Assembly: GCA_963760415.1 (NCBI GenBank)
Contig: CAVXDA010000015.1
Coordinates: 168,184 to 232,183, forward strand
From: an uncultured Acidobacteriaceae bacterium
Lineage (GTDB): Bacteria; Acidobacteriota; Terriglobia; Terriglobales; Acidobacteriaceae
DNA: 64,000 bases
Reading direction: 5' to 3'
In this document: positions 1 to 64,000 of the stretch, in pieces
How positions within the stretch are numbered: position 1 is the stretch's first letter
How the letters are laid out: every line of letters starts with the position of its first letter
Program-made: the position numbers and the translations under genes
Notes under the pieces: model-generated
Database searches by the model: none
Told to the model about the DNA's origin: nothing
The model's input: the letters and a program-made list of their open reading frames with translations, nothing else

Positions 1-1094
1 TCCCCCGCACTTCGACCGATCAGGAGATCAAGAGCGCCTATCGCAAGCTCGCGCTCCAGTATCACCCTGACCGCAACCCCGATAATCCTGACGCGGAGGA
101 GCGCTTCAAGGAGTGCAGCGAGGCCTATGCGATTCTGGCCGACTCTGAGAAGCGCGCTCGCTATGACCGTTTTGGTCACGCCGGAGTTACCAATGGCGCC
201 GGCCAGGGATTCGGCGGGTTCGACGGGACGGTCTTCAACGATTTCCAGGACATCTTCGGCGACCTCTTCGGATTCGGCGACATGTTCGGCCAGCAGCGAG
301 GCGGACGCCGCTCGCGCGCACAACGCGGCGCCGATCTCCGCGAAGACTTGACCCTCGAGTTCGAGGATGCTGTCTTCGGCGTCAGCAAGCAGGTGCAAGT
401 CCGGCGGATGGAAGAATGCGCTCAATGCAAGGGAAGCGGCGCGGCTCCCGGCAAGGCGCCCATCAATTGCACCACGTGTGGCGGCCACGGGCAGGTACGC
501 TATCAGCAGGGCTTCTTCGCCATCTCGCGCACCTGCAGCACGTGCCAGGGCTCGGGCAAGCTGATCGTCGATCCCTGCAACCAATGCCGGGGCCAGGGGC
601 GCGTCACTCGCGAGCGCACGGTGAAGGTCAACGTGCCCGCGGGCGTCGAGGAAGGCGCGCGCATTCTGTACTCCGGCGAAGGCGAGGCCGGAGTGTATGG
701 AGGCCCGCCCGGCGATCTCTACGTCGTTCTGCACGCCAAAGAGCATCCCTTCTTTGAGCGTGAGGGCAAGAACTTGTATTGCGTGGTGCCCATTTCATTT
801 CCCCAGGCCGCGCTCGGCACCGAGGTCCAGGTCCCGACCCTCGACGGCGAGTACACGCTGAAGGTCCCCGAGGGCACGCAGACTGGGACAACCTTCAAGG
901 CCAAGGGCAAAGGCGTGCCGGTGCTGAACGGCCGCGGCCGCGGCGACCTGCATATCGAGGTGAAAGTGCAGACCCCGGCGAAGCTCGGCCAGCGGCAACG
1001 CGAACTGCTGGAGGAACTGCGCACCATGACTTCGGTGGAGAACAAGCCCGTCAGCCGCTCGCTGCTGAACAAGGTGAAAGAGATGTTCCAGTAG
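1..1094 (+). CDS. dnaJ: Molecular chaperone DnaJ (5' end lies outside the window)
   Basis: The frame is open from base 3 and reads DQEIKSAYRKLALQYHPDRNP (J-domain HPD). A G/F-rich linker follows, then four CxxCxGxG zinc-finger motifs (CAQCKGSG, CTTCGGHG, CSTCQGSG, CNQCRGQG). The stop is at 1092-1094. Confidence 0.95.
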   Translation, partial: PRTSTDQEIKSAYRKLALQYHPDRNPDNPDAEERFKECSEAYAILADSEKRARYDRFGHAGVTNGAGQGFGGFDGTVFNDFQDIFGDLFGFGDMFGQQRGGRRSRAQRGADLREDLTLEFEDAVFGVSKQVQVRRMEECAQCKGSGAAPGKAPINCTTCGGHGQVRYQQGFFAISRTCSTCQGSGKLIVDPCNQCRGQGRVTRERTVKVNVPAGVEEGARILYSGEGEAGVYGGPPGDLYVVLHAKEHPFFEREGKNLYCVVPISFPQAALGTEVQVPTLDGEYTLKVPEGTQTGTTFKAKGKGVPVLNGRGRGDLHIEVKVQTPAKLGQRQRELLEELRTMTSVENKPVSRSLLNKVKEMFQ

Positions 1095-1257
1095 CGCGGT
1101 AGCTTTTGGATTTGAGTTCGCAGCGATTCTCTTCGCGGCAGATGCCAGGATCCGGACAAAAAGAGCCGCAAAGCGGCGGCTTGGTTTGAGCCCCGGGCGC
1201 AAGCTCCAGGTTCGCATGAAAGAACTGGATCGAGCCGCGTAGCGGCGACAAATCGCT

Positions 1258-1370
1258 GTGTCGTCCCTGCCGGGACTCGGGTTTCGGTCCGACTTTTCCC
1301 AGCGCTCGCGCGCTGGGCTAAACTGAGTCGCCCCTGCGGGGCTGGTTTTTCGGGGTTCGTTCAGAATCGC
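1258..1370. repeat. Intergenic REP/MITE-like element (family A). A second copy lies inside rsmE at 2514-2605 in the opposite orientation.
   Basis: The reverse complement reads ...ccagccccgcaggggcg...gtttagcccagcgcgcgagcgctggg...gtcggaccgaaacccgagtcccggcagggacgac. It aligns with 2514-2605, and the internal hairpin arms differ in a compensatory way (cagcgc/gcgctg versus ccgggc/gcccgg). Confidence 0.55.
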
Positions 1371-1392
1371 GAAAGGCGAATAGCGGTTCTCC

Positions 1393-1776
1393 TTGGACAA
1401 AGCCCTCCGCATCTACGCCTGGTTTCTCCTGATTGTGACCGCGTTGCCGGCCGCGGCTCGCCTGCTGCGACCGCGCGAACTGGCCCACATCCTGCTGTTA
1501 CGCTACCAGAACCCCAAACGCCGCAAGCGGGCTCGCGTCGGAGGGCTTATCTACTTGGGCCTGTCGCTATTCGCCGTTCCGTTTCTGCTGCGTGCCGAAA
1601 TGCGCCAGGAGCGCTGGCTGGTCATGGCGGTGATGGTGGGTATGGTTTCGGCACTGGAGTTTCTGCTGAACAGCCGCTTATTCAGCGAAGAGGCCCTCAC
1701 CCGCCAGAACCGCATATTCGGCGGCGTCTATGCCTCGATCGCGATTGCCGTTGCCCTGTTGCTCTTCACACGATGA
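1393..1776 (+). CDS. Hypothetical multi-pass membrane protein
   Basis: 127-aa ORF with a TTG start and three or four hydrophobic helices (WFLLIVTALPAAA, LIYLGLSLFAVPFLL, LVMAVMVGMVSALEFLL, VYASIAIAVALLLF). I recognise no family. Confidence 0.45.
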   Translation: MDKALRIYAWFLLIVTALPAAARLLRPRELAHILLLRYQNPKRRKRARVGGLIYLGLSLFAVPFLLRAEMRQERWLVMAVMVGMVSALEFLLNSRLFSEEALTRQNRIFGGVYASIAIAVALLLFTR

Positions 1777-1787
1777 TCCTTTACCCC

Positions 1788-1846
1788 TTGTCATCCTGAG
1801 CGGAGGTTCGTCCGCCGCCCGGACGAACCGCAGTCGAAGGATCCCT
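1788..1846. repeat. 'tgtcatcctgagcg' intergenic repeat (family B) with an internal hairpin
   Basis: ttgtcatcctgagcggaggttcgtccgccgcccggacgaaccgcagtcgaaggatcc. The hairpin is ggttcgtccg/cggacgaacc. The same tgtcatcccgagcg core recurs four times at 36716-36870 on the other strand. Confidence 0.55.
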
Positions 1847-1995
1847 ATAGAGGAAGCAATTTAAGAAGAGGTTACTGTTCTATCTCTTCAGCTTTGTCAT
1901 CCAGGCGCACGGCAGCGCGGCGAGGAATCCGCTTCTCCTCCAATGGACATCTATGAAACAAGTTATGAGTTTGCCACCCTGCTACTCTTTACCCG

Positions 1996-2904
1996 ATGAC
2001 CCGCCGCCGTTGGATTGCCGACGAGTTCACTGCCGACCGCGCTGCCTTGACTGGCGCCCATGCAGCGCATCTGTCGCGCACCTTGCGGGCGCGCGTCGGA
2101 CAGGAGTTCGAAGTCGCGTGCGGCGAGCACGTGCGACGTGCGACCGTCGCGATCGTAAATGACGACCGCGTCGAGTTCACCTTAGGCGATGAAGTCACAG
2201 CCAGCGCGGTCGTGCCGATCACGCTGCTGCTGGCCATCTTCAAGTTCGATCGCATGGAGTGGGCCATCGAAAAATGCACCGAGCTGAACGTCACGGCCAT
2301 CATCCCGGTCTTAGCACGGCGCACGGAAAAGCACTTGGCGCTGGCTGCCGCTAAGCGCGTGGAGCGCTGGCGGCGCGTCGCACGCGAGGCCGCTGAGCAG
2401 TCGCGCCGCGCGTCACCCCCCGAAATCTTCGAGCCGGTGAAGCTGGCGGAAGTGCTTGCGAACAACGTGCCTAAGAATTCGCTTGGGTTGCGATCGTTCC
2501 ACGACTCGCGGAGAAGCCAGCCCAACAGGGGCGGAACCGGTGTTAGCCCCGGGCGTAAGCCCGGGGTAGAGTCGGGGGTCAACCCGAGTCCCGCAGGGAC
2601 GGCACAGGCTCTCGCGAATTCGCCAGAAAGGCCCCAAGCCTTGCCGGAGGAACCCGGCAATTCTCGGGGCTTGCGCATCGTCCTCGCCGAAGCTGAACAC
2701 GGAGCCACACTCGGGGACGTCCTTCGCGCCCAGAACAACATTACCTCTCTGGCGCTTGCGGTCGGTCCGGAAGGTGGCTGGACCGCCGATGAGGTGCACC
2801 TCTTCCAACAATCGTACTGGATCGCAGCCTCCCTCGGCGAGACCATCCTTCGCGCCGAGACCGCCGCCATCGCCGCACTCGCCATCGCGCGCGCAGAAAT
2901 CTAG
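1996..2904 (+). CDS. rsmE: 16S rRNA (uracil1498-N3)-methyltransferase RsmE carrying an in-frame insertion
   Basis: N-terminus MTRRRWIADEF...AHLSRTLRARVGQEFEV and C-terminal SPOUT motif LAVGPEGGWTADEV...LGETILRAETAAI. At 302 aa it is longer than the usual roughly 245 aa because of a low-complexity block encoded at about 2475-2680. Confidence 0.85.
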   Translation: MTRRRWIADEFTADRAALTGAHAAHLSRTLRARVGQEFEVACGEHVRRATVAIVNDDRVEFTLGDEVTASAVVPITLLLAIFKFDRMEWAIEKCTELNVTAIIPVLARRTEKHLALAAAKRVERWRRVAREAAEQSRRASPPEIFEPVKLAEVLANNVPKNSLGLRSFHDSRRSQPNRGGTGVSPGRKPGVESGVNPSPAGTAQALANSPERPQALPEEPGNSRGLRIVLAEAEHGATLGDVLRAQNNITSLALAVGPEGGWTADEVHLFQQSYWIAASLGETILRAETAAIAALAIARAEI

Positions 2905-3153
2905 AACGCGGGCAAGATGTCTTGTCGAGCCTTTCGGATCCGGCATTAACCGACGAGCAGCGAAAAACTCTGGAAAATGCCTATGTCGAGCTGAGCCACA
3001 GAATCAAGGACATCGACCATGGGTCACAAAGGAGGTCCTTTTTTCGAGGAGTAGAGAACGGGGGACGAAGCGGGTTTCCGCCAAGAGCCCTGAGGCGACC
3101 ATCTCTGGCTCGCGTAACTACGAGATTCGGTTCCGGTTGGTGAGCTTGTGGAG

Positions 3154-4867
3154 TTACGTGCGGGGGTTGAATCGGTAAGGACGATAGACCGGCTCCCAGA
3201 CTTTGGCGCGGATACGAGACTCCAAGGTTTGCTCGTTAAGCGGACCTGCAACGCCATCCTCGATCGCCTGAAGCGCGACCGCCTTAGCCACCGCGAAGGA
3301 CACGTGAGCGAAGTTCCGAAACCGGCGGCAACAATCGTCCCGACTTATTGCGCCGCGTGGGAGAAAGTTCCGCGAGACATTTGGCGGCAGCCATGAACAT
3401 GGTGTCGGTGACGCGCCGCGCTTCTACCGATAGGATACCCAAACCCATTCCGGGGAAGATGTACGAGTTGTTGGTCTGATCGATCGGCACTTCGCGACCA
3501 TTCCAGTTCACCGCAGCGAATGGGCTGCCGGTACCGATGAGCGCGCGCCCGTCCGTCCACTTCAGCAAGTCTGTTGGAGTAGCCTCCGAGCGCGACGTAG
3601 GATTTGATAGCGGGAAAATCACCGGCCTTTCGACAGTGGCAGCCATCGCTCGGATCACCTCCTGCGTGAAGACGCCAGCTTGTCCCGAGACCCCAATGAG
3701 CGTCGTTGGTTTGGCGTTCCTCACCACATCGAGCAGGCTAATGCGATCGTTATCCCCCAGTTGCCAATTGGTGATCGCGGAACGAGGTTGCACAAATGCC
3801 TGCTGCGCCGGACGTATCGCCGCCATGCCCTCCACCAGCAACCCGTCTTTATCGACCGCAAAAAAGCGGCGGCGCGCCTCCGTGTCGCTCAGGCCTGCGT
3901 TCTTCATCGCGGTCACCAGAAGAGTGCCGATTCCGATACCGGCTGATCCTGCTCCGAAGAGCGCAATGCGCTGCTCGGTCAAGGGCACGCCGGTAACGTT
4001 GATCGCAGCAAGCAGGGTCCCCGCAGCCACGGCCGCTGTCCCTTGGATATCGTCGTTAAAGGTGCAGAGCCGGTCGCGATAGCGTTCGAGCAATCGCCCC
4101 GCGTTGATGCCGGCAAAGTCCTCCCATTGCAACAGCACGTGGGGCCAGCGCGCGATCACAGCGCTGACGAAAGCCTCGACGAAATCGTCGTACTCGGCGC
4201 CGCGTACCCGTTGGTGACGCCACCCGACATAGACAGGATCTTCGAGGCGCTCCACGTTGTCGGTACCGACATCGAGCAATACCGGTAAACACTCCTGGGG
4301 GTGAATGCCGGCGCAGGCCGTATAGAGCGCCAGCTTGCCGATGGGGATTCCCATGCCCCCGGCACCCTGGTCGCCGAGCCCGAGAATGCGCTCGCCATCG
4401 CTGACCACGATCGCACGGATCGCGTCATAGCGGTGGTGCCCGAGGATCTCGCGAATTCTGTTCTGATTGGGATAGCTGAGAAACAGCCCGCGGGGTTTGC
4501 GCCAGATCTCGCTGAAGCGTTGGCATCCTTCGCCGACCGTCGGCGTGTACACCAGCGGCATCATCTCTTCGAGGTTGCGCACTAGTGCGGCGTAAAACAG
4601 GGTTTCATTCGTGTCCTGCAGGTCCCGCAGATAGGCATAGCGCTCGAAATCAGTTTCAAAGTTGCGCAGCACCTTGAGACGGCGTGCCGCCTGATCTTCA
4701 AGATTGCCAACATGTGGGGGAAGCAGTCCGTGCAGGGCGAAGTCGCTGCGCTCGTTTTCGCTGAACGCGGTTCCCTTGTTCAGCATGGGAAAGTTAATCA
4801 GGTCGAAGCCCGAGAGCCCGGTCTCCAGAATCCCCTCATCCGAGATGCGATATTTCATACCGTTCAC
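3154..4867 (-). pseudogene. NAD(P)-dependent malic enzyme; the reading frame is broken near the 3' end (probably an assembly indel)
   Basis: 527-aa ORF reading MKYRISDEGILETGLSGFDLINFPMLNKGTAFSENER...YTPTVGEGC...GLGDQGAGGMGIPIGKL. The ORF stops at 3284. Removing one base near 3307 restores the conserved tail HVSFAVAKAVALQAIEDGVAGPLNEQTLESRIRAKVWEPVYRPY..*, which ends at 3154. Confidence 0.85.
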
Positions 4868-4964
4868 CAGTCAGAGGAATAATCGTGCGCCTGGTTTCCT
4901 CGCGGAGTATATAGTTTGGGGCAGTTGGGGAGCTACAACGGAAATTCCGGCTGAAGATTCTGGA

Positions 4965-6096
4965 TCATAGCAATTGCGTGGGAGGATTCCGTGAAAGGGA
5001 AGAGTCTTTATCGTAACTTGTCATTTGTCCGCACGCATGCGCGCTTTTCTGCTGGCAACCTCCCCGAAGCCGGCGGGCGCGATTGATGCTGCCAACGGGT
5101 GTGCTGTCAGGTGTCGCGTGTCCCGTGACATCGAAATAGGTCGCTTCGCCGGCATCTGGATCGAGCTGCGATTTCGGTAGGAGGGTAAGCCGTCCGACCG
5201 TGTGGAAAGGCGCTTCCGCTTCCTTCCACTCGACACTCGCGTTTTCGATCCAGAAGTTGGCGTCGTAGCGCTTGCCCCAATAGGTCATCCTCTCGGCGTC
5301 GAGGAACTGGACTCCAAAGTCGAAGCTGCTCATCTTGCCATCTTCGTTGAGGTGCCGGATCAGTTCGTCCTGCAGGCCTTTCGGGTTGCTCCTTTGCAGG
5401 GGACGCGCCGGATTGTCCGGGGACGGTGTAGCCGAATACTTCACAACATCGATCGGTCCGTGACGAAACGGCACGTTGCTCCAGTAGCGCAGTTGCTGAT
5501 ACGGCCTGATTTTCTGGCGCGACTGCAATTCTGCCAACGTGAGCGTCCTCAGCACTCTCAACTTGTCCTTGAACGGCAGCGACCACAAGCCGACAGCCGG
5601 GTTCGATGCTGTCAGCAGCTTCATGATCGCCAGCAAATGCAGGCGAGTCGTTGATGGGCAGAGTCGGGGCGTTTTGCAGTGAAAAATCCTGGCGGTCAAC
5701 CTTCGCGTCAGGAACAGCCGTGCCATCCCGGGTGAGGTCGACCGAGAACGACAACGATCGGACGTCGGGCTTGAAATCAGAGTTCACCTTCGGATCCGCA
5801 TTCCCAAAGCGCACGATGGCGGGATATACGCCCGGCGTCGCGAAGATCCCCTTGGCGAGCCGCGCCGCCAGCTCGGGGTCGCGTCCGACGGTAACGTCAA
5901 ATACTTCGAATTGGGCCCGGGCGCAGACACCCTTCGCATGAGTTCCACGGCGGAGCGGCCGCTGTTGTTGGGCGGCAGCATTCGCCTGCATCAGGAGACT
6001 TGTCCTGACGATTTCCTCGATGTCAGCCTGTTCCCGAGCGAGGTCCCGCTCTGCGTCGCTACCGGTCACTCCGAACCATCTCGTCAGGAACAGCAT
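4965..6096 (-). pseudogene. Catalase-related small heme protein ('mini-catalase', Thr-His distal motif), frameshifted
   Basis: The N-terminal frame (6096 down to about 5650) reads ...QQRPLRRGTHAKGVCARAQFEV...VRFGNADPKVNSDFKPDVRSLSFSV...QNAPTLPINDSPAF. It continues in the 4965-5726 frame as IMKLLTASNPAVGLWSLPF...YQQLRYWSNVPFRHGP...FGVQFLD...NASVEWKEAEAPFHTVGRLTL. Confidence 0.7.
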
Positions 6097-6127
6097 GGGT
6101 TGAACTCTCCTCGGCGACGGTCGTCCG

Positions 6128-7528
6128 TTACTTCAGGTTGGAGATGAATTTGATCGCGGTGATGCTCGGCAGAAAGCAGTAGGCGGCGGCTTTCGTCGTA
6201 ACGAAGCTTGAGAACCCGTGATCTTGATCGGGGGCGCGCCATTCGCCTGCGGAATCACGAAAATGCTTTCCGCCGGGTCCTGAGTGCCGATCATCGGGTC
6301 CTTCGATTTGGGGTTCAGCCTGACCGCCCCGGCGAATTCGGCGTCATTGACCCACTGCGCTCAGCACGAACTCATATTGGTTCTCGATGTTGGAGTTGAT
6401 GAAGTAGCCCAGCAGCCCGCGCTCGATGCCGTCGTAGGGTTGCGTCGGATCGTAGATCGGCCCGTATGGCATGCCGCGGCGGATCAGCCGGTGAGTATTG
6501 TTGCTGCCGCCGGGTTGGCCCTGACCCGTGACTGGCTGGCCTCGCGGATTGATGCGGCGCATGTGCGCGCCGACCGGACAGCGCAGTCCCTTTGGATCGC
6601 CTGACCCATCCGCGTTCACGTATTCGAAGTTGTTCAGCTGCTCGGGTGAAATCCCGCCCGGAGGGCTGTCCGTATCCGGCGACAACGCAAGCGGAACGCC
6701 GTTGCGCCAGCGTCCGCACATCTTGGCGGCAAGCAGTTCGGGATCGATCTTGTCCTTGTTCGATTGCAGGAAATTCTCGAATCCGACCACGTCCGTCTCG
6801 ATCATCTTGAAGACAGCAAAGCTGCCGTTCAGACCGAGTTCTCGCGGCTCCGGCACGAAGTAATTCTCAGCTTCGTCCTGCAGAACGAAGAGCCACGGTT
6901 CGCAGGGCTGCTGGTGATCCGGCGGATATCGTTCCGGGCCGCCGCGAATGGTGGTCATGCTGATGCCGTCGGTGTAGCCGAAGTGAACCTTGGAGGTGGG
7001 GACGGGCTTGCCATCCACCATCTCCATCAGCGCCATCCCGTCGCCACGCCAGATCTCCCGAAAGGCGCCACCTTCGGCAAACAGAGCAGACAGCCGGTCG
7101 CTGTAGGTCGTCATCGCCTCCGGGCTGATGGCGTGCAGCGTCACCAGGACGTGATCGCTTCCCTTGCCAAAGCCGCCGATCCAGTTCTCGGGCGCACTGG
7201 CTCCGGTGTCGCCCACCAATTTCGCGCGTTCGGCGGCTCCGGCGATGAATGCGCCGAACGACTTGAAGGAGAGCGACGGAACGCGATCTTTGATCTCCAG
7301 CGCAACCAGTCCGGGCCAGGTAATGCCCACGTTAAGGCAGTAGTCGGGCTTGTGGCGCGGCGGCTCGGCCGGATTGTCTCCTGGACCCGGCTCGAACCCT
7401 ACGTGCCAGTCTTCGGCGGTGGTGATCTGCGGCGCGTCAGACTCGTCGCCGCTGACCAGCCGTCCGAGCAGCTTGCGCGCCTCCGCGGGGACGCCCACGG
7501 TCAGCAGGAAATGCCGCACCATCGGCAT
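6128..7528 (-). pseudogene. Dyp-type (dye-decolorizing) peroxidase, with two frameshifts in the last ~80 codons
   Basis: 394-aa ORF reading ...FGKGSDHVLVTLHA...VHFGYTDGIS...CPVGAHMRRINPRG...HRLIRRGMPYGP...GLLGYFINSNIENQYEFV. The conserved C-terminus QWVNDAEFAGAVRLNPKSKDPMIGTQDP and ...FVTTKAAAYCFLPSITAIKFISNLK* continues in the other two frames down to 6128. Confidence 0.85.
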
Positions 7529-7619
7529 CCGGTAGCCGCGGAGGATGAATCCCTGAATATCAGCGAGGTCGAGTGGGCTCTTCGTGGCCGATTCCGAATG
7601 GGCGTCAGGGGCCGAGGTC

Positions 7620-8597
7620 TCACGCCCGAACAGACGGCGAAAGATCCCGCCGCCTTCCTTTCCCTGGTCGTCTCTTTTTTTCCTGACTCACTGCACTGTC
7701 TCCTGCTTGATCCTCGCTGCTCGATTCGAGGCCTGATTGCGACTTGCTGTCGGCGATCAGGGCATGGATGTCCTGAACGCGACAGGCCCGGATATGCCTG
7801 GTAGAAACCGATCGGAGCGCGGTTCGCCCCCGCCGCGAAGTCAATGAACTCCTGGAGGTGCTTTCTGCACGGCGAGGGTGGCGCACCCTTGGTGAACTTG
7901 AACAGGAGATCGAAGACCTCTCCGATGTTCTTCGTGAAATCGGCAATGTACGTGTCGAATGAGCCGTCATACACGGTAAAGAAACCGATTTGGTTGTCTT
8001 CAAGCGGCACGAACTGTGCGAAGTGGGGTGTGCCGACTTTGTCCAGGTCTTTGGTTGTCCCGTGCCCCCTCGCCGCAGGAGCAGTTGTACCTCGATGAAG
8101 GCAAGTTTCGACTTGATGGGCAGGATCACCAGGAAGACATTCAGTTCGCCGGCGCCGGTGACGTCCGCTGCCGCCGCCAGGGCCTTGATCTCCTTGGCGG
8201 TCACGCCTGGGTACGCGGTGTAGAGATTCACGGCATGAAGAAGATGCTCTGCGGCCCATTCGACGAAAGCGTCTGCGTGATCGGCGACCGGAGTGGGTGG
8301 CGGATTGTCCACATGCTGGAAGATGGCATCGAACACTGGCCCTGCGTGCTTGGCCAGATCGGTCATGAGCTGACTGAATTCGCCGTCGAAGTCGCCAAGA
8401 AACAGCAGAGTCTTTTCGCTCAGCACCGTAAAGCGCGAGTAGTGAATCGTGCCGATGGCATCTTCCGCCTGGAACAGCCCCGGCATCAGAGGTGGAAGCT
8501 GCTCGGCCACCGCCTTTGCGTCCGCAGGCGACTTCAAGGGAAAGCTGAGCGTAAAGTGACCCTGGCCTGTCACGTGACCTCCTTCGTGCATCGTCAA
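7620..8597 (-). pseudogene. Hypothetical protein with two tandem homologous ~150-aa domains, frameshifted twice
   Basis: Domain 1 reads GTIHYSRFTVLSEKTLLFLGDFDGEFSQLMTDLAKHAGPVFDAIFQHVDNPPPTP...LYTAYPGVTAKEIKAL. Domain 2, in the 7501-8259 frame, reads GTPHFAQFVPLEDNQIGFFTVYDGSFDTYIADFTKNIGEVFDLLFKFTKGAPPSP...FYQAYPGLS. The sequence then returns to the first frame (VQDIHALIADSK...). I cannot name a family. Confidence 0.55.
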
Positions 8598-8625
8598 ACG
8601 TCTAAGTTCCGTCGCGTGACCCGCG

Positions 8626-9141
8626 CTACTTCGGCCACTGCTTGAACATCTTCTGGACGGCCTTTTCGACCATTTCCTGGTTCTTGTTGCCGTTCTTGTT
8701 CAGGGTATCTTGCGCGATCCCACGCCAGATCAGTGACTGCGTCTTCGCGTCATAAAGGTCAACGATCATGGTGCCCTCCACGTTTTGCTCGGGAGTGATA
8801 CCGCCCATGCCTCCGCCGATGCCGCGCATGCCCCACGCGCTATAGGATGTCTGCTGTCTCATGCCGCTGTTTGCGGTCAGGATGAGGTCAGGGTTCTGCG
8901 ATTCCTGCACCATTTGGAAACCCTTGCCCTGCATGGCGGAGTTGATGTCCTGCTGGGCCACTTGCGCCAGGATCGAGTTCTGGATCTGGTTGGCGTTGTT
9001 GGAGCCCCAGGCATAGGTGTGATATTGCGCGAAACTCTGATTGTGGTTGTAGTTGACGGAAACCTGTTGTCCGACGGAAATGGTCGATGCGAAGCACAAC
9101 AGCAGCGCGCCAATAGCAATGTTCGTTTTCATGTTCGTCAT
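8626..9141 (-). CDS. DUF4136-like lipoprotein / secreted protein
   Basis: 171 aa with signal peptide MKTNIAIGALLLCFASTISVG. The pattern ...YHTYAWGS...LILTANSG...GTMIVDLYDAKTQSLIWRG... is typical of DUF4136 proteins. Confidence 0.65.
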   Translation of the reverse strand: MTNMKTNIAIGALLLCFASTISVGQQVSVNYNHNQSFAQYHTYAWGSNNANQIQNSILAQVAQQDINSAMQGKGFQMVQESQNPDLILTANSGMRQQTSYSAWGMRGIGGGMGGITPEQNVEGTMIVDLYDAKTQSLIWRGIAQDTLNKNGNKNQEMVEKAVQKMFKQWPK

Positions 9142-9197
9142 CCTTTTCGTTTCTTGATATGTAACTTCAACTTCGAATCTCTGACGGCTTCTTCAAC

Positions 9198-9623
9198 TCA
9201 CAAAATCCCGTGGCCGGTCTCTCGTTTCGCCTGCCGCTCGAAGTAAAACGCAATGCCTAACGCAAGAATCAGGGCCGCGATCCCGAACAGCGTCAGACTC
9301 GGAACGTTGTTGGGTTCTTCGATAATGACTTTCCGGGCCATAGCGATGAGCGCAACTTCCAGGACAACGCGCACGTGAATGACGTCTTTCCTGACGTACG
9401 CTTTCAGCGTCTCCAGCAGTTCCACTCCGATCAGCACCAGCAGGAAGTAGCCAAAAATCTCCAGCAGGCCCTGCACAGGAATGAGCCACTTGGGCGGCTT
9501 CAGGATTTCCTGTCCGATGAGCACACCCAGATGAATCGTGGAGAGCAGCATGACGACGACCAGCATGACGGCCAGCGCCATGACGGTGAACTTCTGCACG
9601 TTTGAAATCAGCTTTTCCAACAC
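9198..9623 (-). CDS. PsiE-family (phosphate-starvation-inducible E-like) membrane protein
   Basis: 141 aa with four TM helices. LLEIFGYFLLVLIGVELLETLKAY...HVRVVLEVALIAMARKVII matches my memory of the PsiE family pattern. Confidence 0.65.
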   Translation of the reverse strand: MLEKLISNVQKFTVMALAVMLVVVMLLSTIHLGVLIGQEILKPPKWLIPVQGLLEIFGYFLLVLIGVELLETLKAYVRKDVIHVRVVLEVALIAMARKVIIEEPNNVPSLTLFGIAALILALGIAFYFERQAKRETGHGIL

Positions 9624-9754
9624 GTGCTCCCATGCGCTCGGCTCAGTTCGCGTTTGCTGCCTCCAGTGCTACTGTCGTGCGCTGCCAGCCTTGGACTGGC
9701 AGCGCGTTTGTTTCGATTCGGAGTTCCTCACAGCCGCCTAGTTGTTGGCTCTGG

Positions 9755-12428
9755 CTAGGCGTCGTCCATCTTCCTCTGGTCCTCGGCCGACAACTGCGAC
9801 TTCCCGAGGTTGAACGTCAGCTTGTCGATGCTTCCGGTAAAGCGGAAAGGACAATCATAGGTAAAGTCCACCGGCGTACGAGTGTCGAGCCCGACGTCGA
9901 AGCTCTCGTCGGCGGGCATGAGAAACGGAATGGTGTGCTCCATCGACTTGCGGTCGACCTCTTTGCCATCCACGGTCAGCACGCCGGTACCGCCCTTGCC
10001 GACGCCGGGGCCGTCGTATTTGAAGTCGAAGACGATGGTGTGCTTGCCCTCGCCAAGCGCAGAGCCTCTCCACCGGAAACGCTCCAGGTCCAGCATGTTG
10101 TAAACGAACACCGGCCGGCCTCTGCCGAATCCGAAGATGTCGGTAGCAAACACGAGGAGGAGACCGAGCGCCGCAAGCAGCAGTAGCGCGTAGCCAAACC
10201 GCCTACTCCAGCCTGGCTTACTCCGCCAGAGTAGAAACAATCCCAAAATGAGCAATATCCAACCGATGGTCTTGAACAACCGGCTCTTGAGCCACCAATT
10301 GAAGCTATGCGTCAGATAGAGGCCGTAGCCGCCGATCATTCCGCCCTCGGTTAGCGATCACTCCCTCCGCGCCGCCACTCGGGATCGTCACCTCGGCGGT
10401 GATGGTAAAGTCCCTGCCCAGTATGTTGGGGGCATTGCCGTCGGGGATGTTGGCGTTCTCACCGGTGTAGGTAAAAACGGTTTTTCCGGCGATCGCGCTC
10501 GGTCGCGGTGTAAGCGCGCGCACGAAGCCCGAGTTATCCAGCGGTAAGACCTGGTGGTCCGCTGCCTCTTTCTGGAACAGCGCCTGCATTTCTTTCAGCT
10601 TGTCAGGCATTGTAGCGGCGACGTCGTTTGCTTCGGAATAATCATCCGAGATGTGGTAAAGCTCCCACTTGTATTGATCGAGGGGCGGCATCGCCGTGGT
10701 TCCCAGCTCCCAGGGCGGGGCGGGCGGCGTGGTGGCTGCAACCCAGCCGTCATGATAGATAGCGCGGTTGCCGACCATCTCGAAATACTGGGTTTCGCGT
10801 TTGGACGGCGCATTGGCATTGGCTGAGTCGAAGGTGTAGAGCATGCTCACGCCTTCGATCGGCTTCTGCTTGATGCCGTTGACCATGTCCGGCGCCTGAA
10901 TGCCGGCGGCTTCGAGGATGGTCGGAACGATGTCAATGACATGGTGGAACTGGGTGCGAATCCCGCCCTCGTCCTTGATATGGCCGGGCCAGGAAATGGC
11001 CAGGCCCTGACGGGTGCCGCCGAAATGCGATGCCACCTGCTTGGTCCACTTGAAGGGCGTATCGAACGCCCAGGACCAGGCCACGGACATGTGCGGATAG
11101 GTCTTGTCCGAGCCCCAGTCGTTATAGTGCAATGCGTTCATCGCCAGGACGGGCTTGACCATCGGCATATTGATGATGCCGTTGTAAGCGGTGTACTGAT
11201 TGAAGGTGCCGTACACGCTGCCTTCAGCGCTGGTGCCGTTGTCGCCGTCGATGTAGATAATCAGCGTGTTGTCGAGCTTGCCCATCTTCTGGACCTCGTC
11301 AATCACGCGACCAATCTCATAGTCGGTGTAGGCGGTGTAGGCGGCAAAGACTTCCGCCTCCCGGGCATACATTTTCTTTTCCGCCTCGTTGAGCGAGTCC
11401 CACTTGGGCAACTTGGCGCCACCATACTCCACCTGTCCGTCAGGCCAGGGCGTCAGCGTCGTGTTCTGCGGAATCACGCCCAGCCGCTTCTGGTTTTCGA
11501 AGATCTGTTCGCGCAGCTTTTCCCACCCCATGTCGAACTTGCCGTGGAACTTGTCGATCCATTCCTGGGTTGGCTGGTGGGGCGAGTGCGAGCCGCCGGG
11601 CACGTAATAGAGGAAGAACGGCTTGTCGGGCGCCGCCGCGTTCAGGTCCCGCAGATACTTGATGGCATCGTCGGCCAGGTCAGTGGTCAGGTTGTAGCCG
11701 TGCTTGCCGACCCAGGGATACACCGCCGTTGTGTTGCGGAACAGGTAGGGCGTCCACTGGTCGGTTTCGCCACCCAGAAAGCCATAGAAATACTGGAAGC
11801 CCATGCCGATAGGCCATTGGTCGAAGGGCCCGGCAGTGGTGCTGTATGTGAAGCCCGGCGTGTTGTGGTCTTTGCCGAACCACGAGGTAGCGTAGCCGTT
11901 TTCCTTCAGTATCTCGGCGATGGTGGCGTTATCGGGGCCGATGACGGAGTCATAGCCGGGGTAGCCGGTGGACAATTCGCCGATGACGCCGAAGCCGACC
12001 GAGTGATGATTGCGGCCGGTGATCAGTGCTGCCCGCGTCGGCGAGCAAAGCGCCGTCGAATGGAACTGAATGTAGCGCAGCCCCGCCTTGGCAATGCGGT
12101 CCAGGTTCGGAGTCGGAATGACACCGCCAAAGGTGCCCGGCACACCGTAGCCCTGGTCGTCGGTCATGATGAGCAGCACGTTGGGCGCGCCCTTGGGAGG
12201 CACAATGCGGGGGGGCCACCAGGGCGTGGAGTCCTTGGCGGTTTCCTTGATCACGCCGCCGAACTTCGGAGGCGGTGGCGGAAGTTGCTTTCCGTTGATG
12301 GTAGTCGTGGCGTCGGCCTGACCCAACGTGCCGGTGACCTGCTGGGCGGCCACGCTGCCGCTGCCGAAAAGGCTAGCAATGGCGAACACTCCCAGGGCCA
12401 GGGTTCGATTAGCCGCTCGAAAATTCAT
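9755..12428 (-). pseudogene. Arylsulfatase (formylglycine-type) with one frameshift and an unusual 65-aa two-TM insertion in the C-terminal domain
   Basis: Signal peptide MNFRAANRTLALGVFAIASLFGSGSVAAQQ, then LLIMTDDQGYG and the sulfatase signature CSPTRAALITGRNHH. A 1-bp insertion near 10349 breaks GVIANEGGMIGGYGLYL. The C-terminus reads FVYNMLDLERFRW...GKHTIVFDFKYDGPGVGKGGTGVLTVDGKEV. Confidence 0.85.
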
Positions 12429-13191
12429 GCGATGTCTCCTTGCGAATAGTGCCGGTCCGTCCCCGTCCTCGCAAGGAGTCAGTTGCGATGAGTTGGTTCC
12501 GCTCCCGACGAGCGAAGAATATCCGCCACAAATAAATCGACATACGACCCCACGGTGTTGGCTGGATTGACAAAGACTTTAGACGGTCACCCACAAGAAA
12601 TCAAATCCGAGCCTCATGGATTTACCGATTTGTCACATATCAAGGGATTCGTCACAAGCGACGGGCAAATCGACCTAGAGCCTCCGGATTGGTCCTGCTA
12701 AACGCCGATCGCGACCGCTATTCGTTGACCGGCTCGCTTCGCTTTCCGGATCACAACTTGTATGCCGACTTATGGAGAGTAATATCCCACATGCCGGTTT
12801 GGAGGGAGCTTGAGGGCCGCCGGTCACTTCTCACCATAGCCGACAACACGTCCAAGTGACTTCCCCGAGCGAGATTTCTGGCCTGCGTCAATGAGCCGCT
12901 GTCCGGGTATAGGCAGAGCCGCTCTGGCGGCGACTGGTCACCCACTGTGTGGCGACTGAAGGCCATGCTTCAGGATTACCCACTAGATGGGGATTTCACA
13001 ACACTTATCTGTGCCGACCTCACTTCAATGCGGGTCCCCAAGTCGCGAGAGTGAAGTCCGTCAACCTGCCAAAGGAAGCAAGTGCATTGGGGCGGTTCGG
13101 CGGTGTATAGTGTGGGGCAGTTTCCAGCCCGCAACCTGAATTCCCTTATAACCATCCGCATTGTAACGCGGAGGGTGGATAGGACTGTGTC

Positions 13192-15450
13192 ATGAAGACG
13201 AGAACGGCAAAGACAGCAATCTTGATGCTTGCAATGGCTGCGGTACTGGCGATCGCCCCAGCTTTGGCGCAGGAGAAGAACCCCGAGCGCAACGCCTACT
13301 TCGGGCAAACGCACCAGCACACAAGTTGGTCGCCGGATGCCTACATCTTCGGGAACACGGTTACAGGACCTGAGGAGGCGTATCAGTACTCCATAGGCCT
13401 TCCGATCAAGCATCCCGCTGGCTTCATGGTACAGATCAGGACGCCGCTCGACTTTGAAGGCGTGACCGACCACGCGGAATACGTGGGAGTGATGCGTCTG
13501 GCGAACGACCCCAATTCTCCACTTAGTAAGCTCCCGATTGCTAAGAAGTTGCAGATCCACAGCCAAGCCCAGGCTAACGAAGTATTCCAGTGGCTCGCGA
13601 AGAGCTTGGGTACGGGCGAGCCCATCAAGGAACTGCTCAGTCCCGACATCACGGAGAACATCTGGAAGCAGACTATCGCGGCCGCTGACAAATACAACAA
13701 GCCCGGCAAGTTCACCGCGTTTGTCAGTTACGAGTGGACGTCGATGCCGAACAATCGAAACATGCACCGCAACGTCTTCTTCCGAGACTCGGTACATGTG
13801 CCGGTAGCTCCGTACACATCCATCGATTCACAACATCCCGAAGACCTTTGGGCTTGGATGGATGTTCAGCGCAAGGCGGGCAATGAACTGTTGTGCATCT
13901 CGCACAATGCCAACCTGAGTGACGGTCTGATGTTCCCTATGGATGTGGACAGCAAAGGCCGTCCCATCGACGCCGCCTGGGCAGCTGACCGCCTCAACAA
14001 CGAGGTGCTGACGGAAATTAAGCAGGTCAAAGGCACCTCGGAAACAACTCCTGAACTTTCCCCCACCGACGAGTTCGCCAGCTTTGAACTCATGAACTAC
14101 CTGATCGGTCTCGACAACAGCCACTCCAATCCGCACGGCAGCTACGCGCGAGAGGCCTACAGAAACGGCCTGGCGATGCAGGACACGCGCGGCTACAACC
14201 CCTACAAGTTCGGTTTTGTAGGCGCGGGCGATTCGCACAATACGGCTTCGGCCTACAGCCAGTCTAACTACTTCGGCGATCACGCAATGATCGATCCTAC
14301 GCCCGAGATTCGCCTGTCGGGCAAGGTGGTGTCTGGCATGACGATCATTCAGACCGGAACCTCCGGGCTAGGTGGCGTGTGGGCGGAGGAAAACACTCGG
14401 GCGTCAATCTTCGACGCAATGAAGCGCAAGGAGACTTTTGGTACCTCCGGCGTTCGAATCAGAGTGCGACTGTTCGGTGGCTGGGAGTACAGTCCGGATG
14501 TTTTGAACTCGAAGGACTGGGTAAAAACCGGTTATGCAAAAGGCGTCCCGATGGGAGGCGACCTTCCTGCGAGAAAAGGGAACGCACCAACATTCATCGT
14601 CTGGGCAGTAAAAGATCCAAAGGACGGTAATCTCGAACGCATTCAGATCATCAAGGGCTGGAGCAAGAGCGGCCAGAGTTTCGAGAAGGTCTACGATGTG
14701 GTCTGGTCCGGCGACCGCAAGCCCGATCCGGCCACCGGGAAAGTCCCGGCAGTTGGGAATACAGTGGATGTCAAGAACGCGAGCTACACCGACACCATCG
14801 GCGCGGTGGAACTGAAAAAGGTCTGGACAGACCCCGATTTCGATCCCACGCTGAATGCGTTTTATTATGCGCGCGTGATCCAGATTCCGACGCCGCGATG
14901 GAGCACTTTCGATGCCAAGAAGTTGGGAGTGGCGCCGCCCACATCCGTCCCCTCTTCAATTCAAGAACGTGCCTGGACCTCGCCGATCTGGTACACGCCC
15001 GCAAAGCAGGATGCTCGTGAAGGCAATAAGCAGCAGGGCGTGACCGTTGCCGATCTGCGACGAAAAGGAGCAATGCCACTTAACAACGCTCAGCTTAACG
15101 AGCTACTGGTTGGAAAATCCCTTTGGATGCGAAACACGGTTACTGGCGGACGCTACGAGAGCGTCTATCAGAAGGACGGGCTTGTTCTGACCGCCCACGT
15201 TAGCAAGAACGCCATCACCGAAACGGAAGTGGGCAAATTGCCGGCCGCATATTCAATCCAGAACGGCAAGGTCGTCTCGTCAATTGGAAATACGGCTTTC
15301 GATCTGACTTTTTACAAGATGGGTGGCGCATATTATGCCGCGCGCAGCGACGAGTTCGGCTACGCCAATTACCAGATCACGGCCACGCCGCCTGTAAGCC
15401 TAGCTGCACTCCGCAATGGCAGGGCGAAGGAACACGAAAAGGGCAACTAG
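13192..15450 (+). CDS. DUF3604-like secreted protein
   Basis: 752 aa with signal peptide MKTRTAKTAILMLAMAAVLAIAPALA. The N-terminal metal-site-like AYFGQTHQHTSWSPDAY, then FEGVTDHAEY and YEWTSMPNNRNMHRNVFF, are typical of DUF3604 from memory. Confidence 0.6.
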   Translation: MKTRTAKTAILMLAMAAVLAIAPALAQEKNPERNAYFGQTHQHTSWSPDAYIFGNTVTGPEEAYQYSIGLPIKHPAGFMVQIRTPLDFEGVTDHAEYVGVMRLANDPNSPLSKLPIAKKLQIHSQAQANEVFQWLAKSLGTGEPIKELLSPDITENIWKQTIAAADKYNKPGKFTAFVSYEWTSMPNNRNMHRNVFFRDSVHVPVAPYTSIDSQHPEDLWAWMDVQRKAGNELLCISHNANLSDGLMFPMDVDSKGRPIDAAWAADRLNNEVLTEIKQVKGTSETTPELSPTDEFASFELMNYLIGLDNSHSNPHGSYAREAYRNGLAMQDTRGYNPYKFGFVGAGDSHNTASAYSQSNYFGDHAMIDPTPEIRLSGKVVSGMTIIQTGTSGLGGVWAEENTRASIFDAMKRKETFGTSGVRIRVRLFGGWEYSPDVLNSKDWVKTGYAKGVPMGGDLPARKGNAPTFIVWAVKDPKDGNLERIQIIKGWSKSGQSFEKVYDVVWSGDRKPDPATGKVPAVGNTVDVKNASYTDTIGAVELKKVWTDPDFDPTLNAFYYARVIQIPTPRWSTFDAKKLGVAPPTSVPSSIQERAWTSPIWYTPAKQDAREGNKQQGVTVADLRRKGAMPLNNAQLNELLVGKSLWMRNTVTGGRYESVYQKDGLVLTAHVSKNAITETEVGKLPAAYSIQNGKVVSSIGNTAFDLTFYKMGGAYYAARSDEFGYANYQITATPPVSLAALRNGRAKEHEKGN

Positions 15451-15565
15451 AATTAACACTTCCAAAGTAGCGAGGTTCAAGACTGTCGGACTGTCAGGGT
15501 GCGTCTCAATCCGGCGCGGGCGACGCTTCGCTCTCCTCTGCCAGAGTTTTCATTGCGCGAGCGGC

Positions 15566-17002
15566 TCACTTCGCCTGTTCGATGACCGCCTCCACCTTTC
15601 CATTGTGGATCGCGCGTTTGAGCGCAGCGTGGTCTGATTCGTTCTGGTCGGCGTAGGCAACGGCGAAGGCGGCCACCGCTTTGTCGAACGTGTCGCTCTT
15701 ACCCAGGTAGCCGCTGATCAGCGGAGGCTTACCGGAGCGTGCATGGGACAGCGCCAGCGAGTAGCCGCACCATTGGGTAAAGAGGCTCATCTGGGCCGCC
15801 CCGAACGTCTCGACGGCAAACTTGATCTTGACGTCCCGGAGCTGGCGGAGATAGAAGTTACGTCCTCTCCTGCCCTCCGTCCAGCCGAGAAAGATGTCGC
15901 TGGACGGCTGCATGAGCCGGAGGCCGTTCACTACACGCTGTCCATGGTTCGGGTAAACGCTCTTTCCCGCAAAGCCCTCCAGTACCGAGGCGCGCGCCTC
16001 CTTCACTTGGAGAATGAGAGGATCTCCCGCTTTGCGGGCCGTCAGTAGAATCATCCAGCAAGCCGTGCCGACGCTCCCGACGCCGACGACCTTTAGAGCA
16101 GCGTCCACCATCTCGTAGCGGTCGAGCAACATGCGATGAGCTGGCGTCAGGGTTTCTAGGTACCGGTCGAAGCCCTGCTTGACTTCCCAGTGGATCTCGC
16201 CGGCGGTGTGACCTTCCCAGTGGTAGATGGCCGGAAGCTGGTCTTTGAAGTGCTTCGCCCCGCCCGAAGCGTCCACGAGCTTGGGGAAGAGGCCTTCGGA
16301 GGTGGCGCTCTCACGGGCCTTCGCCAAGCGCTTGATGGCGAGGCGACGGATATCGGCATCCTTGATGCCCGCGATCAGCATGTTGGCCTCGATGGAGAAG
16401 TACCACAGGTCTAGCACCTTCATTTCGGCGAACTCCACCATGCGCTCGCGGTACGACCTGACACAGCCAAGGACCGCGTCCTTGGCTGTGGATTCGCTGA
16501 GGCCGTTGTCGCGGCAGGCGACCACGATGCTCGCCGCCAGACGCTTGAGGTCCCACTCCCAAGGCGCCGGGAGGGTTTCATCGAGGTCGTTGAGGGCGAA
16601 GATCACTTGCCTCTCCGCGGTGGCGAGGCCCCGGAAGTTGACCAAATGGGAGTCTCCGCCGCATTGCACGCGTAAGCCGGATGACGGAGTGCCTGCCAGA
16701 TCCTGCGCCATAGTGAACGCCGAGCCCCGGTAGAAAGTGAACGGAGATTGGACCATGCGCCCGTGACGAAGCGGAACGAGATCGGGTATGCGCCCCTTGT
16801 CGGTCTCCAGCACCACGCGGACCGGATCCGGTCGGTTGCCCGGAGGTTTCCATTCGGCGTGGGACGCTCGCGGACACTTGTCCCGCAACGCTTTGCCCAT
16901 CGCCATAAGCTCCGCTAGTGAGTACTGTGCTGGAGAGGATTGGGCCTGACTCTTGACGGGTTGGCGGGACTTTGGAGTCGGGCGTGTGGCTGCGTGTGAC
17001 AT
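15566..17002 (-). CDS. DUF2252 domain-containing protein
   Basis: LVPLRHGRMVQSPFTFYRGSAFTMAQDLAGTPSSGLRVQCGGDSHLVNFRG...FALNDLDETLPAPWEWDLKRLAAS. I chose the ATG at 17002 (preceded by aagggag); the ORF extends to an alternative start at 17029. Confidence 0.7.
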   Translation of the reverse strand: MSHAATRPTPKSRQPVKSQAQSSPAQYSLAELMAMGKALRDKCPRASHAEWKPPGNRPDPVRVVLETDKGRIPDLVPLRHGRMVQSPFTFYRGSAFTMAQDLAGTPSSGLRVQCGGDSHLVNFRGLATAERQVIFALNDLDETLPAPWEWDLKRLAASIVVACRDNGLSESTAKDAVLGCVRSYRERMVEFAEMKVLDLWYFSIEANMLIAGIKDADIRRLAIKRLAKARESATSEGLFPKLVDASGGAKHFKDQLPAIYHWEGHTAGEIHWEVKQGFDRYLETLTPAHRMLLDRYEMVDAALKVVGVGSVGTACWMILLTARKAGDPLILQVKEARASVLEGFAGKSVYPNHGQRVVNGLRLMQPSSDIFLGWTEGRRGRNFYLRQLRDVKIKFAVETFGAAQMSLFTQWCGYSLALSHARSGKPPLISGYLGKSDTFDKAVAAFAVAYADQNESDHAALKRAIHNGKVEAVIEQAK

Positions 17003-17354
17003 GGTGACGCTCCCTTGCTCGGCCTCCAAGATACACCTAGGCCTCCTCTTTGAGTAACGGGTTTGTCACAAACAACTGTGTGATGGAGCTCACAAGATGA
17101 ACGAATTGCGCTTCGATCACGGGCAAGGAAGTTGGCCCTACTTGATACCTGTCGAAATCAGGCCAACTCGCACCCTATCTAAACCGGATGGAATATGTTC
17201 CTCGGGAGTCGGCCAGCATCAGGTGAACGCACGGCACGCCAACTTGCCGTATAACGCCCTACTCGTAGAACTGAGCCGACGCGGGCCCGAAGTCGGTTTG
17301 TGGGAAGTTTCACCACATAGGTAACGACAAACGCGCTTTCGTCCAGGAATGGGT

Positions 17355-17463
17355 GGTTACCCTCTGCCAAAATGTTACGAAAGTACAGTTACCCGACCTG
17401 TACCTTCGTAACTTGACCGTGTCGAGTCAGGCCGTACACTGACGATGAGAGCCTTAGTGTCTC
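17355..17463 (+). repeat. 109-bp hairpin-containing repeat (family C), copy 1. Its inverted partner is at 32226-32334.
   Basis: ggttaccctctgccaaaatgttacgaaagtacagttacccgacctgtaccttcgtaacttgac...tacactgacgatgagagccttagtgtctc. The central 58 nt differ at one base from the reverse complement of 32272-32329. The hairpin is 17374-17388 / 17398-17412. Confidence 0.8.
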
Positions 17464-17822
17464 TGCGCCCGCGGGTGCCCGAAAAAGGTTCGCCAGCGCT
17501 CGTGATCTTTGAAAAGTCGGACGGGGGGATGATAACCAATTTGGTAATATCCACACCGTGTTTGTTCCCTTCCGCGCCGTGCTGCGGACTGAGGGCCGGA
17601 CAAATAGCAGGCACTAAGTGCTTGCGGTTCAATTAACTACGTGTAAACCGCTGGGGTTCAATTATTTGCCGGGAAAAAGTTCGTAATCGCATGATTCTAA
17701 ACAAGAGGGGGAGGGGGTGGGGTAGCTATTCTGATAATGTGCCGTCCCAAAACGGGAAAGTTGGAAACCCCACAATAGTGTTTGCAGTTCGGTAAACAGT
17801 GCGGAGCTGAACCGGAAAATAG

Positions 17823-19070
17823 CTATTCGCGCTTCACTGGCGGATTCTTTTCTAGGCTCTTGCCGACCGCGTCCGTTACCAGAGCGTTGCCCGCCGCGTT
17901 GTAGTGCTCATCGCCGAAGATGAAGTCGTTCAGGTACCAGCATCCGGGTTGGCCTTGCGGGCATTGGTTCTTAACCGCAAAAAATGCCGGGAAAACCGAG
18001 ATGAAGCTCTTGCACTTTCCCGCGCACCAGTCGCGCCACATGAGCACTTGCTTGGAATCGATTGTGTCGTGCGCGATCTGCGCTGGCCAGGGATAGACGA
18101 CGACGCTGAGCGGGATGTTCCGTTTTTGGAGGTCTTGCCAAAGCAGCGTCATCTTGGACTCTTCCTTGGCGAGGCCGGCTTGGAGTCCGAGCGGCGCATA
18201 GCCTATCTCATAAGGCTCGGTGTCGGAGACGGGCCGATAGGTCCAGGCCGAGCGCTCCAAATCGAACAGCGGACCATGCCCGAAGTTCAGGTGGTAAAAG
18301 CCATGCTTGACCGACGCGCGCTCCAGGAAACCGGCGACTGTGTTGGTCAGCAGAAGATGCTCGGTGATGTATGCCCGCAGATTCGCGTACCAGCCGCCGT
18401 TGTGGATGATCTGCTGCGGTCCGTCCACGGCGCCCGAGGCATCGATGTCGCGGTAGAATGCGGCCTCGTCCTGCGCATCGGACATGTCAATGAAGACGAT
18501 GACTTCGTCGAACTTTACGCCCTTGTCGAGCAGGGCCCGCGCTACATTCAGGTAGTTGGAAGGCGAGTAGCTCTCGACGGCGCCGTTGAGGAATTCGTAT
18601 TGCGGGAAGCGCGCCACGATTTGCCCCACGTAACTATCGGGCCACGAGCTCATGCCTTCAGTGAAACTGTCGCCCAGCAGCAGAATGCGCGGCCGCGTTC
18701 CGGCGAGAGGAACTTGACGGATACTCTCATCGCGAAACCCAAGGCTGTTCGTAGCAAACGGATACGACGCTTTGCCCCAGTGTCGTTCACAACTGCAGTT
18801 GGGCTCAAGCGAATGATGGCGGACCGGATCGCGCATGAAACAGGTGCTCTGTGGGCTGATTGGCGCTTTGGAGCGCAGCACCCAGGTTGTCCACAGCCAG
18901 TCGAGGGCAAAAAAGAGCAGCAGGCTGATAAGGAACGAGAACAGAAGAAGATTAAGCTTGCTCGGCGGTGGCCGATGTGGAGGTCCCGGGACGGATTCAC
19001 TCTGCCTCAGCTCATTGGCCGTGCTTCCCAACACTCGGTATCCTTTGTGGCAATGCTTGAGGCGGCGCAC
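17823..19070 (-). CDS. SGNH/GDSL-like hydrolase family protein with an N-terminal membrane anchor
   Basis: 415 aa with TM helix LNLLLFSFLISLLLFFALDWLW and a block-I-like ILLLGDSFTEGM. The rest resembles AlgJ/AlgX-type SGNH proteins. The family call is tentative. Confidence 0.5.
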   Translation of the reverse strand: MRRLKHCHKGYRVLGSTANELRQSESVPGPPHRPPPSKLNLLLFSFLISLLLFFALDWLWTTWVLRSKAPISPQSTCFMRDPVRHHSLEPNCSCERHWGKASYPFATNSLGFRDESIRQVPLAGTRPRILLLGDSFTEGMSSWPDSYVGQIVARFPQYEFLNGAVESYSPSNYLNVARALLDKGVKFDEVIVFIDMSDAQDEAAFYRDIDASGAVDGPQQIIHNGGWYANLRAYITEHLLLTNTVAGFLERASVKHGFYHLNFGHGPLFDLERSAWTYRPVSDTEPYEIGYAPLGLQAGLAKEESKMTLLWQDLQKRNIPLSVVVYPWPAQIAHDTIDSKQVLMWRDWCAGKCKSFISVFPAFFAVKNQCPQGQPGCWYLNDFIFGDEHYNAAGNALVTDAVGKSLEKNPPVKRE

Positions 19071-19215
19071 TGCCGCGAGCTGATTTTACCGCACAAACGC
19101 CGCGGGCCGGGATGAACTCTCCGGCACTCACGATGGAAAGTTGGATGCCGGAGAAAGGGGACTATTTGATGGGCGTGAGTCAGCGAAAACCGGGACGACC
19201 GTGGTCTGCGGCGTT

Positions 19216-19224
19216 TGTTATAAT
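19216..19224 (+). promoter_or_regulatory. Extended -10 promoter element (TGnTATAAT) upstream of tRNA-Arg
   Basis: tgttataat is a perfect TATAAT with an upstream TG. It ends 20 nt before the first base of the tRNA. The -35 region is weak. Confidence 0.4.
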
Positions 19225-19244
19225 GACTGTCGCCGCACGTTTGC

Positions 19245-19321
19245 GCGCCCTTAGCTCAGCTGGATAGAGCGTCTGGCTACGAACCAGAAGGTCGGGAGTT
19301 CGAATCTCTCAGGGCGCGCCA
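19245..19321 (+). tRNA. tRNA-Arg (anticodon ACG)
   Basis: Manual cloverleaf: acceptor gcgccct/agggcgc, D arm gctc-agctggat-agagc, anticodon stem tctgg/ccaga with loop ctACGaa, T arm gggag-ttcgaat-ctctc, discriminator g, and an encoded CCA. Confidence 0.93.
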
Positions 19322-19344
19322 TTTTGAACCTCACACACCTCAAA

Positions 19345-20247
19345 TCACCCTTCCGCTACGCTAGCTGGATAATCCCGCAACAGGGCCAGAAATGCCTGCG
19401 CCGCGTTGGAGAGATGCTTGTCTTTGCGGCGAACGTACAGATACTCAAGACTGTCATCAATGTCGGCCAATGGACGCGCTAAAAGGCAGCCATCCGCAAT
19501 CTCTCTCCGTACCACGCTTCTGGCCTGGATCGATACACCAAGCCCCGCTTCCACAGCGTGCTTGACGCCTTCAAGGTTGCCGAAGTCGAGCAAGTTCTGC
19601 AACTGAGGTCCCTTCTCGTGAAGTCGCTCTTCCAGCACCGCGCGCGTGCCCGCGCCTTGCGCCGCCACAATGAAGGTCTCTCCGAGCAGGTCTTGTGGCG
19701 TGACGCGATGCTTGGCTGCCCAATGATGATTGACCGGGAAGATCGCCACCAGTTGGTCGGTCATGAACTCCTGCGACAGCAGCCTGGAATCGTTAGCTCG
19801 ATGAGTGACCAGGCCAAGATCCAATCTGTTGCTCAGGATCCTGGCGTTGACCTTCTCGCTAAGAGATATCTCCAACACCACCTCGACCGCCGGATAACTC
19901 TCCCGGAACGCGGCCAGGACTTGCGGCAGGATGTAAACCCCGATCGGGAAGCTGGTTCCCAGCACGAGTTTGCCGCCGCGCAGTCCTTTCAAGTCGTCGA
20001 TTCTCTGCTCAGCATTCTCGATGGAAACGGTCACTTCCTGGCTTGCGGCGAACAGAATTTCACCGGCTTGCGTCAGGGCGACCTTTTTTCCCAGTCTGTC
20101 GAATAGAGGGATGCCGTAATACTCCTCCATCTGCTTGACGTGCTTGCTGATGCCAGGCTGCGTCAGATGTACCGCTTCGGCCGCGCGAGTGAAGCTGCGA
20201 GTCTGGGCCACCGCTTGGAAAATCCGTAACTGGCTGAGATTAATCAT
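19345..20247 (-). CDS. LysR-family transcriptional regulator
   Basis: MINLSQLRIFQAVAQTRSFTRAAEAVHLTQPGISKHVKQMEEYYGIPLFDRLGKKVALTQAGE is a LysR wHTH, followed by a LysR substrate-binding domain. 300 aa. Confidence 0.92.
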   Translation of the reverse strand: MINLSQLRIFQAVAQTRSFTRAAEAVHLTQPGISKHVKQMEEYYGIPLFDRLGKKVALTQAGEILFAASQEVTVSIENAEQRIDDLKGLRGGKLVLGTSFPIGVYILPQVLAAFRESYPAVEVVLEISLSEKVNARILSNRLDLGLVTHRANDSRLLSQEFMTDQLVAIFPVNHHWAAKHRVTPQDLLGETFIVAAQGAGTRAVLEERLHEKGPQLQNLLDFGNLEGVKHAVEAGLGVSIQARSVVRREIADGCLLARPLADIDDSLEYLYVRRKDKHLSNAAQAFLALLRDYPASVAEG

Positions 20248-20340
20248 GAGATATAGTTATCGTTATCATTAAAACAATTCATTTGATTCATGGCAACGCT
20301 TTTTGTAACCTTGCTGCGGTCAAACAAATAGGAGGATGTC

Positions 20341-20421
20341 ATGAGCTGTCTCAATTACGAAAACATCGAGATCGAGTACTCCAAAGGTGAAGGGCAAGAC
20401 GATGTCAGGAACCGCTCTTAA
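20341..20421 (+). CDS. Candidate 26-aa small ORF divergent from the LysR gene
   Basis: An AGGAGG sits 5 nt before the ATG (aataggaggatgtcATG). The peptide is MSCLNYENIEIEYSKGEGQDDVRNRS*. It is too short for the ORF track, I recognise no homolog, and it could be the remnant 5' end of a lost gene. Confidence 0.25.
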   Translation: MSCLNYENIEIEYSKGEGQDDVRNRS

Positions 20422-20693
20422 TCGTGAGCGGGGACGTCCAGCCCATCCGCGTGGCTGAAGTTCTGGACTTAGAATTGGCGCAAGGATCAATGCCAGCGTA
20501 ATCCGTGCGGCACGAGGTCCGAGCCGGCGAATTGGCGAGATGTGCGTCCAGTTCGCCAGCCACGAGCTCTTTGAGGTCGGCGACGTCGCAGGCACTTTGG
20601 TGTACCTAGTAAATTCTTCCCGACCCTGGAAAGTTCTACCAGTTGTCGCCGAAGTTAGCACTATTAACTCTATTGTTTTCTACGTGGAAGCTT

Positions 20694-20709
20694 TGGCACG
20701 GCGAGTGCT
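20694..20709 (+). promoter_or_regulatory. Sigma-54 (-24/-12) promoter-like element
   Basis: TGGCACG-gcga-GTGCT compared with the consensus TGGCACG-N4-TTGCW. The GG and GC dinucleotides have the correct spacing and only one core mismatch is present. It lies in a gene-free stretch. Confidence 0.5.
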
Positions 20710-20875
20710 ATATTAGAGAACAGACGAAGTGGCGCAATAGGGGTCACTCGGAAGGGAATTTCGGCCAGAGTTCCTTTTTGGAGTGGCCCTTCAATTTTTA
20801 GTGGCCTCCTCCCAGGCGAACTGCAAGCAGTTTGGTTCGGATTTCCGTACCACCTGACTCAGCCGGAAAAATAGC

Positions 20876-20909
20876 AAAGGCGAAGTACCCGAAAGGGCCT
20901 TCGCCTTTT
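20876..20909. terminator. Bidirectional intrinsic-terminator-like hairpin
   Basis: aaaggcgaag-ta-ccc-gaaa-ggg-c-cttcgccttt. The outer stem is a perfect 10 bp, and an inner ccc/ggg stem carries a GAAA loop. T/A runs flank both sides. It lies 34 nt downstream of the minus-strand gene ending at 20943. Confidence 0.6.
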
Positions 20910-20942
20910 GTGCATGGTCTGTGTAAACGGCGGTCCAGGTTC

Positions 20943-21170
20943 CTACGCCAGCGCCAGCTTTTCCTCGATGTCGAGCCCGGCGCTGCGCAGCAGTTTCTCC
21001 ACCGTTGATTCGTTCAGGCGGGTGGCATCGTACTCCACGCGGACCGTCCTGTCCCGTTCGTTACACTGAAGGCGGCGAATGCCGTAAACGTCGCTCATCT
21101 GTCCCAGAGCGCCCATTTCGTTCTCGCCCGGTGGCATTCCATAGCGAAACAAAACTTCGACTGCGGTCAT
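20943..21170 (-). CDS. Small hypothetical protein (75 aa), divergent from the P1B ATPase
   Basis: MTAVEVLFRYGMPPGENEMGALGQMSDVYGIRRLQCNERDRTVRVEYDATRLNESTVEKLLRSAGLDIEEKLALA, with gaggg 8 nt upstream of the ATG. The 239-aa ORF in the track extends further upstream, but that part looks non-coding. Confidence 0.5.
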   Translation of the reverse strand: MTAVEVLFRYGMPPGENEMGALGQMSDVYGIRRLQCNERDRTVRVEYDATRLNESTVEKLLRSAGLDIEEKLALA

Positions 21171-21347
21171 CGAACCACCCTCTCGCAAACGTGCAATGAT
21201 AAGAATGTGGGGAATCCGCGAACTGGATGCACAGCGCCCTTCCCAGGTGCGAAGATACAGCTTAACGTCGCGTGCAATTCCGCATTCAATATAGAGCATG
21301 GCTGCGCGTATGAACAGCGCCGTGAGGAAAATCAGGACAGGCAGGGA

Positions 21348-24077
21348 ATGAGCGAAGTCCAGGGAAGCCAGGAAAACCGGATCGTGGATGTTTCTGCAAC
21401 GGATCCGGTCTGCGGCATGGCGGTCGATCCGGCGCAGCCGCGTGGCAAAGCTGAGCATGAAGGTCAAAGCTACTACTTCTGCTCGCCCGGATGCATGCAC
21501 AAGTTCGTATCGTCTCCGGAAAAATATTTGTCGGCGAGCCAGAAGCAGCAGGCGACGGTTCCAGCTGCAGGCCGGGACGACTCCAAAGCTCGACAAAGAC
21601 CCAGTGTGTGGGATGAACGTTGATCCTTCGAAGGCCGCCGCTTCGGTTGAGTATGAAAGCAAGCTCTATCACTTCTGCTCGCGCGGCTGTGCGGAGAAGT
21701 TCAAAGCCGATTCGGAGAAGTACCTGTCGCCGAACTACAAGCCCGGGGGAATGGGCGCGATGGTGCAACTGGGCGCGAAGCCTGGCAGGATTGCGCCTGC
21801 CTCGAGCACCTGCGGAGAAGAGTGCGGCAATAACTTTCGCCCCTGAGGTGCAGCCACCGGCGACAGCGTACGTCTGCCCGATGGATCCAGAGGTGCGGCA
21901 GGAGCAACCCGGCGCCTGTCCCAAGTGCGGCATGGCGCTGGAGCCCGAACTTCCCTCAGCCGCGACCAAAACGCAGTGGACTTGCCCGATGCATCCGGAG
22001 ATTGTGCGCGACGGACCGGGTGCGTGTCCGATTTGCGGCATGGCGCTGGAACCGAAGACGGTGACGGCGGCGACAAGAGGAAAATCCCGAATTGCGCGAC
22101 ATGACGCGCCGCTTCTGGACCAGCGTGCTGCTCGGCGTTCCCTTGGTCGCCTACGCCATGCTGCGCATGGGGCCACTGGCACATGTGCTCACGCCGCGCG
22201 CAGGCACCTGGTTGGAGTTGGCTCTGGCGACGCCCATCGTGTTGTGGTGTGGCTGGCCGTTCTTCCAGCGGGGTTGGGCGTCGGTCAAGTTCCGCAGCCC
22301 GAATATGTTCACGCTGATCGCGATGGGCGTGGGCGTGGCTTATGTGTACAGCGCCATCGCCACCGTCGCGCCGGGAATTTTCCCGGAGACCATGCGCGGC
22401 ATGCACGGCCAGCCCGAAGTGTATTTCGAGGCTGCGGCGGCGATTGTTGCGCTGGTGCTGCTCGGGCAAGTCCTGGAGCTGCGAGCGCGCAGCCGGACCT
22501 CGAGCGCCATCCGCGCTCTGCTTGACCTTTCGCCAAAACTGGCTCGCATCATGCGTGACGACGGCAGCGAGTATGACGTCCCGCTCGACCAGGTGAAGGT
22601 CGGCGACAAGCTGCGGGTGCGTCCAGGCGAAAAGATCCCGACCGACGGTGTTGTGCTCAACGGACTTAGCTCGGTGGATGAGTCGATGGTGACTGGCGAG
22701 TCCATCCCCGTCGAAAAGGGAGCGGGCGACAAGGTCATCGGAGCGACCGTCAACGGCACCGGCTGGCTGTTGATGCGCGCCGAACGCGTGGGCAGCGAAA
22801 CCATGCTGGCGCAGATCGTGCGCATGGTGAGCCAGGCACAGCGCAGCCGCGCACCCATTCAGAAGCTCGCCGACAGGGTCGCCGCGTGGTTCGTGCCGAC
22901 GGTACTGGCGGTTGCGGTGATCACGTTCATCGCGTGGTTCACGATGGGTCCGGAGCCGCGGCTGGCGCATGCCATCATCAATGCCGTCGCGGTGCTGATC
23001 ATCGCGTGTCCTTGCGCGCTCGGGCTGGCGACGCCGATGGCGATCATGGTTGGCACCGGCCGCGGCGCGCACGCCGGCATCCTGATCAAGAACGCCGAGG
23101 CGCTGGAAACCCTGCAAAAGACGGACACCCTGGTCCTCGACAAAACGGGCACGCTTACCCAAGGCAAACCTGAACTGATGGCCGTGGTTGCGGTTGGCGG
23201 CGAGACCGAAGAGAGCGTAGTGCGGCTGGTGGCCAGCCTGGAGCGTGGCAGCGAGCATCCGCTGGCTGCGGCAATTGTTGAGGCCGCTGAGTCGAACGGA
23301 ATTCATCTGATACCGCAGGATGGGTTTCGTTCGCTCACCGGACGCGGCGTGGTAGGCACGGTCGGTGGACACGAGGTTGCAGCCGGCAACGAGTCGCTGT
23401 TGCAGGAATTGGGAATCGACATCGCGGAGCTGAACGCGCATGCCGAACGGATGCGTGCTGACGGCCAGACCGTGGTGTTTGCTGCGGTCGATGGACGTGC
23501 TATGGGGCTTCTGGGCATCGCCGATCCGGTGAAGCCCGAGGCGGCGGAGGCAGTGCGCGATTTGCGCCGCGAAGGACTGCGCGTGGTGATGCTCACCGGA
23601 GACAACGAGACCACCGCGTCAGCCGTGGCGCGTCAGGTCGGCATCAGCGACTTCGAAGGCGGAGTGTTGCCCGATCACAAAGCCGATGCAGTGAAGAAGC
23701 TTCAGCAGCAGGGAAGAGTGGTCGCCATGGCGGGCGATGGCATCAACGACGCGCCAGCCCTGGCGCAAGCGCAGGTCGGCATTGCGATGGGCACCGGCAC
23801 CGACGTCGCCATGGAGAGCGCCGGCATCACGTTGCTGAAGGGCGATCTTGCGGCGCTGGTGCGCGCGCGCCGCCTGAGCCGCGCCGTCATGCGCAACATC
23901 AAGCAGAACCTGTTTCTCGCGTTTATCTACAACGCGCTGGGCGTGCCGGTTGCGGCGGGCATTCTGTATCCCAGGTTCGGCCTCCTGCTGAGCCCGATCA
24001 TCGCCGCCGCGGCCATGAGCTTCAGCTCGGTGTCGGTGATCAGCAACGCGCTGCGGCTGAGAAGGGTGAAGTTGTGA
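21348..24077 (+). pseudogene. copA: Heavy-metal (Cu+-type) P1B ATPase with TRASH/YHS-type and CPxH...CPxCGM-type N-terminal metal-binding domains; at least 3 frameshifts in the N-terminal region
   Basis: The core is the 22092-24077 ORF, with the TM CPC motif ([13 protein letters not shown]), DKTGTLT, MLTGD and GDGINDAP. The N-terminus is spread over three frames: DPVCGMAVDP...[22 protein letters not shown]...[21 protein letters not shown]...CPKCGMAL and WTCPMHPEI...CPICGMAL. Confidence 0.85.
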
Positions 24078-24139
24078 GCGGGGTCCACTTAAGTTCTGGG
24101 CGGCGATGGTGACGCTCTTCCCGCTGCTGGCTTCCAGGC

Positions 24140-24628
24140 TTACGACAGCTTCTTCAAATACTCCACAATCTCCGGGCTGGTCCACTCCTGGGCGCCGATG
24201 AACTTGCGCAGGATCTTGCCGTTGCCATCGATCACGAAGGTCTCGGGAAACTTGAAGGTGCCGTAGAGTTCGTTGCTGCGCTTGGTGTCGCGGACGGTCA
24301 GCAGGTCGACGTTGTGGTCTTTCACGAACTGCTTGTAGGCGTTGTCGTCGTCGTCCTCGCTGACGGCGAGGATGGTCACCTTGTCGCCAAGCTGCTTCTG
24401 CAACTGCACCAGCGAGGGCATCTCCTGGATGCACGGCGGGCACCACGTCGCCCAGAAGTTGAGCACCACGGGCTTGCCGCGAAACTGGCTCAGTGAGACA
24501 GAGTGCTGCCCGTCAGGTATGGTGAAATCGGGTGCGGCGCTGCCGATGCGCGGGGGATGCGAGCCGCTGTTGCAGCCGGCCAGCAGAATCAGGAAAACCA
24601 GGACAGTGGCAGAGAAGAGACGCTTCAC
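24140..24628 (-). CDS. TlpA/redoxin-family thiol:disulfide oxidoreductase lipoprotein
   Basis: Lipobox LLAGCNS, thioredoxin motif FWATWCPPC, and a thioredoxin fold of 162 aa. Confidence 0.85.
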   Translation of the reverse strand: MKRLFSATVLVFLILLAGCNSGSHPPRIGSAAPDFTIPDGQHSVSLSQFRGKPVVLNFWATWCPPCIQEMPSLVQLQKQLGDKVTILAVSEDDDDNAYKQFVKDHNVDLLTVRDTKRSNELYGTFKFPETFVIDGNGKILRKFIGAQEWTSPEIVEYLKKLS

Positions 24629-24658
24629 ACCTCTATAATAATTGAAGGCCTATTTTCG

Positions 24659-25764
24659 TGACTCCTGAACCAACTCCCGAAGTCTCAGTCATCGTTCCTG
24701 CGCGCAACGAAGAGGCATGTCTCGGCGATTGCCTGCGCACGCTCATCGGCTCAGTCCGGTTCGAACTACGAAATCATCGTCGTGGATGACCACTCGACCG
24801 ACGGCACTCGCGCCATCGCGGAGAGCTTTCCGGTGCGCGTGATCACGGCCGACCCCCTGCCCGAAGGCTGGAGCGGCAAGTGCAATGCGGCGTGGAGCGG
24901 CGCCAAGGTCGCCCAGGGCCAATGGCTGCTGTTCACTGACGCCGACACGAAGCACACCCCAAACTCTATTGCGACCGGATTGCAGGAAGCAAAAGAATCT
25001 TCCGCCGACCTGCTTTCCTATTCGCCCGAAGCAGGAGGTTGGCAGCCTGGCTGAGCGCGCGCTCATGCCGCTGATCTTTGCCGAGTTGGCGACGAAGTAT
25101 CCGCCGAAAGAGGTGTGCGATCCGAATTCTCCGGTGGCGGCGGCCAACGGCCAATATCTACTTATCCGGCGCGAAGCCTACGACGCGATCGGCGGACACG
25201 CCGCGGTTGCGACCGCCATTCTCGAAGATGTAGAGCTGGCGAAGCGTGCCAAGCAAGCCGGACGTAAGTTGTACTTCCACTTCTCCGACGTGGTGAGTGC
25301 CCGCATGTACCGCAGCTTCGGCGAGATGTGGGAGGGCTGGACCAAGAACCTTGCGCTGCTGTTTCCCAATGCACGCCGCCTGGCCTGGCGGTGCGTGATC
25401 GAGTTTGCTGTGATCGTGGGGGCCGCAATATTCGCGATCATCGCTGGGCTGCAGGGTGAGACGGTCGCATGTGTGATCGGCGCAGCAGTGTCGGCGCTAT
25501 GGTTTTACCTTTTCTGGAAGCGGGTTCAGACTGCGCATTTTGATTCTGCTGTCAAGTGTACTGTCGTTATTTGGACTGCCGCTTTTCGCGGTACTTTTGT
25601 GGAATTCCGACATCTCTCATAAGCGAGGATCGGTGCGCTGGAAAGGGCGCGAATATTCGGTGACCGCCGACAGTCGAGTCCCCCAAAGCCGCCGACTCGG
25701 CGACGCATTCAAAGAACGAGGCATAAACGCAGGAGAACATGGTCTATCTAACCCGCAAGTGTGA
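24659..25764 (+). pseudogene. Family-2 glycosyltransferase with C-terminal TM helices (HpnB/CrtQ-like architecture), about 3 frameshifts
   Basis: VSVIVPARNEE, then a frameshift, then VDDHSTDGT...EGWSGK...LLFTDADT, then a frameshift, then LAERALMPL...NGQYLLIRREAYDAIGG...ILEDVELA. C-terminal TM helices follow. After another frameshift the gene ends ...LWNSDISHKRGSVRWKGREY. Confidence 0.7.
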
Positions 25765-26149
25765 ATTTTCTGCGTCGCACTACTATCACAATCCCGAATT
25801 TACGCCCGAAGAAAACCAGCGCATGTTCGGCAAGTGTGCCAACCTCAACGGGCACGGCCACAATTACACGCTGGAGGTTACGGTGAAGGGCGACGTCGAT
25901 CCCAGGACCGGTTTTGTCGTGGACCTGAAGGAGTTGAAGGAAATTCTGAACCGCGAAGTGCTCGACGCGCTCGATCACCGGCATCTAAATAAAGAGGTGG
26001 CAGAGTTCGCCAAAGAAATTCCGACCACTGAGAACCTGGCCATCGCCATCTGGAAGCGGTTGCAAGACAAGTTGCACGTGGCCAAGTTGCATCGCGTGCG
26101 AGTGTACGAACTGCCCGACCTGTTTGTCGATTTCTACGGTGAGCCATGA
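25739..26149 (+). CDS. 6-pyruvoyl-tetrahydropterin synthase family protein (PTPS-II-type Cx5HGH motif)
   Basis: MVYLTRKCEFSASHYYHN...FGKCANLNGHGHNYTLEVTVKGDVDPRTGFVVDLKELK...LDHRHLN...PTTENLA. 136 aa and very similar in pattern to animal PTPS. Confidence 0.85.
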   Translation: MVYLTRKCEFSASHYYHNPEFTPEENQRMFGKCANLNGHGHNYTLEVTVKGDVDPRTGFVVDLKELKEILNREVLDALDHRHLNKEVAEFAKEIPTTENLAIAIWKRLQDKLHVAKLHRVRVYELPDLFVDFYGEP

Positions 26150-26569
26150 AGGCGCATCTGACCCGGCGCTACATGTTTTCGGCATCGCACCGGCTGCACA
26201 GCGATGAGCTGTCGGAGTCGGAGAACCGTCGCGACGTACGGCAAGTGCAACAACCCATACGGGCACGGGCATAATTATGCGCTTGAGGTCACGGTGAGCG
26301 GCCAGGTGAATCCGCAAACCGGGATGGTTTGCGACCTGGTTGATCTGGATGATGCGGTGCGGCGGGACGTGCTCGACCGCTTCGATCACGAGAATTTGAA
26401 TGTTCGTCAAGAATTCGCGAACATTGTGCCAACTACGGAAAACTTGAGCGAGGTCATCTTCAACATTTTGAAACAAAGCTTTACGGCGGCTCATCTTGAC
26501 AAAGTGCGGCTGGAAGAAACGATGATGAACAGCTTCGAGTACGCCGGCGGAGCGGAATTGCGGCCGTAG
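26146..26569 (+). pseudogene. Second PTPS-family paralog (Cx5HGH), with one frameshift
   Basis: MKAHLTRRYMFSASHRLHSDELSESENRR, then a 1-bp insertion near 26233, then TYGKCNNPYGHGHNYALEVTVSGQVNPQTGMVCDLVDLD...FDHENLN...PTTENLS. The ATG overlaps the stop of the upstream paralog. Confidence 0.8.
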
Positions 26570-26585
26570 GTATCCAAAGGGACCC

Positions 26586-27185
26586 ATGAAGGACTTGATC
26601 GAAACCCCGACCCTGACCAGCGCCAGCTTTGAAGAACTGGCGCGCGAGATGCTGGTCCGGCTGGGCGAGCAGCCTGACCGTGAAGGCCTGGCCAAGACCC
26701 CGGAGCGCTATGCGCAGGCGTTGCAGTACCTCACCAAGGGCTACAGCGAGGACCCCGAGCAGATCCTGAGGGGCGCGCTGTTCAGCGTGGATTACGACGA
26801 GATGGTGATCGTCAAGGACATCGAGATGTTCAGCCTTTGCGAGCACCATGTGCTGCCGTTCTTCGGCAAGGTGCACGTCGCCTACATCCCGAAGGGCAAG
26901 GTCATCGGATTGAGCAAGGTGCCGCGACTGGTGGAAGTGTTTGCGCGCCGGCTTCAGGTCCAGGAGCGGCTGACGGTGCAGATCGCCGAGACCATTCAGA
27001 AGACGATCCAGCCGCTGGGCGTGGGCGTCGTGATCGAAGCGCGCCACCTGTGCATGATGATGCGCGGCGTCGAGAAGCAACACTCGGCCACGGTGACGTC
27101 GTCGATGCTGGGCGCATTTCGCGCGCAACAGACGCGGCAGGAGTTCCTCTCCCTCATCCGCGAAAAGAACGGCAACGGAATCTAG
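26586..27185 (+). CDS. folE: GTP cyclohydrolase I
   Basis: [19 protein letters not shown]...[55 protein letters not shown]. 199 aa. Confidence 0.93.
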
Positions 27186-27188
27186 CCG

Positions 27189-28002
27189 ATGGCTGCGAAG
27201 AAGACGCAGTCCAACCGCAAGCCAAACTCGAGAACCGCGAAGCCCGCGACCGGTGCGCTGCGGTTACTCGGAAAAGTTGCTGTCGTGACCGGTGGCAGCC
27301 GCGGGATTGGCTACGCCATCGCGCGTGCTCTTGCAGCCGAAGGGTGCAGCGTCGTCATCACCGGACGCGATCCATCGACGCTCGCCCAGAGCGCCGCTCC
27401 GCATTACCAATTCACTTCCGAAGACTACCAGCTTCAACGAAGAGACCGCAGATCGTTGCCGAGGTCTGCGATGTTCGCGATCCGGAATCCGTTGCCTCGT
27501 TATTTGCGACGGTGAAGCGGCGCTTCGGGAAGCTCGATGTGCTGGTGAACAATGCCGGCATCACGCAGCCGACGGTGACCGTCGAGAACACAACGCTGGA
27601 GATGTGGCGCGACGTCATCGACACGAACCTCACCGGCATGTTTTTGTGCACGCGCGCCGCACTGCCGATGATGCGAGCGGGCGCAACCATCGTCAACAAT
27701 CTGTCGGCGGCGGCCAAGCGAGTGTTTCCCGAACTACGCGACCTACAGCGCGGCCAAGCGAGGCGCATTGGGATTCACCCTGTCGCTGCGCGAGGAGCTG
27801 ATTCCGCGCGGCATTCGCGTGGTGGCGCTCATGCCCGGGGCAACCGCACACCGACATGTGGGAGCAGATCATGCCCAACGCTCCCCGCGAGCGCATGGTC
27901 GACGTTGACAGCGTGGCCCAGGCGGTGCTCTACGCCGTCCTGCTCCCGCCCAGCGCAAATCTTTCCGAGTTGCTGTTGGAGCCCGCGAGCGGCGCTCTGT
28001 GA
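27189..28002 (+). pseudogene. Short-chain dehydrogenase/reductase (SDR), at least 3 frameshifts
   Basis: [32 protein letters not shown], then a shift, then [30 protein letters not shown]...IVNNLS, then a shift, then NYATYSAAKRGALGFTLSLREEL...GIRVVALMPG, then a shift, then ...LLEPASGAL*. The TGxxxGxG, NNAG and YxxxK motifs are all present. Confidence 0.75.
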
Positions 28003-28012
28003 GGGTTTCGCT

Positions 28013-29506
28013 CTACACGGGCAAGGTGAAGTGAAACACCGAGCCGCTGCCGAGCTGCGATGTGACTCCGATGCTCCCGCCGTGCGCCTCGACAATCGCT
28101 TTCGCGATGGCCAACCCCATGCCAGTGCCCTGAACGCGGTAGCGCTGATCGCGCCCGCGGTAGAACTTTTCGAAGATGAGCGACTGCTCCAGGTCGTCAA
28201 TTCCTGGCCCGCGATCGGCGACGCTGAGGCAAACCCCTTTCCCCGCCGGCTCTGCAGCTGATTGTGATCGGCGTATCGGGCGGCGAATACTTCGCAGCGT
28301 TCTCCAGCAACTGCACCAGCACCTCGGCGATCCGGTCCAGGTCAACCCGGACCGGCGGCAAGCTCTCGGGAATTTGCACTTTGACCTCGCGGCCCGCAAG
28401 CACCTGCTTCGACTTTTCCAGCGCGGCTTGCAACCACCTCGCGGACGGGATGCATCTCGCGGCGTAACTCCACTTGCTGCGCATCGAGCTGCGCCATCTC
28501 CGCCGCCTCGCCCACCAGACGATTGAGCCTGTCGGTCTCTTCGTTGATCACGGTGAGCAAGTCTTTTCTCTCATCAGTCCCGATTTCCGGCGTTGACAGC
28601 AGCGTCGTGACCGAGAGCTTGATGGCAGTGAGCGGCGTGCGAAACTCGTGGGTGACGCTATCCAGCAGCGCGGAGCGCAGCTTCTCGCTCTCTCTCGTCG
28701 CTTCGGCGCGGGTGAGGGTCTCGACCGCGCCCGCACGCTCAATGGAGATTGCGATCAGGCTGCCGACCGCTTCCAGGGTCTCGCGCGAGAGGACCGCGCC
28801 TTCCAGTCCCAGGCTGCCCACCGGCCGGACGCCGATGCGCAGAGGAACGAAGCACAACTGGTTCGCTTCATCCACCACCAGCTCGCCCCGCCCGCTGACC
28901 GACTCCAGTTGCTCTTCGCTGAGTTCAGGATGGTCAGCCCCGGTGCGGTACACCTCCTTGCGTTTGGGTAAATACATCGCCGCCGCTTTCAGTCCGAAGG
29001 CATCGCGCACATAGTGGGGAATGGAGTTCAGCAACTCCATCACGTTTTCCGTGGCCAGCAACTGCTGACTCAGGGCATAGAGGCGCTCCACTTCTTTGCG
29101 GCGGCGGGTGGCATTCAGCGCTTCACGGCGCGCGCGTTCGGAGAGCCGGCTGGCCAGAATCGCGCTGATCAGGAAAGCCAGCAGCGCAATCCAGTTCTGC
29201 GGGTCGGCCACGGTGAAGGTGTGGACCGGCGGGAGAAAGAAATAGTTGAACGCCAGCGTCGCTACCACCGCGGTCGTGGTGGCTACCGTCAGTCCCCACC
29301 GGCTGGCTACGCCCAGCACCACCAGCAAGAAACGTAAGCGCGACCGTGGTGGGATTCACATTCGGCAGACGACGGTAGACAATCACCACGACGGCAATCG
29401 TTCCCAATGCGACGGCGTAGTGGTACAGCGCGGCTTTCAAGCGCTGCGGAGAGACGGCAAAGGAACGCCGCGCCGTCTGCCCGGCCTCAGGAGGTTGTGA
29501 ATTCAC
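28013..29506 (-). pseudogene. kdpD: KdpD C-terminal half as a separate gene (DUF4118-type 4-TM block, GAF-like region, HisKA, HATPase); about 3 frameshifts
   Basis: GTG start at 29506. TM helices read LYHYAVALGTIAVVVIVY, LVVLGVASRWG, AVVATLAFNYFFLPP and NWIALLAFLISAILASRL. The H-box is LLDSVTHEFRTPLTAI and the G-box is GTGMGLAIAKAIVEAHGGSIGV. The fragments are 28013-28399, 28197-28484, 28342-29328 and 29329-29506. Confidence 0.8.
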
Positions 29507-29560
29507 GCGATGATTGTATCGAATCGACTTTTCAACGCCGCTGCCGCAGAATAGGGGCGC

Positions 29561-30700
29561 ATGCAGAAGACTCCTGAGCAATGGCTGGAAGAGACCACTC
29601 CGGTCAAAAAGAGTGGTGTTTTCAAGCTGTTTCTCGGATACGCGCCCGGCGTCGGCAAGACCTATGCGATGTTGAGCGAGGCCATTCGGCGCCAGAGCCG
29701 CGGCGAAGATGTGGTGATCGGCGTGGTCGAGACCCACGGCCGCAAGGCGACCCAGGAGCTGGCTGCGCGGCTGGAAACGGTGCCGCGCCGGAAGATTGAC
29801 TACAAGGGCACGCTCTTTGAAGAGATGGACGTGGATGCGATTCTCGCGCGCCATCCCCAGGTCGCTCTGGTGGACGAACTGGCGCACACCAACATCGACG
29901 GCAGCAAGCACCACAAGCGCTACGAAGATGTCTTCGAATTGCTCGACAACAACATCGACGTAGTTTCCACCATGAACGTCCAGCATCTGGAAAGCGTGAC
30001 CCCGATGGTGCACAAGATCACCGGGGTGCTGGTGCGCGAGACGGTGCCTGACTGGGTCTTGAAGCGCGTGGACGAAATCGTGTTGTCCGACGTCACGCCT
30101 GAGGCGCTGCAGACCCGCATGCGCCGCGGCGACATCTATCCCATGGAGCGCGTGGATCGCGCCCTCGGCAACTTCTTCCGTCCCAGTAATCTGATTGCCT
30201 TGCGCGAAGTCGCGCTCCGCCATGTGGCGCAGGTGGTGGACCGCAGCCTGGAACCGTACCTCGAGTCGGAGGCGGCGCCGGGCCGCGACCTGAACGTGGC
30301 GGAGCGGATCGCCGTCGGCGTCAGCTCCAATCCGGCGGCGCAATATCTGGTGGCGCGGGCTTCTCGCATGGCGCAGGCCATCAACGGCGAACTGTTCGTG
30401 CTTTACGTCGATACCGGGGCCGATGACGGCGATCCGGAGCGGAAGCGTTCGCTGCAGGCGAATCTGCATTTCGCGGAAAACCTGGGAGCGAAGATCGTGC
30501 GGCTCAAGGGCAAGGACGTTGCCCAGGCCATGGCCGAGTTCGTTCGCGAGAAGCACATCACGCAGATGATCTTCGGGCATTCCGCAACCAGCGGCTGGCG
30601 CAAGTATCTGTTCATGTCGGCCGTGCATCGCTTCCTGCGCGACGCGCCGGCGGTGGATGTTCATATCGTGAAACAGCAGCCAATTAAAGTCCAGTTGTGA
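29561..30700 (+). CDS. kdpD: KdpD N-terminal sensor domain plus Usp domain as a stand-alone protein
   Basis: FKLFLGYAPGVGKTYAML (Walker A-like), then VIGVVETHGR...VDELAHTN...HKRYEDV...NIDVVSTMNVQHLES, then a Usp-like C-terminus. 379 aa with no TM or kinase part. It is divergent (54 bp) from the kinase half. Confidence 0.85.
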   Translation: MQKTPEQWLEETTPVKKSGVFKLFLGYAPGVGKTYAMLSEAIRRQSRGEDVVIGVVETHGRKATQELAARLETVPRRKIDYKGTLFEEMDVDAILARHPQVALVDELAHTNIDGSKHHKRYEDVFELLDNNIDVVSTMNVQHLESVTPMVHKITGVLVRETVPDWVLKRVDEIVLSDVTPEALQTRMRRGDIYPMERVDRALGNFFRPSNLIALREVALRHVAQVVDRSLEPYLESEAAPGRDLNVAERIAVGVSSNPAAQYLVARASRMAQAINGELFVLYVDTGADDGDPERKRSLQANLHFAENLGAKIVRLKGKDVAQAMAEFVREKHITQMIFGHSATSGWRKYLFMSAVHRFLRDAPAVDVHIVKQQPIKVQL

Positions 30701-30776
30701 GTTTCAGTTTCGAATTTCGGTGGAGAGCTGGCCTCTAGCCAGCATTCGGCCCGAGAGTAAGGGGCCTACCACTGAA

Positions 30777-31472
30777 ATGCACAATCGCCCGCACATCCTG
30801 GTCGTGGACGACGAGCCGCAAATCACGCGCGTGCTGCGCACCAGCCTGAACGCGCAGGGCTACGAGATCCGCGTGGCCAACGATGGCGAAACCGCGCTCG
30901 AGATCCTGAAAGACTTTGCCCCCGACCTGGTGATTACCGACCTCGCCATGCCCAACATGAATGGCATCGAGTTGTGCCGCCAGCTGCGCAAGATTTCGCA
31001 GGTGCCGATCCTGGTGCTGTCGGTGCGCGGCGAAGAGCGCAGCAAGATCGAGGCGCTCGACTCCGGGGCCGACGACTACGTGACCAAGCCGTTCAGCACC
31101 GGCGAGCTGCTGGCGCGGATTCGCGCGGCGCTGCGGCGTTCTCCGCCCAGCACCAGCGAACCGCAAACCAAAATTGACCTGGGCGACTTCCACGTTGATC
31201 TTGACGCCCATTCCGTCGCCGTCGCCGGCAGGGAAGTGCGGCTTACCCCCAAGGAGTTCGACGTGCTGGTGTACATGGCGCAGCATCCGCGCAAAGTGCT
31301 GACCCACCGCTCCATCCTTAATGCGGTGTGGGGCAGCAACAGCGTCGAGCAAAACGAATATCTGCGCGTCTTCGTCGGCCAGTTGCGCAAGAAGCTGGAG
31401 CCCGATGCCGGCTCGCCCAAGTACATTCTGACGGAGCCGTGGGTGGGCTACCGCTTCGAGCCGGGGGACTGA
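30777..31472 (+). CDS. kdpE: OmpR-family response regulator KdpE
   Basis: ILVVDDEPQITRVLRTSLNAQGYEI...DLVITDLAMPNMNG...ILVLSVRGEERSKIEALDSGADDYVTKPF...LTPKEFDVL...YLRVFVGQLRKKLE...ILTEPWVGYRF. It follows the KdpD N-terminal gene. Confidence 0.88.
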   Translation: MHNRPHILVVDDEPQITRVLRTSLNAQGYEIRVANDGETALEILKDFAPDLVITDLAMPNMNGIELCRQLRKISQVPILVLSVRGEERSKIEALDSGADDYVTKPFSTGELLARIRAALRRSPPSTSEPQTKIDLGDFHVDLDAHSVAVAGREVRLTPKEFDVLVYMAQHPRKVLTHRSILNAVWGSNSVEQNEYLRVFVGQLRKKLEPDAGSPKYILTEPWVGYRFEPGD

Positions 31473-31621
31473 GGCAGTTTCAAGTTTCGAGTTTCCGGTT
31501 TCAAGTCTCATCGAGTTGGTGCACGGGAAACCCAACGTCGCTGGCCGTCCGCTGAGCCTCGGCTTAACCCCTCCATCCTTCTCGTAGAATCAACAACTTA
31601 GCTAACATAAAACTCGCATCT

Positions 31622-31925
31622 ATTTGAGCCGTAAGGGGTTATATGTATCCATTTGACCAGCAATGACTTAGAACGTGATTTTCACAAAACAAGTGACATA
31701 GAACTATGTATTCTATGAGTATTATGTACCTGCCCTACCCCTCCCCCCGTGCCTCTGTGGAATCAATGACTTGGCGAAAAAATCCTTGCACATGATAGAG
31801 CCGTAAGGACTTACACGTTGATGATTGATTCCAAATGAGTTAGCGTGCATTTTCCTCCAGCCCCTGCTCAACTGCTGACCGTTGGTGCCTGACAGGCAAA
31901 CCCACCCCCCCCCCTCCCCCTGTTT
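31622..31925 (-). repeat. Two tandem diverged ~130-nt repeat modules (family D), each ending in a C-rich tract. A related module lies at about 17650-17725 in the opposite orientation.
   Basis: Both modules start gagccgtaagg (31626, 31798) and end in cccctcccccc / cccacccccccccctccccc. After the second C-tract, tgtttccggcaaaatattg matches the reverse complement of caattatttgccgggaaaaag...gggggagggggtgggg at 17660-17722. Confidence 0.6.
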
Positions 31926-32068
31926 CCGGCAAAATATTGAAAGCAAAGAGACAGAAAAAGTCACTCAACGCAAGCTCTTCCCTCCAAAGGGCTTAGAGGT
32001 AAAATATTCCATCCAGGGCAGTTACGTGCCACAAACTTGGCTTGCCGGTCGAGGATTCCTGCCTTCCA

Positions 32069-32130
32069 GTCTGATAACTGACGACTGGCTACTGACGACT
32101 GCTACTGGCCACTGACCACTGTCCACTGAC
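32069..32130. repeat. Low-complexity 'ctgac(c/g)act' microsatellite-like repeat (family E). A related tract lies at 55021-55068.
   Basis: gtctgataactgacgactggctactgacgactgctactggccactgaccactgtccactgac. Its reverse complement resembles cagtagccagtggtcagtagccagtggtcagttgtcggttgccagtgcc at 55021. Confidence 0.6.
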
Positions 32131-32225
32131 TTGTCAAAGATCATCGGCCTTCGGGGCCCCCATCGAGCGCCGCTCTTGCGCTCGGTGAGGTCAACCGGGG
32201 CCGCTTCCGCCCTTACGGGACGGTG

Positions 32226-32334
32226 GAGACACTAAGCCTCACGTCGCCAGTGTAGCGCCGGGCTGGCCAAAGTCAAGTTACGAAGGTACAGGTAGGGTAA
32301 CTGTACTTTCGTAACATTTTGGGGGAAGGTAACC
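32226..32334 (-). repeat. 109-bp hairpin-containing repeat (family C), copy 2, inverted relative to 17355-17463
   Basis: The reverse complement reads ggttaccttcccccaaaatgttacgaaagtacagttaccctacctgtaccttcgtaacttgac...tacactggcgacgtgaggcttagtgtctc. Weaker similarity continues to about 32130 (gatgatctttgacaagtc versus cgtgatctttgaaaagtc at 17501). Confidence 0.8.
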
Positions 32335-32530
32335 TGCGTTCGACGGTAGGCCCCCCAGATCGATTGTGCCGTCCCTGAAGAGACTCTCCGTGATTTCCCC
32401 CGTTTACTCCGGTCTGAGCCCAAGGCTAAACGAAATCAGGACTACGCACGCGATGCAGTGTAGCGCAACTCACAGCACAAGTCGTATTCTGCCTCTGTCA
32501 ACTTGATAGCTGTGGCAGGTTGGCGGAGGC

Positions 32531-33374
32531 GTGTGGATGCGTGAATGGCTCAACAACTTGGTGGCAGACCCGTGGCTTGTTGCGACTGCGGCTTCTCAAC
32601 TATTACTTGCGTTGTTGGGGGCCATCGTAACGCTACAAGAGGATTGGGCAAAACGCCACCGATGGCTTCTATTGACAGCATTTGCCTGTGCTGGGATCCT
32701 TAGGGTTCATGGCGACCCTAAAACAAGGAATCGGTTCAGCGGCAGCTAGTACGAGTCTTGCCAATAGCCTCCATGGTTTGGGAAGAGCTACTGCCGAAAT
32801 CAGCCGGATAACTTCGCTGAACACTCAATTACAGGAACAACTATTAAAGCAGGGTGACACAATATCTGATCTAGCGAAGCAAAATATAGCAACAGCCACG
32901 GGAGGCGACAGCTTCTGCTTCGTCCGTTTCCTGTTCGAGGGTTCAACTGGGGGCATACTCCTCCTTCAGAGCGGGCGCTACCCTTTGGCCGACGTTATCA
33001 TGCGCACAATCGACGAGGACTCATTAAAGGAAGATACTCAACTGATAACCATCGGAACGCTGCCGGTACGTGGTTACAGGCACTTGCGCAAAGTCGCAAT
33101 GCCGGATGTATCAGAAAAGAGGTTTATAACCATGTTCACTGCGCGAAATGGGGCATGGGATCAATTTATATTGCTGCGCCGAGATACGAACAAGCGATGG
33201 CATTTTGCCACGCAGGTTGTAGAGAATAAGGGACAGGTAAAGTACAAGGAATTACTTCGCGAGGGCAAACACCCAATCTTTACCGCAATCGACCCTGGGT
33301 TCCCGGGAACAGTGACGGAAGCTACGTGGAGTTCGTTCAACGGGTTAGAAAGGTTTTGTCTCAATTGCAAATGA
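32531..33374 (+). pseudogene. Orphan AT-richer gene: a two-TM N-terminus, a coiled-coil-like segment and an unknown ~150-aa C-terminal domain. It is either one gene with a frameshift near 32700 or two overlapping ORFs.
   Basis: ORF 32531-32749 reads (..WLVATAASQLLLALLGAIVTL..WLLLTAFACAGIL). The TM helix continues in ORF 32682-33374 as (GFMATLKQG...SLNTQLQEQLLKQGDTISDLAKQN...). Codons such as tta, ata and aaa are frequent, and GC is visibly lower than in the neighbours. Confidence 0.5.
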
Positions 33375-33497
33375 TTCGACCATCCTCTCCAACTAATGCC
33401 TTGTATTCGAGTCGCTCAGCTTGGAGCGGTCTTAAGAGCGATTGTCATGAGGTATCACTGCGTCGCCCTGCGAACTTCCGTTCTGTCTCACGGGATG

Positions 33498-33602
33498 GGC
33501 GGGACTTCGTCGAGGTGGAGGTACTTCTGGTATTCTTCGGGGGTCAGGTTGCGAGTGACGCGAGAGCGTGCGAGAGTAAAGCAGTGCCAGAGTTGCTATC
33601 CT
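33498..33602 (-). pseudogene. Remnant 3' fragment of a second WD40-type gene (C-terminal 34 codons only)
   Basis: The minus strand reads (TAG stop)QLWHCFTLARSRVTRNLTPEEYQKYLHLDEVPPIP*. This parallels the true C-terminus of the neighbouring gene, ...LMELARQRVTAHPSDEGCKKYLGVDKCPPVP. Confidence 0.5.
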
Positions 33603-33799
33603 GCGGTGGGTGGAGCACGCCTTTCAGGCGTGCAGGACGGACTGCAACTCTTGCATCGCGCTTTAGCGCCTGAGGTAATGTTTTTCGTTACCTCAGCGGC
33701 TAAAGCCGGGTTCCAATAAGGCTGCTTTAATGCACCGCTAAAGCGGTGCTCCACCACCAGCGCTCCACTATTCTGTGCGCATGGTGCGGGCTGACTTTC

Positions 33800-36601
33800 C
33801 TACCACCAGGGGAGATTAGGAACCGGCGGGCACTTGTCCACCCCAAGATATTTCTTGCAGCCTTCGTCGGAGGGATGGGCGGTGACACGCTGCCGGGCGA
33901 GTTCCATCAGGTCGCGAATGTCCATGGCGTAGATTTGCACCGTCCCGTCCTCACTCGCCGTCGCCAGCCGCTTGCCGTCCGGGCTCCAGGCCACGCTCTA
34001 AACAGAACCGCTATGGCCGCGCAAGGTCAGCAATTCCTGGCCGCTGGCGGCATCCCACACCTTGGCCGTCTTGTCCTCACTCCCCGTCGCCAGCCGCTTG
34101 CCGTCCGGGCTCCAAGCCACGCTCCAACACAATCGCCATGGCCGCGCAAGGTCAGCAGTTCCTGGCCGCTGGCGGCATCCCACACCTTGGCCGTCTTGTC
34201 CCCACTCCCCGTCGCCAGCCGCTTGCCGTCCGGGCTCCAGGCCACGCTCGTAACCATCATCGTCGATGGCCGCGCAAGGTCAGCAGATTCCTGGCCGCTG
34301 GCGGCATCCCACACCTTGGCCGTCTCGTCCACACTCCCCGTCGCCAGCCGCTTGCCGTCCGGGCTCCAGGCCACGCTCTACAACAGCTTCGTCATGGCCG
34401 CGCAAGGTCAGCAGTTCCTGGCCGCTGGCGGCATCCCACACCTTGGCCGTCTCGTCCCAACTCCCCGTCGCCAGCCGCTTGCCGTCCGGGCTCCAGGCCA
34501 CGCTCAAAACAGAAGCACCATGGCCGCGCAAGGTCAGCAGTTCCTGGCCGCTGGCGGCATCCCACACCTTGGCCGTCTTGTCCTCACTCCCCGTCGCCAG
34601 CCGCTTGCCGTCCGGGCTCCAGGCCACGCTCAAAACAGAAGCGCCATGGCCGCGCAGGGTCAGCAGTTCCTGGCCGCTGGCGGCATCCCACACCTTGGCC
34701 GTCTTGTCCCCACTCCCCGTCGCCAGCCGCTTGCCGTCCGGGCTCCAGGCCACGCTCCAAACAGAGCCGCCATGGCCGCGCAAGGTCAGCAGTTCCTGGC
34801 CGCTGGCGGCATCCCACACCTTGGCCGTCTCGTCATCACTCGCCGTCGCCAGCCGCTTGCCGTCCGGGCTCCAGGCCACGCTCGTAACAGGGTCGCTGTG
34901 GCCGCGCAAGGTCAGCAGTTCCTGGCCGTGACGGCATCCCACACCTTGGCCGTCTCGTCAGAACTCGCTGTCGCCAGCCGCTTGCCGTCCGGGCTCCAGG
35001 CCACGCTGGTACTAACAAGGACCATGGCCGCGCAAGGTCAGCAGTTCTTGACCGCTGACAGCATCCCACACCTTCGCCGCTTGTCCACACTCGCCGTCGC
35101 CAGACCGCTTACCGTCCGGGCTCCAGGCCACGCTCACAGGTGGGATTTGTCGAGGCCCCGCAGCGTCGGCAAGTCCAAGTCACGCAAGGTCAGCAGTTCC
35201 TGGCCGCTGGCGGCATCCCACACCTTGGCCGTCTTGTCCCAGCTGCCCGTCGCCAGCCGCTTGCCGTCCGGGCTCCAGGCTACGCTGTACACAGAGCCGG
35301 CGTGGCCGCGCAGGGTCAGCAGTTCCTTTCCGCTGGCCGCGTCCCACACTTTCGCCGTCTGGTCATCACTCCCCGTCGCCAGCCGCTTGCCGTCCGGGCT
35401 CCAGGCCACGCTCGTCAACAGAGTCATTGTGGCCGCGCAGGGTCAGCACTTCCTTGCCCGTGGCCGCGTCCCACACCTTCGCCGTCTGGTCATCACTCGC
35501 CGTCGCCACGCGCCTGCCGTCGGGGCTCCAGGCCACGCTCTCAACAGCTTCGTTGTGGCCGCGCAGGGTCAGCAGTTCCTGGCCGCTGGCGGCATCCCAC
35601 ACCTTGGCCGTCTGGTCCCCACTCGCCGTCGCCAGCCGCTTGCCGTCCGGGCTCCAGGCCACGCTGTCAACGCCGTCGTCATGGCCGCGCAAGGTCAGCC
35701 TCACATGGGAGGCCATGATGGCGCGATGTAATTCGTCGTTCCGCCTCGGGAAGAACGCGTGTGGCCCCATGGCCAGGTGGCGGCCACAGCATGGGCTGCG
35801 AACAGCACCGAGAGCTCAGGATCGCTGTCCTCATTCGAGATGGAGCTTGCGACCAACTGGCGAGCGCGGGCAACGGCCCGCTGGTAGAACGCAAACCCCG
35901 CTGCAACGAGTGCCAGCAACAGCAGTATTCCCAGCGCCAGCGAGTAGCGGCGGAAGCGCTTCGCCTGCCGTGCCTCCTGCGCACTCAACTCGGTGAGGCG
36001 CCTGATTTCTCCGGCTTCCCATTCCTCACTGGCGCGGACGTACTGTTCCTGAAGCTTCGTCGGTTTGCGCCCTTTGATTGGGCCTGCCTGGTCAAGCCAT
36101 CGGACGGCTTCCTTCAACTCCATCCCACGCAGAAGGAAGCCTTCATCGTGATTCTTCGATTTCCACTCGAGTTGAACGTAGCAGGAATTGGGTGTGCTTG
36201 CGCTCCCATTCGAAGTCGGTGTCGAGGGCCTTAATCAACCGCTCGAACGTCTGCTCGAAGCCCAGATTCGGGTAATCAATCCACTGAATGTCCGCGAGTG
36301 CCGCAAGCAGTTCCTCGTCCCCAATTGAGTGATAGAGGATGGTGATAAGCCGCTTGTTGTTGGCAACGGCATGAGAGACTTCTTGCCCGCACATCCATGA
36401 CTTGACGGAATCGGGGCTGATGACGAACAGGAAGTTGTCAGCGGCCTCGATAGCCGCAAAGATCTCCGCCCGCCACTTGGCGGAGTCGGGAATGCTGCGC
36501 CAGTCAATCCAGGTGTCGCGATTCACCTTCTGAAGCGCGGCATGGATGTCGCGAGCGAATCCCTGATCTTCCCGCGCATACGAGATGAACACCTCGGCCA
36601 T
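33800..36601 (-). pseudogene. TIR - linker - single TM - 14x WD40 repeat protein, with many frameshifts inside the repeat array (as assembled)
   Basis: The N-terminal TIR reads MAEVFISYAREDQGFARDIHAALQKVNRDTWIDWRSIP...FLFVISPDSVKSWMCGQEVSHAV. Next come LEWKSKNHDEGFLLRGMELKEAVRWL and the TM helix YSLALGILLLLALVAAGFAFY. There are 14 units of type [42 protein letters not shown]. The C-terminus is ...CKKYLGVDKCPPVPNLPWW*. Confidence 0.85.
33890..35700 (-). repeat. Tandem 126-bp coding repeats (WD40 units) with very high nucleotide identity
   Basis: gccgtccgggctccaggccacgct recurs 14 times at about 126-bp spacing (about 33973, 34100, 34230, 34357, 34483, 34609, 34735, 34861, 34987, 35110, 35265, 35390, 35516, 35645). 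Long identical blocks such as ggtcagcagttcctggccgctggcggcatcccacaccttggccgtc also recur. Confidence 0.9.
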
Positions 36602-36654
36602 GGTGCGCTCCGGAGGTCGAAAAACAATCAAGCGAATCTTAGCATTCGGGGATT

Positions 36655-36960
36655 AGTGCGAGCTCCTTCGCCACGGTAAGAAAAAGCAGGTCCCTCCGCT
36701 CGGACTCGAAGTCCTCGGTCGGGATGACAGATCTTGATTAGGGAAGCGCGTCGTCGCTCGGGATGACAGTGTAAAGGAGTGAAGCTCTCGCTCGGGAATG
36801 CGCAGCGCGTCCCGCCAACAGGAATCCGGCGACTGCGTCGGAAAACCAGCCGCCTTCGCTCGGGATGACAGGTTGAGGAAATTGGCGCTGGAAGGGCGTC
36901 CTCCCGCCCGAACGCTGAACTCGAAACCTGTAACTCGACACTCGCAGCTATAATCGTTGC
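36655..36960. repeat. Cluster of family-B 'tgtcatcccgagcg' repeats plus a 'gaactcgaaacc' low-complexity tract, between the TIR gene and mtnP
   Basis: c(g/t)c(g/t)ggatgacag occurs at 36716-36730, 36755-36769 and 36856-36870, with a degenerate copy at 36789. The minus strand reads ...CHPERRR...CHPERRRASL..ICHPDRG. gaactcgaaacctgtaactcgac lies at about 36916-36938. Confidence 0.6.
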
Positions 36961-36982
36961 TTTGCCCTCGAAAGGAGACTGA

Positions 36983-37867
36983 TTGGCGGAAGCGGAAATT
37001 GGCATCATCGGCGGCAGCGGCCTCTACTCCATGCCGGGCCTGAGTGAGGTGCGCGAAGTTGCCCTGGAGACCCCCTTCGGCGCTCCTTCCGACGCCTACG
37101 TCCTGGGTAATCTGGCCGGACGGAAAGTTGCCTTTCTGGCCCGCCACGGCCGCGGACATCGCCTGATGCCGACGGAGCTGAACTACCGCGCCAACATTCA
37201 CGGCCTGAAGCAGCTTGGGGTCGAGCGCGTCATTTCGCTGTCGGCCGTGGGCTCGCTGAAGGAAGAACACCGGCCGCTGGATTTCGTCATCCCCGACCAG
37301 TTTGTCGATCGGACACGGCATCGTGTGGACACCTTCTTCGGCGATGGGCTGGTCGTACACGTAGGACTTGGTCATCCCATTTGTGAGGAAGAGGCCGCAG
37401 TGCTTGCCGAGGCTTGCCGTCGCGCCGGCGTGAATGTGAAGCAGGGCGGCACGTACCTGAACATGGAAGGGCCGCAGTTCTCGACCAAAGCCGAGTCCAA
37501 CCTGTATCGCAGTTGGGGTATGGACGTGATCGGCATGACCAACCTCACCGAGGCGCGACTGGCGCGTGAGGCCGAGCTTTGCTACGTCACGGTGGCCATG
37601 GTCACCGATTACGACTGCTGGCACGAGGACCACGACCACGTTTCCGTGGACCAGATCATTGGCGTGCTGCTGAAGAATGCGGAGCACGCGGGCAACGTGG
37701 TGCGCGAAGCGGTGACGGCCATGCCCAGGACGCGCGGCTGCAAGTGCGGCTCGGCACTGAAGAACGCCATCATTACGCAGAAAGACGTTGTGCCTGCCGC
37801 CACGCTGGAGCGCCTGAAGCTGCTGGTGGGCAAATATTTCAACTCCGAACAGAAAGCGGGAACATAG
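36983..37867 (+). CDS. mtnP: S-methyl-5'-thioadenosine phosphorylase (MTAP)
   Basis: IGIIGGSGLYSMPGL...ETPFGAPSD...GRKVAFLARHGRGHRLMPTELNYRANIHGLKQLGVERVISLSAVGSL...GMTNLTEARLAREAELCY. TTG start, 294 aa. Confidence 0.88.
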   Translation: MAEAEIGIIGGSGLYSMPGLSEVREVALETPFGAPSDAYVLGNLAGRKVAFLARHGRGHRLMPTELNYRANIHGLKQLGVERVISLSAVGSLKEEHRPLDFVIPDQFVDRTRHRVDTFFGDGLVVHVGLGHPICEEEAAVLAEACRRAGVNVKQGGTYLNMEGPQFSTKAESNLYRSWGMDVIGMTNLTEARLAREAELCYVTVAMVTDYDCWHEDHDHVSVDQIIGVLLKNAEHAGNVVREAVTAMPRTRGCKCGSALKNAIITQKDVVPAATLERLKLLVGKYFNSEQKAGT

Positions 37868-37870
37868 GAT

Positions 37871-38794
37871 TTGTCCATTCTTGTCGTTGGTTCTGTCGCA
37901 TTCGATACCCTGAAAACTCCTTTCGGCGAGCGCCACAAAATTCTGGGCGGCGCCGCCACGTACTTTTCGCTTTCCGCCAGCTACTTCACCGACGTCCGCG
38001 TGGTTGCCGTGGTTGGCGAGGACTTCACGCCGGAAAACGAAGCCGTGATGAACAATCGCGGGGTTGACACCCGCGGCATCCAGCACGCGAAAGGGAAGAC
38101 CTTTCACTGGTCGGGTGAATACGGAGAGAACGTCAACGAAGCCAAGACGCTGAACACGGAGCTGAACGTCTTCGAAAAGTTTGCGCCGCAAATCCCGGCG
38201 GAATATGGCGACACCGATTTTCTGTTTCTCGCCAACATCGATCCCGTTCTGCAGATCCGCGTGCGCGACGCCATGCCGAACGCGAAGCTGGTCGGTGGCG
38301 ACACCATGAACTACTGGATCAGCGGGCAACGCGAGAATCTGGAGAAGATGCTGAAGCGCGTGGACGTGCTGCTGATCAACGATACCGAAGCCAAGATGCT
38401 GGCCGGCGACAGCAGCCTGCCGCGTGCGGCGCACAAGGTGCTGGAGCTCGGCCCACGCGCGCTGGTCATCAAACACGGCGAGTACGGCGCGACCATCTTC
38501 TTTCGCGATGGCGAGTTTGCCGGAGGACATCATCCGTTTCGCGCGCCGGCGTTGCCGCTGGACGAAGTGCGCGATCCCACCGGCGCAGGCGACAGCTTTG
38601 CCGGCGGCTTCATGGGATATATCGCTTCGCAGGGCGAGGTCAACCGCCGCGTGTTGAAGCACGCCATGTTCTACGGCAGCGTGATGGGTTCGTTTTCGGT
38701 GGAGCGATTTGGCACGGAGCGTTTGCAGTCGCTCACCCGCGACGAGATCGACAAGCGTTTCGAGGTGTTTCGCGAGCTGACGCATTTGGACTGA
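37871..38794 (+). CDS. PfkB-family carbohydrate/nucleoside kinase
   Basis: ILVVGSVAFDTLKTPFG...LGGAATYFS...VDVLLINDTEA...ALVIKHGEYGA...DPTGAGDSFAGGFMGY (PfkB signature 2). 307 aa. Confidence 0.8.
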   Translation: MSILVVGSVAFDTLKTPFGERHKILGGAATYFSLSASYFTDVRVVAVVGEDFTPENEAVMNNRGVDTRGIQHAKGKTFHWSGEYGENVNEAKTLNTELNVFEKFAPQIPAEYGDTDFLFLANIDPVLQIRVRDAMPNAKLVGGDTMNYWISGQRENLEKMLKRVDVLLINDTEAKMLAGDSSLPRAAHKVLELGPRALVIKHGEYGATIFFRDGEFAGGHHPFRAPALPLDEVRDPTGAGDSFAGGFMGYIASQGEVNRRVLKHAMFYGSVMGSFSVERFGTERLQSLTRDEIDKRFEVFRELTHLD

Positions 38795-38840
38795 GGCAGC
38801 AATCGAAACCGAGGAGGCTCCACCGTCGCACTGTCAAGCT

Positions 38841-40524
38841 TTGAGCAACCTTTCCCAATCTGCGCACACCGATAGCCGATCCGACCCTTGGCGCCAACAG
38901 CGCCATGATGCGCGCTTCACGCTGCTGATCGGCGCGCTCTCGATCGCAGCGCTCCTTTTCTATTACGCAAAACAGCAACTCCTGCTGTACGGCGATGCGG
39001 TTGCGCACATCAACATCGCGCGCCGCGTGGTGGACAACCGCCATCCGTTGTTGTCGCTCTCGGAACTGGGAACGGTCTGGCTGCCGCTGCAACACATCGC
39101 CATGCTGCCGTTCGTGTGGAACGATGCGCTGTGGCGCAGTGGAATCGCGGGCGCCATTCCGGGCATGGTGGCGTATGTGCTCGGCACGCTCGGCATTTTC
39201 CGGCTAGTGAGTGTCCGCGCCCCGAAGATCGCCGCCTACGTTGCGGCGGCCATTTACGCGCTCAATCCCAACCTGCTCTATCTGCAGACCACCGCGATGA
39301 ACGAGCCGATTTTCCTGGCCTTCTTCATCTGGGCGCTGGTTTACCTGGATGAGTTTGTCCGGGGCTGTTTTCCGAATCCTGATTCGCGAGTCGCGCCCGC
39401 GCGAATGAAGCCCAACCGCGCGCTGGAAGCTTGCGGCATCGCCCTGGCAGGAGGAGCGTTTACCCGCTACGACGGATGGTTCGTTGCCGCTGTCGTCGGA
39501 GTCATCGTCACGTGGATCTGTTGCGGTGTGGTGGAAGCGCAGGTCAGCGACAAACGTCCAGCGGCGCGCGATGGCTGAAGTCGTTTGCGGAATTTCTGCT
39601 GCTGAATGCGCTGGTTCCGGTGTTCTGGCTGATTTACACCTACTGCATTTCTGGTTATGCGCTCGATTTCGCGAACGGCCCATACTCGGCCAAGGCAATC
39701 GCCTTGCGCAGTACCGGTCGTGGCATGCACACGTATCCCGGGCAGCACGATCTCTTCACGGCTGCGCTTTACTTCCTGAAGTCGGCCAAACTCAACCTGG
39801 GAGCGGAGTTGTTCGGGCAGGCCCTGTTTGCCATAGCCGTGGCGGGAACAGCCATTGCGATCTGGAAATTTCGCAGGTACGGCATTCTGTTACTGCTGTG
39901 GCTGCCGCTGCCGTTTTACGCGCTCTCCATCGCCTACGGCAGCGTGCCCATTTATCTGCCCGTATGGTATCCGCGCTCGTATTACAACGTGCGCTACGGT
40001 TTGGAGCTGCTTCCGGTGTTTGCGGTGTTCGTTCCTGTCTTCGCATCGTTCATCGCCGAGCACATCGGCGAGGCTGCACTGAGGAACGCGGTTTGGTGTG
40101 TGCTGATTGGGGTTATGGCGGCCAGCTACCTCTCGGCCTATCGCGACATCCCCATCACGTTGCGGGAGGCGCTGGTGAACTCACGGGGCCGGGTGGCTAT
40201 CGAGCGGGCGCTGGCCAACTATCTTGGCGAAATTCCGCGCTCAGCAACGCTGCTCATGTACACCGGAGATCATGCGGGCGCGCTGCAACTGGCAGGCATT
40301 GCACGGCGCCGGGTGATCTCTGAGTCTGAGCATCCCGACTGGGAGTGGGCGCTGCTCGATCCGGCCCATCGTGCTGACTATGCTGGTCGCGTGCCAGGGT
40401 GATCCGGTGTGGGTTGCGCTGCAGGCCGCAACACACGGAGTTGACAGAGGTGATTTCGGTCAGCGCGCCGGGACAGTCGCGCTGCACGATCTACAAGCCG
40501 CGGGCTTCAAACAGCCACCGTTGA
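38841..40524 (+). pseudogene. Large polytopic membrane protein (GT-C/ArnT-like glycosyltransferase candidate), about 3 frameshifts
   Basis: More than 10 TM helices lie across ORFs 38841-39578 and 39431-40402. The N-terminal loop reads YGDAVAHINIARRVVD. The tail, ...ADY, then a shift, then VVACQGDPVWVALQ, then a shift, then ..HTELTEVISVSAPGQSRCTIYKP*, ends at 40524. The family call is tentative. Confidence 0.5.
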
Positions 40525-40655
40525 GCTTGGCGCCTGGAGGCGAGTACCCTGACGCCTTATGCGAAGTCGGAGGTTGGCGCCGCCAACGACGGTTGCCGCG
40601 TCGCCCAGCACGGCTGGGGATTTCGCTACAATGAGCTTTTTCCGAGGTCTTCATC

Positions 40656-41897
40656 ATGACTTATCAAGAGATTGTCGAACGAGAGCAGAAATACCTGCTG
40701 AACACCTACGCGCGCTATCCCATTGCCATCGCGCGCGGCAAGGGCGTGTACGTTTACGACGTCGAGGGCAAACGCTACCTCGACTTCCTCTCCGGGCTGG
40801 GCGTCAATGCGCTCGGTCACGCCCATCCGCGCATCGTGAAGGTCATTCGCGACCAGGCGGCGAAGGTCATCCACCTCTCGAACCTGTACTACAACGAGTA
40901 CCAGGGGCTGCTTGCCGAAAAGCTTTGCAGCAAGTCAGGACTCGACCGCGCGTTCTTCTCCAACAGCGGTACCGAGGCCATTGAAGGCGCGCTGAAACTG
41001 GTGCGTGCTGCCGGCCACGCTACGGGCGGGCCGGAGAAGTCCATCGTCATAGCGCTGGAGAACTCGTTCCACGGACGCACCATGGGCGCGCTCGCGCTCA
41101 CCGGCCAGGCAAAGTATCGCAAGGATTTCGATCCCATGCTGGAAGGCGTGCGCTTTGTGCCGCGCAACGACGCGGAAGCGCTGCGCAGCGCCATGGATGA
41201 GAAAGTTTGCGCCATCGTGCTGGAGCCCATTCAGGGCGAAGGCGGCATTCAGGAAACGTCGCCGGAATTCCTGCGCGCCTGCCGCGAGGCTGCCGATCAA
41301 CATCACGCCGCGCTTATCTTCGACGAGATCCAGTGCGGCATGGGACGTACCGGGCAGCTCTTTGCTTTCCAGCATTTCGGTGTCGTGCCCGATGTGGTTT
41401 GCATCGCCAAGCCGATGGCCGCGGGCTTTCCGATGGGAGCGTTTCTCGCGAAGCAGGATTTCGCGCAGCACATCACGCCGGGCAAGCACGGAACTACCTT
41501 TGGTGGAGGCCCGCTAGCCTGCCGCATTGCGCTGGAGTATCTGGCGATCCTGGAAGACGAGAACCTGCTGGAGCAGGTGCGCCGAGTCGGCGCGTACTTT
41601 TCGCAGAAGCTGCACGAACTGGTGGAGAAGTTCGACATCGCCGTCGAAGCGCGCGGCGTGGGTGCGATTCAGGCGCTGCAGTTGAGCGTTCCCGGCAAGC
41701 CGATCCTCGAAGGCGCGCACGCGAACCGCCTGCTGATCAACGTGACGCAGGACACGGTGCTGCGCTTCCTGCCGCCATTCCTGCTGCAAGAGAAACACGT
41801 GGACAGCGGGATGCGGATTCTGCGCAAGCAACTCGCGGTGGCACAGAAGGAGCACAAGAAGGCGGCGAAGAGCAAGGCGGCAGCGGTCACAGCGTGA
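40656..41897 (+). CDS. argD: Acetylornithine aminotransferase (class-III PLP aminotransferase)
   Basis: LLNTYARYPIAIARGKGVYVYDVEGKRYLDFLSGLGVNALGHAHPRIV...LYYNEYQ...FFSNSGTEAIEGALK...LIFDEIQCGMGRTG...DVVCIAKPMAAGFP. 413 aa. Confidence 0.88.
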   Translation: MTYQEIVEREQKYLLNTYARYPIAIARGKGVYVYDVEGKRYLDFLSGLGVNALGHAHPRIVKVIRDQAAKVIHLSNLYYNEYQGLLAEKLCSKSGLDRAFFSNSGTEAIEGALKLVRAAGHATGGPEKSIVIALENSFHGRTMGALALTGQAKYRKDFDPMLEGVRFVPRNDAEALRSAMDEKVCAIVLEPIQGEGGIQETSPEFLRACREAADQHHAALIFDEIQCGMGRTGQLFAFQHFGVVPDVVCIAKPMAAGFPMGAFLAKQDFAQHITPGKHGTTFGGGPLACRIALEYLAILEDENLLEQVRRVGAYFSQKLHELVEKFDIAVEARGVGAIQALQLSVPGKPILEGAHANRLLINVTQDTVLRFLPPFLLQEKHVDSGMRILRKQLAVAQKEHKKAAKSKAAAVTA

Positions 41898-41904
41898 GGT
41901 TCGC

Positions 41905-42583
41905 TCACGCGTGGTGCGAAATCGGGTCCAGCGCCGTGTGCTGCGAATGCTTGGCCGCGTGCGGATGCCGCTCCAGTGCGTCCATGGTCGCCAGAATGGT
42001 TTCGGTGGCGTATTCGATGCCCGGGTCTGAGTTCAGCAGCATGTGGTACAGGTGGCGGCTGGGCCACTCGGCGTTGAAGTACTTGCGGACGAAGGCAGCG
42101 CGTTCGCGGTCGATGGTGTCCACCATCAAGCGCGGATTCCTGCTCGTCCATCTTGAGCCTGAGCAGGCGGCGAATTTTTTCCTCGCGCGAGCCGTAGATG
42201 AACACCCGGAAAACGTCTTCCCGGTGACGCAGAATGTACGGCGCACCTCGTCCCACGATGACGCAGTTGCCTTCGCGGGAGACCTTCTCGATCACCTGAT
42301 GGGCCAATTCGACCATCTCGTCGGCGTCGAAAATCTTGTCTTCGCCGATCGGCAACGACCGCTCATGACTGCCGCGCCAGAAGACCTTGGCCAGACGATG
42401 CACCAGCGGGTCGCACTTCTCGGAATGTTGCGCCACCGCCTTTTCGTGCACTCCGGCGAGCTTGGCGATCTCGCAGGTGAGTTGCTGATCGAGAAGCTGC
42501 CATCCTTTGCGGCGCGCCAATTGGGCGGCCACCAAACTGCCGCCTGCGCCGTATTCGCGTTCCAATGTGATGATCTTGAACAT
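41905..42583 (-). pseudogene. Cytidylate-kinase-like (AAA_33/Cmk-like) family protein, with one frameshift
   Basis: MFKIITLEREYGAGGSLVAAQLARRKGWQLLDQQL...CVIVGRGAPYILR...VFIYGSREEKIRRL, then a shift near 42130, then LMVDTIDRERAAFVRKYFNAEWPSRHLYHMLLNSD... Confidence 0.7.
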
Positions 42584-42792
42584 CGGCCACCTCCATCCCT
42601 CGACGGCTCGGAACAGTCCCCACAACTACGCTGCCAGCATGATAACGCGATTTCTGCTAATGAGATGCGCGAGCTGTGGCCGGCGTTGGGCAGCGTACCA
42701 AGTGTTAAGGATTGTAAAGCTTGTAAAAGTCTTGTCACGAGGGAGGTCGTGACACATTCCAGCGGGTTTACATCTGCATCAAATCTGCAGGA

Positions 42793-43422
42793 ATGGAGAA
42801 CAACAACATGCGTACAACATTGCTAACTGGCTTGCTGTTCGCGTTGACCGCCGGAGCGCTGGCGCAGACGCCGCAAGCCTTACTCGAAACGCCGGCGGCG
42901 CAAGGCGCGGCCCTGTCCAGCAACGGCCCCGTGATTCTCGACTATGGTAAGGGCGGGTTTCCGAACGATGTCGAAGGCCGCATTGCCAAGCAAGTCCGCC
43001 ACGAAATCTTGCTGCTGCCCTATTACTCGCTGTTCGACGACCTGGAGTATAGCGTGCAAGGCCACACCGTTACGCTGAGCGGATATGTTACCAGCATCGA
43101 CGCTATAACGAAGAGCACGGCTGAGAATGTCGTGAAGCACATTGAAGGTGTGGACAAGGTGGTCAACAACATCGAAGTCCTGCCGCCGTTGGGCTTTGAC
43201 CAGGAGGCGCGTGCGCGTGTCTATCGCTCACTGGTGAGGACAGGCGGGCTGTCGCGGTATTTCTGGGAGGCCTCACCCAGCATTCACATCATCGTGGAGA
43301 AACAGCGAGTGACCCTTAGGGGCTTCGTCAACAGCGAGGGCGACAAGACCCTGGCTACCATCGCCGCAAACGGGGTGCCGGACGTTTTCAAGGTGACCAA
43401 CGAGTTGCAGGTGGTGAAATAA
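42793..43422 (+). CDS. Secreted protein with two BON domains
   Basis: Signal peptide MRTTLLTGLLFALTAGALA. The two BON-like units read (VRHEILLLPYYSLFDDLEYSVQGHTVTLSGYVTS...VKHIEGVDKVVNNIEV; ...IIVEKQRVTLRGFVNSEGDK...VPDVFKVTNELQV). The start may be the ATG at 42808. Confidence 0.75.
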   Translation: MENNNMRTTLLTGLLFALTAGALAQTPQALLETPAAQGAALSSNGPVILDYGKGGFPNDVEGRIAKQVRHEILLLPYYSLFDDLEYSVQGHTVTLSGYVTSIDAITKSTAENVVKHIEGVDKVVNNIEVLPPLGFDQEARARVYRSLVRTGGLSRYFWEASPSIHIIVEKQRVTLRGFVNSEGDKTLATIAANGVPDVFKVTNELQVVK

Positions 43423-43453
43423 ACGCCGCGAAAATTGAGCCCCTTTCTTTCGA

Positions 43454-43490
43454 GGCGGGACTGTGCCGACAGTCTCGCCCTTCTACTTTT
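43454..43490 (+). terminator. Intrinsic-terminator-like hairpin after the BON gene
   Basis: ggcgggactgt-gccg-acagtctcgcc is an 11-bp stem with one G:U pair, followed by cttctactttt. It lies 32 nt after the stop codon. Confidence 0.5.
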
Positions 43491-43644
43491 GTGGTAGCAT
43501 TCGTCTTTGATCCTTATCGCACGAGCCACTAGAATCAAGTAGGCACAGCGGCTGATTGCTGACACCTCTGCAACCGCTGTCTTTATCCAGCTAGTCCTTA
43601 GTCTTTCGCGGTCTGACCGCGCGCACTTTTGCATGTAGTCCCTG

Positions 43645-44960
43645 ATGGCGCCGTTTCCAACCGGGCGCTTTAGATTGGAGCACCAAATGGTTCGCCTGAG
43701 ACGGGTCCTGGCGTTTGTCCTGAGCTGGGGAATTCTGATTGTCACTTCGCCCACTTCCGAAGCGTGGGCTTCTGTCGCCGTCCATTCGCCTGTCTTCGCC
43801 ATGCAGGAAGCCGCGGAGGCCAATCTGTCTGCCGCCCAGATTGACGAACTGGTTTCCCCGATCGCCCTTTATCCCGACGCGCTGGTGGCGCAGATCCTTG
43901 CCGCCTCGACTTATCCTGACCAGATCGTCGCCGCCAATACCTGGTTGCAGGCCAACACGAAGCTGAATGACGCCCAACGCGCCGAGCAGGTCAACACTCA
44001 GACGTGGGACCCAAGCGTGAAGGCGCTGACCCAGTTTCCGTCGGTGCTCGCCAACATGGCGCAAAACCTGTCGTGGACGTCGGCCCTCGGTGACGCGTTC
44101 TACAACCAGCAGAAGGACGTGATGGCCTCGGTACAGCGCCTGCGCAAGCAGGCCAAGGATGCCGGGAATCTGAAGAGTTCGTCCCAGCAAACCGTGAAGA
44201 CCGAGACCCAGGAAGGGCAGCAGGTCATCGTGATTCAGCCGGCTAATCCGCAGGTGGTGTACGTGCCGACGTATAACCCGACTGTGGTTTACGGCACGCC
44301 TTACAGTCCTCCGGGCTACAGCACGGGCGCGATGGTGGCCACGGGCGTCATTTCGTTCGGCGTGGGCATGGCGGTCGGGGCCGCCATGAGCAACAGTTGG
44401 GGATGGAACAGTTGGGGCTGCGGCTGGCACGGCGGCACGCGTCAATTACAACCGCAACGTTTACGTCTCCAACAGCAACGTTTATCGCAATGGCGGTTCT
44501 TACGGGGGAGGCGCTTACAACCGGTCAGGTAACCGTAATACCAATGTCAGCGGCAACACCGTCAACGTCAATACCGGCAACCGCAATAATGTGAATGGCG
44601 GGAACCGCAACAACATTAACAACTAATAGCGGGAATCGGAACAACAACAACGTCGGCAACAATAACAACCGTCCGAACGCTGGTAATAACGCCAATCGCC
44701 CCAACGCTGGTAACAACGCCAATCGCCCCAACGCCGGTAATCGTCCGAACCAGGCACCGGCGGCGGACCGCGGATATGGAAACAAGCACGCTACCGGTAC
44801 CAAGTCAGGCGCCTTCAGCGGATACAGTGCAGGGGGACAGACCCGGGCGCAGAGCAGTCGTGGACAGCAGAGCATGGGCGGTGGCGGCGGACAGCGGGGC
44901 GGCGGACAAAAGAGCGCACCCGCGGCTCGCGGCGGAGGCGGCGGTGGGCGCAAACGTTAG
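43645..44960 (+). pseudogene. DUF3300 domain protein with an N/G/R-rich low-complexity C-terminus; 2-3 frameshifts in the tail
   Basis: LSAAQIDELVSPIALYPDALVAQILAASTYPDQIVAANTWLQAN...WDPSVKALTQFPSVLANMAQNLSWTSALGDAFYNQQKDVMASVQRLR is DUF3300-like from memory. The tail continues in other frames and ends ..GGGGGRKR* at 44960. Confidence 0.7.
44670..44750 (+). repeat. 27-bp tandem coding repeat (about 2.6 copies), encoding (R)PNAGNNAN
   Basis: cgtccgaacgctggtaataacgccaat / cgccccaacgctggtaacaacgccaat / cgccccaacgccggtaat... Confidence 0.8.
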
Positions 44961-45057
44961 TCGCGCAGCTGTAGCTTGAGCTCTCGAAATCAAAACGCCG
45001 ATGGCTGGTGGAGGTTTCCTGATAATGATGTCCGATACGAATTCGAAAGGTGCATTT

Positions 45058-45999
45058 ATGCGGTGGCAATCAAAATTGTTTAGCGCTGCGGTGTTGATGG
45101 CGGCACTCACTCTGCTCGCCGGCATCGCCGGCGCGCAAGAGCCCGGAGAGAAGACCTTCGCGACCCCGCAGGAAGCGGGCAAGGCGCTCTACGACGCTGC
45201 GAAAGCGGCGGACAAGGCGGGAATCGTGGCCGTACTTGGAGCGTCTTCCGCCAGCGTCGTCTCCTCCGGCGACGAGGTTCAGGATAAAAGTACCCGCGAT
45301 CGGTTCGTCGAACGTTATGAGCAGATGAATCGCTGGGCGAAAGAAATCAACGGAAACCAGACTCTTATTATCGGCGCGGAAAACTGGCCGTTCCCCATTC
45401 CTCTGAAGAAGGACGCGGCTGGCACGTGGTACTTCGACACCAAAGCCGGCTTGAAGGAGATTCTCTTCCGTCGCATCGGAAAGAACGAACTGGCGGCCAT
45501 TCGCGTCTGTGATGTTCTGGCTGACGCGCAAGACGAATACTTCAGCCAGAAGCAGGAGTACGCGCAAAAATTCTCCAGCGACCCCGGGAAGCAGAACGGA
45601 CTCTACTGGAAGGCCGACGAAGGACAGCCAGAAAGTCCCGTCGGGCCGCTGGTCGCCTATGCCACCGGTGAAGGCTATGGCGGAGAGAAGGACGCAGCAC
45701 AGCCCTTCCACGGCTACTACTACCACATGCTTAAGGCGCAGGGAGCCAGCGTAAAAGGCGGAGCCAAGAGCTATGTCGTGGATGGCAAGATGACCGGCGG
45801 CTTCGCCTTTGTCGCCTATCCCGCAGAATATCGCAACTCCGGAGTGATGACCTTCCTCGTCAATCAGAACGGGACCGTGTATGAGAAAGACCTTGGCCCG
45901 AAGACCGCCGATCTCGCGAAGCAAATGAAGGCCTACAACCCCGACAAGACCTGGAAGGCAGTCTGGAGCGAAGAAGAGAGCGATAGCGATAGCGAGTGA
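45058..45999 (+). CDS. DUF2950 domain protein (secreted)
   Basis: Signal peptide MRWQSKLFSAAVLMAALTLLAGIAGA. FATPQEAGKALYDAAKA...NWPFPIPLKKD..GTWYFDT..G..EILFRRIGKNELAAI...FHGYYYHML...GGFAFVAYPAEYRNSGVMTFLVNQNGTVYEKDLG. Earlier in-frame ATGs exist at 45001 and 45025. Confidence 0.72.
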   Translation: MRWQSKLFSAAVLMAALTLLAGIAGAQEPGEKTFATPQEAGKALYDAAKAADKAGIVAVLGASSASVVSSGDEVQDKSTRDRFVERYEQMNRWAKEINGNQTLIIGAENWPFPIPLKKDAAGTWYFDTKAGLKEILFRRIGKNELAAIRVCDVLADAQDEYFSQKQEYAQKFSSDPGKQNGLYWKADEGQPESPVGPLVAYATGEGYGGEKDAAQPFHGYYYHMLKAQGASVKGGAKSYVVDGKMTGGFAFVAYPAEYRNSGVMTFLVNQNGTVYEKDLGPKTADLAKQMKAYNPDKTWKAVWSEEESDSDSE

Positions 46000-46286
46000 T
46001 TCGCGGCACGAGTCTTTCCCCTAGCCAAGCCACCGAGAAGGCTGCGCCCGTGCGTTGTCGGCGGCGTGCAGTCATGGCGGACTGCGGCTGATCGTTCGCA
46101 AACCTCGAATGTTCCGTCCAACTCTAGCTCAGATGACTAGGCCGCAGCAAGGTCCCGTCCTTTCATCTCTCCACGTCACAAACCCCAGTGACAAAAGTAT
46201 TACAAACGAAACTCCCATTCGTTGTTAGTCTGTGAAGGCCTCGAACGCATTCGGCGGTTGGGGTTCCACGGACCACTCCAGGGAGA

Positions 46287-47171
46287 TTGATGAATCGCTT
46301 AAAAGAGTTAAACCCGTTCACCACCGGCATCATGGTTGCCTTTCATATCGGCGCAATAGCCGCTCTCTTCATGTTCAGCTGGAAGGCATTGGGCATTGCG
46401 CTCGTGCTGTACTGGGTTGCGGGCAACCTGGGCATCGGCATGGGCTATCACCGTCTGCTCACCCATCGTGGCTATAAATGCCCGAAGTGGCTGGAATACT
46501 TCCTCACCGTCTGCGCCACGCTGGCGCTGGAGGGCGGCCCAATCTTCTGGGTGGCCACGCACCGCATTCATCATCAGCTCACCGACAAGCCAGGCGATCC
46601 GCACTCACCGCGCGATGGCGGCTTCTGGGCGCATATGGGTTGGATCCTGATGGGGAAGACCTTTCACAACAACAACACCGAACTGCTGGCCTACGTGCCC
46701 GATCTTCGCAAGGACAAGTTCCACCTCTGGATCAGCGAGTATCACTGGGTACCGATGACCGTTCTCGGCGTAATTCTGCTGGCTGTCGGCGGATGGGCGG
46801 TTATGTTCTGGGGAGTTTTCCTGCGCACCGTGTTTCTCCTGCATTCCACGTGGTTTGTGAACTCGGGGACGCACATGTGGGGATCCAAGCGCTTTGCCAC
46901 CGACGACGACTCGCGCAACTTGTGGTGGGTCGCATACCTGAGCTTCGGCGAAGGCTGGCACAATAACCATCATGCGCATCCGCAATCGGCGCGTCATGGG
47001 CTGGCCTGGTACGAGTTCGATATGAACTGGTACGGCATCCGGAGCCTGCAAGCGCTCGGTTTGGTCTGGGACGTGAAGCTGCCCAAGTTGGGCTCGGCGC
47101 GCATCCAGCCGGTGATGAAACCGGCGGTACAACCTGAAGTCGTGCCGGCAGAGGAACTGGTCTCGGTGTAG
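46287..47171 (+). CDS. Membrane acyl-CoA/acyl-lipid (delta-9-type) fatty-acid desaturase
   Basis: The three His boxes are HRLLTHRGYK, HRIHHQLTDKPGDPHSP and GEGWHNNHHAHP. There are four TM segments. 294 aa. Confidence 0.88.
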   Translation: MMNRLKELNPFTTGIMVAFHIGAIAALFMFSWKALGIALVLYWVAGNLGIGMGYHRLLTHRGYKCPKWLEYFLTVCATLALEGGPIFWVATHRIHHQLTDKPGDPHSPRDGGFWAHMGWILMGKTFHNNNTELLAYVPDLRKDKFHLWISEYHWVPMTVLGVILLAVGGWAVMFWGVFLRTVFLLHSTWFVNSGTHMWGSKRFATDDDSRNLWWVAYLSFGEGWHNNHHAHPQSARHGLAWYEFDMNWYGIRSLQALGLVWDVKLPKLGSARIQPVMKPAVQPEVVPAEELVSV

Positions 47172-47289
47172 GAAACCTCCAAGCGAATTGCGACGGGACG
47201 GCGTACGATGCGCTGTCCTTTTTATTGGACTGGACCTGCCAGTTGAGTGCTCGCTCCCTGCGATAGAATCGCAGAGAGGTAGGGAACTG

Positions 47290-48201
47290 ATGAGGATTTC
47301 TGCACTGCGATCGGCCATGAGCACGACTCGGAAGATTATTTTCTGCATCGGCGTATTTGCGGTTGCTGTCGCATTGCTGTACCCGCAGCATATTCACGCA
47401 CAGAAGCAGGAGATCGTCTGGAGCGCGCAAGAGAAGCCGATCGCCGACCAAATCCACGGACTTCGTAAGTTGCCCGATGACGTGAGGGCCAGCACCACGA
47501 GAGAGCTTGCACTGCAGATCCGGCAGCTGCCCGCGACGCCCAACAAGCTTCGCCTGGCGGTCGGTCTTGCGAGTCTGTCCACCGAAGGCGACTTCGGGCA
47601 TGACACTTTGCAAGAGGTCACGACTACCCTGGCCGACACTCTGCGTCAGCAGCCCGTGCCCGACGAGAAAGGTCAGCCAGCCGCGCCCTACGTCGAGCTT
47701 GCGGAACTGGTGCGCTACGAGCATGTGCAGACCACGCTGGATGCCCCACAATTGAAAGCCGCCATGGCCAAGCTTGAAGCGGATGACCAGGTCCGGCAGA
47801 AGGCCGATTTCACGCTCACCGACCTGCAGGGAAAGACCTGGACGTTCAGTGCCCTGCGCGGAAAGGTGGTGCTGGTGAACTTCTGGGCGACCTGGTGTCC
47901 GCCGTGCCGCAAAGAAATGCCGGATCTGGAAGCGCTTTACAACCGGTTCAAGGATCAGGGACTGGTCATCCTGGCGATCTCCGACGAAGAGGCTGCAAAA
48001 GTCCAGCCGTTCCTTGCCGAGCGCAAGATCACCTATCCGGTCATGCTCGACCCGGGACGCAAGGTGAACGATTTGTTCCAAGTTGAAGGCATCCCGAAGA
48101 GCTTCGTGTACAACCGCGAGGGAAAGCTGGTAACCGAGTCGATTGACATGCGCACTCAGGGGCAATTCTTGCAAATGCTGGCGCAAGCCGGAATGCAATA
48201 G
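47290..48201 (+). CDS. TlpA-like thioredoxin-fold protein with an extra N-terminal domain
   Basis: N-terminal anchor KIIFCIGVFAVAVALLY and C-terminal VVLVNFWATWCPPCRKEMPDLEALYNRFKDQGLVILAIS...GIPKSFVYNREGKL. The ATG at 47290 is chosen over the upstream alternative start at 47188. Confidence 0.78.
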   Translation: MRISALRSAMSTTRKIIFCIGVFAVAVALLYPQHIHAQKQEIVWSAQEKPIADQIHGLRKLPDDVRASTTRELALQIRQLPATPNKLRLAVGLASLSTEGDFGHDTLQEVTTTLADTLRQQPVPDEKGQPAAPYVELAELVRYEHVQTTLDAPQLKAAMAKLEADDQVRQKADFTLTDLQGKTWTFSALRGKVVLVNFWATWCPPCRKEMPDLEALYNRFKDQGLVILAISDEEAAKVQPFLAERKITYPVMLDPGRKVNDLFQVEGIPKSFVYNREGKLVTESIDMRTQGQFLQMLAQAGMQ

Positions 48202-48358
48202 AAGCCTGAGCGACGACTGACTGCTCAGCAGGGGGTTCGCTATCAACGTCTCGCTATTTGCCAGCGCATACGGTAAAGATGACCGTTGAAGTGTTTACCC
48301 GCAACTGATCGCGCAGGACCGGGAAGTCCATCGCCGGTGCTATCCTGACCTCGTCTCC

Positions 48359-49267
48359 ATGCGTATCACCAGCCGCAAGACAGCCATCGCATTTTTCGTC
48401 ACGCTGGGCGTGTCGCTGGCTGCAGCGGCCATGGTGCTCAACATCAGTTGGATCATTCTCAACTGGCGCGAGCTGGTTCCGCTGATTCTGGGTGTCATTT
48501 TTTTCGGATTCATCATCGCGGGCGTCATTCTCAACACGATCTTCCTGGTGCGCGAGATCCGCCGCAATGAGCAGCAGAACAGTTTCCTGAACGCGGTGAC
48601 CCATGAGCTGAAGACACCGATCACCTCCATCCGTCTTTATCTGGAAACGCTGCAGAAGCGCGACCTCGACGCGAAACAGCGCGGCGAGTTTTATCAGGTT
48701 ATGCTGGAAGACACGCAGCGCCTGATGGGCACGGTCGAGCAGGTGTTGCGCGCGGCTCGGATCGTGCAGAAAAACGCGCCGCTTTCGCGGGCCGAAGTCG
48801 CCGTCGGCCCGCTGGTGCAGGAGGCGGTGGATCTGGCCCGCTCCCGCCATCATCTCTCTACTGATGCGCTGGATTGGAAGCAGGACGGCCGTCCCGCCGG
48901 GCAGCTCTCGGTGATGGGCGATCGGGAGGAGCTCTTCACAGCCTTGTCGAATGTGCTCGACAATGCTGTAAAGTACTCCCCCACCGATCCGAACATTCGG
49001 GTCGAGGTGGTCACCCCCGAACTGCGCACGGTACAAATTCGCGTGCGTGATAATGGGGTTGGGATCCCGCGGGGCGAACTGAAACGTGTCTTCAAGCGCT
49101 TCTATCGCGTGCTGACGCCTGGCCCGACGCAGGTGAAAGGCAGCGGTCTGGGATTGTTTATAGTGCGCGCCGTTGCGAGCCGCCACGGTGGCGACGCTTA
49201 CGCCGAGAGCGATGGTGCAGGTCAAGGCACCACCGTGATCATCGAATTGCCGAGGAACTCGCAGTGA
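48359..49267 (+). CDS. Two-component sensor histidine kinase (two TM helices, HisKA, HATPase_c)
   Basis: H-box FLNAVTHELKTPITSIRLYLETL, N-box LSNVLDNAVKYS, and G-boxes VRDNGVGIP and GSGLGLFIVRAVASRHGG. Confidence 0.88.
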   Translation: MRITSRKTAIAFFVTLGVSLAAAAMVLNISWIILNWRELVPLILGVIFFGFIIAGVILNTIFLVREIRRNEQQNSFLNAVTHELKTPITSIRLYLETLQKRDLDAKQRGEFYQVMLEDTQRLMGTVEQVLRAARIVQKNAPLSRAEVAVGPLVQEAVDLARSRHHLSTDALDWKQDGRPAGQLSVMGDREELFTALSNVLDNAVKYSPTDPNIRVEVVTPELRTVQIRVRDNGVGIPRGELKRVFKRFYRVLTPGPTQVKGSGLGLFIVRAVASRHGGDAYAESDGAGQGTTVIIELPRNSQ

Positions 49268-50028
49268 ACGAAATCCTTTTGGTGGAAGACGAAGAGCATT
49301 TGGCGCGCGGTCTGAAGTTCAACCTGGAGGCCGAAGGCTATCCGACCAGCGTGGTGGGCGATGGCGAAAGCGCGCTGGACCTGCTTCTGAAGAAGCACAA
49401 CGAGTTCGACCTGTTGGTACTCGACGTCATGCTTCCCGGCAAGGACGGCTTTGCAGTTGCGGCGGAACTGCGCAAAGCGAGCAACTATATACCTGTGCTG
49501 ATGCTGACGGCGCGGGGTCAGCCAGACGATGTCCTGAAAGGCTTTGAGGCAGGCGCCGACGATTACCTGCCGAAGCCGTTCGATCTTGCCATTCTGCTGG
49601 CGCGCATTCGTGGCCTGTTGCGGCGTCGCGACTGGGGACGCACCCTGCTCACCAATCCTCCGGCAGGGTCGCGGGTTGCGGAACCAAAAGACGCCGAAGC
49701 CTTGCGCGAGTTTGATGTCTATGAATTCGACGGAAAGCAAGTGGACTTCGGAACGCTTGAGCTGCGGGCCAATGGCAAGATCTTCCGTCTGACCTTGATG
49801 GAGGCTGAACTGCTGCGCCATCTCATCCGCAAAAGTGGAAAGATCGTGTCCCGCAAATCCATTCTCGAAGAGGTGTGGGGACTGCGGGAGGACACCGACA
49901 CTCGGGCCATCGACAATTTCGTGGTCCGGCTGCGCAAGTATATCGAGAAGGATCCCGCGCATCCCCGGCATTTGCTGACCGTACGCGGAGTGGGCTACCG
50001 GTTCCTGCCAGAGCCAGCCGCGAGTTGA
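49264..50028 (+). CDS. OmpR-family response regulator
   Basis: ILLVEDEEHLARGLKFNLEAEGY...DLLVLDVMLPGKDG...MLTARGQPDDVLKGFEAGADDYLPKPF...LTLMEAELLRHL...RAIDNFVVRLRKYIE...LLTVRGVGYRF. There is a 4-bp overlap with the kinase gene. Confidence 0.9.
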   Translation: MNEILLVEDEEHLARGLKFNLEAEGYPTSVVGDGESALDLLLKKHNEFDLLVLDVMLPGKDGFAVAAELRKASNYIPVLMLTARGQPDDVLKGFEAGADDYLPKPFDLAILLARIRGLLRRRDWGRTLLTNPPAGSRVAEPKDAEALREFDVYEFDGKQVDFGTLELRANGKIFRLTLMEAELLRHLIRKSGKIVSRKSILEEVWGLREDTDTRAIDNFVVRLRKYIEKDPAHPRHLLTVRGVGYRFLPEPAAS

Positions 50029-50093
50029 CTCAACCTTATGCTTGGTCATCCGCGGCGTTCCCGTCTGTGCCTCGGGTCTGCGCGGCGGGTTCG

Positions 50094-51598
50094 TCATTTT
50101 CCGAATTCCAGCACATTGATATCGGTGAACTGCCGCATTTCCGGCGTACCGAAAGTGGCTTGCAGCTTCGCAGCCAGGGCCGGATCGCGTTGCTCCAGAT
50201 CAGAGGCGCGGGCACCGGAACCGTAGAGCACAACCCACACATGACGAAATTGCCGTGGATCAGAATTCAGAGCCTGCAGCAGATTGTGCTCGTCCTCGCC
50301 GACGCCATAATATGGCGGCGCAAATACGTGGACTGACGGAGGACTTTGCCAGTCGCGGTCGCGATAGTAGTCGAGCATGGTGCGCGTGTAGAAGGGAAAG
50401 AAAACGACTGCGTCTCCCGCTTGCGCTGAGGTCAGGATCGCGTTGCTGGCGGCGCGCCAGTCTTCGCGCGGTTTGCGGTAGTCCTTCACGATCGCGGGTA
50501 TCGACATCGCGCACAGGGCGATTACCAGAACAATCCCGGCATACATTTTCTTCAGCGCAGTCATTCCGACTGCGGCGAGCAAGATCGTCGCCGGCAGCGA
50601 AAAGATCAGGTAGCGCTGCATGAAAATCGGGTGACGCAGCGAGACCAGGGCCGTAATCACGGCGGGCAAGAACAGCCCACGAGACGATCAGCATTCCTCT
50701 CCAGAACACTTCAGAGTCACGTCGTCGCGTTCGCGCAATCGCGACCAGCCCGGCAATCCACAAAATGAGAGCGAGAAGAACTTTGACACCGCTTCCGCCA
50801 AAGAACTTGGCCAGAAGCCATATCTCATGCGGTGTCGCTTGCGGCATCCAGATGAAGTGCAGGTTTTCGGGTGAGGCGCGAAATACGTAGGTCAGACCGG
50901 GCACAGCCGCCGCCAAAATCAGCATTCCGCAGACTGCTACCGGTCTCCAGGTCCTGAGCGGTGTCTTACGGAAGAGCAGGGAGCAGACCTGCGCCACCAG
51001 CACCAACGCAGCGAAGTCATGACTGTAGAACGCAAGTATGCTGAAGACCGTCCACAGCACCCAGTCTCTGCGCCGCCCCTCTTCCACCGCGCGCACAAAA
51101 AAGTACGAAGACAGCAGCACCAGGAAGATTGTCAACGTATAGCTGCGAGCTTCGTGGGAGTAGTACACATGGGCCGGGCTGAAAGTCAGCAGCGCTGCCG
51201 ACGCCAACGCCACGCCAAGTGGCGCCAATCTGCGAGCCACGACGTACAGCAGCGGGACCGACGCGATTCCGAACAGCGCCGACGGCAGCCGCAGCCACGC
51301 CTCGCTCAGACCCGCCGTGGATCCAGCCGCGCATCAGCAGGAAGTACACCGTCTGCAGGTTGGCTTCGCCGTGCCACCACACCCACGCGAAGTGCTGCCA
51401 GGAAGCGCGAGCCAGCGCCACCGTGGCGCCTTCATCCAGCCAAAGGCTCTTAGTGCCGAGATGCGACAGCCGAAGCCATGCTGCAAGCAGCGTCAGAAAA
51501 ACCAACACAAGGACCGCAGTCGTATTCCTTGGGTCGCGCGCCGGCACGGTCTGCTTCCGCGAATCGTCGGCTACAGCACGCTCGCTGGCTAAGGCCAT
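50094..51598 (-). pseudogene. GT39/PMT_2-like (ArnT-type) membrane glycosyltransferase, at least 2 frameshifts
   Basis: SLWLDEGATVALARASWQHFAWVWWHGEANLQTVYFLLMRGW, then a shift near 51290, then ..LAPLGVALASAALLTFSPAHVYYSHEARSYTLTIFL..., then a shift near 50680, then AVITALVSLRHPIFMQRYLIFSLPA...; the C-terminal part is soluble. Confidence 0.65.
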
Positions 51599-51668
51599 AA
51601 ACAGTGAATGTTACCAGTCCTCCTGCAGCCGGTTCCGGGCATATCAGTATTCCAGTCGCCGCAGGTTG

Positions 51669-52658
51669 TCACGCGGCCACCGCCTTTTGAGGCGCCGAGC
51701 CGAGCGCTTGGGAAAGTTTTTGCGATGCCCATTGAACAGCTGCCCTGGTAGCAGGTGTATTGGCCAAAGCATTCAACAAGGCAAAGTCGTGATGCGTGGC
51801 TAGAACCCGGATCGCCGTGACTTCCACACCAGCTTGTATCAGCTTTCTGGCATAGGCCTCGCCCTCGTCGCGCAGGATGTCGTTCTCGTCCACCATGATC
51901 AGCGCCGGAGGCAGGCCCTTCAATTGTTCTGAGCTCGCCGATAGTGGAGCAGCCGTGGTCTTCTTGCGGTCGTCCTGGTTGGGTGCGTATGCATCCCAGA
52001 ACCACTCCATCGCGCGCTTCGTCAGCCAAGGACCATTGGCAAACTCCTCGTACGATTTCTGCGACAGGCTCGAATCGGTCACCGGATAGAAAAGCACCTG
52101 ATAGCGGATCGCCGGCCCTTCGCGCTCCTTGGCCAGCTGCGTAACCACCGCGACCATGTTGCCGCCCACGCTGTCGCCGGCCACCGCCAGGCGGCTGCTA
52201 TCGAACCCAAATTCCTGTCCGTGCTCAGCGATGTATTTGGTCGCCGCATAGTCCTGCTCGATCGGCACCGGAAATTGCGCCTCGGGAGAGCGCGTATAGT
52301 TCACAAACACGAACGCCGCGCCGGTGCCGTTCACCAGGTCGCGCAGCAATCGGTCATGGGTATTCTTGCTGCCCAGTATCCAACCACCACCGTGGAAATA
52401 CATCACCACCGGCAGCGGGCCCTTAGCGCCCTTAGGCCGATAGATGCGAACCGAAACCTGACCCCCAGGACCAACTGGAAGGACTTTTTCTTCCACATCG
52501 GCAGGCAGTTTTGTGACCTCGATCGCCTGCGCATCCTCCAGCAACTTGCGGGCGTCGGCGTAGGAGAGTTCGTACAGTGGCTTTCCTCCCTGCGCAGCGA
52601 GGGCATCGACGAAGGCTTGGGTTGTAGGCTCGAGAACCGGCTTTCTCTCATCGCTCAT
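51669..52658 (-). CDS. Alpha/beta hydrolase of the hormone-sensitive-lipase (esterase/lipase) family
   Basis: Oxyanion HGGG motif (VVMYFHGGGWILGS), nucleophile elbow GDSVGGNM, and C-terminal ...DILRDEGEAYA...HDF. The ATG at 52658 is preceded by agaaaggaa. Confidence 0.82.
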   Translation of the reverse strand: MSDERKPVLEPTTQAFVDALAAQGGKPLYELSYADARKLLEDAQAIEVTKLPADVEEKVLPVGPGGQVSVRIYRPKGAKGPLPVVMYFHGGGWILGSKNTHDRLLRDLVNGTGAAFVFVNYTRSPEAQFPVPIEQDYAATKYIAEHGQEFGFDSSRLAVAGDSVGGNMVAVVTQLAKEREGPAIRYQVLFYPVTDSSLSQKSYEEFANGPWLTKRAMEWFWDAYAPNQDDRKKTTAAPLSASSEQLKGLPPALIMVDENDILRDEGEAYARKLIQAGVEVTAIRVLATHHDFALLNALANTPATRAAVQWASQKLSQALGSAPQKAVAA

Positions 52659-52771
52659 GACGGATTCCTTTCTAATGTTTATGGATTTCGCTGATTGCGA
52701 ATGAAATGCATGAGGCATTGGATGCACTAGGGTGGATATGGATTTAGTGACCGGAGTCGAGCTGATGGCTG

Positions 52772-55015
52772 CTAGCGCGCCCGCGCCAGCACCAGGGTAA
52801 TGTCGTCGGGCTGTTCGTTGCCGGCGATCCAGTCGGAGACCGCGCCGGTGACGATATCGCTGATGCGGGCCAGCGGTTGATCGCGATGGCTCTGGATGAG
52901 CTCGATGAGGCGCTCCTCACCGAACTCGCCGAATTCGTTTTCCGGCTCGGTGATGCCGTCGCTATAAGCGACGAAGATGTCACCCGGCTCCATGATGACG
53001 GTGTTCTCGTGATAGGTGGTGCCGTCGAAGAGGCCGACGACGGTGTCCGAAGTTTCCAGTCGCCTGATGCGTTCCTTGCCGCTCAGCACCAGCGGAGGCA
53101 GATGTCCGGCGTTGGAATAGGTCAGAGCGCGTAAGCCCGCATCGTAGCAGGCGAGAAACATGGTGGCGTATTTCTCCAGCGGCGTGCTGCGGTAGAGCTG
53201 GTAATTCAGGGTGGCCATCAGCACCGCGGGCGAAAGCGAGGAGTCGCCGTTGCCGTCGCTGCGGCAGTACATGGGAAGGGCGCTGCTTTCCGGGACACCG
53301 GCTCCGATGGCGACCGATGCTAAAGTGCGCTCCGGCTCGAGCGCATAGGCACGCACGAAAGCGTGCAACGTGGCCATCAGCAGTGCCGCCGAAATACCTT
53401 TGCCACTGATGTCTCCCACCGCCAGCATGAGCTTGTCTTCGCGCAGCGGTATGAAGTCGTAGTAGTCGCCGCTCACGGTGCGGGCCGGGCGGCACGTCCC
53501 ATGCACCTCCAGCGAAGGCAGGCCGGAGAGATCGGCAGGGAAGAGCAGGTTCTGCACTTCGTGCGCGATGGCCAGTTCGCCTTCCAGCCGCTGCTTTTCC
53601 TTTTGCTCCGTGATCAGCTTGGACAGCGACTCGCTCATGGAGTTGAACGACTGCTCCAGCGCGGCCATCTGGTCCTGGGTGTGCACCTGGATGCGGTGGG
53701 TCAGGTCGCCGCGGTTGATGTGTCCGGTTGCGTCGTAGAGATCGGCGACGGACTTGGTCATGCTCCGCGAGAGCCTAACGCCGATAAACAGGGCGATCAG
53801 TTCAATGACGGCGAAGAAGATGGCGATGCCGGTCAGCACATCCAAAAAGATCTTGGACTTTTCGCCGAGGGTGCTGAACAGCGTGGCATAGAGCATCGAG
53901 GGGCGGGTCTCGACCAGCATCAGGCCGTCCACCGATTTGCCGGATTGCCAATCGACAGCGCCGAAGCGCGTGGCAAAAGGAAACTGGAAGTCGAAGCCGT
54001 TGACCGCCGGCGGAACCTTTCCTGCCTCCACCCGGCCGCTCTCGTTGGACAAGCTCACCGTGGCACGTGTTCCGCCGACACCGATGGACAGCGTAGTGGG
54101 CCGGGACGCAAGGCGCTTGGTGATGTCCGGCACTGCCGATGAATGGAGCGGCGGAGCCGCCATCGAAGAGAGCGTCGCCGGTGGGGCGGCGGATGGCTGC
54201 GGCGCAGGCGTTCCACTGGTCTCAATTTCCGGCGGCAGAATCGAGACCGATCCCAATTGCGCCGCGGTGCCGCGCAAAAGTTCCGTCGTCACCGGCACGT
54301 TGGAGATTACGATGAGGCGGCGCCCGGCGTCGTCGAAGCGCTTCACAGCGCGCAGATGCAGGCGCTTGCCATCGAGCACGATGCCGCTGAAGTCGCCCTT
54401 GACTTCCGGAGAGAGCCGGATGGGTTGGGCCTCAGCGCCCTGGCGGTCAGGTGGGACAACGAAGCCATGCTCACCGTCCCATATGGTCACGGTGCGATGG
54501 CGAAAATTTTCTGCCGAGGCGCGGGCGACTTCGTCGGCCAGCCGCTCGGTCAAGCTGCCGCTCCTGACCATGCTGCGAAGTTGCACCGCGAGCGAACGGT
54601 TGGCTGATTCGAGGTGCTGCAACTCCGACTGCAAGTCCGCCGAGGCGACGAAGGTGGCAAATTGCCCAGCGAACAGATAGCCCGCCAGCAGGGCCATGGC
54701 GATCAACAAAAGGATCGGAATGACACCTATGAAGACGTAGGTAACGATCAAGCGGTTGCGCAGCCGCCACATGAGCCGCCGGCGCACCCAGCGGAACAGC
54801 ATGAAAAAGCCGCAGGCGACGAAAACGTAAAGAACGAAGCCAGCCCAGCCGTTCAGCATCGTGCCCGAAGGCGACCGCGTGATCAGGCGCAGCAGTTGGA
54901 GAAGCAACGCCAGGCCGCCGAACCAGAGGGTCGTCTTGCCCAACTTGGTCTTAGGGCGCAAGACGCGCCGCAGCCAGGCTTTGATCTCAGTCGAATCTGG
55001 AAGTTTGGGCGCCAT
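52772..55015 (-). CDS. Membrane sensor PP2C/SpoIIE-family serine phosphatase with a HAMP domain
   Basis: N-terminal TM helices and a periplasmic-type region are followed by the HAMP segment (RLSRSMTKSVADLYDATGHINRGDLTHRI). The PP2C part reads (LAIAHEVQNLLFP, VSGDYYDF, VGDISGKGISAALLMATL, FVAYSDGITE, DDITLVLA). 747 aa. Confidence 0.85.
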   Translation of the reverse strand: MAPKLPDSTEIKAWLRRVLRPKTKLGKTTLWFGGLALLLQLLRLITRSPSGTMLNGWAGFVLYVFVACGFFMLFRWVRRRLMWRLRNRLIVTYVFIGVIPILLLIAMALLAGYLFAGQFATFVASADLQSELQHLESANRSLAVQLRSMVRSGSLTERLADEVARASAENFRHRTVTIWDGEHGFVVPPDRQGAEAQPIRLSPEVKGDFSGIVLDGKRLHLRAVKRFDDAGRRLIVISNVPVTTELLRGTAAQLGSVSILPPEIETSGTPAPQPSAAPPATLSSMAAPPLHSSAVPDITKRLASRPTTLSIGVGGTRATVSLSNESGRVEAGKVPPAVNGFDFQFPFATRFGAVDWQSGKSVDGLMLVETRPSMLYATLFSTLGEKSKIFLDVLTGIAIFFAVIELIALFIGVRLSRSMTKSVADLYDATGHINRGDLTHRIQVHTQDQMAALEQSFNSMSESLSKLITEQKEKQRLEGELAIAHEVQNLLFPADLSGLPSLEVHGTCRPARTVSGDYYDFIPLREDKLMLAVGDISGKGISAALLMATLHAFVRAYALEPERTLASVAIGAGVPESSALPMYCRSDGNGDSSLSPAVLMATLNYQLYRSTPLEKYATMFLACYDAGLRALTYSNAGHLPPLVLSGKERIRRLETSDTVVGLFDGTTYHENTVIMEPGDIFVAYSDGITEPENEFGEFGEERLIELIQSHRDQPLARISDIVTGAVSDWIAGNEQPDDITLVLARAR

Positions 55016-55020
55016 AAAAA

Positions 55021-55068
55021 CAGTAGCCAGTGGTCAGTAGCCAGTGGTCAGTTGTCGGTTGCCAGTGC
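55021..55068. repeat. Low-complexity 'cagtggtcagtagc' repeat (family E)
   Basis: cagtagccagtggtcagtagccagtggtcagttgtcggttgccagtgcc. It is related to the tract at 32069-32130 in the opposite orientation. Confidence 0.6.
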
Positions 55069-55105
55069 CAAGAGTGCGCAGACAACCGACTCCTGGCTGC
55101 AACTG

Positions 55106-55306
55106 CTAGATCTCCGGATAGAGATCGAAAAATGCTTCCACGCTATTGCGCAACTGTTTTTCGATATCGTCCTTCGATCCCTCGACGATATGCAGAGTCA
55201 CCTGGGCCTCGCGGCCATTCTTCAGCTTCACTGTGCCCGCACCGACCTCTGCGATTTCCTCTGAGGGTAGAAGACGCATGCCGTACACCAATGTAAGCTT
55301 TGCCAT
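55106..55306 (-). CDS. Small hypothetical protein (66 aa)
   Basis: MAKLTLVYGMRLLPSEEIAEVGAGTVKLKNGREAQVTLHIVEGSKDDIEKQLRNSVEAFFDLYPEI. I recognise no family. Coding potential is judged only from ORF length and composition. Confidence 0.4.
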   Translation of the reverse strand: MAKLTLVYGMRLLPSEEIAEVGAGTVKLKNGREAQVTLHIVEGSKDDIEKQLRNSVEAFFDLYPEI

Positions 55307-55465
55307 GCTCACGATTCTAACCGTTTCGCAAACAACCGGCACTTGTTAGAATCCGGAGGGCATACCGTTCGTTAAGCATCTGAGCCCTAAGCTTTTATTT
55401 AGTTGGATCTGCCGCGCCGGGGGGCTTTGCATCTTCCGGCGTGGAGGAGAATCAAACCGACTTCT

Positions 55466-56422
55466 ATGTCAGATAACGTTCGCAACGTCATAATTATCGG
55501 CTCCGGATGTTCGGGGCTGACCGCAGCGCTCTATTCAGCGCGCGCCAATCTCAGCCCGCTGGTTATTGACGGCCACGAGCCCGGTGGCCAGCTCGCCATC
55601 ACCACGCTGGTGGAAAACTTTCCCGGCTTTCCGGAGGGCATTCAAGGTCCGGAGCTGATCGACAACATGCGCAAGCAGGCGGCCCGTTTCGGCGCGGAGT
55701 ACAAAGCCGGTCACGTGGTGAAGGTGGATCTCAGCCAGAAGACGGCCGACCTGGGCAAGAAGCCGATCGAGGTGAATCTCGGTCGCGAGACCTTGCTGAC
55801 GCGAACGCTGATTATCGCCAGTGGCGCGTCGGCGCGGTGGCTCGGCCTGCCCAGCGAGCAAGCCCTGATTGGCCACGGCGTTTCTTCCTGCGCCACCTGC
55901 GATGGGTTTTTCTTTTCGGGCAAAGAGATTGTCGTGATCGGCGGCGGCGACTCCGCGATGGAGGAGGCGCTGTTTCTTACCCGATTCGCGACCAAGGTCA
56001 CCATCATTCATCGGCGCGGTGAATTTCGTGCGTCGAAGATCATGCTCGACCGCGCTCGCAAGCACGAGCAGATTCACTTCCTCACCGACACAGTGGTGGA
56101 CGACGTTTACGACGTCGATAAGAAGGAGGTCACCGGACTTCGCTTGCGCAACGTGAAAAGCGGCGAGCAGTGGGACTTCCCGACCAGCGCCCTGTTCCTG
56201 GGTATCGGACACACGCCCAACGCGGACTTTGTGGGCGACCAACTCAAGCGGGACGGTGAAGGGTATCTCATCCCCGAGGGATTCGTTGGCTCACGTGTGC
56301 CGGGAGTGTTTATCAGCGGTGACGTAGCCGACCGCCACTATCGCCAGGCGGTTACCGCTGCGGGCACCGGATGCATGGCCGCGCTGGAAGTGGAGAAGTA
56401 TCTGGAAGCAATTGGCAAGTGA
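55466..56422 (+). CDS. trxB: Thioredoxin-disulfide reductase
   Basis: VIIIGSGCSGLTAALYSARANL (FAD GxGxxG), redox-active CATCDG, IVVIGGGDSAMEEALFL (NADPH site), and ...GVFISGDVADRHYRQAVTAAGTGCMAALE. Confidence 0.93.
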   Translation: MSDNVRNVIIIGSGCSGLTAALYSARANLSPLVIDGHEPGGQLAITTLVENFPGFPEGIQGPELIDNMRKQAARFGAEYKAGHVVKVDLSQKTADLGKKPIEVNLGRETLLTRTLIIASGASARWLGLPSEQALIGHGVSSCATCDGFFFSGKEIVVIGGGDSAMEEALFLTRFATKVTIIHRRGEFRASKIMLDRARKHEQIHFLTDTVVDDVYDVDKKEVTGLRLRNVKSGEQWDFPTSALFLGIGHTPNADFVGDQLKRDGEGYLIPEGFVGSRVPGVFISGDVADRHYRQAVTAAGTGCMAALEVEKYLEAIGK

Positions 56423-56444
56423 TGCACGTCGTGAATGATCTTAA

Positions 56445-57878
56445 TGTAGGCGCCGAAAGGCCGGCATTACAGCGGGAGAATCGAACCTGTCCCCTAGCGC
56501 TCCAACCGCCTTCGTCAGTTACAGCCGGGAGGACTCCGGCTTTGTCCTTCGCCTGGTCCGGGATTTGAAGTCTGCTGGAGCAAAGGTGTGGCTGGACCAA
56601 CTGGACATCCAGGCCGGGAGGAACTGGGACACCTCCGTCCATGCCGCACTCGCCCGCTGTTCCTGGGTGCTGGCGGTCCTTTCTCCGGCTTTCGTCCGCT
56701 CCAAGAGTGCCCAGGACGAAGTCGGGCTGGCGCTGGATGAGAACAAGACGTTCATCCCCATCTATTACCAAAACTGCATTGTGCCGTGGCGATTGCGCCG
56801 GGTGCAGCACGTCGATTTCAGAAGCGACTATGAGCCCGCGCTGGAAAAACTTCTCACAGCTCTGCGGGCAAAGCAGAAACCGGCCAAGCCTGGGGCCACA
56901 AAGCAGCCTCGGCGTTCCGCACCGGGTCGGGGCCAATCGCCGGTCGAACGAAAGCGGCTGGAACAGCTGAAAGAAGTCGTATCGCAGCAGGATCGCGCCG
57001 CCGATGCAGAAGCTTCCCCGGAACCCGCAGACGAATTCTCTCGCGCTGAGCGGGCGGGGCAACTCATTCTGACTCGGACCCAACTGCGGCCGCGCGTGGG
57101 GTTGGTGCTGGGCTCGGGCCTGGGCGATTTCGCCAGCGAATTGCAGGACGCAGTCCGCATCCCATTTGCCGAGATCCCGTTTTTCCCCACGAGCACGGCG
57201 ATCGGTCACGCCGGGGCGCTGGTTATCGGCACCTTTGATGGCATGCCGATCGCGGTCATGCAGGGGCGGGTCCACTTGTACGAGGGTTACAGCTTTCAGC
57301 AGGTTGCATTTCCGATGCGAGTGCTGGCGTGGATGGGCGTGAATGCTCTCGTTCTTACCAACGCCGCGGGCGGCATTAACGCGGAGTACGAGTGTGGCGC
57401 GCTGGTTGTGCTGCGCGATCACATCAACCTGCAAGGCGGCAGCCCGTTGACCGGTCCGAACGACGACCGGTTCGGACCCCGCTTTCCGGACATGACCGAC
57501 GCCTATAACGCGACGTTCCGGCGTTTCGTGCTGGACGAAGCGGAGCGCTTGGGCGGCGGGATCCACGAAGGGGTTTACGCCGCGCTACATGGCCCCAGCT
57601 ACGAGACGCCGGCGGAGATCCGTGCGCTGCGCACGATTGGCGCCGATCTGGTCGGTATGTCAACCGTGCCCGAGGTGATTGTCGCCCGACACATGGGACT
57701 GGAGGTGCTCGCTATTTCGTGCGTGACGAACATGGCCGCCGGCATGACCGGCGAGAAGCTCACGCACACCGAAGTGATGGAGACCGGGCAGCGCATCCGT
57801 GGGACGTTTCTCGCGCTGCTGCGAGCGGTAGTGCCGAAGATCGCGCGCTATCTGGAGGAGCGCGGAGCCGCGGATTAA
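56445..57878 (+). CDS. TIR domain fused to purine nucleoside phosphorylase (PunA-type); the start is uncertain
   Basis: This frame is open from 56445 and carries the TIR segment (AFVSYSREDSGFVLRLVRDLKSAGAKVWLDQLDIQAGRNW...VLSPAFVRSKSAQDEVGLAL), a K/P/R/E-rich linker, and the PNP segment (VGLVLGSGLG, GHAGALVIG, MQGRVHLYEGY, LTNAAGGIN, GPSYETPAE, VGMSTVPEV, VTNMAAG). There is no ATG, GTG or TTG before 56565. The likely true start is the ATG at 56422 (TGATG overlap with the trxB stop) in the +1 frame, which would require an indel near 56500. Confidence 0.8.
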   Translation, partial: CRRRKAGITAGESNLSPSAPTAFVSYSREDSGFVLRLVRDLKSAGAKVWLDQLDIQAGRNWDTSVHAALARCSWVLAVLSPAFVRSKSAQDEVGLALDENKTFIPIYYQNCIVPWRLRRVQHVDFRSDYEPALEKLLTALRAKQKPAKPGATKQPRRSAPGRGQSPVERKRLEQLKEVVSQQDRAADAEASPEPADEFSRAERAGQLILTRTQLRPRVGLVLGSGLGDFASELQDAVRIPFAEIPFFPTSTAIGHAGALVIGTFDGMPIAVMQGRVHLYEGYSFQQVAFPMRVLAWMGVNALVLTNAAGGINAEYECGALVVLRDHINLQGGSPLTGPNDDRFGPRFPDMTDAYNATFRRFVLDEAERLGGGIHEGVYAALHGPSYETPAEIRALRTIGADLVGMSTVPEVIVARHMGLEVLAISCVTNMAAGMTGEKLTHTEVMETGQRIRGTFLALLRAVVPKIARYLEERGAAD

Positions 57879-57926
57879 CCATGCCGTCATGTGCTCGCGC
57901 GGAGCGTGAGCTAAACTGGTGGGTTC

Positions 57927-58542
57927 ATGCCCACCGGGATCTACCTCATTGGCATTGCCGGACCTTCCGGGTCAGGAAAGAGCTTTCTGGCGCAGCACCT
58001 GAAGGCGGCTCTGGAAGCCGAGGTCCTGGAGGTTGATCGCTACTACCGGGACCTCTCGCACCTTCCCTTGGAGCAACGCGCGCGTATGAACTTTCGATGC
58101 GCCTGACGCCCTGGAGCATGAGCTTCTCATCGAGCAAGTTGCACGATTGCGAAATCGCGAGGCGGTGCAGCTACCGGTGTATGACTTCACCATCCACACG
58201 CGAACCGCCAAGACGGAAATGCTTCAGCCAACGAAGGTCATCATTGTAGAGGGGCTGTTTACGTTGCACTGGCCCGGCCTGCGTGAGCTGCTGGATACTA
58301 AAGTTTACGTGGACCTGAAAGACGAGGTCTGTCTCATGCGCCGCAAACAGCGCGACGTGCGGGAGCGTGGTCGCACGGAGCAGTCGGTGGTCGAGCAATT
58401 CGAGGCGACGGTGGCTCCCATGGCGCGGCGTTACGTGCATCCCACAATCGTCCACGCCGATGTGGTGGTGTCGGGTACTGAGCGCATTGAAGACGGAGTG
58501 GCGCGGGTGGTTAAGCACTATAAGGGGCGTACACGGGAATGA
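57927..58542 (+). pseudogene. udk: Uridine kinase, with one frameshift
   Basis: MPTGIYLIGIAGPSGSGKSFLAQHL...DRYYRDLSHLPLEQRARMNF, then a 1-bp insertion near 58094, then DAPDALEHELLIEQV...VQLPVYDFTIHTR...VIIVEGLFTLHW...LDTKVYVDL..EVCLMRRKQRDVRERGRT. Confidence 0.82.
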
Positions 58543-61338
58543 TCCATCGCATTCTTTGCGCAGCGCTCGTCGCACTTGCCGCCCTCATGGCTGCTGCGCA
58601 ATCGCCGGCGCAGGAGAAAGGAATTGCCCTCTCCCTCCAGCAAGACGCTGCACCTTCCGGTTCCGGGCGGATCGCAGCGCACCAACAGTTTTCCCACCGC
58701 AATAGCGTTGAGTCCCGATGGAAAGTTTCTGGCCATTCTGAACAATGGCCGGGGAACCGCGGAGTCAAAGTTTCAGCAGTCGATCGCTCTGCTCGATCTG
58801 ACGAGCAACCAGGTCCGCGACTTTCCGGACTCGCGTCTTGGCCTCAATGCCCGGCAGACATATTTCCTCGGCTTGGCGTGGAGCAGTGACGGCACTCGCT
58901 TGTATGCGTCAATGTCATCGTTAACCGATCCCGAGGGCAAGAAAGCGGGGGATACCGGCAACGGAATCGCCGTGTATCGGATGCAGAATAGCGGGTTGAC
59001 TCCCGAACGTTTTCTCAAGCTGCCGCTGGTCGAGCTGCCGAAGGACAAGCGATTTACCTACCAGGCCAAGCACGTCGCACGGGGACAAGCGATCCCCTAT
59101 CCGGCGGGTCTGGCAGTTGTAAAGGGCGAGGGTGGCGATGCGCTGCTGATCGCGGAAAATCTGGCGGATGACGTTGTTCTCCTAAGCCTGCAAACGGGGA
59201 AGGTGCTGCAGCGCTTCGACCTGAGCGCTGGTAAGTACATTCCAACAGGGTTTCCATACGGAGTCGTGGTAAACCGCGACGGCACGCGCGCGTGGTGCTC
59301 ATTGTGGAACGGGTCGCAAGTGGCGGAGCTGGATTTGCGATCCGGAAAGGTGGTGCGGCAGATCGCGCTGATGCCGCCGAAAGCCGCGACCGACGCCTCG
59401 TCCCATCCTACCGCGCTGCTGCTGAGTCCGGACGAGCGGTTCCTTTACGTGACGCTCTCGAACCGCGATGCCGTGGCCGTGATCTCCGCCGCCGACGGGC
59501 AGGTTGAGCGCTATCTGGACACGCGGTTGCCGGGTCAGACCTACGGCGGCAGCTATCCCAATGCGCTGGCGCAGTCGCCGGATGGGAGCAAGCTGTATGT
59601 TGCGAACGCGTCGTCGGATGCAGTGGCGGTGTTCGATACGACAAAGTCAGACGAGCGCGCCGCATATTTCATTCCTACAGAGTGGTACCCAACGGCGCTT
59701 GCCGTGCATGAGGACGAGCTCTTGATCGCGACCGGCAAGGGTGAAGGCACTGGTCCAAATGCAAGCTGGGAAGACAATCCAGAGCGTCCTGGTAAGCGAC
59801 AACATCCATATATCCCCTCGTTGATTCGCGGTTCGGTTGCGCGCGTAAACTTGCCCACCGCAGAGCGCGACCGCCAGAAGCTGACGCAAGAAGTCGTCCG
59901 CAGCAATCTGATGGAAGGTCGCACAGGCGAGATCAGCCTTCCAGCGCGGCGGTAATCCTATTCATCACGTGATCTACGTAATCAAGGAGAACCGTACTTA
60001 CGACCAGCTGTTTGGCGACATCCGCGAGGCGAATGGCGATCCTTCGCTGGTGATGTACGGCGAAGACATCACACCCAACCAGCATAAGCTGGCCCGGCAA
60101 TTTGGCATTCTCGACAACTTTTACGACAGCGGGGAGGTCTCCGGCGACGGGCACGTGTGGTCCACCTCGGCCATCACCAGCGATTACAACGAGAAGACGT
60201 GGCAGATCGTCTATCGCAGCAAGGAGCGCAGTTACGACTTCGAGGGGACGGTCGGTGACGTTGTGCCTATGAACATTGGCATCCCCGACATCGACGACCC
60301 GGCGACCGGCTATCTCTGGGGCAACCTGGCCCGCCATAACCTGACCTACCGCAATTACGGCGAGTTCGTGGAAACCTGGTGGTGCGAAGACATCAAGCAG
60401 AACAGCCCGGAGTCCAGCGGCGCTCCTAAGGAGCATCCGCCGGATTGCGCGCGCAAGGAGGTCAAGCCTGGAGAAGATCTTCCCGGAGAAGCTGGGCGGT
60501 GGCAAGAGCCCGTACAAGTTTGCGATTCCCTTGATCGCCTACGACGCGCGCCACCAAACCGGAATTGCGCGGGCACTTCGACCCCAACTACGCCGACTTC
60601 AAGGTCGAATATCCGGATCAGTTCCGCGCCGATGAGTTCTTGCGCGAGTTCGCCGGGTTTGTGCAGGCGCGCCAGAGCGGCGGCGGGCGAGCAGTTGCCG
60701 CAGTTCGTACTGCTGCGCCTGCCCAATGACCACACGGCGGGAACACGTCCCGGATCGCCAACGCCGAACGGGTCGGTCGCCGATAACGATCTCGCACTGG
60801 GTCGAGTAGTGGAAGCCGTGTCGCACAGCCCCTACTGGGACGACACCGCGATCTTCGTCCTCGAAGATGACGCGCAGGACGGCGCCGACCATGTGGATGC
60901 TCATCGCAGCATCGCGCTGGTGATCAGCAAATATTCGCCGGGTACGCCGCAGCAGCCCGCGCTCAATCACCAGTTCTACACCACGGTGAACGTGGTCCAT
61001 ACCATGGAAACGCTGCTGGGTCTTCCACCCATGAACAACAATGATGCGCTACGCCGCCGTGATGGCGCCGTTGTTCACCGGGGCGGGCGACCAGCCGTCC
61101 GTTCCAGGCCGACTACCGCAACCGCGACAATGGAATGATCTACCAGGCGAATCCCGCGAAAGCGCCGGGAGCGAAGGAGTCAGCCAAGTTGAATTTCTCC
61201 GTGGCCGACGCCGCCGATACCAACGTGTTGAATGCGATCCTGTGGCGAGCCGCTAAAGGAAATATTCCCATGCCGGCGCCGAAGCACACGGTGTTCCCGG
61301 CGGATGTGTCGCAGCGCCGCGACGCCGACGACAAGTGA
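58539..61338 (+). pseudogene. Bifunctional YncE-like beta-propeller / phosphoesterase (PLC/AcpA-type) family protein, at least 4 frameshifts
   Basis: Signal peptide MIHRILCAALVALAALMAAAQS. The propeller shows (FPTAIALSPDGKFLAILNNG, ...LAWSSDGTRLYAS, ...LLLSPDERFLYVT, ...LAQSPDGSKLYVAN). The phosphoesterase part shows (HVIYVIKENRTYDQLFGD..., NFYDSGEVSGDGHVWS, ..RLPNDHTAG.., VLEDDAQDGADHVDAHRS). The fragments are 58539-, 58576-59955, 59969-61138 and 61135-61338. Confidence 0.72.
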
Positions 61339-61587
61339 GAATCGCGTACGGCGTGTAAGTTACACAATCCATTACTCCGCAAACTCGGTTGCTCTGGCAT
61401 CGAAGGAATGCATTAGAATGACTGAGGGTCCGGGGCGCGGCTATCGTGGACGAGTCCAATTCGACCGGGTCTGGTGAGGATGGCGCACCTCTCCACGACG
61501 ACCATCCCTCTGCCAAGCCGCTTCGCCGGCAGAGCGACAGGTTGCCGGACGGCGAGTCACCCCACAGCGGACAGGCCCTCTTTCTCT

Positions 61588-64000
61588 ATGTCATCCCCGG
61601 AATTTCTGACCCAGGTCCCGCCCTCCGAGGTCCTGCGTCAAGCCATCCTGCGGCACATCCGGTACACGCTCGTGCGTCCGATGTCCGAGCTGAAGGCGGC
61701 CGACTATCTGAAGCCGGTTTCCCTCGCCATCCGGGACCGCATCGTTGACCGCATGCTGGAGACCGAGTCGCGCTATCGCCACAAGGACTCCAAGCGGCTG
61801 TATTACCTCTCGATGGAATGGCTGATGGGACGCCTGCTGGGCAACAACCTGTCCAACCTGCGCCTGGAGGAGCTCTGTCGCGAGGTGCTGGCTAGCTTTG
61901 GCGTCAGCCTGGACGATGTGATGGAAAGCGAGATCGACGCGGGTCTGGGGAATGGCGGCTTGGGACGCCTGGCCGCGTGTTTTCAGGAGTCCATGGCGAC
62001 GCTCGGAATGCCGGGCTTTGGCTATGGCATCGACTACGAATTCGGACTGTTCCGGCAGGAGATCTTCAACGGCTTCCAGCGCGAGAAGCCGGACCGTTGG
62101 AAGGCCAACGGCACTCCCTTCCAGATCGAGCATCCCGAGGAAGCTGTCAGCATTCCGCTCTATGGTCGCATGGAGACCCAGAGCGACGCGGACGGAAATT
62201 CCGTTCAGGTCTGGACCAACCCCAAGATCATTCTGGGTATGCCCACGGACATGCCGGTCGTCGGCTATCTGGGTCAGACGGTGAACTGGCTGCGTTTGTT
62301 TACGGCCCGCGCCTCGGAGGACTTCGACATCGAGATCTTCAACCGGGGCGATTACATTCGCGCAGTTGAGCAGAAGATCGCCTCGGAAAACATTACCCGC
62401 GTGCTGTATCCCTCCGACTCGGTGATGAGCGGCAAAGAACTGCGCCTGGTGCAGGAGTACTTCCTGGTGGCCTGCTCCATCGGTGACCTCATGCGCCGCT
62501 TCGTCCAGCAACACAGCAACATCGAGTTGCTGCCCTTCGAAGGTCGCCATCCAGATGAACGACACTCATCCCAGCCTGGCGGTGGCTGAGTTAATGCGCG
62601 TGCTGACGGACCAGCATGGATTGTCCTGGGAGAAGGCGTGGGAAATCACCCAGCAAACCGTGGCCTACACCAATCACACCTTGCTGCCCGAGGCGCTGGA
62701 AAAATGGTCGGTCCCGCTGATGGAGAAGGTGTTGCCCCGCCACATGCAGATCATCTACACCATCAACGAGAAGTTCCTGGGCGAGGCGCAAGAAATCTAC
62801 GGACTCGACGAGGAGAGCCGGAGCAAGGTGTCGATCATCGAAGAGGGCTACGAGAAACAAGTGCGCATGGCGAACCTGTGCATTGTCGGCAGCCACTCGG
62901 TGAACGGAGTTTCCAAGCTGCACACGGAGTTACTGAAGAGCTCCTTAGTTCCTGATTTTGCAAAGATTTGGCCGGAAAAGTTCAACAATAAGACGAATGG
63001 TGTGGCGCCCCGCCGCTGGCTCCTCCTCGCCAATCCGGGGTTGACGGAGCTGATCAGCCGCACTCTCGACGAGAACAAGTGGATCACCGACCTCAATCGG
63101 CTGCGCGACCTGGAGGCATTTCTCGAGGACCAGGACTTCCGCGAAGCGTTCAAGGAGGTCAAGCGTCAGAATAAACTCAAGTTGACGGGAGTCATTCAGG
63201 ATCTTACCGGCGTGGTGGTCGATCCGGACTCGCTGTTCGATGTCCAGATCAAGCGCATCCACGAGTACAAGCGGCAGTTGCTGAACGTGATGGACATCAT
63301 CCGTGACTATCTCGGCATCGTGGAGCGCGGCGAAATGCCGGCGGTGGCGCGCACTTATGTCTTCGCGGGCAAGGCCGCGCCGGGATACTGGGCAGCCAAG
63401 CAGATCATCAAGCTCATCCACAGCGTGGCTGAGGTGGTGAACAATGATGAGCGAGTGAAGGACCTGATCAAAGTTACGTTTCTACCCGACTACCGCGTCT
63501 CGCTGGCGCAACTCATCATGCCGGCGGCCGACTTGAGCGAGCAGATATCCATGGCAGGGATGGAAGCTTCCGGCACCGGAAACATGAAGCTGGCGATGAA
63601 CGGCGCGCTTACGATCGGCACCTACGATGGCGCCAACATTGAGATTGCGGAAGAAGTCGGGGAAGACAATATCTATATCTTCGGCCTGCGGGCGGAAGAG
63701 ATTCGCGAGATGCAGCGAAAAGGCTCCTACGATCCTCGCGATCGCTATGAGAAAGATCCAGCCGTACACGAGGTGATGGACGCCCTGGCTTCCGACCGCT
63801 TCTGTCCCAATGAGCACGGACTGTTCCGCTGGATCTTCGATGAACTGGTGCATCGTGGCGACCGCTATTACCACATCGCCGATTTTCCCGCCTATGTGGA
63901 GACGCAAGCCCTTGTGGACAGCGAATATCTGGAGAGCGATCTGTGGTGCCGCAAGGCCATCTTGAATGTTGCCCGGATTGGCAAGTTCTCCGCTGACCGG
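61588..64000 (+). pseudogene. glgP: Glycogen/maltodextrin phosphorylase, with one frameshift near 62545; the 3' end lies outside the window
   Basis: LYYLSMEWLMGRLLGNNL...DAGLGNGGLGRLAACFQESMATL.., then a shift, then VAIQMNDTHPSLAVAELMR...NHTLLPEALEKW...GVSKLH...FNNKTNGVAPRRW...KRIHEYKRQ...FAGKAAPGY...EQISMAGMEASGTGNMKLAMNGALTIGTYDGANIE (PLP Lys). The frame is still open at 64000. Confidence 0.9.

Follow-up and report, generated by a model that had tools for sequence, protein, structure and literature searches.

Gene and Insertion at the Locus

The window (the whole stretch of 64,000 nucleotides that was analyzed) carries on its minus strand a gene for a protein with an N-terminal TIR domain, a helical linker, a predicted transmembrane (TM) helix and 14 WD40 repeats. 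The gene is located in an insertion, whose features are:

31470–36948, no strand: insertion of 5.5 kb that separates kdpE from the MTA phosphorylase gene; in closely related Korobacteraceae contigs, the two genes are only about 40–70 bp apart
32682–33374, plus strand: ORFan of 230 aa inside the insertion, without recognizable family
33487–33562, minus strand: relic of a second, different C-terminal tail (..LARSRVTRNLTPEEYQKYLHLDEVPPIP, then a stop), about 240 bp downstream of the stop codon of the gene
33800–36601, minus strand: whole TIR-linker-TM-14xWD40-tail gene, from three-frame translation and stitched pieces; about 918 codons once repaired
36650–36950, no strand: REP-like short repeats (CGCTCGGGATGACAG), three exact copies and one degenerate, located between the TIR gene and mtnP in their divergent promoter region

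Homology to relatives stops at 31468/9 and resumes at 36949. In three relatives (L001–L003) the site is empty, and KdpE is followed directly by MTAP. Other relatives have a TPR-type allele (L008) or a TM-less allele (L012) at the same site. The relic tail marks an earlier allele replacement; in L004, L005, L008, L012, and L018, the genes actually end (3′) with sequences that are 84–94% identical to it. The gene is part of a strain-variable insertion whose alleles have been swapped. No direct repeats or att-like sites were found at the insertion borders, the only match there being an inverted one of 10 nt in GTTTC-type intergenic repeats, and Rfam and tRNA scans of the insertion gave nothing. 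The ORFan had no match in Pfam, NCBIfam, or PADLOC; among 5.8 billion proteins, only the ORFan itself and one partial relative were retrieved. The neighbors in the window are kdpE, the ORFan, mtnP, and pfkB, and include housekeeping genes such as kdp.

Domain Architecture, Topology and Distribution of the Family

The gene consists of the following parts:

36233–36592, minus strand: TIR domain (Pfam TIR_2, profile match), residues 4–123
36380–36382, minus strand: GAA codon of Glu74, aligned with the catalytic-Glu position of TIR NADases
35947–36232, minus strand: conserved helical linker (DTDFEW..HTQFLLRST / EWKSKNHDEGFLLRG..LQEQYVRASEEWEAGEI..), recognized by conservation; holds frameshift 1
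35884–35946, minus strand: predicted single transmembrane helix (hydrophobic stretch YSLALGILLLLALVAAGFAFY), with RQAKRFRR just before
35702–35883, minus strand: helical cap after the TM segment (QRAVARARQLVASSISNEDSDPELSVLFAAHAVAATWPWGHT / VLPEAE / DELHRAIMASHV); +1 frame changes at two sites, about 35763 and 35742
33899–35701, minus strand: 14 WD40 units of 126 bp (TRF, WSPDG anchors, Pfam WD40)
35171–35196, minus strand: 26-bp partial duplication (CTGCTGACCTTGCGTGACTTGGACTT) at the junction of units 4 and 5, from the anchor spacing
33998–34000, minus strand: in-frame TAG in unit 14 (GSV-stop-SVAW), at a hypervariable codon that is TTG or TGG in other units
33800–33898, minus strand: most of the conserved C-terminal tail (..LMELARQRVTAHPSDEGCKKYLGVDKCPPVPNLPWW) and the stop codon, from translation; the first residues of the tail lie at the end of the WD40 array

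The preliminary description had recognized a TIR domain with Glu at the catalytic position, joined to a repeat sensor without an NTPase, and this domain reading stands. The TIR domain matched Pfam TIR_2 (PF13676) with an E-value of 1.4e-25 (90.5 bits versus a cut-off of 28, profile positions 1–122). In the alignment with Cat1 and AbTir, Glu74 (“WMCGQEV”) falls on the Glu of their W-x-x-x-E motif, where the counterparts read “WDEL” and “YEL,” respectively, and Glu is invariant at this position in two family alignments (11 and 24 sequences). An AlphaFold model of the homolog P0004, which is 62% identical to the window protein (pLDDT 83.9), has a predicted flavodoxin-like TIR fold. In Foldseek, it matched the TIRs of TRR-2, SARM1, MyD88, and AbTir with a probability of 1.0, and target-normalized TM-scores of about 0.7–0.84 were obtained with the isolated TIR-domain chains of Hydra TRR-2, SARM1, MyD88, AbTir, and SPARTA. 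Since the catalytic-position Glu is kept, the TIR domain of this family is probably enzymatic rather than a scaffold. PADLOC and NCBIfam scans of the gene gave no system assignment, only partial, TIR-level matches to ThsB or ThcB4, those to the ThsB models covering just the TIR core (E = 1.4e-8).

The conserved linker proposed before is real, with W132, H136, T137, W146, F155, L157, G159, and W168 being invariant, and a search with it among 1.84 billion representatives retrieved 688 relatives at E ≤ 1e-3. In the P0004 model, helices are predicted for residues 115–148, 160–174, and 182–256, the last being one continuous helix of 75 residues passing through the TM segment. The single hydrophobic helix noted earlier was located at 35884–35946 and was found in 62 homologs as a stretch of mostly 21–28, at most 33, residues. 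It is uncharged and has an RRxR cluster on its N-side. Around the helix, these homologs have on average 4.47 Lys and Arg residues on the N-side versus 2.77 on the C-side, and the net charge of the N-side is more positive than that of the C-side in 56 of them (positive-inside bias).

The count of 14 WD40 units was reproduced by 14 WSPDG anchors and 14 Pfam WD40 (PF00400) stretches (E = 6.4e-187). TRF reported a period of 126 with 13.7 copies and 83% matches, and the anchors are spaced by 125–129 nt with one exception of 152. Fourteen units would be enough for two seven-bladed propellers. Variation in the array is found mainly in the codons that follow GH, in those preceding SVAW, and at S-x-D-x-T, the variable columns clustering at unit codons 8–12, 26, 28, and 30; unit 5 is degenerate, with GH changed to GL. 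In highly repetitive (HR) WD40 proteins, near-identical repeats differ from one another only at hotspot positions (Hu et al., 2017, PMC5587647), and with its near-identical units and few variable codons the window array falls under the definition given there. Such a pattern suggests repeat shuffling and diversifying selection.

Among GTDB species representatives, the family comprises 158 relatives at 78 loci in Acidobacteriota, Cyanobacteria, Chloroflexota, and Actinomycetota. Uninterrupted ORFs of 917–1,346 aa are present at about 50 of these loci, including those of Baaleninema simplex PCC 7105, Nostoc sp. 106C and T09, and the complete genome of Leptolyngbya BL-A-14, and some come from cultured isolates. 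WD40 repeats followed the TM helix in every TM-bearing homolog tested; the tenth locus tested, the TM-less L014, reads into glycogen phosphorylase instead. The C-terminal tail is shared with the homologs P0004 and P0011. The TIR-TM-WD40 architecture is real, and the family is widespread, conserved, and intact in four phyla. As the homologs are single ORFs, the TIR segment and the WD40 array form one gene, as had been assumed; two separate genes were ruled out, also because the frame change between the two parts removes no start or stop signal. Literature searches (TIR-WD40, prokaryotic WD40 and TIR, nSTAND1, TIR with propeller and periplasmic) returned no description of this architecture, and the family is experimentally uncharacterized.

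In agreement with the earlier finding that a P-loop NTPase is lacking, Pfam recognized only TIR families in residues 1–302. A Walker A motif between TIR and repeats is absent from all 78 homologous loci, and the protein has none of the central P-loop NTPases (NACHT, NB-ARC, nSTAND1, Avs, bNACHT) of STAND/NLR proteins. An NTPase hidden in the linker was ruled out, only about 170 helical residues separating TIR and WD40. The suggested NLR-like kinship was confirmed in another form: the linker-TM-WD40 module also follows nSTAND1 (PF20703) STAND NTPases, with or without an N-terminal TIR. These (TIR)-nSTAND1-linker-TM-WD40 proteins share the linker motif ..EW....RD.GFLLRG..L.EA..WL.. with the window family and have a near-identical TM helix, WD40 propellers and sometimes the same N-terminal TIR_2. 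They differ in having the NTPase, which is regarded as part of conflict systems (PMC10907252), whereas in the window family the TIR is joined directly to the linker, and thus there is no nucleotide-driven oligomerization switch. The window protein is related to them only via the C-terminal module.

A near-identical TM helix (RQTKRFRLFAMALGGMLLLALVAAVGFALWQRA-type) is also found in those relatives that do bear the NTPase. The helix is thus a component of the sensor module common to both, and the idea that a membrane anchor replaces the switch domain had to be given up. Nor does the charge bias agree with a membrane-tethered, NLR-like sensor in the cytosol, as it favors propellers outside the cytoplasm. 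A single-pass helix places the TIR and WD40 ends in different compartments, and from hydropathy and charge bias only we predict that the TIR is cytoplasmic and the propellers are extracytoplasmic (N-in). The predicted layout is that of a receptor (TLR- or PknD-like) and not that of a membrane-tethered cytosolic NLR. The TM helix is absent altogether from the close acidobacterial relatives P0006, P0008, P0012, and P0015 (60–70% identity), so the same sensor can also work in the cytoplasm.

Frame Changes in the Window Copy

In the window, the gene is interrupted by 13 frame changes, by an in-frame TAG and by a partial duplication of 26 bp, the last two of which are atypical of single-base consensus errors. 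The preliminary description had placed all breaks in or next to the near-identical repeats, which is incorrect for three frame changes in unique sequence, at about 36178 (TIR/linker junction) and about 35763 and 35742 (post-TM cap). With three indels in about 840 nt outside and ten in about 1,960 nt inside the repeats, the densities are similar. Frameshift 1, in the linker at about 36178, results from one inserted nucleotide (ACT[C]GAG); the base is extra in comparison with four of five aligned relatives, while the fifth, L018, has an extra base of its own at the same position. Other genes of the window are broken as well: three frameshifts each are present in a histidine kinase gene (28.0–29.4 kb) and a PMT-like glycosyltransferase gene (38.8–40.5 kb), and an SDR gene (about 27.2–28.0 kb) and the glycogen phosphorylase (GlgP) gene (about 62.4–62.6 kb) are frameshifted. 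The indel density of the TIR-WD40 gene, one per about 215 nt, is 2–2.5 times that of the other broken genes (one per about 470–550 nt). The contig belongs to an acidobacterial (Korobacteraceae-like) MAG, and its nearest relatives are MFD long-read (nanopore) MAGs; in the syntenic MAGs L008 and L012 other housekeeping genes are split, e.g., kdpE and an ArgD-like aminotransferase gene. An exact-pattern metagenome scan around frameshift 1 gave no match; in a protein-guided scan of short-read metagenomes, the first 243–303 codons or more were in one frame at 64 of 80 loci.

We consider consensus errors of a nanopore MAG the most probable cause of the 13 frame changes. Consensus error as the likeliest cause thus agrees with what had been proposed, but its attribution to the repeats does not, since unique sequence and non-repeat genes are hit, too. 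Alternatively, this copy might be a true, recently decayed pseudogene of the family, inactivated perhaps because the TIR effector is costly, which is a serious though less probable explanation. It would account for the lesions accumulated within 2.8 kb (13 frame changes in addition to the TAG and the 26-bp duplication), whose density exceeds that of the other broken genes, and for the location of three of them in unique sequence. The locus was rearranged before, as indicated by the relic tail and a disrupted allele in L008, gene copies in the short-read assemblies L103, L117, and L122 are truncated or rearranged and include TIR-only remnants, and the frame change at the same site in L018 could be an inherited lesion. 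However, decay of bacterial genes is deletion-biased and richer in substitutions, whereas here indels dominate (in units 7–13, one substitution at conserved columns versus about five indel events) and insertions are in excess, making up 8 of 12 single-base events. Furthermore, every frame fragment still translates to family-consensus sequence, and the housekeeping genes named above (glgP, kinase, SDR) are frameshifted in the same window. A biological origin of the frame change between TIR and linker, as a programmed +1 shift, a phase-variable switch or the footprint of a mobile element uncoupling the TIR from the sensor, appears very improbable to us. The window and L018 have a +1 nt insertion at one and the same codon boundary, with different inserted bases, the downstream frame of L018 is open and conserved over 135 codons, and the gene of the short-read contig L117 stops at the same junction, followed by unrelated DNA. 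Yet neither a slippery nor a homopolymeric motif is present at the site, the gene reads in frame across it in L103 and in L107, the closest relative from short reads (88% identity), the shift is absent in 16 of the 19 closest loci (GTDB species representatives, mostly MFD long-read MAGs), and the 12 other shifts in the gene fit no program. A lesson for practice is that an intact accessory gene can be mistaken for a pseudogene when frameshifts are present in a long-read MAG.

Relation to Known TIR Systems and Possible Function

TIR NADases and cyclases are usually switched on by bringing TIR domains together, and those of bacteria by self-assembly. ThsB of Thoeris, AbTir, Cat1, and the SPARTA TIR-APAZ protein have a TIR fold with a conserved Glu, as does the window family, and ThsB-type models, Cat1, AbTir, SARM1, and SPARTA gave the best profile and structure matches. 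Unlike the window family, however, these bacterial proteins are soluble, are controlled by a partner, a nucleotide ligand, a coiled coil or an Argonaute, and none has a TM helix and a WD40 sensor. The predicted logic is that of the animal Toll-like receptors, with an external repeat sensor that is linked by a single TM helix to a cytoplasmic TIR, and the best structural match of the family's TIR model was the TIR of a Hydra Toll-related receptor. The polarity would be opposite, the TIR of the window family being N-terminal (predicted type II orientation), and the sensor is WD40 instead of LRR: the C-terminal domain is WD40, and a leucine-rich-repeat ectodomain is absent, in the window and in every TM-bearing homolog scanned. 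A similar order is known from actinobacterial receptor Ser/Thr kinases such as PknD, in which a single TM helix connects the cytoplasmic enzyme at the N-terminus with an extracytoplasmic β-propeller sensor at the C-terminus. Their output is a kinase and their propeller is of the six-bladed NHL type, as opposed to a TIR and putatively two seven-bladed WD40 propellers. Fungal HET-E/NWD NLRs and HR WD40 proteins likewise have near-identical repeats of 42 residues that differ at predicted top-face hotspots; the HET-E/NWD proteins are cytosolic and have a NACHT NTPase, whereas the window protein lacks an NTPase and its sensor is probably not cytosolic.

Clustering of all ORFs from the 78 loci revealed no family-wide partner gene. 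A ThsA with a SLOG or Macro domain, as in Thoeris, does not adjoin the TIR gene, and no ThsA-like partner was found among the flanking ORFs scanned with Pfam/PADLOC (about 24.9–31.5 kb and 37.0–46.0 kb) or in the insertion ORF. A PADLOC scan (E ≤ 1e-10) of 96 ORFs, the three nearest long ones per flanked locus at 33 related loci, gave only sporadic raw hits (MTase, Cas12f/TnpB-like, ShosA, Csx1, PsyrA, IetA) and no recurrent defense system. Genes for RyR-domain proteins (AAA/nSTAND5-RyR, TrkA_N-RyR, RyR-TPR-S-cyclase) adjoin homologs at 13 of the 78 loci; the window has none. Binding of cADPR signals produced by TIRs was recently shown for the RyR domain, with RyR-domain proteins of phages binding or cleaving 2′/3′cADPR (10.64898/2026.05.28.727677).

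On balance, we lean toward the view that the locus encodes, in a single gene, a TIR sensor which spans the membrane and belongs to a widespread family. A ligand would bind to the hypervariable top faces of the propellers, which would cause the long TM-containing helices to cluster or re-orient and bring the TIR domains together. The assembled TIRs would deplete NAD+ or make cADPR-type signals, which in other lineages may be read by the adjacent RyR-domain proteins. More speculative, and in our judgment rather unlikely in its full extent, is the proposal that the family is a bacterial counterpart of Toll-like receptors, in which the hypervariable, external double propeller senses an outside ligand, e.g., a molecule of phage, competitor or kin, the signal passes along a single long helix, and the cytoplasmic TIR makes cADPR-type messengers that are read in several phyla by adjacent RyR-domain effectors, i.e., a transmembrane, NTPase-free, Thoeris-like pathway.

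Two other readings are in our opinion still less probable. If TIR and WD40 were both cytoplasmic, with the helix being only an anchor in place of the NTPase switch, the protein would have a precedent in the Apaf-1-like bacterial STANDs, whose WD40 propellers are cytosolic sensors (PMC13581612); Arg residues are present on the C-side of the helix, too, and in the close relatives without a TM helix, both domains must be cytoplasmic. However, one membrane-spanning helix cannot keep both flanking domains on the same side, it is of the classic uncharged type (21–28 residues in nearly all homologs, RRxR on the N-side), and its presence in NTPase-bearing relatives shows that it does not substitute for an NTPase. 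Equally doubtful is a non-immune receptor for envelope or cell-cell signaling, in which the TIR would be a protein-interaction or second-messenger module for sensing in development or stress rather than for anti-phage defense. The enrichment of the family in filamentous or multicellular lineages (Cyanobacteria, Chloroflexota, Actinomycetota), the housekeeping neighbors in the window (kdp, mtnP, pfkB), the non-recurrent PADLOC matches and the cyclase or TrkA_N-RyR signaling proteins next to some homologs would fit such a role. On the other hand, strain-variable presence, allele swapping and hypervariable repeat positions typify conflict systems, the catalytic-position Glu is invariant, and the closest TIR profile matches are of the Thoeris ThsB or ThcB4 types.

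TIR enzymes have a central role in the immunity of bacteria, plants, and animals, and to our knowledge all characterized bacterial TIR systems detect their trigger within the cell. Direct coupling of a TIR to a repeat sensor, without an NTPase switch and probably from one side of the membrane to the other, would be a different logic of sensing, and the family would offer a testable bacterial analog of receptor-type TIR signaling. Because the linker-TM-WD40 chassis is shared, many nSTAND1 “bacterial NLRs” may also sense outside the cytoplasm, and the RyR-domain neighbors provide a concrete hypothesis for the cellular readers of cADPR signals.

A conserved TIR-TM-WD40 architecture

Translation of the minus strand from 36601 to 33800 revealed a single long protein that is spread across all three frames.

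Elements of the window gene (minus strand, from N- to C-terminus)
Residues 4-123: TIR domain (Pfam TIR_2, E = 1.4e-25, 90.5 bits against a cut-off of 28)
C-terminal to the TIR domain, before the hydrophobic helix: conserved helical linker (stitched fragments)
35884-35946: one hydrophobic helix, YSLALGILLLLALVAAGFAFY
Between the hydrophobic helix and the WD40 units: short helical cap (stitched fragments)
After the cap: fourteen WD40 units (stitched fragments)
C-terminus: conserved tail ending in ..CKKYLGVDKCPPVPNLPWW

Tandem Repeats Finder described the WD40 array with a period of 126 bp, 13.7 copies and 83% matches. It contains 14 WSPDG anchors spaced by 125-129 bp, with a single exception of 152 bp, and 14 WD40 stretches recognized by Pfam (E = 6e-187). 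Between the TIR domain and the repeats, neither Pfam nor a motif scan of homologous loci detected anything similar to a P-loop NTPase. Together with the domain hits, this confirms the preliminary description of a TIR domain, linker, hydrophobic helix and 14 WD40 units without an NTPase. Glu74 (WMCGQEV) aligned with the glutamate of the W-x-x-x-E motif of Cat1 and AbTir and was invariant across the family alignments. Glutamate at this position is the catalytic residue in TIR NADases.

Differences between the 14 WD40 units were limited to codons 8-12 (GH-xxxVx-SVAW) and to the x positions of (A/G)S-x-D-x-T. The same pattern has been reported for highly repetitive WD40 proteins, in which the variable positions are predicted to be interaction hotspots on the top face (PMC5587647). 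Judged from its sequence, the hotspot variability of the window's units is sensor-like.

A protein search with the repaired N-terminal 302 residues yielded 99 relatives. Many of these are short, as assemblies from short reads collapse near-identical repeats; the related proteins P0004 and P0011 have the full N-terminus and the same C-terminal tail as the window gene, yet only 1-2 blades. A GTDB scan with one genome per species gave 158 relatives, from which 78 loci were kept, belonging to Acidobacteriota, Cyanobacteria, Chloroflexota, Actinomycetota and a few others. The gene forms an uninterrupted ORF of 917-1,346 aa at about 50 of the 78 loci, and such ORFs are present in the cultured strains Baaleninema simplex PCC 7105 and Nostoc sp. 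106C and T09, and in a complete Leptolyngbya genome. The roughly 620-660 residues beyond the TM helix are WD40 propellers in all TM-bearing homologs scanned. NCBI labels the proteins only as 'TIR domain-containing protein' and our literature search found no paper describing the TIR-TM-WD40 architecture; this sensor family is uncharacterised. At the related locus L014 (10001-13048), the TIR and linker N-terminus (residues 1-195) continues without a frame change into a full glycogen phosphorylase (Pfam Phosphorylase, E = 8e-298), a fusion that may stem from a rearrangement or from a chimeric assembly.

The linker and TM helix also occur outside this family. With the window's own fragment (35764-36177) as query, we obtained 688 relatives at E ≤ 1e-3 among 1.84 billion representatives. 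Besides TIR-linker proteins, the module was found in three other settings.

Other settings of the linker module
After nSTAND1 STAND NTPases: P0144, P0157
After TIR plus nSTAND1: P0153, P0164, P0173
In several tandem TIR plus linker units

Proteins P0154, P0170, P0172 and P0180 from low-GC lineages consist of 3-5 tandem units of TIR and linker motif; in some of them, a TM helix and WD40 repeats come after these units. The nSTAND1 relatives have an almost identical helix, e.g., RQTKRFRLFAMALGGMLLLALVAVGFALWQRA, followed by WD40 repeats. The window family thus represents a shared linker-TM-WD40 chassis in its form without the NTPase. The shared chassis supports the earlier label 'NLR-like without an NTPase', but refutes the proposal that the membrane anchor replaces the switch, since the relatives with an NTPase carry nearly the same helix.

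The hydrophobic stretches of 62 homologs lack charged residues, nearly all comprise 21-28 residues (up to 33), and they are preceded by an RRxR-type cluster. Counted within 15 residues, the N-side has on average 4.47 K+R compared with 2.77 for the C-side, and the N-side has the higher net charge in 56 of the 62. By the positive-inside rule, the TIR domain is therefore predicted to be cytoplasmic and the propellers to lie outside. The AlphaFold model of P0004, a 62%-identical homolog (pLDDT 83.9), contains the TIR domain, two helices and one continuous 75-residue helix that includes the TM segment; its TIR part matches TRR-2, SARM1, MyD88, AbTir and SPARTA TIRs. Some close acidobacterial relatives lack the TM helix, and MAG MFD05377.bin.2.25 has both forms (locus L009 with TM, loci L005 and L012 without).

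Interruptions of the window copy

The window gene contains 13 frame changes, a 26-bp partial duplication and one in-frame TAG.

Breaks other than the frame changes within the repeats (minus strand)
About 36178: frame change at the TIR/linker junction, ACT[C]GAGTGG; the extra base is absent in four of five relatives aligned
About 35763 and about 35742: two frame changes in the post-TM cap, 21 nt apart
35171-35196: 26-bp partial duplication, which degrades unit 5
33998-34000: in-frame TAG

All breaks had been described as repeat-associated, which does not hold: three frame changes lie outside the repeats, and the indel density is nearly equal outside (3 per ~840 nt) and inside (10 per ~1,960 nt). 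The TIR/linker junction is a recurrent breakpoint (window ~36178, MAG locus L018 ~2587-2590, short-read contig L117 ~970-978). Window and L018 each contain one additional nucleotide (+1) at the same codon boundary; the inserted bases differ, each creating a palindromic hexamer (CTCGAG and CACGTG). In L117, the gene stops at the junction and is followed by unrelated DNA.

We regard consensus errors as a reasonably probable cause of the breaks, as non-repetitive genes of the window are frameshifted likewise.

Other broken genes of the window
Within 27190-29410: DUF4118-HisKA-HATPase kinase, three 1-nt insertions versus a Korobacteraceae relative (85-90% identical per frame fragment)
Within 27190-29410: SDR, broken
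38850-40500: PMT-like glycosyltransferase, three shifts
61426-64000, plus strand: glycogen phosphorylase, split by a frameshift near 62430-62586

The SDR, kinase and glycosyltransferase genes are frameshifted relative to intact orthologs in the related contigs L001 and L008, and the two phosphorylase ORFs correspond to muscle phosphorylase residues 3-314 and 329-816. KdpD-N, KdpE, MTA phosphorylase, PfkB and many long ORFs are uninterrupted. Neutral decay is expected to produce more substitutions than indels, with a deletion bias. WD40 units 7-13 hold one substitution at otherwise conserved columns versus about five indel events, and 8 of 12 single-base events are insertions, which therefore points to consensus error. 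Moreover, proteins of the contig group with those of 'Candidatus Korobacteraceae' MAGs, the nearest loci stem from the 'MFD' long-read MAGs, and two syntenic MFD MAGs have other housekeeping genes split (kdpE and PMT in L008, an ArgD-like aminotransferase in L012); in L012, the TIR gene ortholog has many frame shifts itself. Of 80 family loci scanned in short-read metagenomes, 64 stay in a single frame for at least the first 243-303 codons, and only one of the 80 shows a frame change. That the window copy is a true pseudogene is a more tentative reading, to which we give some weight: lesions are 2-2.5 times as dense in the TIR gene as in the other broken window genes, the TAG and the 26-bp duplication are atypical of one-base consensus errors, and truncated or rearranged copies are present in the short-read contigs L103, L117 and L122. 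The window gene is a genuine member of the family, whose base-level assembly is probably faulty.

A strain-variable site between kdpE and the MTA phosphorylase gene

In three related Korobacteraceae contigs, the MTA phosphorylase gene directly follows kdpE, and homology to the window stops at 31468/9 and restarts at 36949. Therefore, the TIR gene lies within an insertion.

Features of the insertion
Between 31468/9 and 36949: 5.5-kb insertion with the TIR gene, an ORFan and ~0.9 kb of ORF-less DNA
32682-33374: ORFan
33487-33562, minus strand: relic of a second, different C-terminal tail, ..RVTRNLTPEEYQKYLHLDEVPPIP and stop, ~240 bp downstream of the gene's stop

At this site, L012 carries a TM-less allele. 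In L008 (10001-13980), a TIR-linker that agrees with the window's in all of its first 92 residues is joined to a TPR-like region; a second TIR-like ORF and a remnant of the last WD40 blade with tail follow. The relic tail of the window shares 84-94% identity with the authentic 3′ ends of related genes and indicates that alleles have been replaced in the past. The site is a hotspot that varies between strains and undergoes allele replacement; it does not appear to be a multi-system defence island.

The last element of the L008 region is an ORF with a WFRGE-type (FRG-like) motif. The ~0.9 kb at 31470-32386 has no ORF >80 aa and no Rfam match; it is 89-96% identical to syntenic L008 and L012 and absent in relatives without the TIR gene. 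REP-like short repeats flank the insertion (36650-36950 and 31475-31510) and comprise CGCTCGGGATGACAG (three exact copies and one degenerate) and GTTTCNAGTTTC-type motifs. KdpD is naturally split in this lineage (window 28019-31472, L001 6488-9931): KdpD_N-Usp and KdpE share one strand, DUF4118-HisKA-HATPase is encoded by its own, divergently transcribed gene, and relatives are arranged alike. The window also contains tRNA-Arg(ACG) (19245-19321, plus strand) and an Acido-Lenti-1 sRNA (1298-1343, plus strand, 52.8 bits), which supports an acidobacterial origin.

RyR-domain neighbours and a possible receptor role

No partner gene conserved family-wide was found across the 78 loci, and 96 neighbouring ORFs of related loci gave only scattered PADLOC hits. 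At 13 of the 78 loci, which represent three phyla, RyR-domain (PF02026) genes occur within 10 kb of the TIR gene; at several of the 13 they are directly adjacent to it and co-directional.

Loci with RyR-domain genes
L029, L037, L073 (about 13.2-16.5 kb and 10.9-14.1 kb); L064, L071 (7657-9918)
L052, L053, L065, L066, L072, L075, L078, L080

Types of RyR-domain neighbours
Actinomycetota: AAA-RyR
Nostoc: RyR-TPR-S-guanylate cyclase, ending 83 bp upstream
Chloroflexota: nSTAND5/AAA-RyR and TrkA_N-RyR

None of seven proteins sampled from the RyR neighbour cluster matched a PADLOC model, and the 64-kb window contains no RyR gene. Phage RyR-domain proteins bind the TIR cyclase products 2′/3′cADPR with nanomolar affinity or cleave them (2026 preprint 10.64898/2026.05.28.727677). 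These observations suggest that some family members, at least, generate signals that RyR-domain proteins read.

In the mechanism we propose, the protein would adopt an N-in topology, and ligand-driven clustering of the TM helices would allow the TIR domains to assemble. The assembled domains might then deplete NAD+ or start cADPR-type signalling, and the family may have an immune or conflict role. It is a permissible, if rather doubtful, reading that the family represents a bacterial receptor-type TIR pathway.

Follow-up and report, generated by a model that had tools for sequence, protein, structure and literature searches.

A TIR-WD40 gene of an uncultured Acidobacteriaceae bacterium with a probably recently homogenised repeat array and a variable predicted top face

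The 64,000-nt stretch analysed here, from the genome of an uncultured soil bacterium of the Acidobacteriaceae (contig CAVXDA010000015.1, hereafter the window) carries on its minus strand a gene for a TIR-WD40 protein, of which the WD40 array is the sensor part and in which an NTPase module is lacking. The array is likely to have been recently homogenised, to keep a variable face under selection and to owe the breaks of its reading frame in the main to consensus errors. Members of this TIR-WD40 family are common across Acidobacteriaceae, cyanobacteria and Chloroflexota.

We propose that the 126-nt units were homogenised recently by unequal recombination or gene conversion, the pattern of differences pointing to units 7-13 as a very young core, and that six codons per unit stay different; on the two predicted propellers of seven blades each, these codons would make up the top (ligand-binding) face. 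Recombination would keep the scaffold uniform, selection for varied contact residues would keep or renew the diversity of the face, and the outcome would be a recognition surface that can quickly be re-tuned. By analogy with other bacterial conflict systems and with the family, the N-terminal TIR domain would be activated once the propellers bind a ligand. The frame breaks would mostly be consensus errors, worsened by the repeat and possibly by strain mixture.

Parts of the gene and its surroundings

As assembled, the gene consists of at least seven ORF pieces, and its conceptual product is ~920 aa long. The features are as follows.

33800..36601, minus strand: whole gene, TIR - linker/TM - 14 WD40 units - tail (three-frame translation)
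36180..36601, minus strand: TIR domain (TIR_2; Pfam PF13676, E = 6e-26, full-length match)
36166..36173, minus strand: frameshift 1 (+1, frame 0 to 1), at the TIR/linker boundary, non-repeat region
35884..35946, minus strand: hydrophobic helix YSLALGILLLLALVAAGFAFY, single predicted membrane span (from the translation)
35736..35760, minus strand: frameshifts 2 and 3 (both +1, frame 1 to 2 to 0), directly upstream of the array
33925..35686, minus strand: 14 WD40 units of 126 nt (42 codons) (Tandem Repeats Finder, anchors, Pfam, PDB 2YMU)
35135..35181, minus strand: non-canonical junction of 47 nt (21 nt expected) between units 4 and 5
34280..34942, minus strand: longest intact stretch, a 220-aa ORF with units 7-10 in frame (ORF list)
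33998..34000, minus strand: in-frame TAG at codon 7 (hypervariable) of unit 14 (translation)
33800..33924, minus strand: conserved C-terminal tail ending in AMDIRDLMELARQRVTAHPSDEGCKKYLGVDKCPPVPNLPWW and a stop codon (translation, homologue comparison)
33488..33595, minus strand: relic tail left by a second TIR-WD40 gene, of the other subfamily (LARSRVTRNLTPEEYQKYLHLDEVPPIP*), with a stop before it

Intact homologues of 917-992 aa have the same order of parts. The TIR domain also has weaker matches to ThsB-type TIR models (PADLOC), and its SWMCGQE motif holds the conserved Glu, invariant (E74) in a nine-sequence alignment, whose catalytic role we take to be that of the TIR family; judged by sequence, the domain is probably an NADase. 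The TIR-to-WD40 distance is ~170 residues, and the linker of the homologues is equally short. The hydrophobic helix recurs in G010, P0001-3, P0013, P0014, P0031 and P0033; in G012, P0006, P0008 and P0022 a charged coiled coil takes its place. The C-terminal tail is nearly identical in G010, P0002, P0013, P0014 and P0031. Pfam returned no match for the 140-aa linker ORF, which spans most of the TIR-WD40 gap, and no P-loop module in either the window gene or the intact 969-aa homologue, G010; among the Pfam matches listed for the latter, all are WD40 or beta-propeller families. In PADLOC, only generic TIR (ThsB-like) models and one repeat model were matched, and the whole protein fits none of the defence system models.

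The relic tail lies 200 nt downstream of the gene, and the same tail ends the homologues G012, L038, L041, L042 and P0006. The flanking kdpE, mtnP and pfkB are free of frame breaks, and an adjacent ORF (32682-33374) matches neither Pfam nor PADLOC models. An independent assembly of the same species was sought by exact look-ups with the adjacent MTAP, PfkB and KdpE proteins, and none was found; the closest metagenome loci share 68% identity over the full query and 88% over short partial matches.

Variable codons in a homogenised scaffold

Tandem Repeats Finder gives a period of 126 nt and 13.7 copies between 33940 and 35699. Fourteen units, the number counted in a sequence-only reading that preceded this work, were located on the minus strand by the anchor GCGTGGCCTGGAGCCC, at 35664, 35538, 35411, 35285, 35133, 35006 and 34881 (units 1-7) and at 34755, 34629, 34503, 34376, 34247, 34122 and 33996 (units 8-14). 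The WD40 identity of the 220-aa piece is supported by Pfam (PF00400, E = 8e-61), and the best PDB match of the array is 2YMU (E = 1.3e-166). The five unit peptides quoted by that reading are exact, ORF 34280-34942 holding units 7-10 and ORF 35134-35427 holding unit 4, and the identical blocks of 40-60 nt that it described correspond to blocks of 45 and 57 nt bounded by variable codons. Its central claim, that the units are near-identical and differ at a few codons, was borne out, units 7-13 being almost identical outside six codons. It had further reported a spacing of 155 bp as the possible boundary between two propellers. The spacing, between the anchors of units 4 and 5 (35285 to 35133), is actually 152 nt, and the junction encodes DLDLPTLR, the head GLDKSHL and 2 extra nt; DLDLPTLR has the look of a partial strand D copy (ELLTLR) that has diverged. 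As 14 blades of the WRAP-like type fold as 7+7 (PMC9218822), a boundary would be expected between units 7 and 8, and the junction was ruled out as the propeller boundary.

The variable codons of the 42-codon unit are 3, 4, 5, 7, 23 and 25. Mean nucleotide diversity is 0.445 at these six and 0.056 at the other 36, in agreement with the proposed clustering of substitutions at positions 3-5 and 7 and in the GSxDxT turn. About 79% of the nonsynonymous pairwise differences fall in the six codons, and pN/pS is 1.42 there versus 0.14 elsewhere, a value above 1 that is not an independent test because the six codons were picked after the data had been seen. An even spread of differences that includes synonymous sites, which would have spoken against the earlier claim, is not what the units display: in units 7-13, 13/18 sites of the six codons vary versus 2/36 scaffold third positions (Fisher P = 6e-7), and in units 8-12 the counts are 9/18 and 0/36. 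The per-codon diversity and nonsynonymous/synonymous comparison it had suggested, carried out on the assembled units, thus places the clustering far beyond chance. The variable residues of units 3, 5, 6, 11, 12 and 13 are not confidently readable because indels sit there. Across the family, entropy likewise peaks at these positions (Spearman 0.68); the intact L074 array, from another MAG, varies at the same positions, and the L093 array at partly overlapping ones (4, 5, 23, 25).

An AlphaFold2 model of the 220-aa ORF (34280..34942) has regular four-strand blades (pLDDT 79), in which codons 3-5 correspond to the D-A loop, strand A begins at codon 7 and codons 23/25 lie in the B-C turn. In this model these elements are the top face of the propeller, where the sequence-only reading had put the variable positions; the bottom loops are invariant.

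The scaffold is unusually uniform. Its third-position identity is 0.907 within the array versus 0.46-0.77 in 11 related arrays, and the mean pairwise amino-acid identity is 0.88 (13 units) versus an internal identity of 0.34-0.81 in 17 homologues. The units are each other's nearest neighbours and only unit 14 pairs with its counterpart, unit 14 of the intact G010, from which it follows that the array was homogenised in this lineage. All four allele combinations occur in 14 of 28 informative scaffold site pairs (8 of 21 when the ambiguous codon 34 is left out), and the units are therefore mosaics, with the reservation that some of these pairs could stem from recurrent mutation. The same test applied to codons 23 vs 25 was discarded, K/E being a single transition for which recurrent change is likely. 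No further copy of the unit exists anywhere in the genome, which rules out both a DGR-type template and conversion from a paralogue at another locus; two signs of a DGR target are likewise missing, as the genome has no template repeat and the changes are not adenine-specific, the variable codons differing at all four bases.

Concerted evolution, as put forward earlier, thus stands as homogenisation at the DNA level within this lineage, and an ongoing process is not cleanly separable from a recent re-amplification. Alternatively, one blade could have been re-amplified in a single recent event ('amplify and differentiate' in the sense of Lupas), which would account for the near-identity, the six codons being the first to differentiate. 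We regard this as possible but doubtful. Units 8-12 lack any synonymous scaffold difference, as described for Npun_R6612, and closely related WRAP propellers have been amplified independently (Pereira and Lupas 2022, PMC9218822). A single event is, however, at odds with the graded ages of the units, of which 2, 3 and 5 look older and 14 is still orthologous to that of G010, and with the scaffold polymorphisms that the units share in mosaic combinations; in addition, multi-nucleotide differences at the six codons, with synonymous change at zero, call for exchange with older units or else for very strong selection. Re-amplification and concerted evolution use the same machinery of unequal recombination and are unlike in tempo rather than in kind.

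Frame breaks and other readings of the variation

The frame of the array is broken by ~10 indel events and the in-frame TAG in the repeats, with three more frameshifts upstream, at sites where homologues run on unbroken (...RA.EWE... at frameshift 1; WPWGH.VLPEAE..LHRAI at frameshifts 2 and 3). The 13 events of the gene comprise 10 insertions and 3 deletions, and all 3 non-repeat events are +1. Assembly-wide, 22 frame breaks occur in 113.7 kb of conserved genes (~1 per 5 kb), 20 of them +1, in clusters 190-500 nt apart. Because the whole assembly is indel-prone, the breaks are probably consensus errors in the main. That most lesions of the gene are artefacts we hold to be fairly probable; the odds that one or more of them, for instance the TAG, are genuine mutations are somewhat below even, the TAG being a substitution and not an indel. 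The source assembly is most likely Nanopore-only; G010 and G012, genus relatives with homologues, come from Nanopore-only Flye+Medaka MAGs.

The gene may instead be a genuinely decaying pseudogene, whose indels and stop accumulated as real mutations once the sensor was no longer of use, although we consider this rather unlikely. Lesion density is 4.7 per kb in the gene, 24 times the genome mean. Outside the repeats, over 850 nt, it still reaches 3.5 per kb, roughly double the value of the worst gene among 73 conserved ones. The in-frame TAG, the intact neighbouring housekeeping genes and the second TIR-WD40 relic tail downstream fit decay, as does the rapid birth-and-death turnover described for this propeller type, many WRAP-like propellers being disrupted by frameshifts or stops (PMC9218822). 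Related arrays are broken as well, real single frameshifts being frequent in this clade: 4 of 10 on JGI metagenome contigs, which we take to be short-read assemblies, have a single frameshift, and so has G012. On the other hand, 13 lesions next to almost no scaffold substitutions in units 7-13 make an implausible ratio for neutral decay. The excess of insertions and the three +1 non-repeat events reproduce the error signature of the assembly, and this excess opposes the usual mutational bias of bacteria toward deletion. Furthermore, the related JGI contigs have one break at most, and the multi-break arrays (L073, L085 and that of the window) are all from long-read MAG-type assemblies. The proportion of broken arrays in Nanopore MAGs (4/13) versus other assemblies (~1/45) is confounded by clade and was dropped as proof of artefact, since the acidobacterial JGI contigs show 4/10; exactly one break is present in 30-40% of acidobacterial arrays, in JGI contigs and long-read MAGs alike.

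It is improbable that the variable codons are an unconstrained surface that drifts neutrally, with no selection for diversity. In all homologues, those with non-homogenised arrays included, variability is highest at the same positions, as relaxed constraint would also predict. Neutral sites cannot, however, outpace synonymous ones, as the six codons of units 8-12 do when half of their sites vary next to unvarying scaffold third positions, and homogenisation would erase neutral differences along with those of the scaffold.

We give only a slim chance to the variable codons being, besides selected, real mutational hot spots, at which repair of the clustered mismatches left by conversion between differing units would create new codons and occasional indels, so that the face would be re-tuned and the TIR sensor toggled within a population in a manner resembling phase variation. 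Hints of this are the 6 of 10 repeat indels that lie within the variable head, the 2 of 5 single frameshifts of related arrays (four JGI contigs and G012) that lie in codons 23-26, and the frequency of arrays with exactly one break.

It is very unlikely that the homogeneity was made by the assembler or polisher, which would have stacked reads of different units or of co-existing strains and so evened out the scaffold and scrambled the variable codons: the assembly is error-prone, the tendency of repeat indels to fall in the variable head of 21 nt (binomial P = 0.002) is what mixed pile-ups predict and highly conserved repeat arrays need careful long-read reconstruction (PMC12222747), but (i) the array has a proper first and last unit and 14 units, the family norm, so that the unit count is not collapsed; (ii) the variable codons are distinct and well formed in each unit; (iii) the intact L074 array has the same unit type and variable positions, and L093, whose positions overlap in part, belongs to a MAG with a MEGAHIT-style contig name; and (iv) long reads easily span an array of 1.8 kb. 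Such arrays draw consensus errors in Nanopore-only MAGs exactly at the informative codons, and without reads neither their variable-codon residues nor 'pseudogene' calls are trustworthy there.

Comparison with known repeat sensors and TIR effectors

If the preferred reading of a recently homogenised array with a selected face is true, an NTPase-free, probably membrane-anchored acidobacterial case is added to the known class of WD40 recognition domains that evolve fast and are linked to TIR effectors, and the arrays of one gene family would range from fully differentiated to freshly homogenised. Repeat recombination would thereby gain support as a general microbial route to renewed recognition surfaces.

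The propeller of Nostoc punctiforme Npun_R6612 (PDB 2YMU), called WRAP and reportedly treated by Dunin-Horkawicz in 2014, is the closest solved structure to the array. Homogenised blades with a variable face are the already known "highly repetitive WD40" or WRAP pattern of bacteria and fungi, and the closest described cases are bacterial: the HR WD40 proteins (PMC5587647) and the WRAP branch (PMC9218822, PDB 2YMU). HR WD40 repeats have diverse hotspot sites in otherwise conserved repeats (Hu 2017, PMC5587647). The array resembles them in its internal identity (> 0.7 there; 0.88 over 13 units here, a measure unlike Hu's 8 contiguous repeats), in its 14 repeats, which suggest two domains, in conservation except at the predicted top-face hotspots and in an inferred origin by recent repeat duplication. 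Its repeats are bona fide WD40 repeats by PF00400 and by the four-strand blades of the AlphaFold2 model, and they are diverse at the top face. The N-terminal partner of the window gene, a TIR domain with a membrane helix, and its acidobacterial host go undiscussed for these proteins; the words 'TIR' and 'Acidobacteria' are absent from the text of Hu 2017 (PMC5587647).

The WRAP of Npun_R6612 has 14 near-identical blades arranged as two 7-bladed propellers (PMC9218822), varies at the residue following GHxxxV and has few or zero synonymous differences, and the WRAP-like family is noted both for its links to TIR-based immunity and for members that frameshifts or stops have disrupted (PMC9218822). 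Similarity to Npun_R6612 is clear from the 2YMU match, whereas the STAND ATPase that carries the WRAP, with the TIR domain on a partner protein, has no equivalent in the window gene, in which TIR and WD40 are fused without an NTPase. The array is also less uniform than the WRAP, its unit ages being graded.

The sequence-only reading had compared the array with the fungal HET-E/D/R-type NLRs. The comparison is apt as an analogy: HET-E, HET-D and HET-R of Podospora anserina likewise have 126-nt WD40 units that are near-identical at the DNA level, with variation at a few top-face codons under diversifying selection, and, according to work on these HNWD proteins cited in Dyrka 2020, reshuffling of the repeats both produces their conservation and results from it. 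NLR status does not hold. The gene has a C-terminal repeat sensor of high internal conservation, as NLR/STAND proteins do, but no central NACHT or NB-ARC module, and is therefore not an NLR. The fungal proteins, in contrast, join a HET effector to a NACHT NTPase and act in a eukaryote that has RIP and meiotic recombination; their role in allorecognition is proven. With the TIR effectors (TIR_2 / ThsB-type) the gene shares the full-length PF13676 match and the Glu of the NADase motif, and it differs from them in that TIR domain and repeat sensor are joined in one protein rather than working through a separate sensor or effector.

Layout and relatives of the TIR-WD40 gene

The WD40 repeats belong to a single gene, delimited by three-frame translation and homologue comparison:

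36601 to 33800, minus strand, whole TIR-WD40 gene

The gene opens with a TIR domain (Pfam TIR_2, E = 6e-26) that keeps the conserved Glu (invariant E74 in the alignment), followed by a linker (about 170 residues, including a single hydrophobic helix, YSLALGILLLLALVAAGFAFY), 14 WD40 units and a conserved closing tail (ending in AMDIRDLMELARQRVTAHPSDEGCKKYLGVDKCPPVPNLPWW). The array is unique, no second copy being found in the 4.47-Mb genome. The single 21-residue helix (35884-35946, minus strand) sits between TIR and WD40, with Arg/Lys more numerous towards the TIR domain. Were it a membrane span, the TIR domain would face inward and the propellers outward, an arrangement resembling that of Toll-like receptors; in about half of the homologues a charged coiled coil takes its place. 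By analogy with other TIR-sensor fusions, a ligand on the propeller faces would switch on the TIR domain as an NADase. Pfam and homologue comparison revealed no NTPase module in the gene, which places it outside the NLR/STAND class, and PADLOC returned no system matching the whole protein.

The family search gave at least 500 proteins at E <= 0.001 among 8000 candidates scored. As judged from the top of the match list, this large family has hosts among Acidobacteriaceae, cyanobacteria, Chloroflexota and others, and its members have 7 or 14 blades and a common tail, while their source names are just "TIR domain-containing protein" or "WD40 repeat protein". The acidobacterial MAG MFD05377.bin.2.25 carries three paralogous genes (L070, L073 and L074) with internal repeat identities of 0.43, 0.67 and 0.73, respectively, and three frame switches in the middle one. 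The intact homologue of the related genome G010, L014, lies in a mobile-looking island (G010:C1 239-10438), beside the following genes:

G010:C1 239-1261, phage-type integrase
G010:C1 3855-4892, minus strand, second membrane-anchored TIR protein
G010:C1 9404-10438, IS110-type transposase

Variable codons and homogenisation of the array

Tandem Repeats Finder reports a 126-nt period with 13.7 copies (33940-35699, repeat on the minus strand), and an anchor search yields 14 units with spacings of 126, 127, 126, 152, 127, 125, 126, 126, 126, 127, 129, 125 and 126 nt. The sequence-only reading proposed that these units differ in a few codons; the five peptides it quoted are exact and represent units 7-10 and unit 4. 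In a codon-by-codon alignment with indels placed by hand, mean nucleotide diversity is 0.445 in codons 3, 4, 5, 7, 23 and 25 versus 0.056 in the remainder of the 42, about 79% of the nonsynonymous pairwise differences fall in these six codons, and pN/pS is 1.42 versus 0.14; in units 7-13, the young core, 13 of the 18 nucleotide sites of the six codons vary versus 2 of 36 scaffold third positions (Fisher P = 6e-7), and in units 8-12, 9 of 18 versus 0 of 36, the six codons having been chosen from the same data. The differences are thus clustered in a few codons as proposed, rather than spread evenly, and synonymous sites have no part in them.

AlphaFold2 modeling of the longest intact piece (220 aa) gave regular four-strand blades (pLDDT 79) and placed codons 3-5 in the loop that joins strands D and A, codon 7 at residue 2 of strand A, and codons 23 and 25 on either side of the Asp in the tight B-C turn. 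In the WD40 topology, the D-A loop, the start of strand A and the B-C turn form the top face. By this placement and topology the variable positions would lie on the top, ligand-binding face, in agreement with the sequence-only reading, and the bottom-face loops, A-B (SPDGK) and C-D (AASGQ), are nearly invariant in the array. Across 17 homologues, entropy likewise peaks at these six positions (window versus family entropies, Spearman 0.68); all six are variable in the intact array L074 and four (4, 5, 23 and 25) in L093, the array of a Crinalium MAG.

The intact homologue of G010, a genome of the same genus, has 969 aa and 14 units. Over the 66 scaffold nucleotides compared, the nearest neighbour of each window unit is another window unit, except for unit 14, which is closest to unit 14 of G010. 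Scaffold third-position identity is 0.907 within the array and 0.74 between the window and G010; nine related arrays have internal values of 0.46-0.71, and two others 0.68 and 0.77. Internal amino-acid identity (0.88) is the highest of the 18 arrays compared. The scaffold polymorphisms are mosaic among units, with all four combinations present in 14 of 28 site pairs (8 of 21 when the ambiguous codon 34 is left out). Taken together, these data indicate that the array was already present in the common ancestor with G010 and that its inner units were homogenised later in the window lineage. Concerted evolution, whether by unequal recombination or by conversion, typically spares a terminal unit, as unit 14 was spared here, and either process may have acted. 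Recent re-amplification of one blade, preferred by Pereira and Lupas for WRAP propellers (PMC9218822), would produce a comparable picture in units 8-12 and is not fully distinguishable from concerted evolution. Assembly collapse as the source of unit identity, the alternative raised by the sequence-only reading, is unlikely, since 14 units are the family norm, the first and last units are proper ones, and the variable codons are well-formed and unit-specific.

The one long spacing, given as 155 bp in that reading, measures 152 nt and lies between units 4 and 5 (35181-35135, minus strand). The extra sequence, DLDLPTLR, looks like a diverged, incomplete duplicate of strand D (ELLTLR); after it come a head of unusual sequence (GLDKSHL) and two additional bases. 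Unit length also varies in homologues, from 41 to 44 residues, and not at any one place. The proposed role of this junction as the boundary between two propellers is not supported: 14 blades of the WRAP type fold as two 7-bladed propellers (PMC9218822), hence the boundary is expected between units 7 and 8.

The broken reading frame: assembly error or decay

The frame is interrupted by three shifts, seen in translation, about 10 indel events in the repeats, and a stop codon:

About 36170, 35757 and 35739, minus strand, three +1 shifts in the non-repeat part
Units 3-6, repeat indels: head of unit 3, +1; junction 4/5, +26; unit 5, +1 and -1; head of unit 6, +1; unit 6, -1
Units 11-13, repeat indels: head of unit 11, +1; unit 11, +1; head of unit 12, +2; head of unit 13, -1
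Codon 7 of unit 14, minus strand, in-frame TAG

Six of the 10 repeat indels fall within the 21-nt variable head (binomial P = 0.002).

Most of these lesions are probably consensus errors of an error-prone assembly. In a tblastn comparison of the window genome with 400 kb of the relative G002, represented by its 73 long conserved ORFs, 22 frame breaks were found in 113.7 kb of conserved coding sequence (about 1 per 5 kb); 20 of them are +1 insertions and they are clustered (two or more in 7 genes versus 2.7 expected, often 190-500 nt apart). Split genes number 14 of the 73 (about 19%), and examples of frame-break patches are C14:461-465 kb and C2:46.2-47.2 kb of the genome and 21.4-24.1 kb of the window. 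The TIR-WD40 gene bears the signature of the assembly as a whole, with 10 insertions against 3 deletions and +1 at each of the three non-repeat events. Moreover, 13 lesions alongside nearly no substitutions in the scaffold would be an unusual balance for neutral decay, and it is precisely where units or strains differ that mixed pile-ups should break down. Two genus relatives carrying homologues, G010 and G012, are MFD MAGs, built from Nanopore reads alone with Flye and one round of Medaka (PMC12313526), and we infer the same Nanopore-only origin for the window genome. No other assembly came up when neighbouring proteins were looked up by exact match.

That at least one lesion reflects real decay is a serious but more tentative proposition. 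Lesion density is 24x the genome mean (Poisson P = 3e-14) and, outside the repeats, still about 2x that of the worst conserved gene; the genes on either side are unbroken, the TAG is due to a substitution, and the tail of a second TIR-WD40 gene survives as a relic just downstream. One frameshift occurs in 4 of 10 related acidobacterial arrays on JGI metagenome contigs and also in G012, and many WRAP-like propellers are disrupted according to the literature (PMC9218822).

The relic (33488-33595, minus strand, 200 nt downstream of the gene) is the stranded C-terminal tail (QLWHCFTLARSRVTRNLTPEEYQKYLHLDEVPPIP, then stop) of the other TIR-WD40 subfamily, the G012/P0006 type, and its position suggests a replacement of one sensor gene by another at this site. 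The frameshifted arrays (L036, L037, L039 and L040 on JGI contigs, and L013 in G012) have exactly one frameshift each, with the downstream blades all open in the new frame; it lies in the variable B-C turn codons (23-26) in L036 and L037 and in a run of seven G in L040. On a further JGI contig (Ga0207761_1001564, locus L044), an array of the same unit type stops at the contig end, 1.5 units in; its sole complete unit shares 0.895 scaffold third-position identity and 83-88% overall DNA identity with the window units. Such an end would be expected where a short-read assembly breaks off within a highly conserved array.

Comparison with known systems

The sequence-only interpretation was largely right as to clustered variable codons and homogenisation, and its guess of the propeller boundary is not supported. 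Homogenised blades with a variable face are a phenomenon already described for bacteria, seen here in a TIR-WD40 gene through an error-prone assembly. The closest solved structure to the array is the Nostoc WRAP propeller 2YMU (E = 1e-166), and the pattern of the array matches both the WRAP branch of the Lupas group and the prokaryotic Highly-Repetitive WD40 proteins, in which most sites are conserved and hotspot sites diverse (Hu et al. 2017, PMC5587647). The likeness to fungal HET-E/D/R repeats is by analogy, and NLR/STAND receptors differ from the TIR-WD40 gene in having an NTPase.

Follow-up and report, generated by a model that had tools for sequence, protein, structure and literature searches.

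A conserved fusion of a TIR domain to a PunA-type purine nucleoside phosphorylase in uncultured soil Terriglobia

TIR domains are usually joined to dedicated sensors, and immune effectors with the purine nucleoside phosphorylase (PNP) fold form a clade of their own. TIR and PNPase domains serve as alternative effectors of conflict systems, interchanged and not fused together (PMC8195603), and the defensive PNP clade (Cap17/DtcC) is distinct from DeoD and XapA (bioRxiv 10.1101/2023.01.24.525353). Here, a 64,000-nucleotide stretch of DNA from an uncultured Acidobacteriaceae bacterium (the window) holds a single gene that joins a TIR domain to a PunA-type PNP; this gene and all features below lie on the + strand. 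The TIR-PNP fusion is real and is conserved across a small clade of Terriglobia (Acidobacteriota), uncultured bacteria of soil. It is apparently undescribed so far, as no description of such a fusion was found in the searchable literature.

The TIR-linker-PNP gene (56487–57878), encoding 463 aa plus the stop, is an unbroken ORF within an open frame that runs from 56445 to the TAA at 57876–57878; neither a stop nor a canonical start in frame interrupts 56802–57096. ORF scanning and HMMs agree with a preliminary description of this DNA, which had read TIR, linker and PNP in one uninterrupted frame (56445–57878). All motifs quoted there are present in the frame: FVSYSRED (56511) and VLSPAFVRSKSAQDEVGLAL (56676) in the TIR part; GSGLG (57111), HAGALVIG (57207), MQGRVHLYEGY (57258), TNAAGG (57357), GPSYETPAE (57591), VGMSTVPE (57651) and VTNMAAG (57723) in the PNP part. 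That description had proposed HMM searches, structure prediction and a search for further fusions. On the translated frame, Pfam TIR_2 (PF13676) scores 97.4 bits (gathering threshold 28) over positions 2–122 of its 122-position model, and PNP_UDP_1 (PF01048) scores 187 bits on the PNP half. AF2 predicts two confident domains, TIR and PNP, separated by a low-confidence linker (pLDDT 35–58), and the full-length homologues P0002–P0009 (59–93% identity) all carry both PF13676 and PF01048. The single chain of TIR and housekeeping-looking PunA is genuine and kept in relatives.

The TIR domain (aa 1–125; 56487–56861) comprises the beta-A strand FVSYS, the loop VWLDQLDIQAGRNW and a helix alpha-C bearing the catalytic-position Glu. 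Modelled alone by AF2 (pLDDT 89.7), it has the flavodoxin-like TIR fold, with a Foldseek probability of 1.00 and TMq of 0.73–0.84 versus solved TIRs; the SPARTA TIR-APAZ NADases rank nearest (0.81–0.84), followed by the SARM1 TIR (0.75–0.78) and AbTir. In alignments, Glu78 (codon GAA, 56718–56720; 463-aa numbering), which is the Glu of QDEV and lies where helix alpha-C begins, falls on the Glu that the AbTIR family (7uxr), PdTIR (3h16) and Cat1 (9mud) have at this position. Its column is invariant across all fusions, solo relatives and 73 aligned family representatives (A3, A4), bearing out the earlier assignment of this residue to the catalytic position of NADase TIRs. The fold and the conservation of this Glu predict that the TIR half would cleave NAD(P)+, as a glycohydrolase or a cyclase.

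A non-catalytic TIR, which would build higher-order PNP assemblies or recruit a partner and cleave no NAD, is unlikely. In its favor, the top-ranking matches by sequence and by structure include two TIRs that act as scaffolds and not as enzymes (Hydra TRR-2 and MyD88), the fusion has Ser in place of the WxxxE Trp of AbTIR, and a toxic enzyme is not what a housekeeping context would lead one to expect. The invariance of the Glu in the fusions, the solo relatives and the family representatives is, however, hard to explain without catalysis, and the closest bacterial structural neighbors are the NADase TIRs of SPARTA.

The PNP domain (57030–57878, including the TAA) is of the PunA-type trimeric class (inosine/guanosine type) by HMMs and active site. 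It scores above three NCBIfam equivalog cut-offs (PRK08202, 361.8 versus 218; TIGR01697, 332.1 versus 197.1; TIGR01700, 320.1 versus 293.35), and matches PDB 8swu at 306 bits and human or bovine PNP at ~250 bits. The phosphate, ribose and base sites are complete (human S33, H64, R84, H86, Y88, E201, M219, S220, N243 and H257), with the 6-oxopurine determinant Asn243 retained in the fusion PNPs. Across all 15 active-site positions, 11 fusion PNPs do not differ from 73 standalone orthologues, with F/Y200 variable in both sets alike. This half is best explained as the lineage's own housekeeping PunA, of the trimeric class and specific for inosine and guanosine; it probably performs ordinary phosphorolysis, and an identity of 50–60% to solved trimeric PNPs suggests that it forms a trimer. 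PADLOC defense models give no match to it at E≤0.01. Because of this, and because it belongs to the housekeeping clade and not to Cap17/DtcC, the analogy to the PNP effectors of Detocs and CBASS drawn in the preliminary description fails.

Between the two domains lies a low-complexity linker of ~56 aa (56862–57029), predicted to be mostly disordered with one weak helix. Its measured composition (A9 R7 P7 K6 Q6 E5 in 56 aa) fits the K/P/R/E-rich stretch of ~60 aa noted earlier. Against the window's closest relatives it evolves almost neutrally (omega 0.58–0.96), and in more distant fusions its identity falls to 16–29% and its length varies (~55–75 aa).

The linker and the active site both bear on whether the halves act in sequence, either with the PNP phosphorolysing a nucleoside made by the TIR or with the two together breaking NAD and nicotinamide riboside down to nicotinamide, which is then salvaged. 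Such coupling is decidedly improbable. It draws on the facts that both enzyme types cut N-glycosidic bonds, that the context is one of nucleoside salvage with udk adjoining, and that a eukaryotic PNP reported to cleave nicotinamide riboside to nicotinamide sets a precedent for a link between PNP and NAD metabolism (PMC9345839). Yet the active site is that of the standalone enzyme, and the clade-specific PNP substitutions number only two, both away from it; the fusion PNP is therefore not adapted to a new substrate, which tells against the earlier suggestion that it acts on a TIR-made (c)ADPR-type nucleoside. An unconserved tether of 55–75 aa (omega ~0.6–1) is ill-suited to substrate channelling, and the relatives of the TIR pair with sensor repeats, not enzymes. 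Established enzymology points the same way: trimeric PNPs require a nucleoside with a free 5'-OH, and the known TIR products, ADPR and cADPR isomers, are phosphorylated at the 5' position and are not accepted by these enzymes.

Thoeris-like signalling, in which a TIR-made cADPR isomer or base-exchange product activates a distant effector and the PNP is a scaffold or base supplier, is very unlikely. TIRs are capable of cyclisation and base exchange, and PADLOC models of ThsB (15–22 bits) and the NCBIfam model of ThcB4 (29.9 bits) give weak, domain-level matches; these scores, however, fall far under the family cut-offs (220 bits for ThcB4), and effector-type models, short-pAgo TIR and SAVED-TIR, score higher (~48 bits). 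No fusion locus holds a ThsA-like, SLOG or Macro effector, L001–L006 lack a Thoeris effector gene of the SIR2/SLOG, Macro or TM type in the 6 kb to either side, and no partner effector or sensor gene was found near the fusion in these loci. A CBASS or Detocs operon was likewise seen around none of the fusion loci. The neighbors are SpoIIE/HAMP, trxB, udk, a lactonase/phosphoesterase-like gene and glycogen phosphorylase, a conserved housekeeping neighborhood and not a defense island.

Upstream lies trxB (55466–56422), encoding a 318-aa thioredoxin-disulfide reductase (MSDNVRNVIIIGSG...; Pfam Pyr_redox_2, 143.8 bits), separated from the fusion gene by a non-coding spacer of 64 nt (56423–56486). 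The preliminary description had placed the start at the ATG at 56422 (56422–56424), overlapping the trxB TGA, and had coupled the gene to trxB. This ATG is out of frame with TIR-PNP and yields an unrelated 48-aa ORF ending at 56568, so the fusion gene is not start/stop-coupled to trxB. The spacer shows 1-nt indels between close relatives, and in L001 an in-frame TAA immediately precedes the codon equivalent to CTG 56487. A weak promoter-like match, by consensus alone, spans 56412–56439. No convincing intrinsic terminator was found in the interval between trxB and the fusion gene, and a tRNA-like sequence at 56470–56490 was discarded, ARAGORN reporting none there.

In the window the first canonical in-frame start, TTG 56565, comes after the beta-A strand; L013 and L014 likewise lack one before that strand. 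Comparative data point instead to a probable non-canonical CTG (CUG) start at 56487–56489, preceded at 8 nt by an SD-like GGGAG (56474–56478). CTG occupies codon −8 from the beta-A Phe in seven of nine compared loci, and (A/G)GGAG stands 7–8 nt before this codon in the window, L001, L002, L006 (GGAG), L012, L013 and L014; L004 has an SD before a GTG at the equivalent codon. A P-x-A-F motif, downstream of CTG 56487 and before beta-A, is conserved, also in solo TIRs. An ATT at 56466 was rejected as a start: it is not conserved (L006 lacks it), in L001 it falls in another frame, and it precedes the SD. Translation most likely begins at the conserved, SD-preceded CTG 56487, giving 463 aa. Because the gene appears to start at CUG, standard gene callers cut the TIR short: databases annotate the identical protein from GTG 56586 (P0001, 430 aa), the TIR is also truncated in P0006 and P0007, and P0002–P0004 are started at an internal GTG. 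Such miscalls may conceal the TIR-PNP architecture from domain-architecture searches. For a free PNP isoform, the window offers no candidate start, and a GTG at −26 is found in only four of nine loci.

That the start lies at TTG 56565 or GTG 56586, leaving a decaying TIR relic as a junk extension of PunA, is highly improbable. The database calls at GTG 56586 and the lack of a canonical start upstream of beta-A in the window are what this reading would predict. Purifying selection nevertheless acts on the whole TIR, including the codons before 56565, with many synonymous and few amino-acid changes; an SD and CTG mark the same codon in seven loci, with GTG in an eighth, and the P-x-A-F preceding beta-A is conserved.

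The same single ORF occurs in about ten other assemblies (59–93% identity), short-read ones included, almost always between trxB and udk. It is one ORF in L001, L002, L003, L004/L005, L006 and L012–L014, with L014 frameshifted in the PNP half; contigs from JGI, Logan (SRA) and ENA (k141) are among those not assembled from nanopore reads. An indel error in the nanopore assembly that merged two genes is accordingly refuted by the comparative data and keeps almost no credence: true frameshifts do make the window indel-prone (an extra C at 58095 in udk and at least four frame changes in the 929-aa gene next downstream), but the ORF is unbroken in those other assemblies down to 59% identity, JGI, Logan and ENA k141 contigs among them, and a separately translated PNP would have no conserved internal start to use.

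The uridine kinase gene udk (57927–58542; Pfam PRK, 94 bits for the C-terminal part) begins 48 nt after the PNP stop, close to the 49 bp given earlier. Here the 1-nt insertion, evident when the sequence is aligned to L001 and L006, breaks the gene; udk is intact (204–211 aa) in L001, L002, L003, L006, L007, L008, L009 and L010. A 318-aa trxB orthologue lies upstream in L001–L004 and L006–L009, covering both fusion and standalone PNP loci. The closest standalone PNPs, P0011 (80%) and P0024 (74%), share the synteny SpoIIE / small ORF / trxB / PNP / udk, and the order trxB / PNP / udk is common to the standalone loci L007, L008 and L009. Because these standalone PNPs occupy the same syntenic slot, the TIR was added in place onto a housekeeping punA: the N-terminal TIR is captured in place between trxB and udk.

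In a neighbor-joining tree of PNPs the fusions cluster together, with the standalone L007 and L015 nested within the fusion clade and the P0008 PNP placed elsewhere. Upstream of the L007 and L015 PNPs no TIR or linker remnants were found, only the PNP's own N-terminal helix giving a match. Long open frames 5' of PNP in L026, L029, L031, L033, L066, L072, L090 and others are out of frame, rich in Arg and not domains, and were dismissed as junk. Against the window's closest relatives, omega is 0.07–0.13 for the TIR and 0.11–0.13 for the PNP; both domains are kept under strong purifying selection (omega ~0.1) since the fusion.

The TIR family comprises 771 clusters at E≤1e-30, mostly an N-terminal TIR with a variable C-terminus, whose partners are Sel1, TPR, BNR (beta-propeller), TonB_C, Lcl_C or a TM segment. 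A PNP sequence occurs in one of the 150 nearest cluster representatives, and no PNP lies within 2.5 kb of TIR relatives in 80 metagenomic loci. A metagenome scan seeded with the TIR for further fusions returned relatives of ≤57% identity, none with a PNP. A tree of TIRs groups those of the fusions in one clade, apart from the solo TIRs. The solo or N-terminal TIRs of soil bacteria (P0121–P0283) are 52–60% identical to the fusion TIR half, share its invariant residues (SYS, VW.D..DI..G..W and S...E, including the Glu) and are likewise N-terminal and followed by a low-complexity stretch. Their C-termini are low-complexity tails, TM, Sel1, TPR, BNR or TonB_C, whereas the partner in the fusion is an enzyme. 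By analogy, the PNP may take the sensor/scaffold slot of this TIR family.

Taken jointly, an ordinary PunA trimer that tethers three NADase-competent TIRs, with the PNP in the sensor/scaffold slot, is a reading to which we give about an even chance. Each of the three TIRs on the PNP trimer would hang from a flexible tether, the TIRs would need to associate with one another for activity, as in SPARTA, TIR-SAVED, TIR-STING and SARM1, and NAD+ cleavage, with growth arrest or a signal as its outcome during phage attack or stress, would be linked to the state of a nucleoside-salvage enzyme. Three active NADases constantly concentrated on a trimer should be toxic, and therefore some gating would have to exist; the CUG start, which would be weak, may hold the dose of the potentially toxic TIR low. 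More tentatively, and with a fairly low chance of being right, the PNP trimer itself may do the sensing in a single-protein device for immunity or stress, in which a change at the PNP brings the TIRs together and NAD+ is depleted. The trigger might be a surge of nucleosides or phosphate as a phage breaks down nucleic acids, or binding or inhibition of the PNP by a phage protein.

Compared with housekeeping PunA/PNP-I (PRK08202, TIGR01700, 8swu and human PNP), the C-terminal 282 aa of the fusion match over the full length, and the trxB / PNP / udk slot is that of the standalones of neighboring Terriglobia (74–80% identity); the fusion differs by ~180 aa of extra N-terminus (TIR and linker), absent in 73 of 73 standalone relatives examined. 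With the immune PNP-fold ATP nucleosidases (CBASS Cap17, Detocs DtcC and the PNP_UDP effectors of fungal and bacterial NLRs) it shares the superfamily PF01048, but unlike the Cap17/DtcC clade its PNP belongs to the housekeeping PunA/XapA clade, above the NCBIfam PNP equivalog cut-off. The SPARTA TIR-APAZ, TIR-SAVED, TIR-STING, Cat1 and SARM1 effectors share the canonical TIR fold and catalytic-position Glu, and in each the TIR is joined to an oligomerising partner, a role that the predicted PNP oligomer could fill. In these oligomerisation-gated effectors the partner is a dedicated sensor, whereas the fusion has as partner an intact housekeeping enzyme, still at the native locus, outside a defense island and with no cyclase, Argonaute or CRISPR partner gene. 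An NADase-type TIR sits on an unaltered core salvage enzyme, and selection kept both halves through the clade's diversification. If the TIR is active, the fusion would form a direct physical link from purine-nucleoside metabolism to NAD+ destruction and offer a simple system for how a constitutive oligomer silences tethered TIRs. SARM1, with a metabolite-binding domain beside its TIR, provides an analogy, and the sensor device, if true, would be a bacterial counterpart of the plant NLR 'integrated decoy' or of metabolite-gated SARM1 in which the enzyme still works.

The fusion gene (56487-57878, + strand; start inferred from conservation) encodes a 463-residue chain and lies in a frame that is open from 56445 to the TAA at 57876-57878 without interruption. 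Pfam searches identified a full-length TIR_2 domain (97.4 bits; cut-off, 28) and PNP_UDP_1 (187 bits) on the same chain, confirming the TIR-purine nucleoside phosphorylase (PNP) fusion proposed in a preliminary description of the window, all of whose listed motifs lie where it had placed them. As it had also noted, the frame contains neither a stop nor a canonical in-frame start between the domains (56802-57096). The C-terminal half scores above the NCBIfam equivalog cut-offs of PRK08202 (361.8 versus 218 bits) and TIGR01700 (320.1 versus 293.35 bits), and is joined to the TIR by a 56-residue linker rich in A, R, P, K, Q and E. AF2 models both domains with confidence and the linker with low confidence (TIR-only model, pLDDT 89.7), predicting a disordered tether between an intact PunA, the housekeeping trimeric-class PNP, and an intact TIR.

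The assembly of the window is prone to indels. At 58095, the window carries an additional C that related loci L001 and L006 lack (AACTTT-C-GATGCG). This C splits udk (57927-58542), intact at 204 residues in both relatives, into two ORFs, and most likely reflects an error in long-read assembly and not a true pseudogene. Downstream of udk, the window (~58540-61335) matches the intact 929-residue lactonase/phosphoesterase-like protein of L001 in frames 1, 2, 1, 2, 3 and 1; so many shifts of frame (at least four within 2.8 kb) suggest a poorly polished assembly. Because its nearest relatives come from Microflora Danica long-read MAGs, single-base indels of the window are not trustworthy. Despite this, an artefactual fusion is ruled out by independent copies: the uninterrupted ORF recurs in L001, L002, L003, L004/L005, L006, L012 and L013, and both PF13676 and PF01048 are present in every one of the fusion proteins P0002-P0009 (59-93% identity). 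L014 (encoding P0010) has the same TIR-linker-PNP ORF, shortened by a frameshift within the PNP half. The loci reproducing the ORF include a JGI contig, a Logan SRA contig and ENA k141 contigs, and no conserved internal start able to yield a separate PNP was found.

The ATG at 56422, initially proposed as the start, is rejected because its frame is shifted by one base and yields an unrelated 48-residue peptide. The first ATG, GTG or TTG in the correct frame is the TTG at 56565, downstream of the β-A strand, and the window, L013 and L014 contain no canonical in-frame start upstream of that strand. The stretch directly past the trxB stop is non-coding, since 1-nt indels separate close relatives there. 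A CTG (56487-56489, + strand, in the window) is located exactly eight codons before the β-A Phe in the window, L001, L002, L006, L012, L013 and L014, each preceded by a Shine-Dalgarno-like motif, (A/G)GGAG (GGAG in L006), at a spacing of 7-8 nt. L004 carries GTG at the equivalent codon with AGGAG-N7, L003 has a TTG start six codons farther upstream, and in L001 a TAA immediately precedes the CTG. A P-x-A-F motif, kept in all fusions and solo TIRs, is positioned between the CTG and the Phe. From this conservation, we infer that the fusion gene begins at a non-canonical CUG at 56487. Gene callers restricted to ATG, GTG and TTG truncate the TIR in P0001 (the database call of the window's own protein), P0006 and P0007, and in P0002-P0004 the TIR is called from an internal GTG; architecture searches may thus under-count TIR-PNP fusions.

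Both halves are under selection, with omega values of 0.07-0.13 (TIR) and 0.11-0.13 (PNP) in close pairs. Linker values are 0.58-0.96 for the window versus L001, L006 and L012, and distant pairs share 16-29% linker identity with variable length. The TIR model superimposes best onto SPARTA TIR-APAZ (TMq 0.81-0.84), Hydra TRR-2, MyD88, SARM1 and AbTir. As initially described, Glu78 (codon 56718-56720) falls on the Glu of NADase TIRs in alignments; it is invariant across the TIR family. The Trp of the AbTIR WxxxE motif is replaced by Ser. PADLOC returned only domain-level matches for the TIR half (about 48 bits, to short-pAgo TIR, SAVED-TIR and bSEFIR), together with a weak ThsB match (15-22 bits).

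The closest free-standing TIR relatives are small soil-metagenome proteins (52-60% identity) with low-complexity, coiled-coil or TM tails. One solo TIR, P0123 (128 residues), adjoins a tyrosine integrase, a YhcG_C nuclease-like gene and a UvrD_C-like gene (locus L092, 3329-5157); mobile elements thus appear to carry at least some of the family. The family is very large and made up of soil bacterial proteins: exhaustive searching at E<=1e-30 yielded 771 cluster representatives, nearly all with an N-terminal TIR and a C-terminal region of highly variable length; partners in 73 scanned by Pfam comprise Sel1, TPR, BNR/beta-propeller, Lcl_C, TonB_C and AAA/BTAD. A TM-like segment follows the TIR in about a quarter of representatives, an arrangement resembling a receptor with its TIR in the cytoplasm. 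Giant members with 5-7 tandem TIR-like stretches also occur, such as P0135 (1773 residues) and P0139 (2208 residues). PNP sequence was present in only one of the 150 closest family representatives, and no PNP lay within 2.5 kb of the TIR at any of 80 metagenomic TIR loci. With variable C-terminal modules and PNP rare among its relatives, the PNP would fill the usual sensor or scaffold position.

After the fusions, the next-best PNP matches are standalone proteins of 285-292 residues with 74-80% identity to the PNP half. Their genes occupy the same neighbourhood as the fusion genes, in the order SpoIIE/HAMP (-), small ORF (-), trxB, PNP, udk, large lactonase/phosphoesterase-like gene and glycogen phosphorylase. 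This shared context indicates that the TIR was added in place; on comparative sequence evidence, the fusion is a housekeeping punA that gained a TIR at its native locus. The fusion is confined to a narrow, uncultured clade and is carried by only four GTDB species representatives; the standalone gene occurs in dozens of neighbouring Terriglobia. Apparent long N-terminal extensions on other PNPs proved to be out-of-frame junk. Neighbour-joining analysis of the PNP half groups the fusions together, with standalone L007 and L015 nested between the main fusion clade and L004, and P0008 falling elsewhere; no TIR remnants were found upstream of the L007 and L015 PNPs. Fusion TIRs form a clade separate from solo TIRs. 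The simplest scenario, though not proven, is one capture event and some later loss.

Further features were observed at these loci. L015, whose lineage nests inside the fusion clade, carries a 36-nt intergenic tandem repeat that is not TIR-derived (3870-4047; 4.9 copies, 91% matches) directly upstream of its PNP. In one standalone lineage, a β-carbonic anhydrase gene (Pro_CA, 236 residues; L009, 4158-4868) occupies the trxB-PNP gap, marking this junction as a recurrent insertion point. The window's small ORF (55106-55342, - strand; 78 residues, no Pfam match), flanked by the SpoIIE/HAMP gene and trxB, has counterparts in L001, L002, L003, L006, L007, L008 and L009, where genes of 66-78 residues are called in the same place and orientation; given this recurrence, it probably encodes a genuine conserved small protein.

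The fusion PNP returned zero PADLOC matches and falls outside the immune Cap17/DtcC PNP clade (bioRxiv 10.1101/2023.01.24.525353). A loose link to NAD metabolism, in which the PNP cleaves nicotinamide riboside, has precedent in eukaryotes (PMC9345839) and no specific support here. At all 15 active-site positions, 11 fusion sequences agree with 73 standalone sequences, and only two clade-specific substitutions, both away from the active site, distinguish the fusions. The initial proposal that the PNP processes a TIR-made nucleoside is unlikely, because this site is unchanged and TIR products are 5'-phosphorylated and not accepted by trimeric-class PNPs.

We instead propose that the PNP serves as a scaffold, and possibly a sensor. 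Its usual trimer would hold three TIRs at high local concentration, and TIR-TIR contacts could then trigger NAD(P)+ cleavage, by analogy with SPARTA, TIR-SAVED, TIR-STING, Cat1 and SARM1, in which contact-driven TIR activation is an established principle. Solved assemblies of these systems are among the matches of the fusion TIR. The proposed CUG start would be weak and may limit the dose of the fusion.

No described TIR-PNP fusion was found in the searchable literature. TIR and PNPase are regarded there as alternative effector domains in conflict systems rather than mutual fusion partners (PMC8195603), which makes the fusion a new take on the pairing of TIR with an oligomerising partner. What sets it apart from known systems of that kind is its partner, a core metabolic enzyme that remains unaltered and in its native locus.
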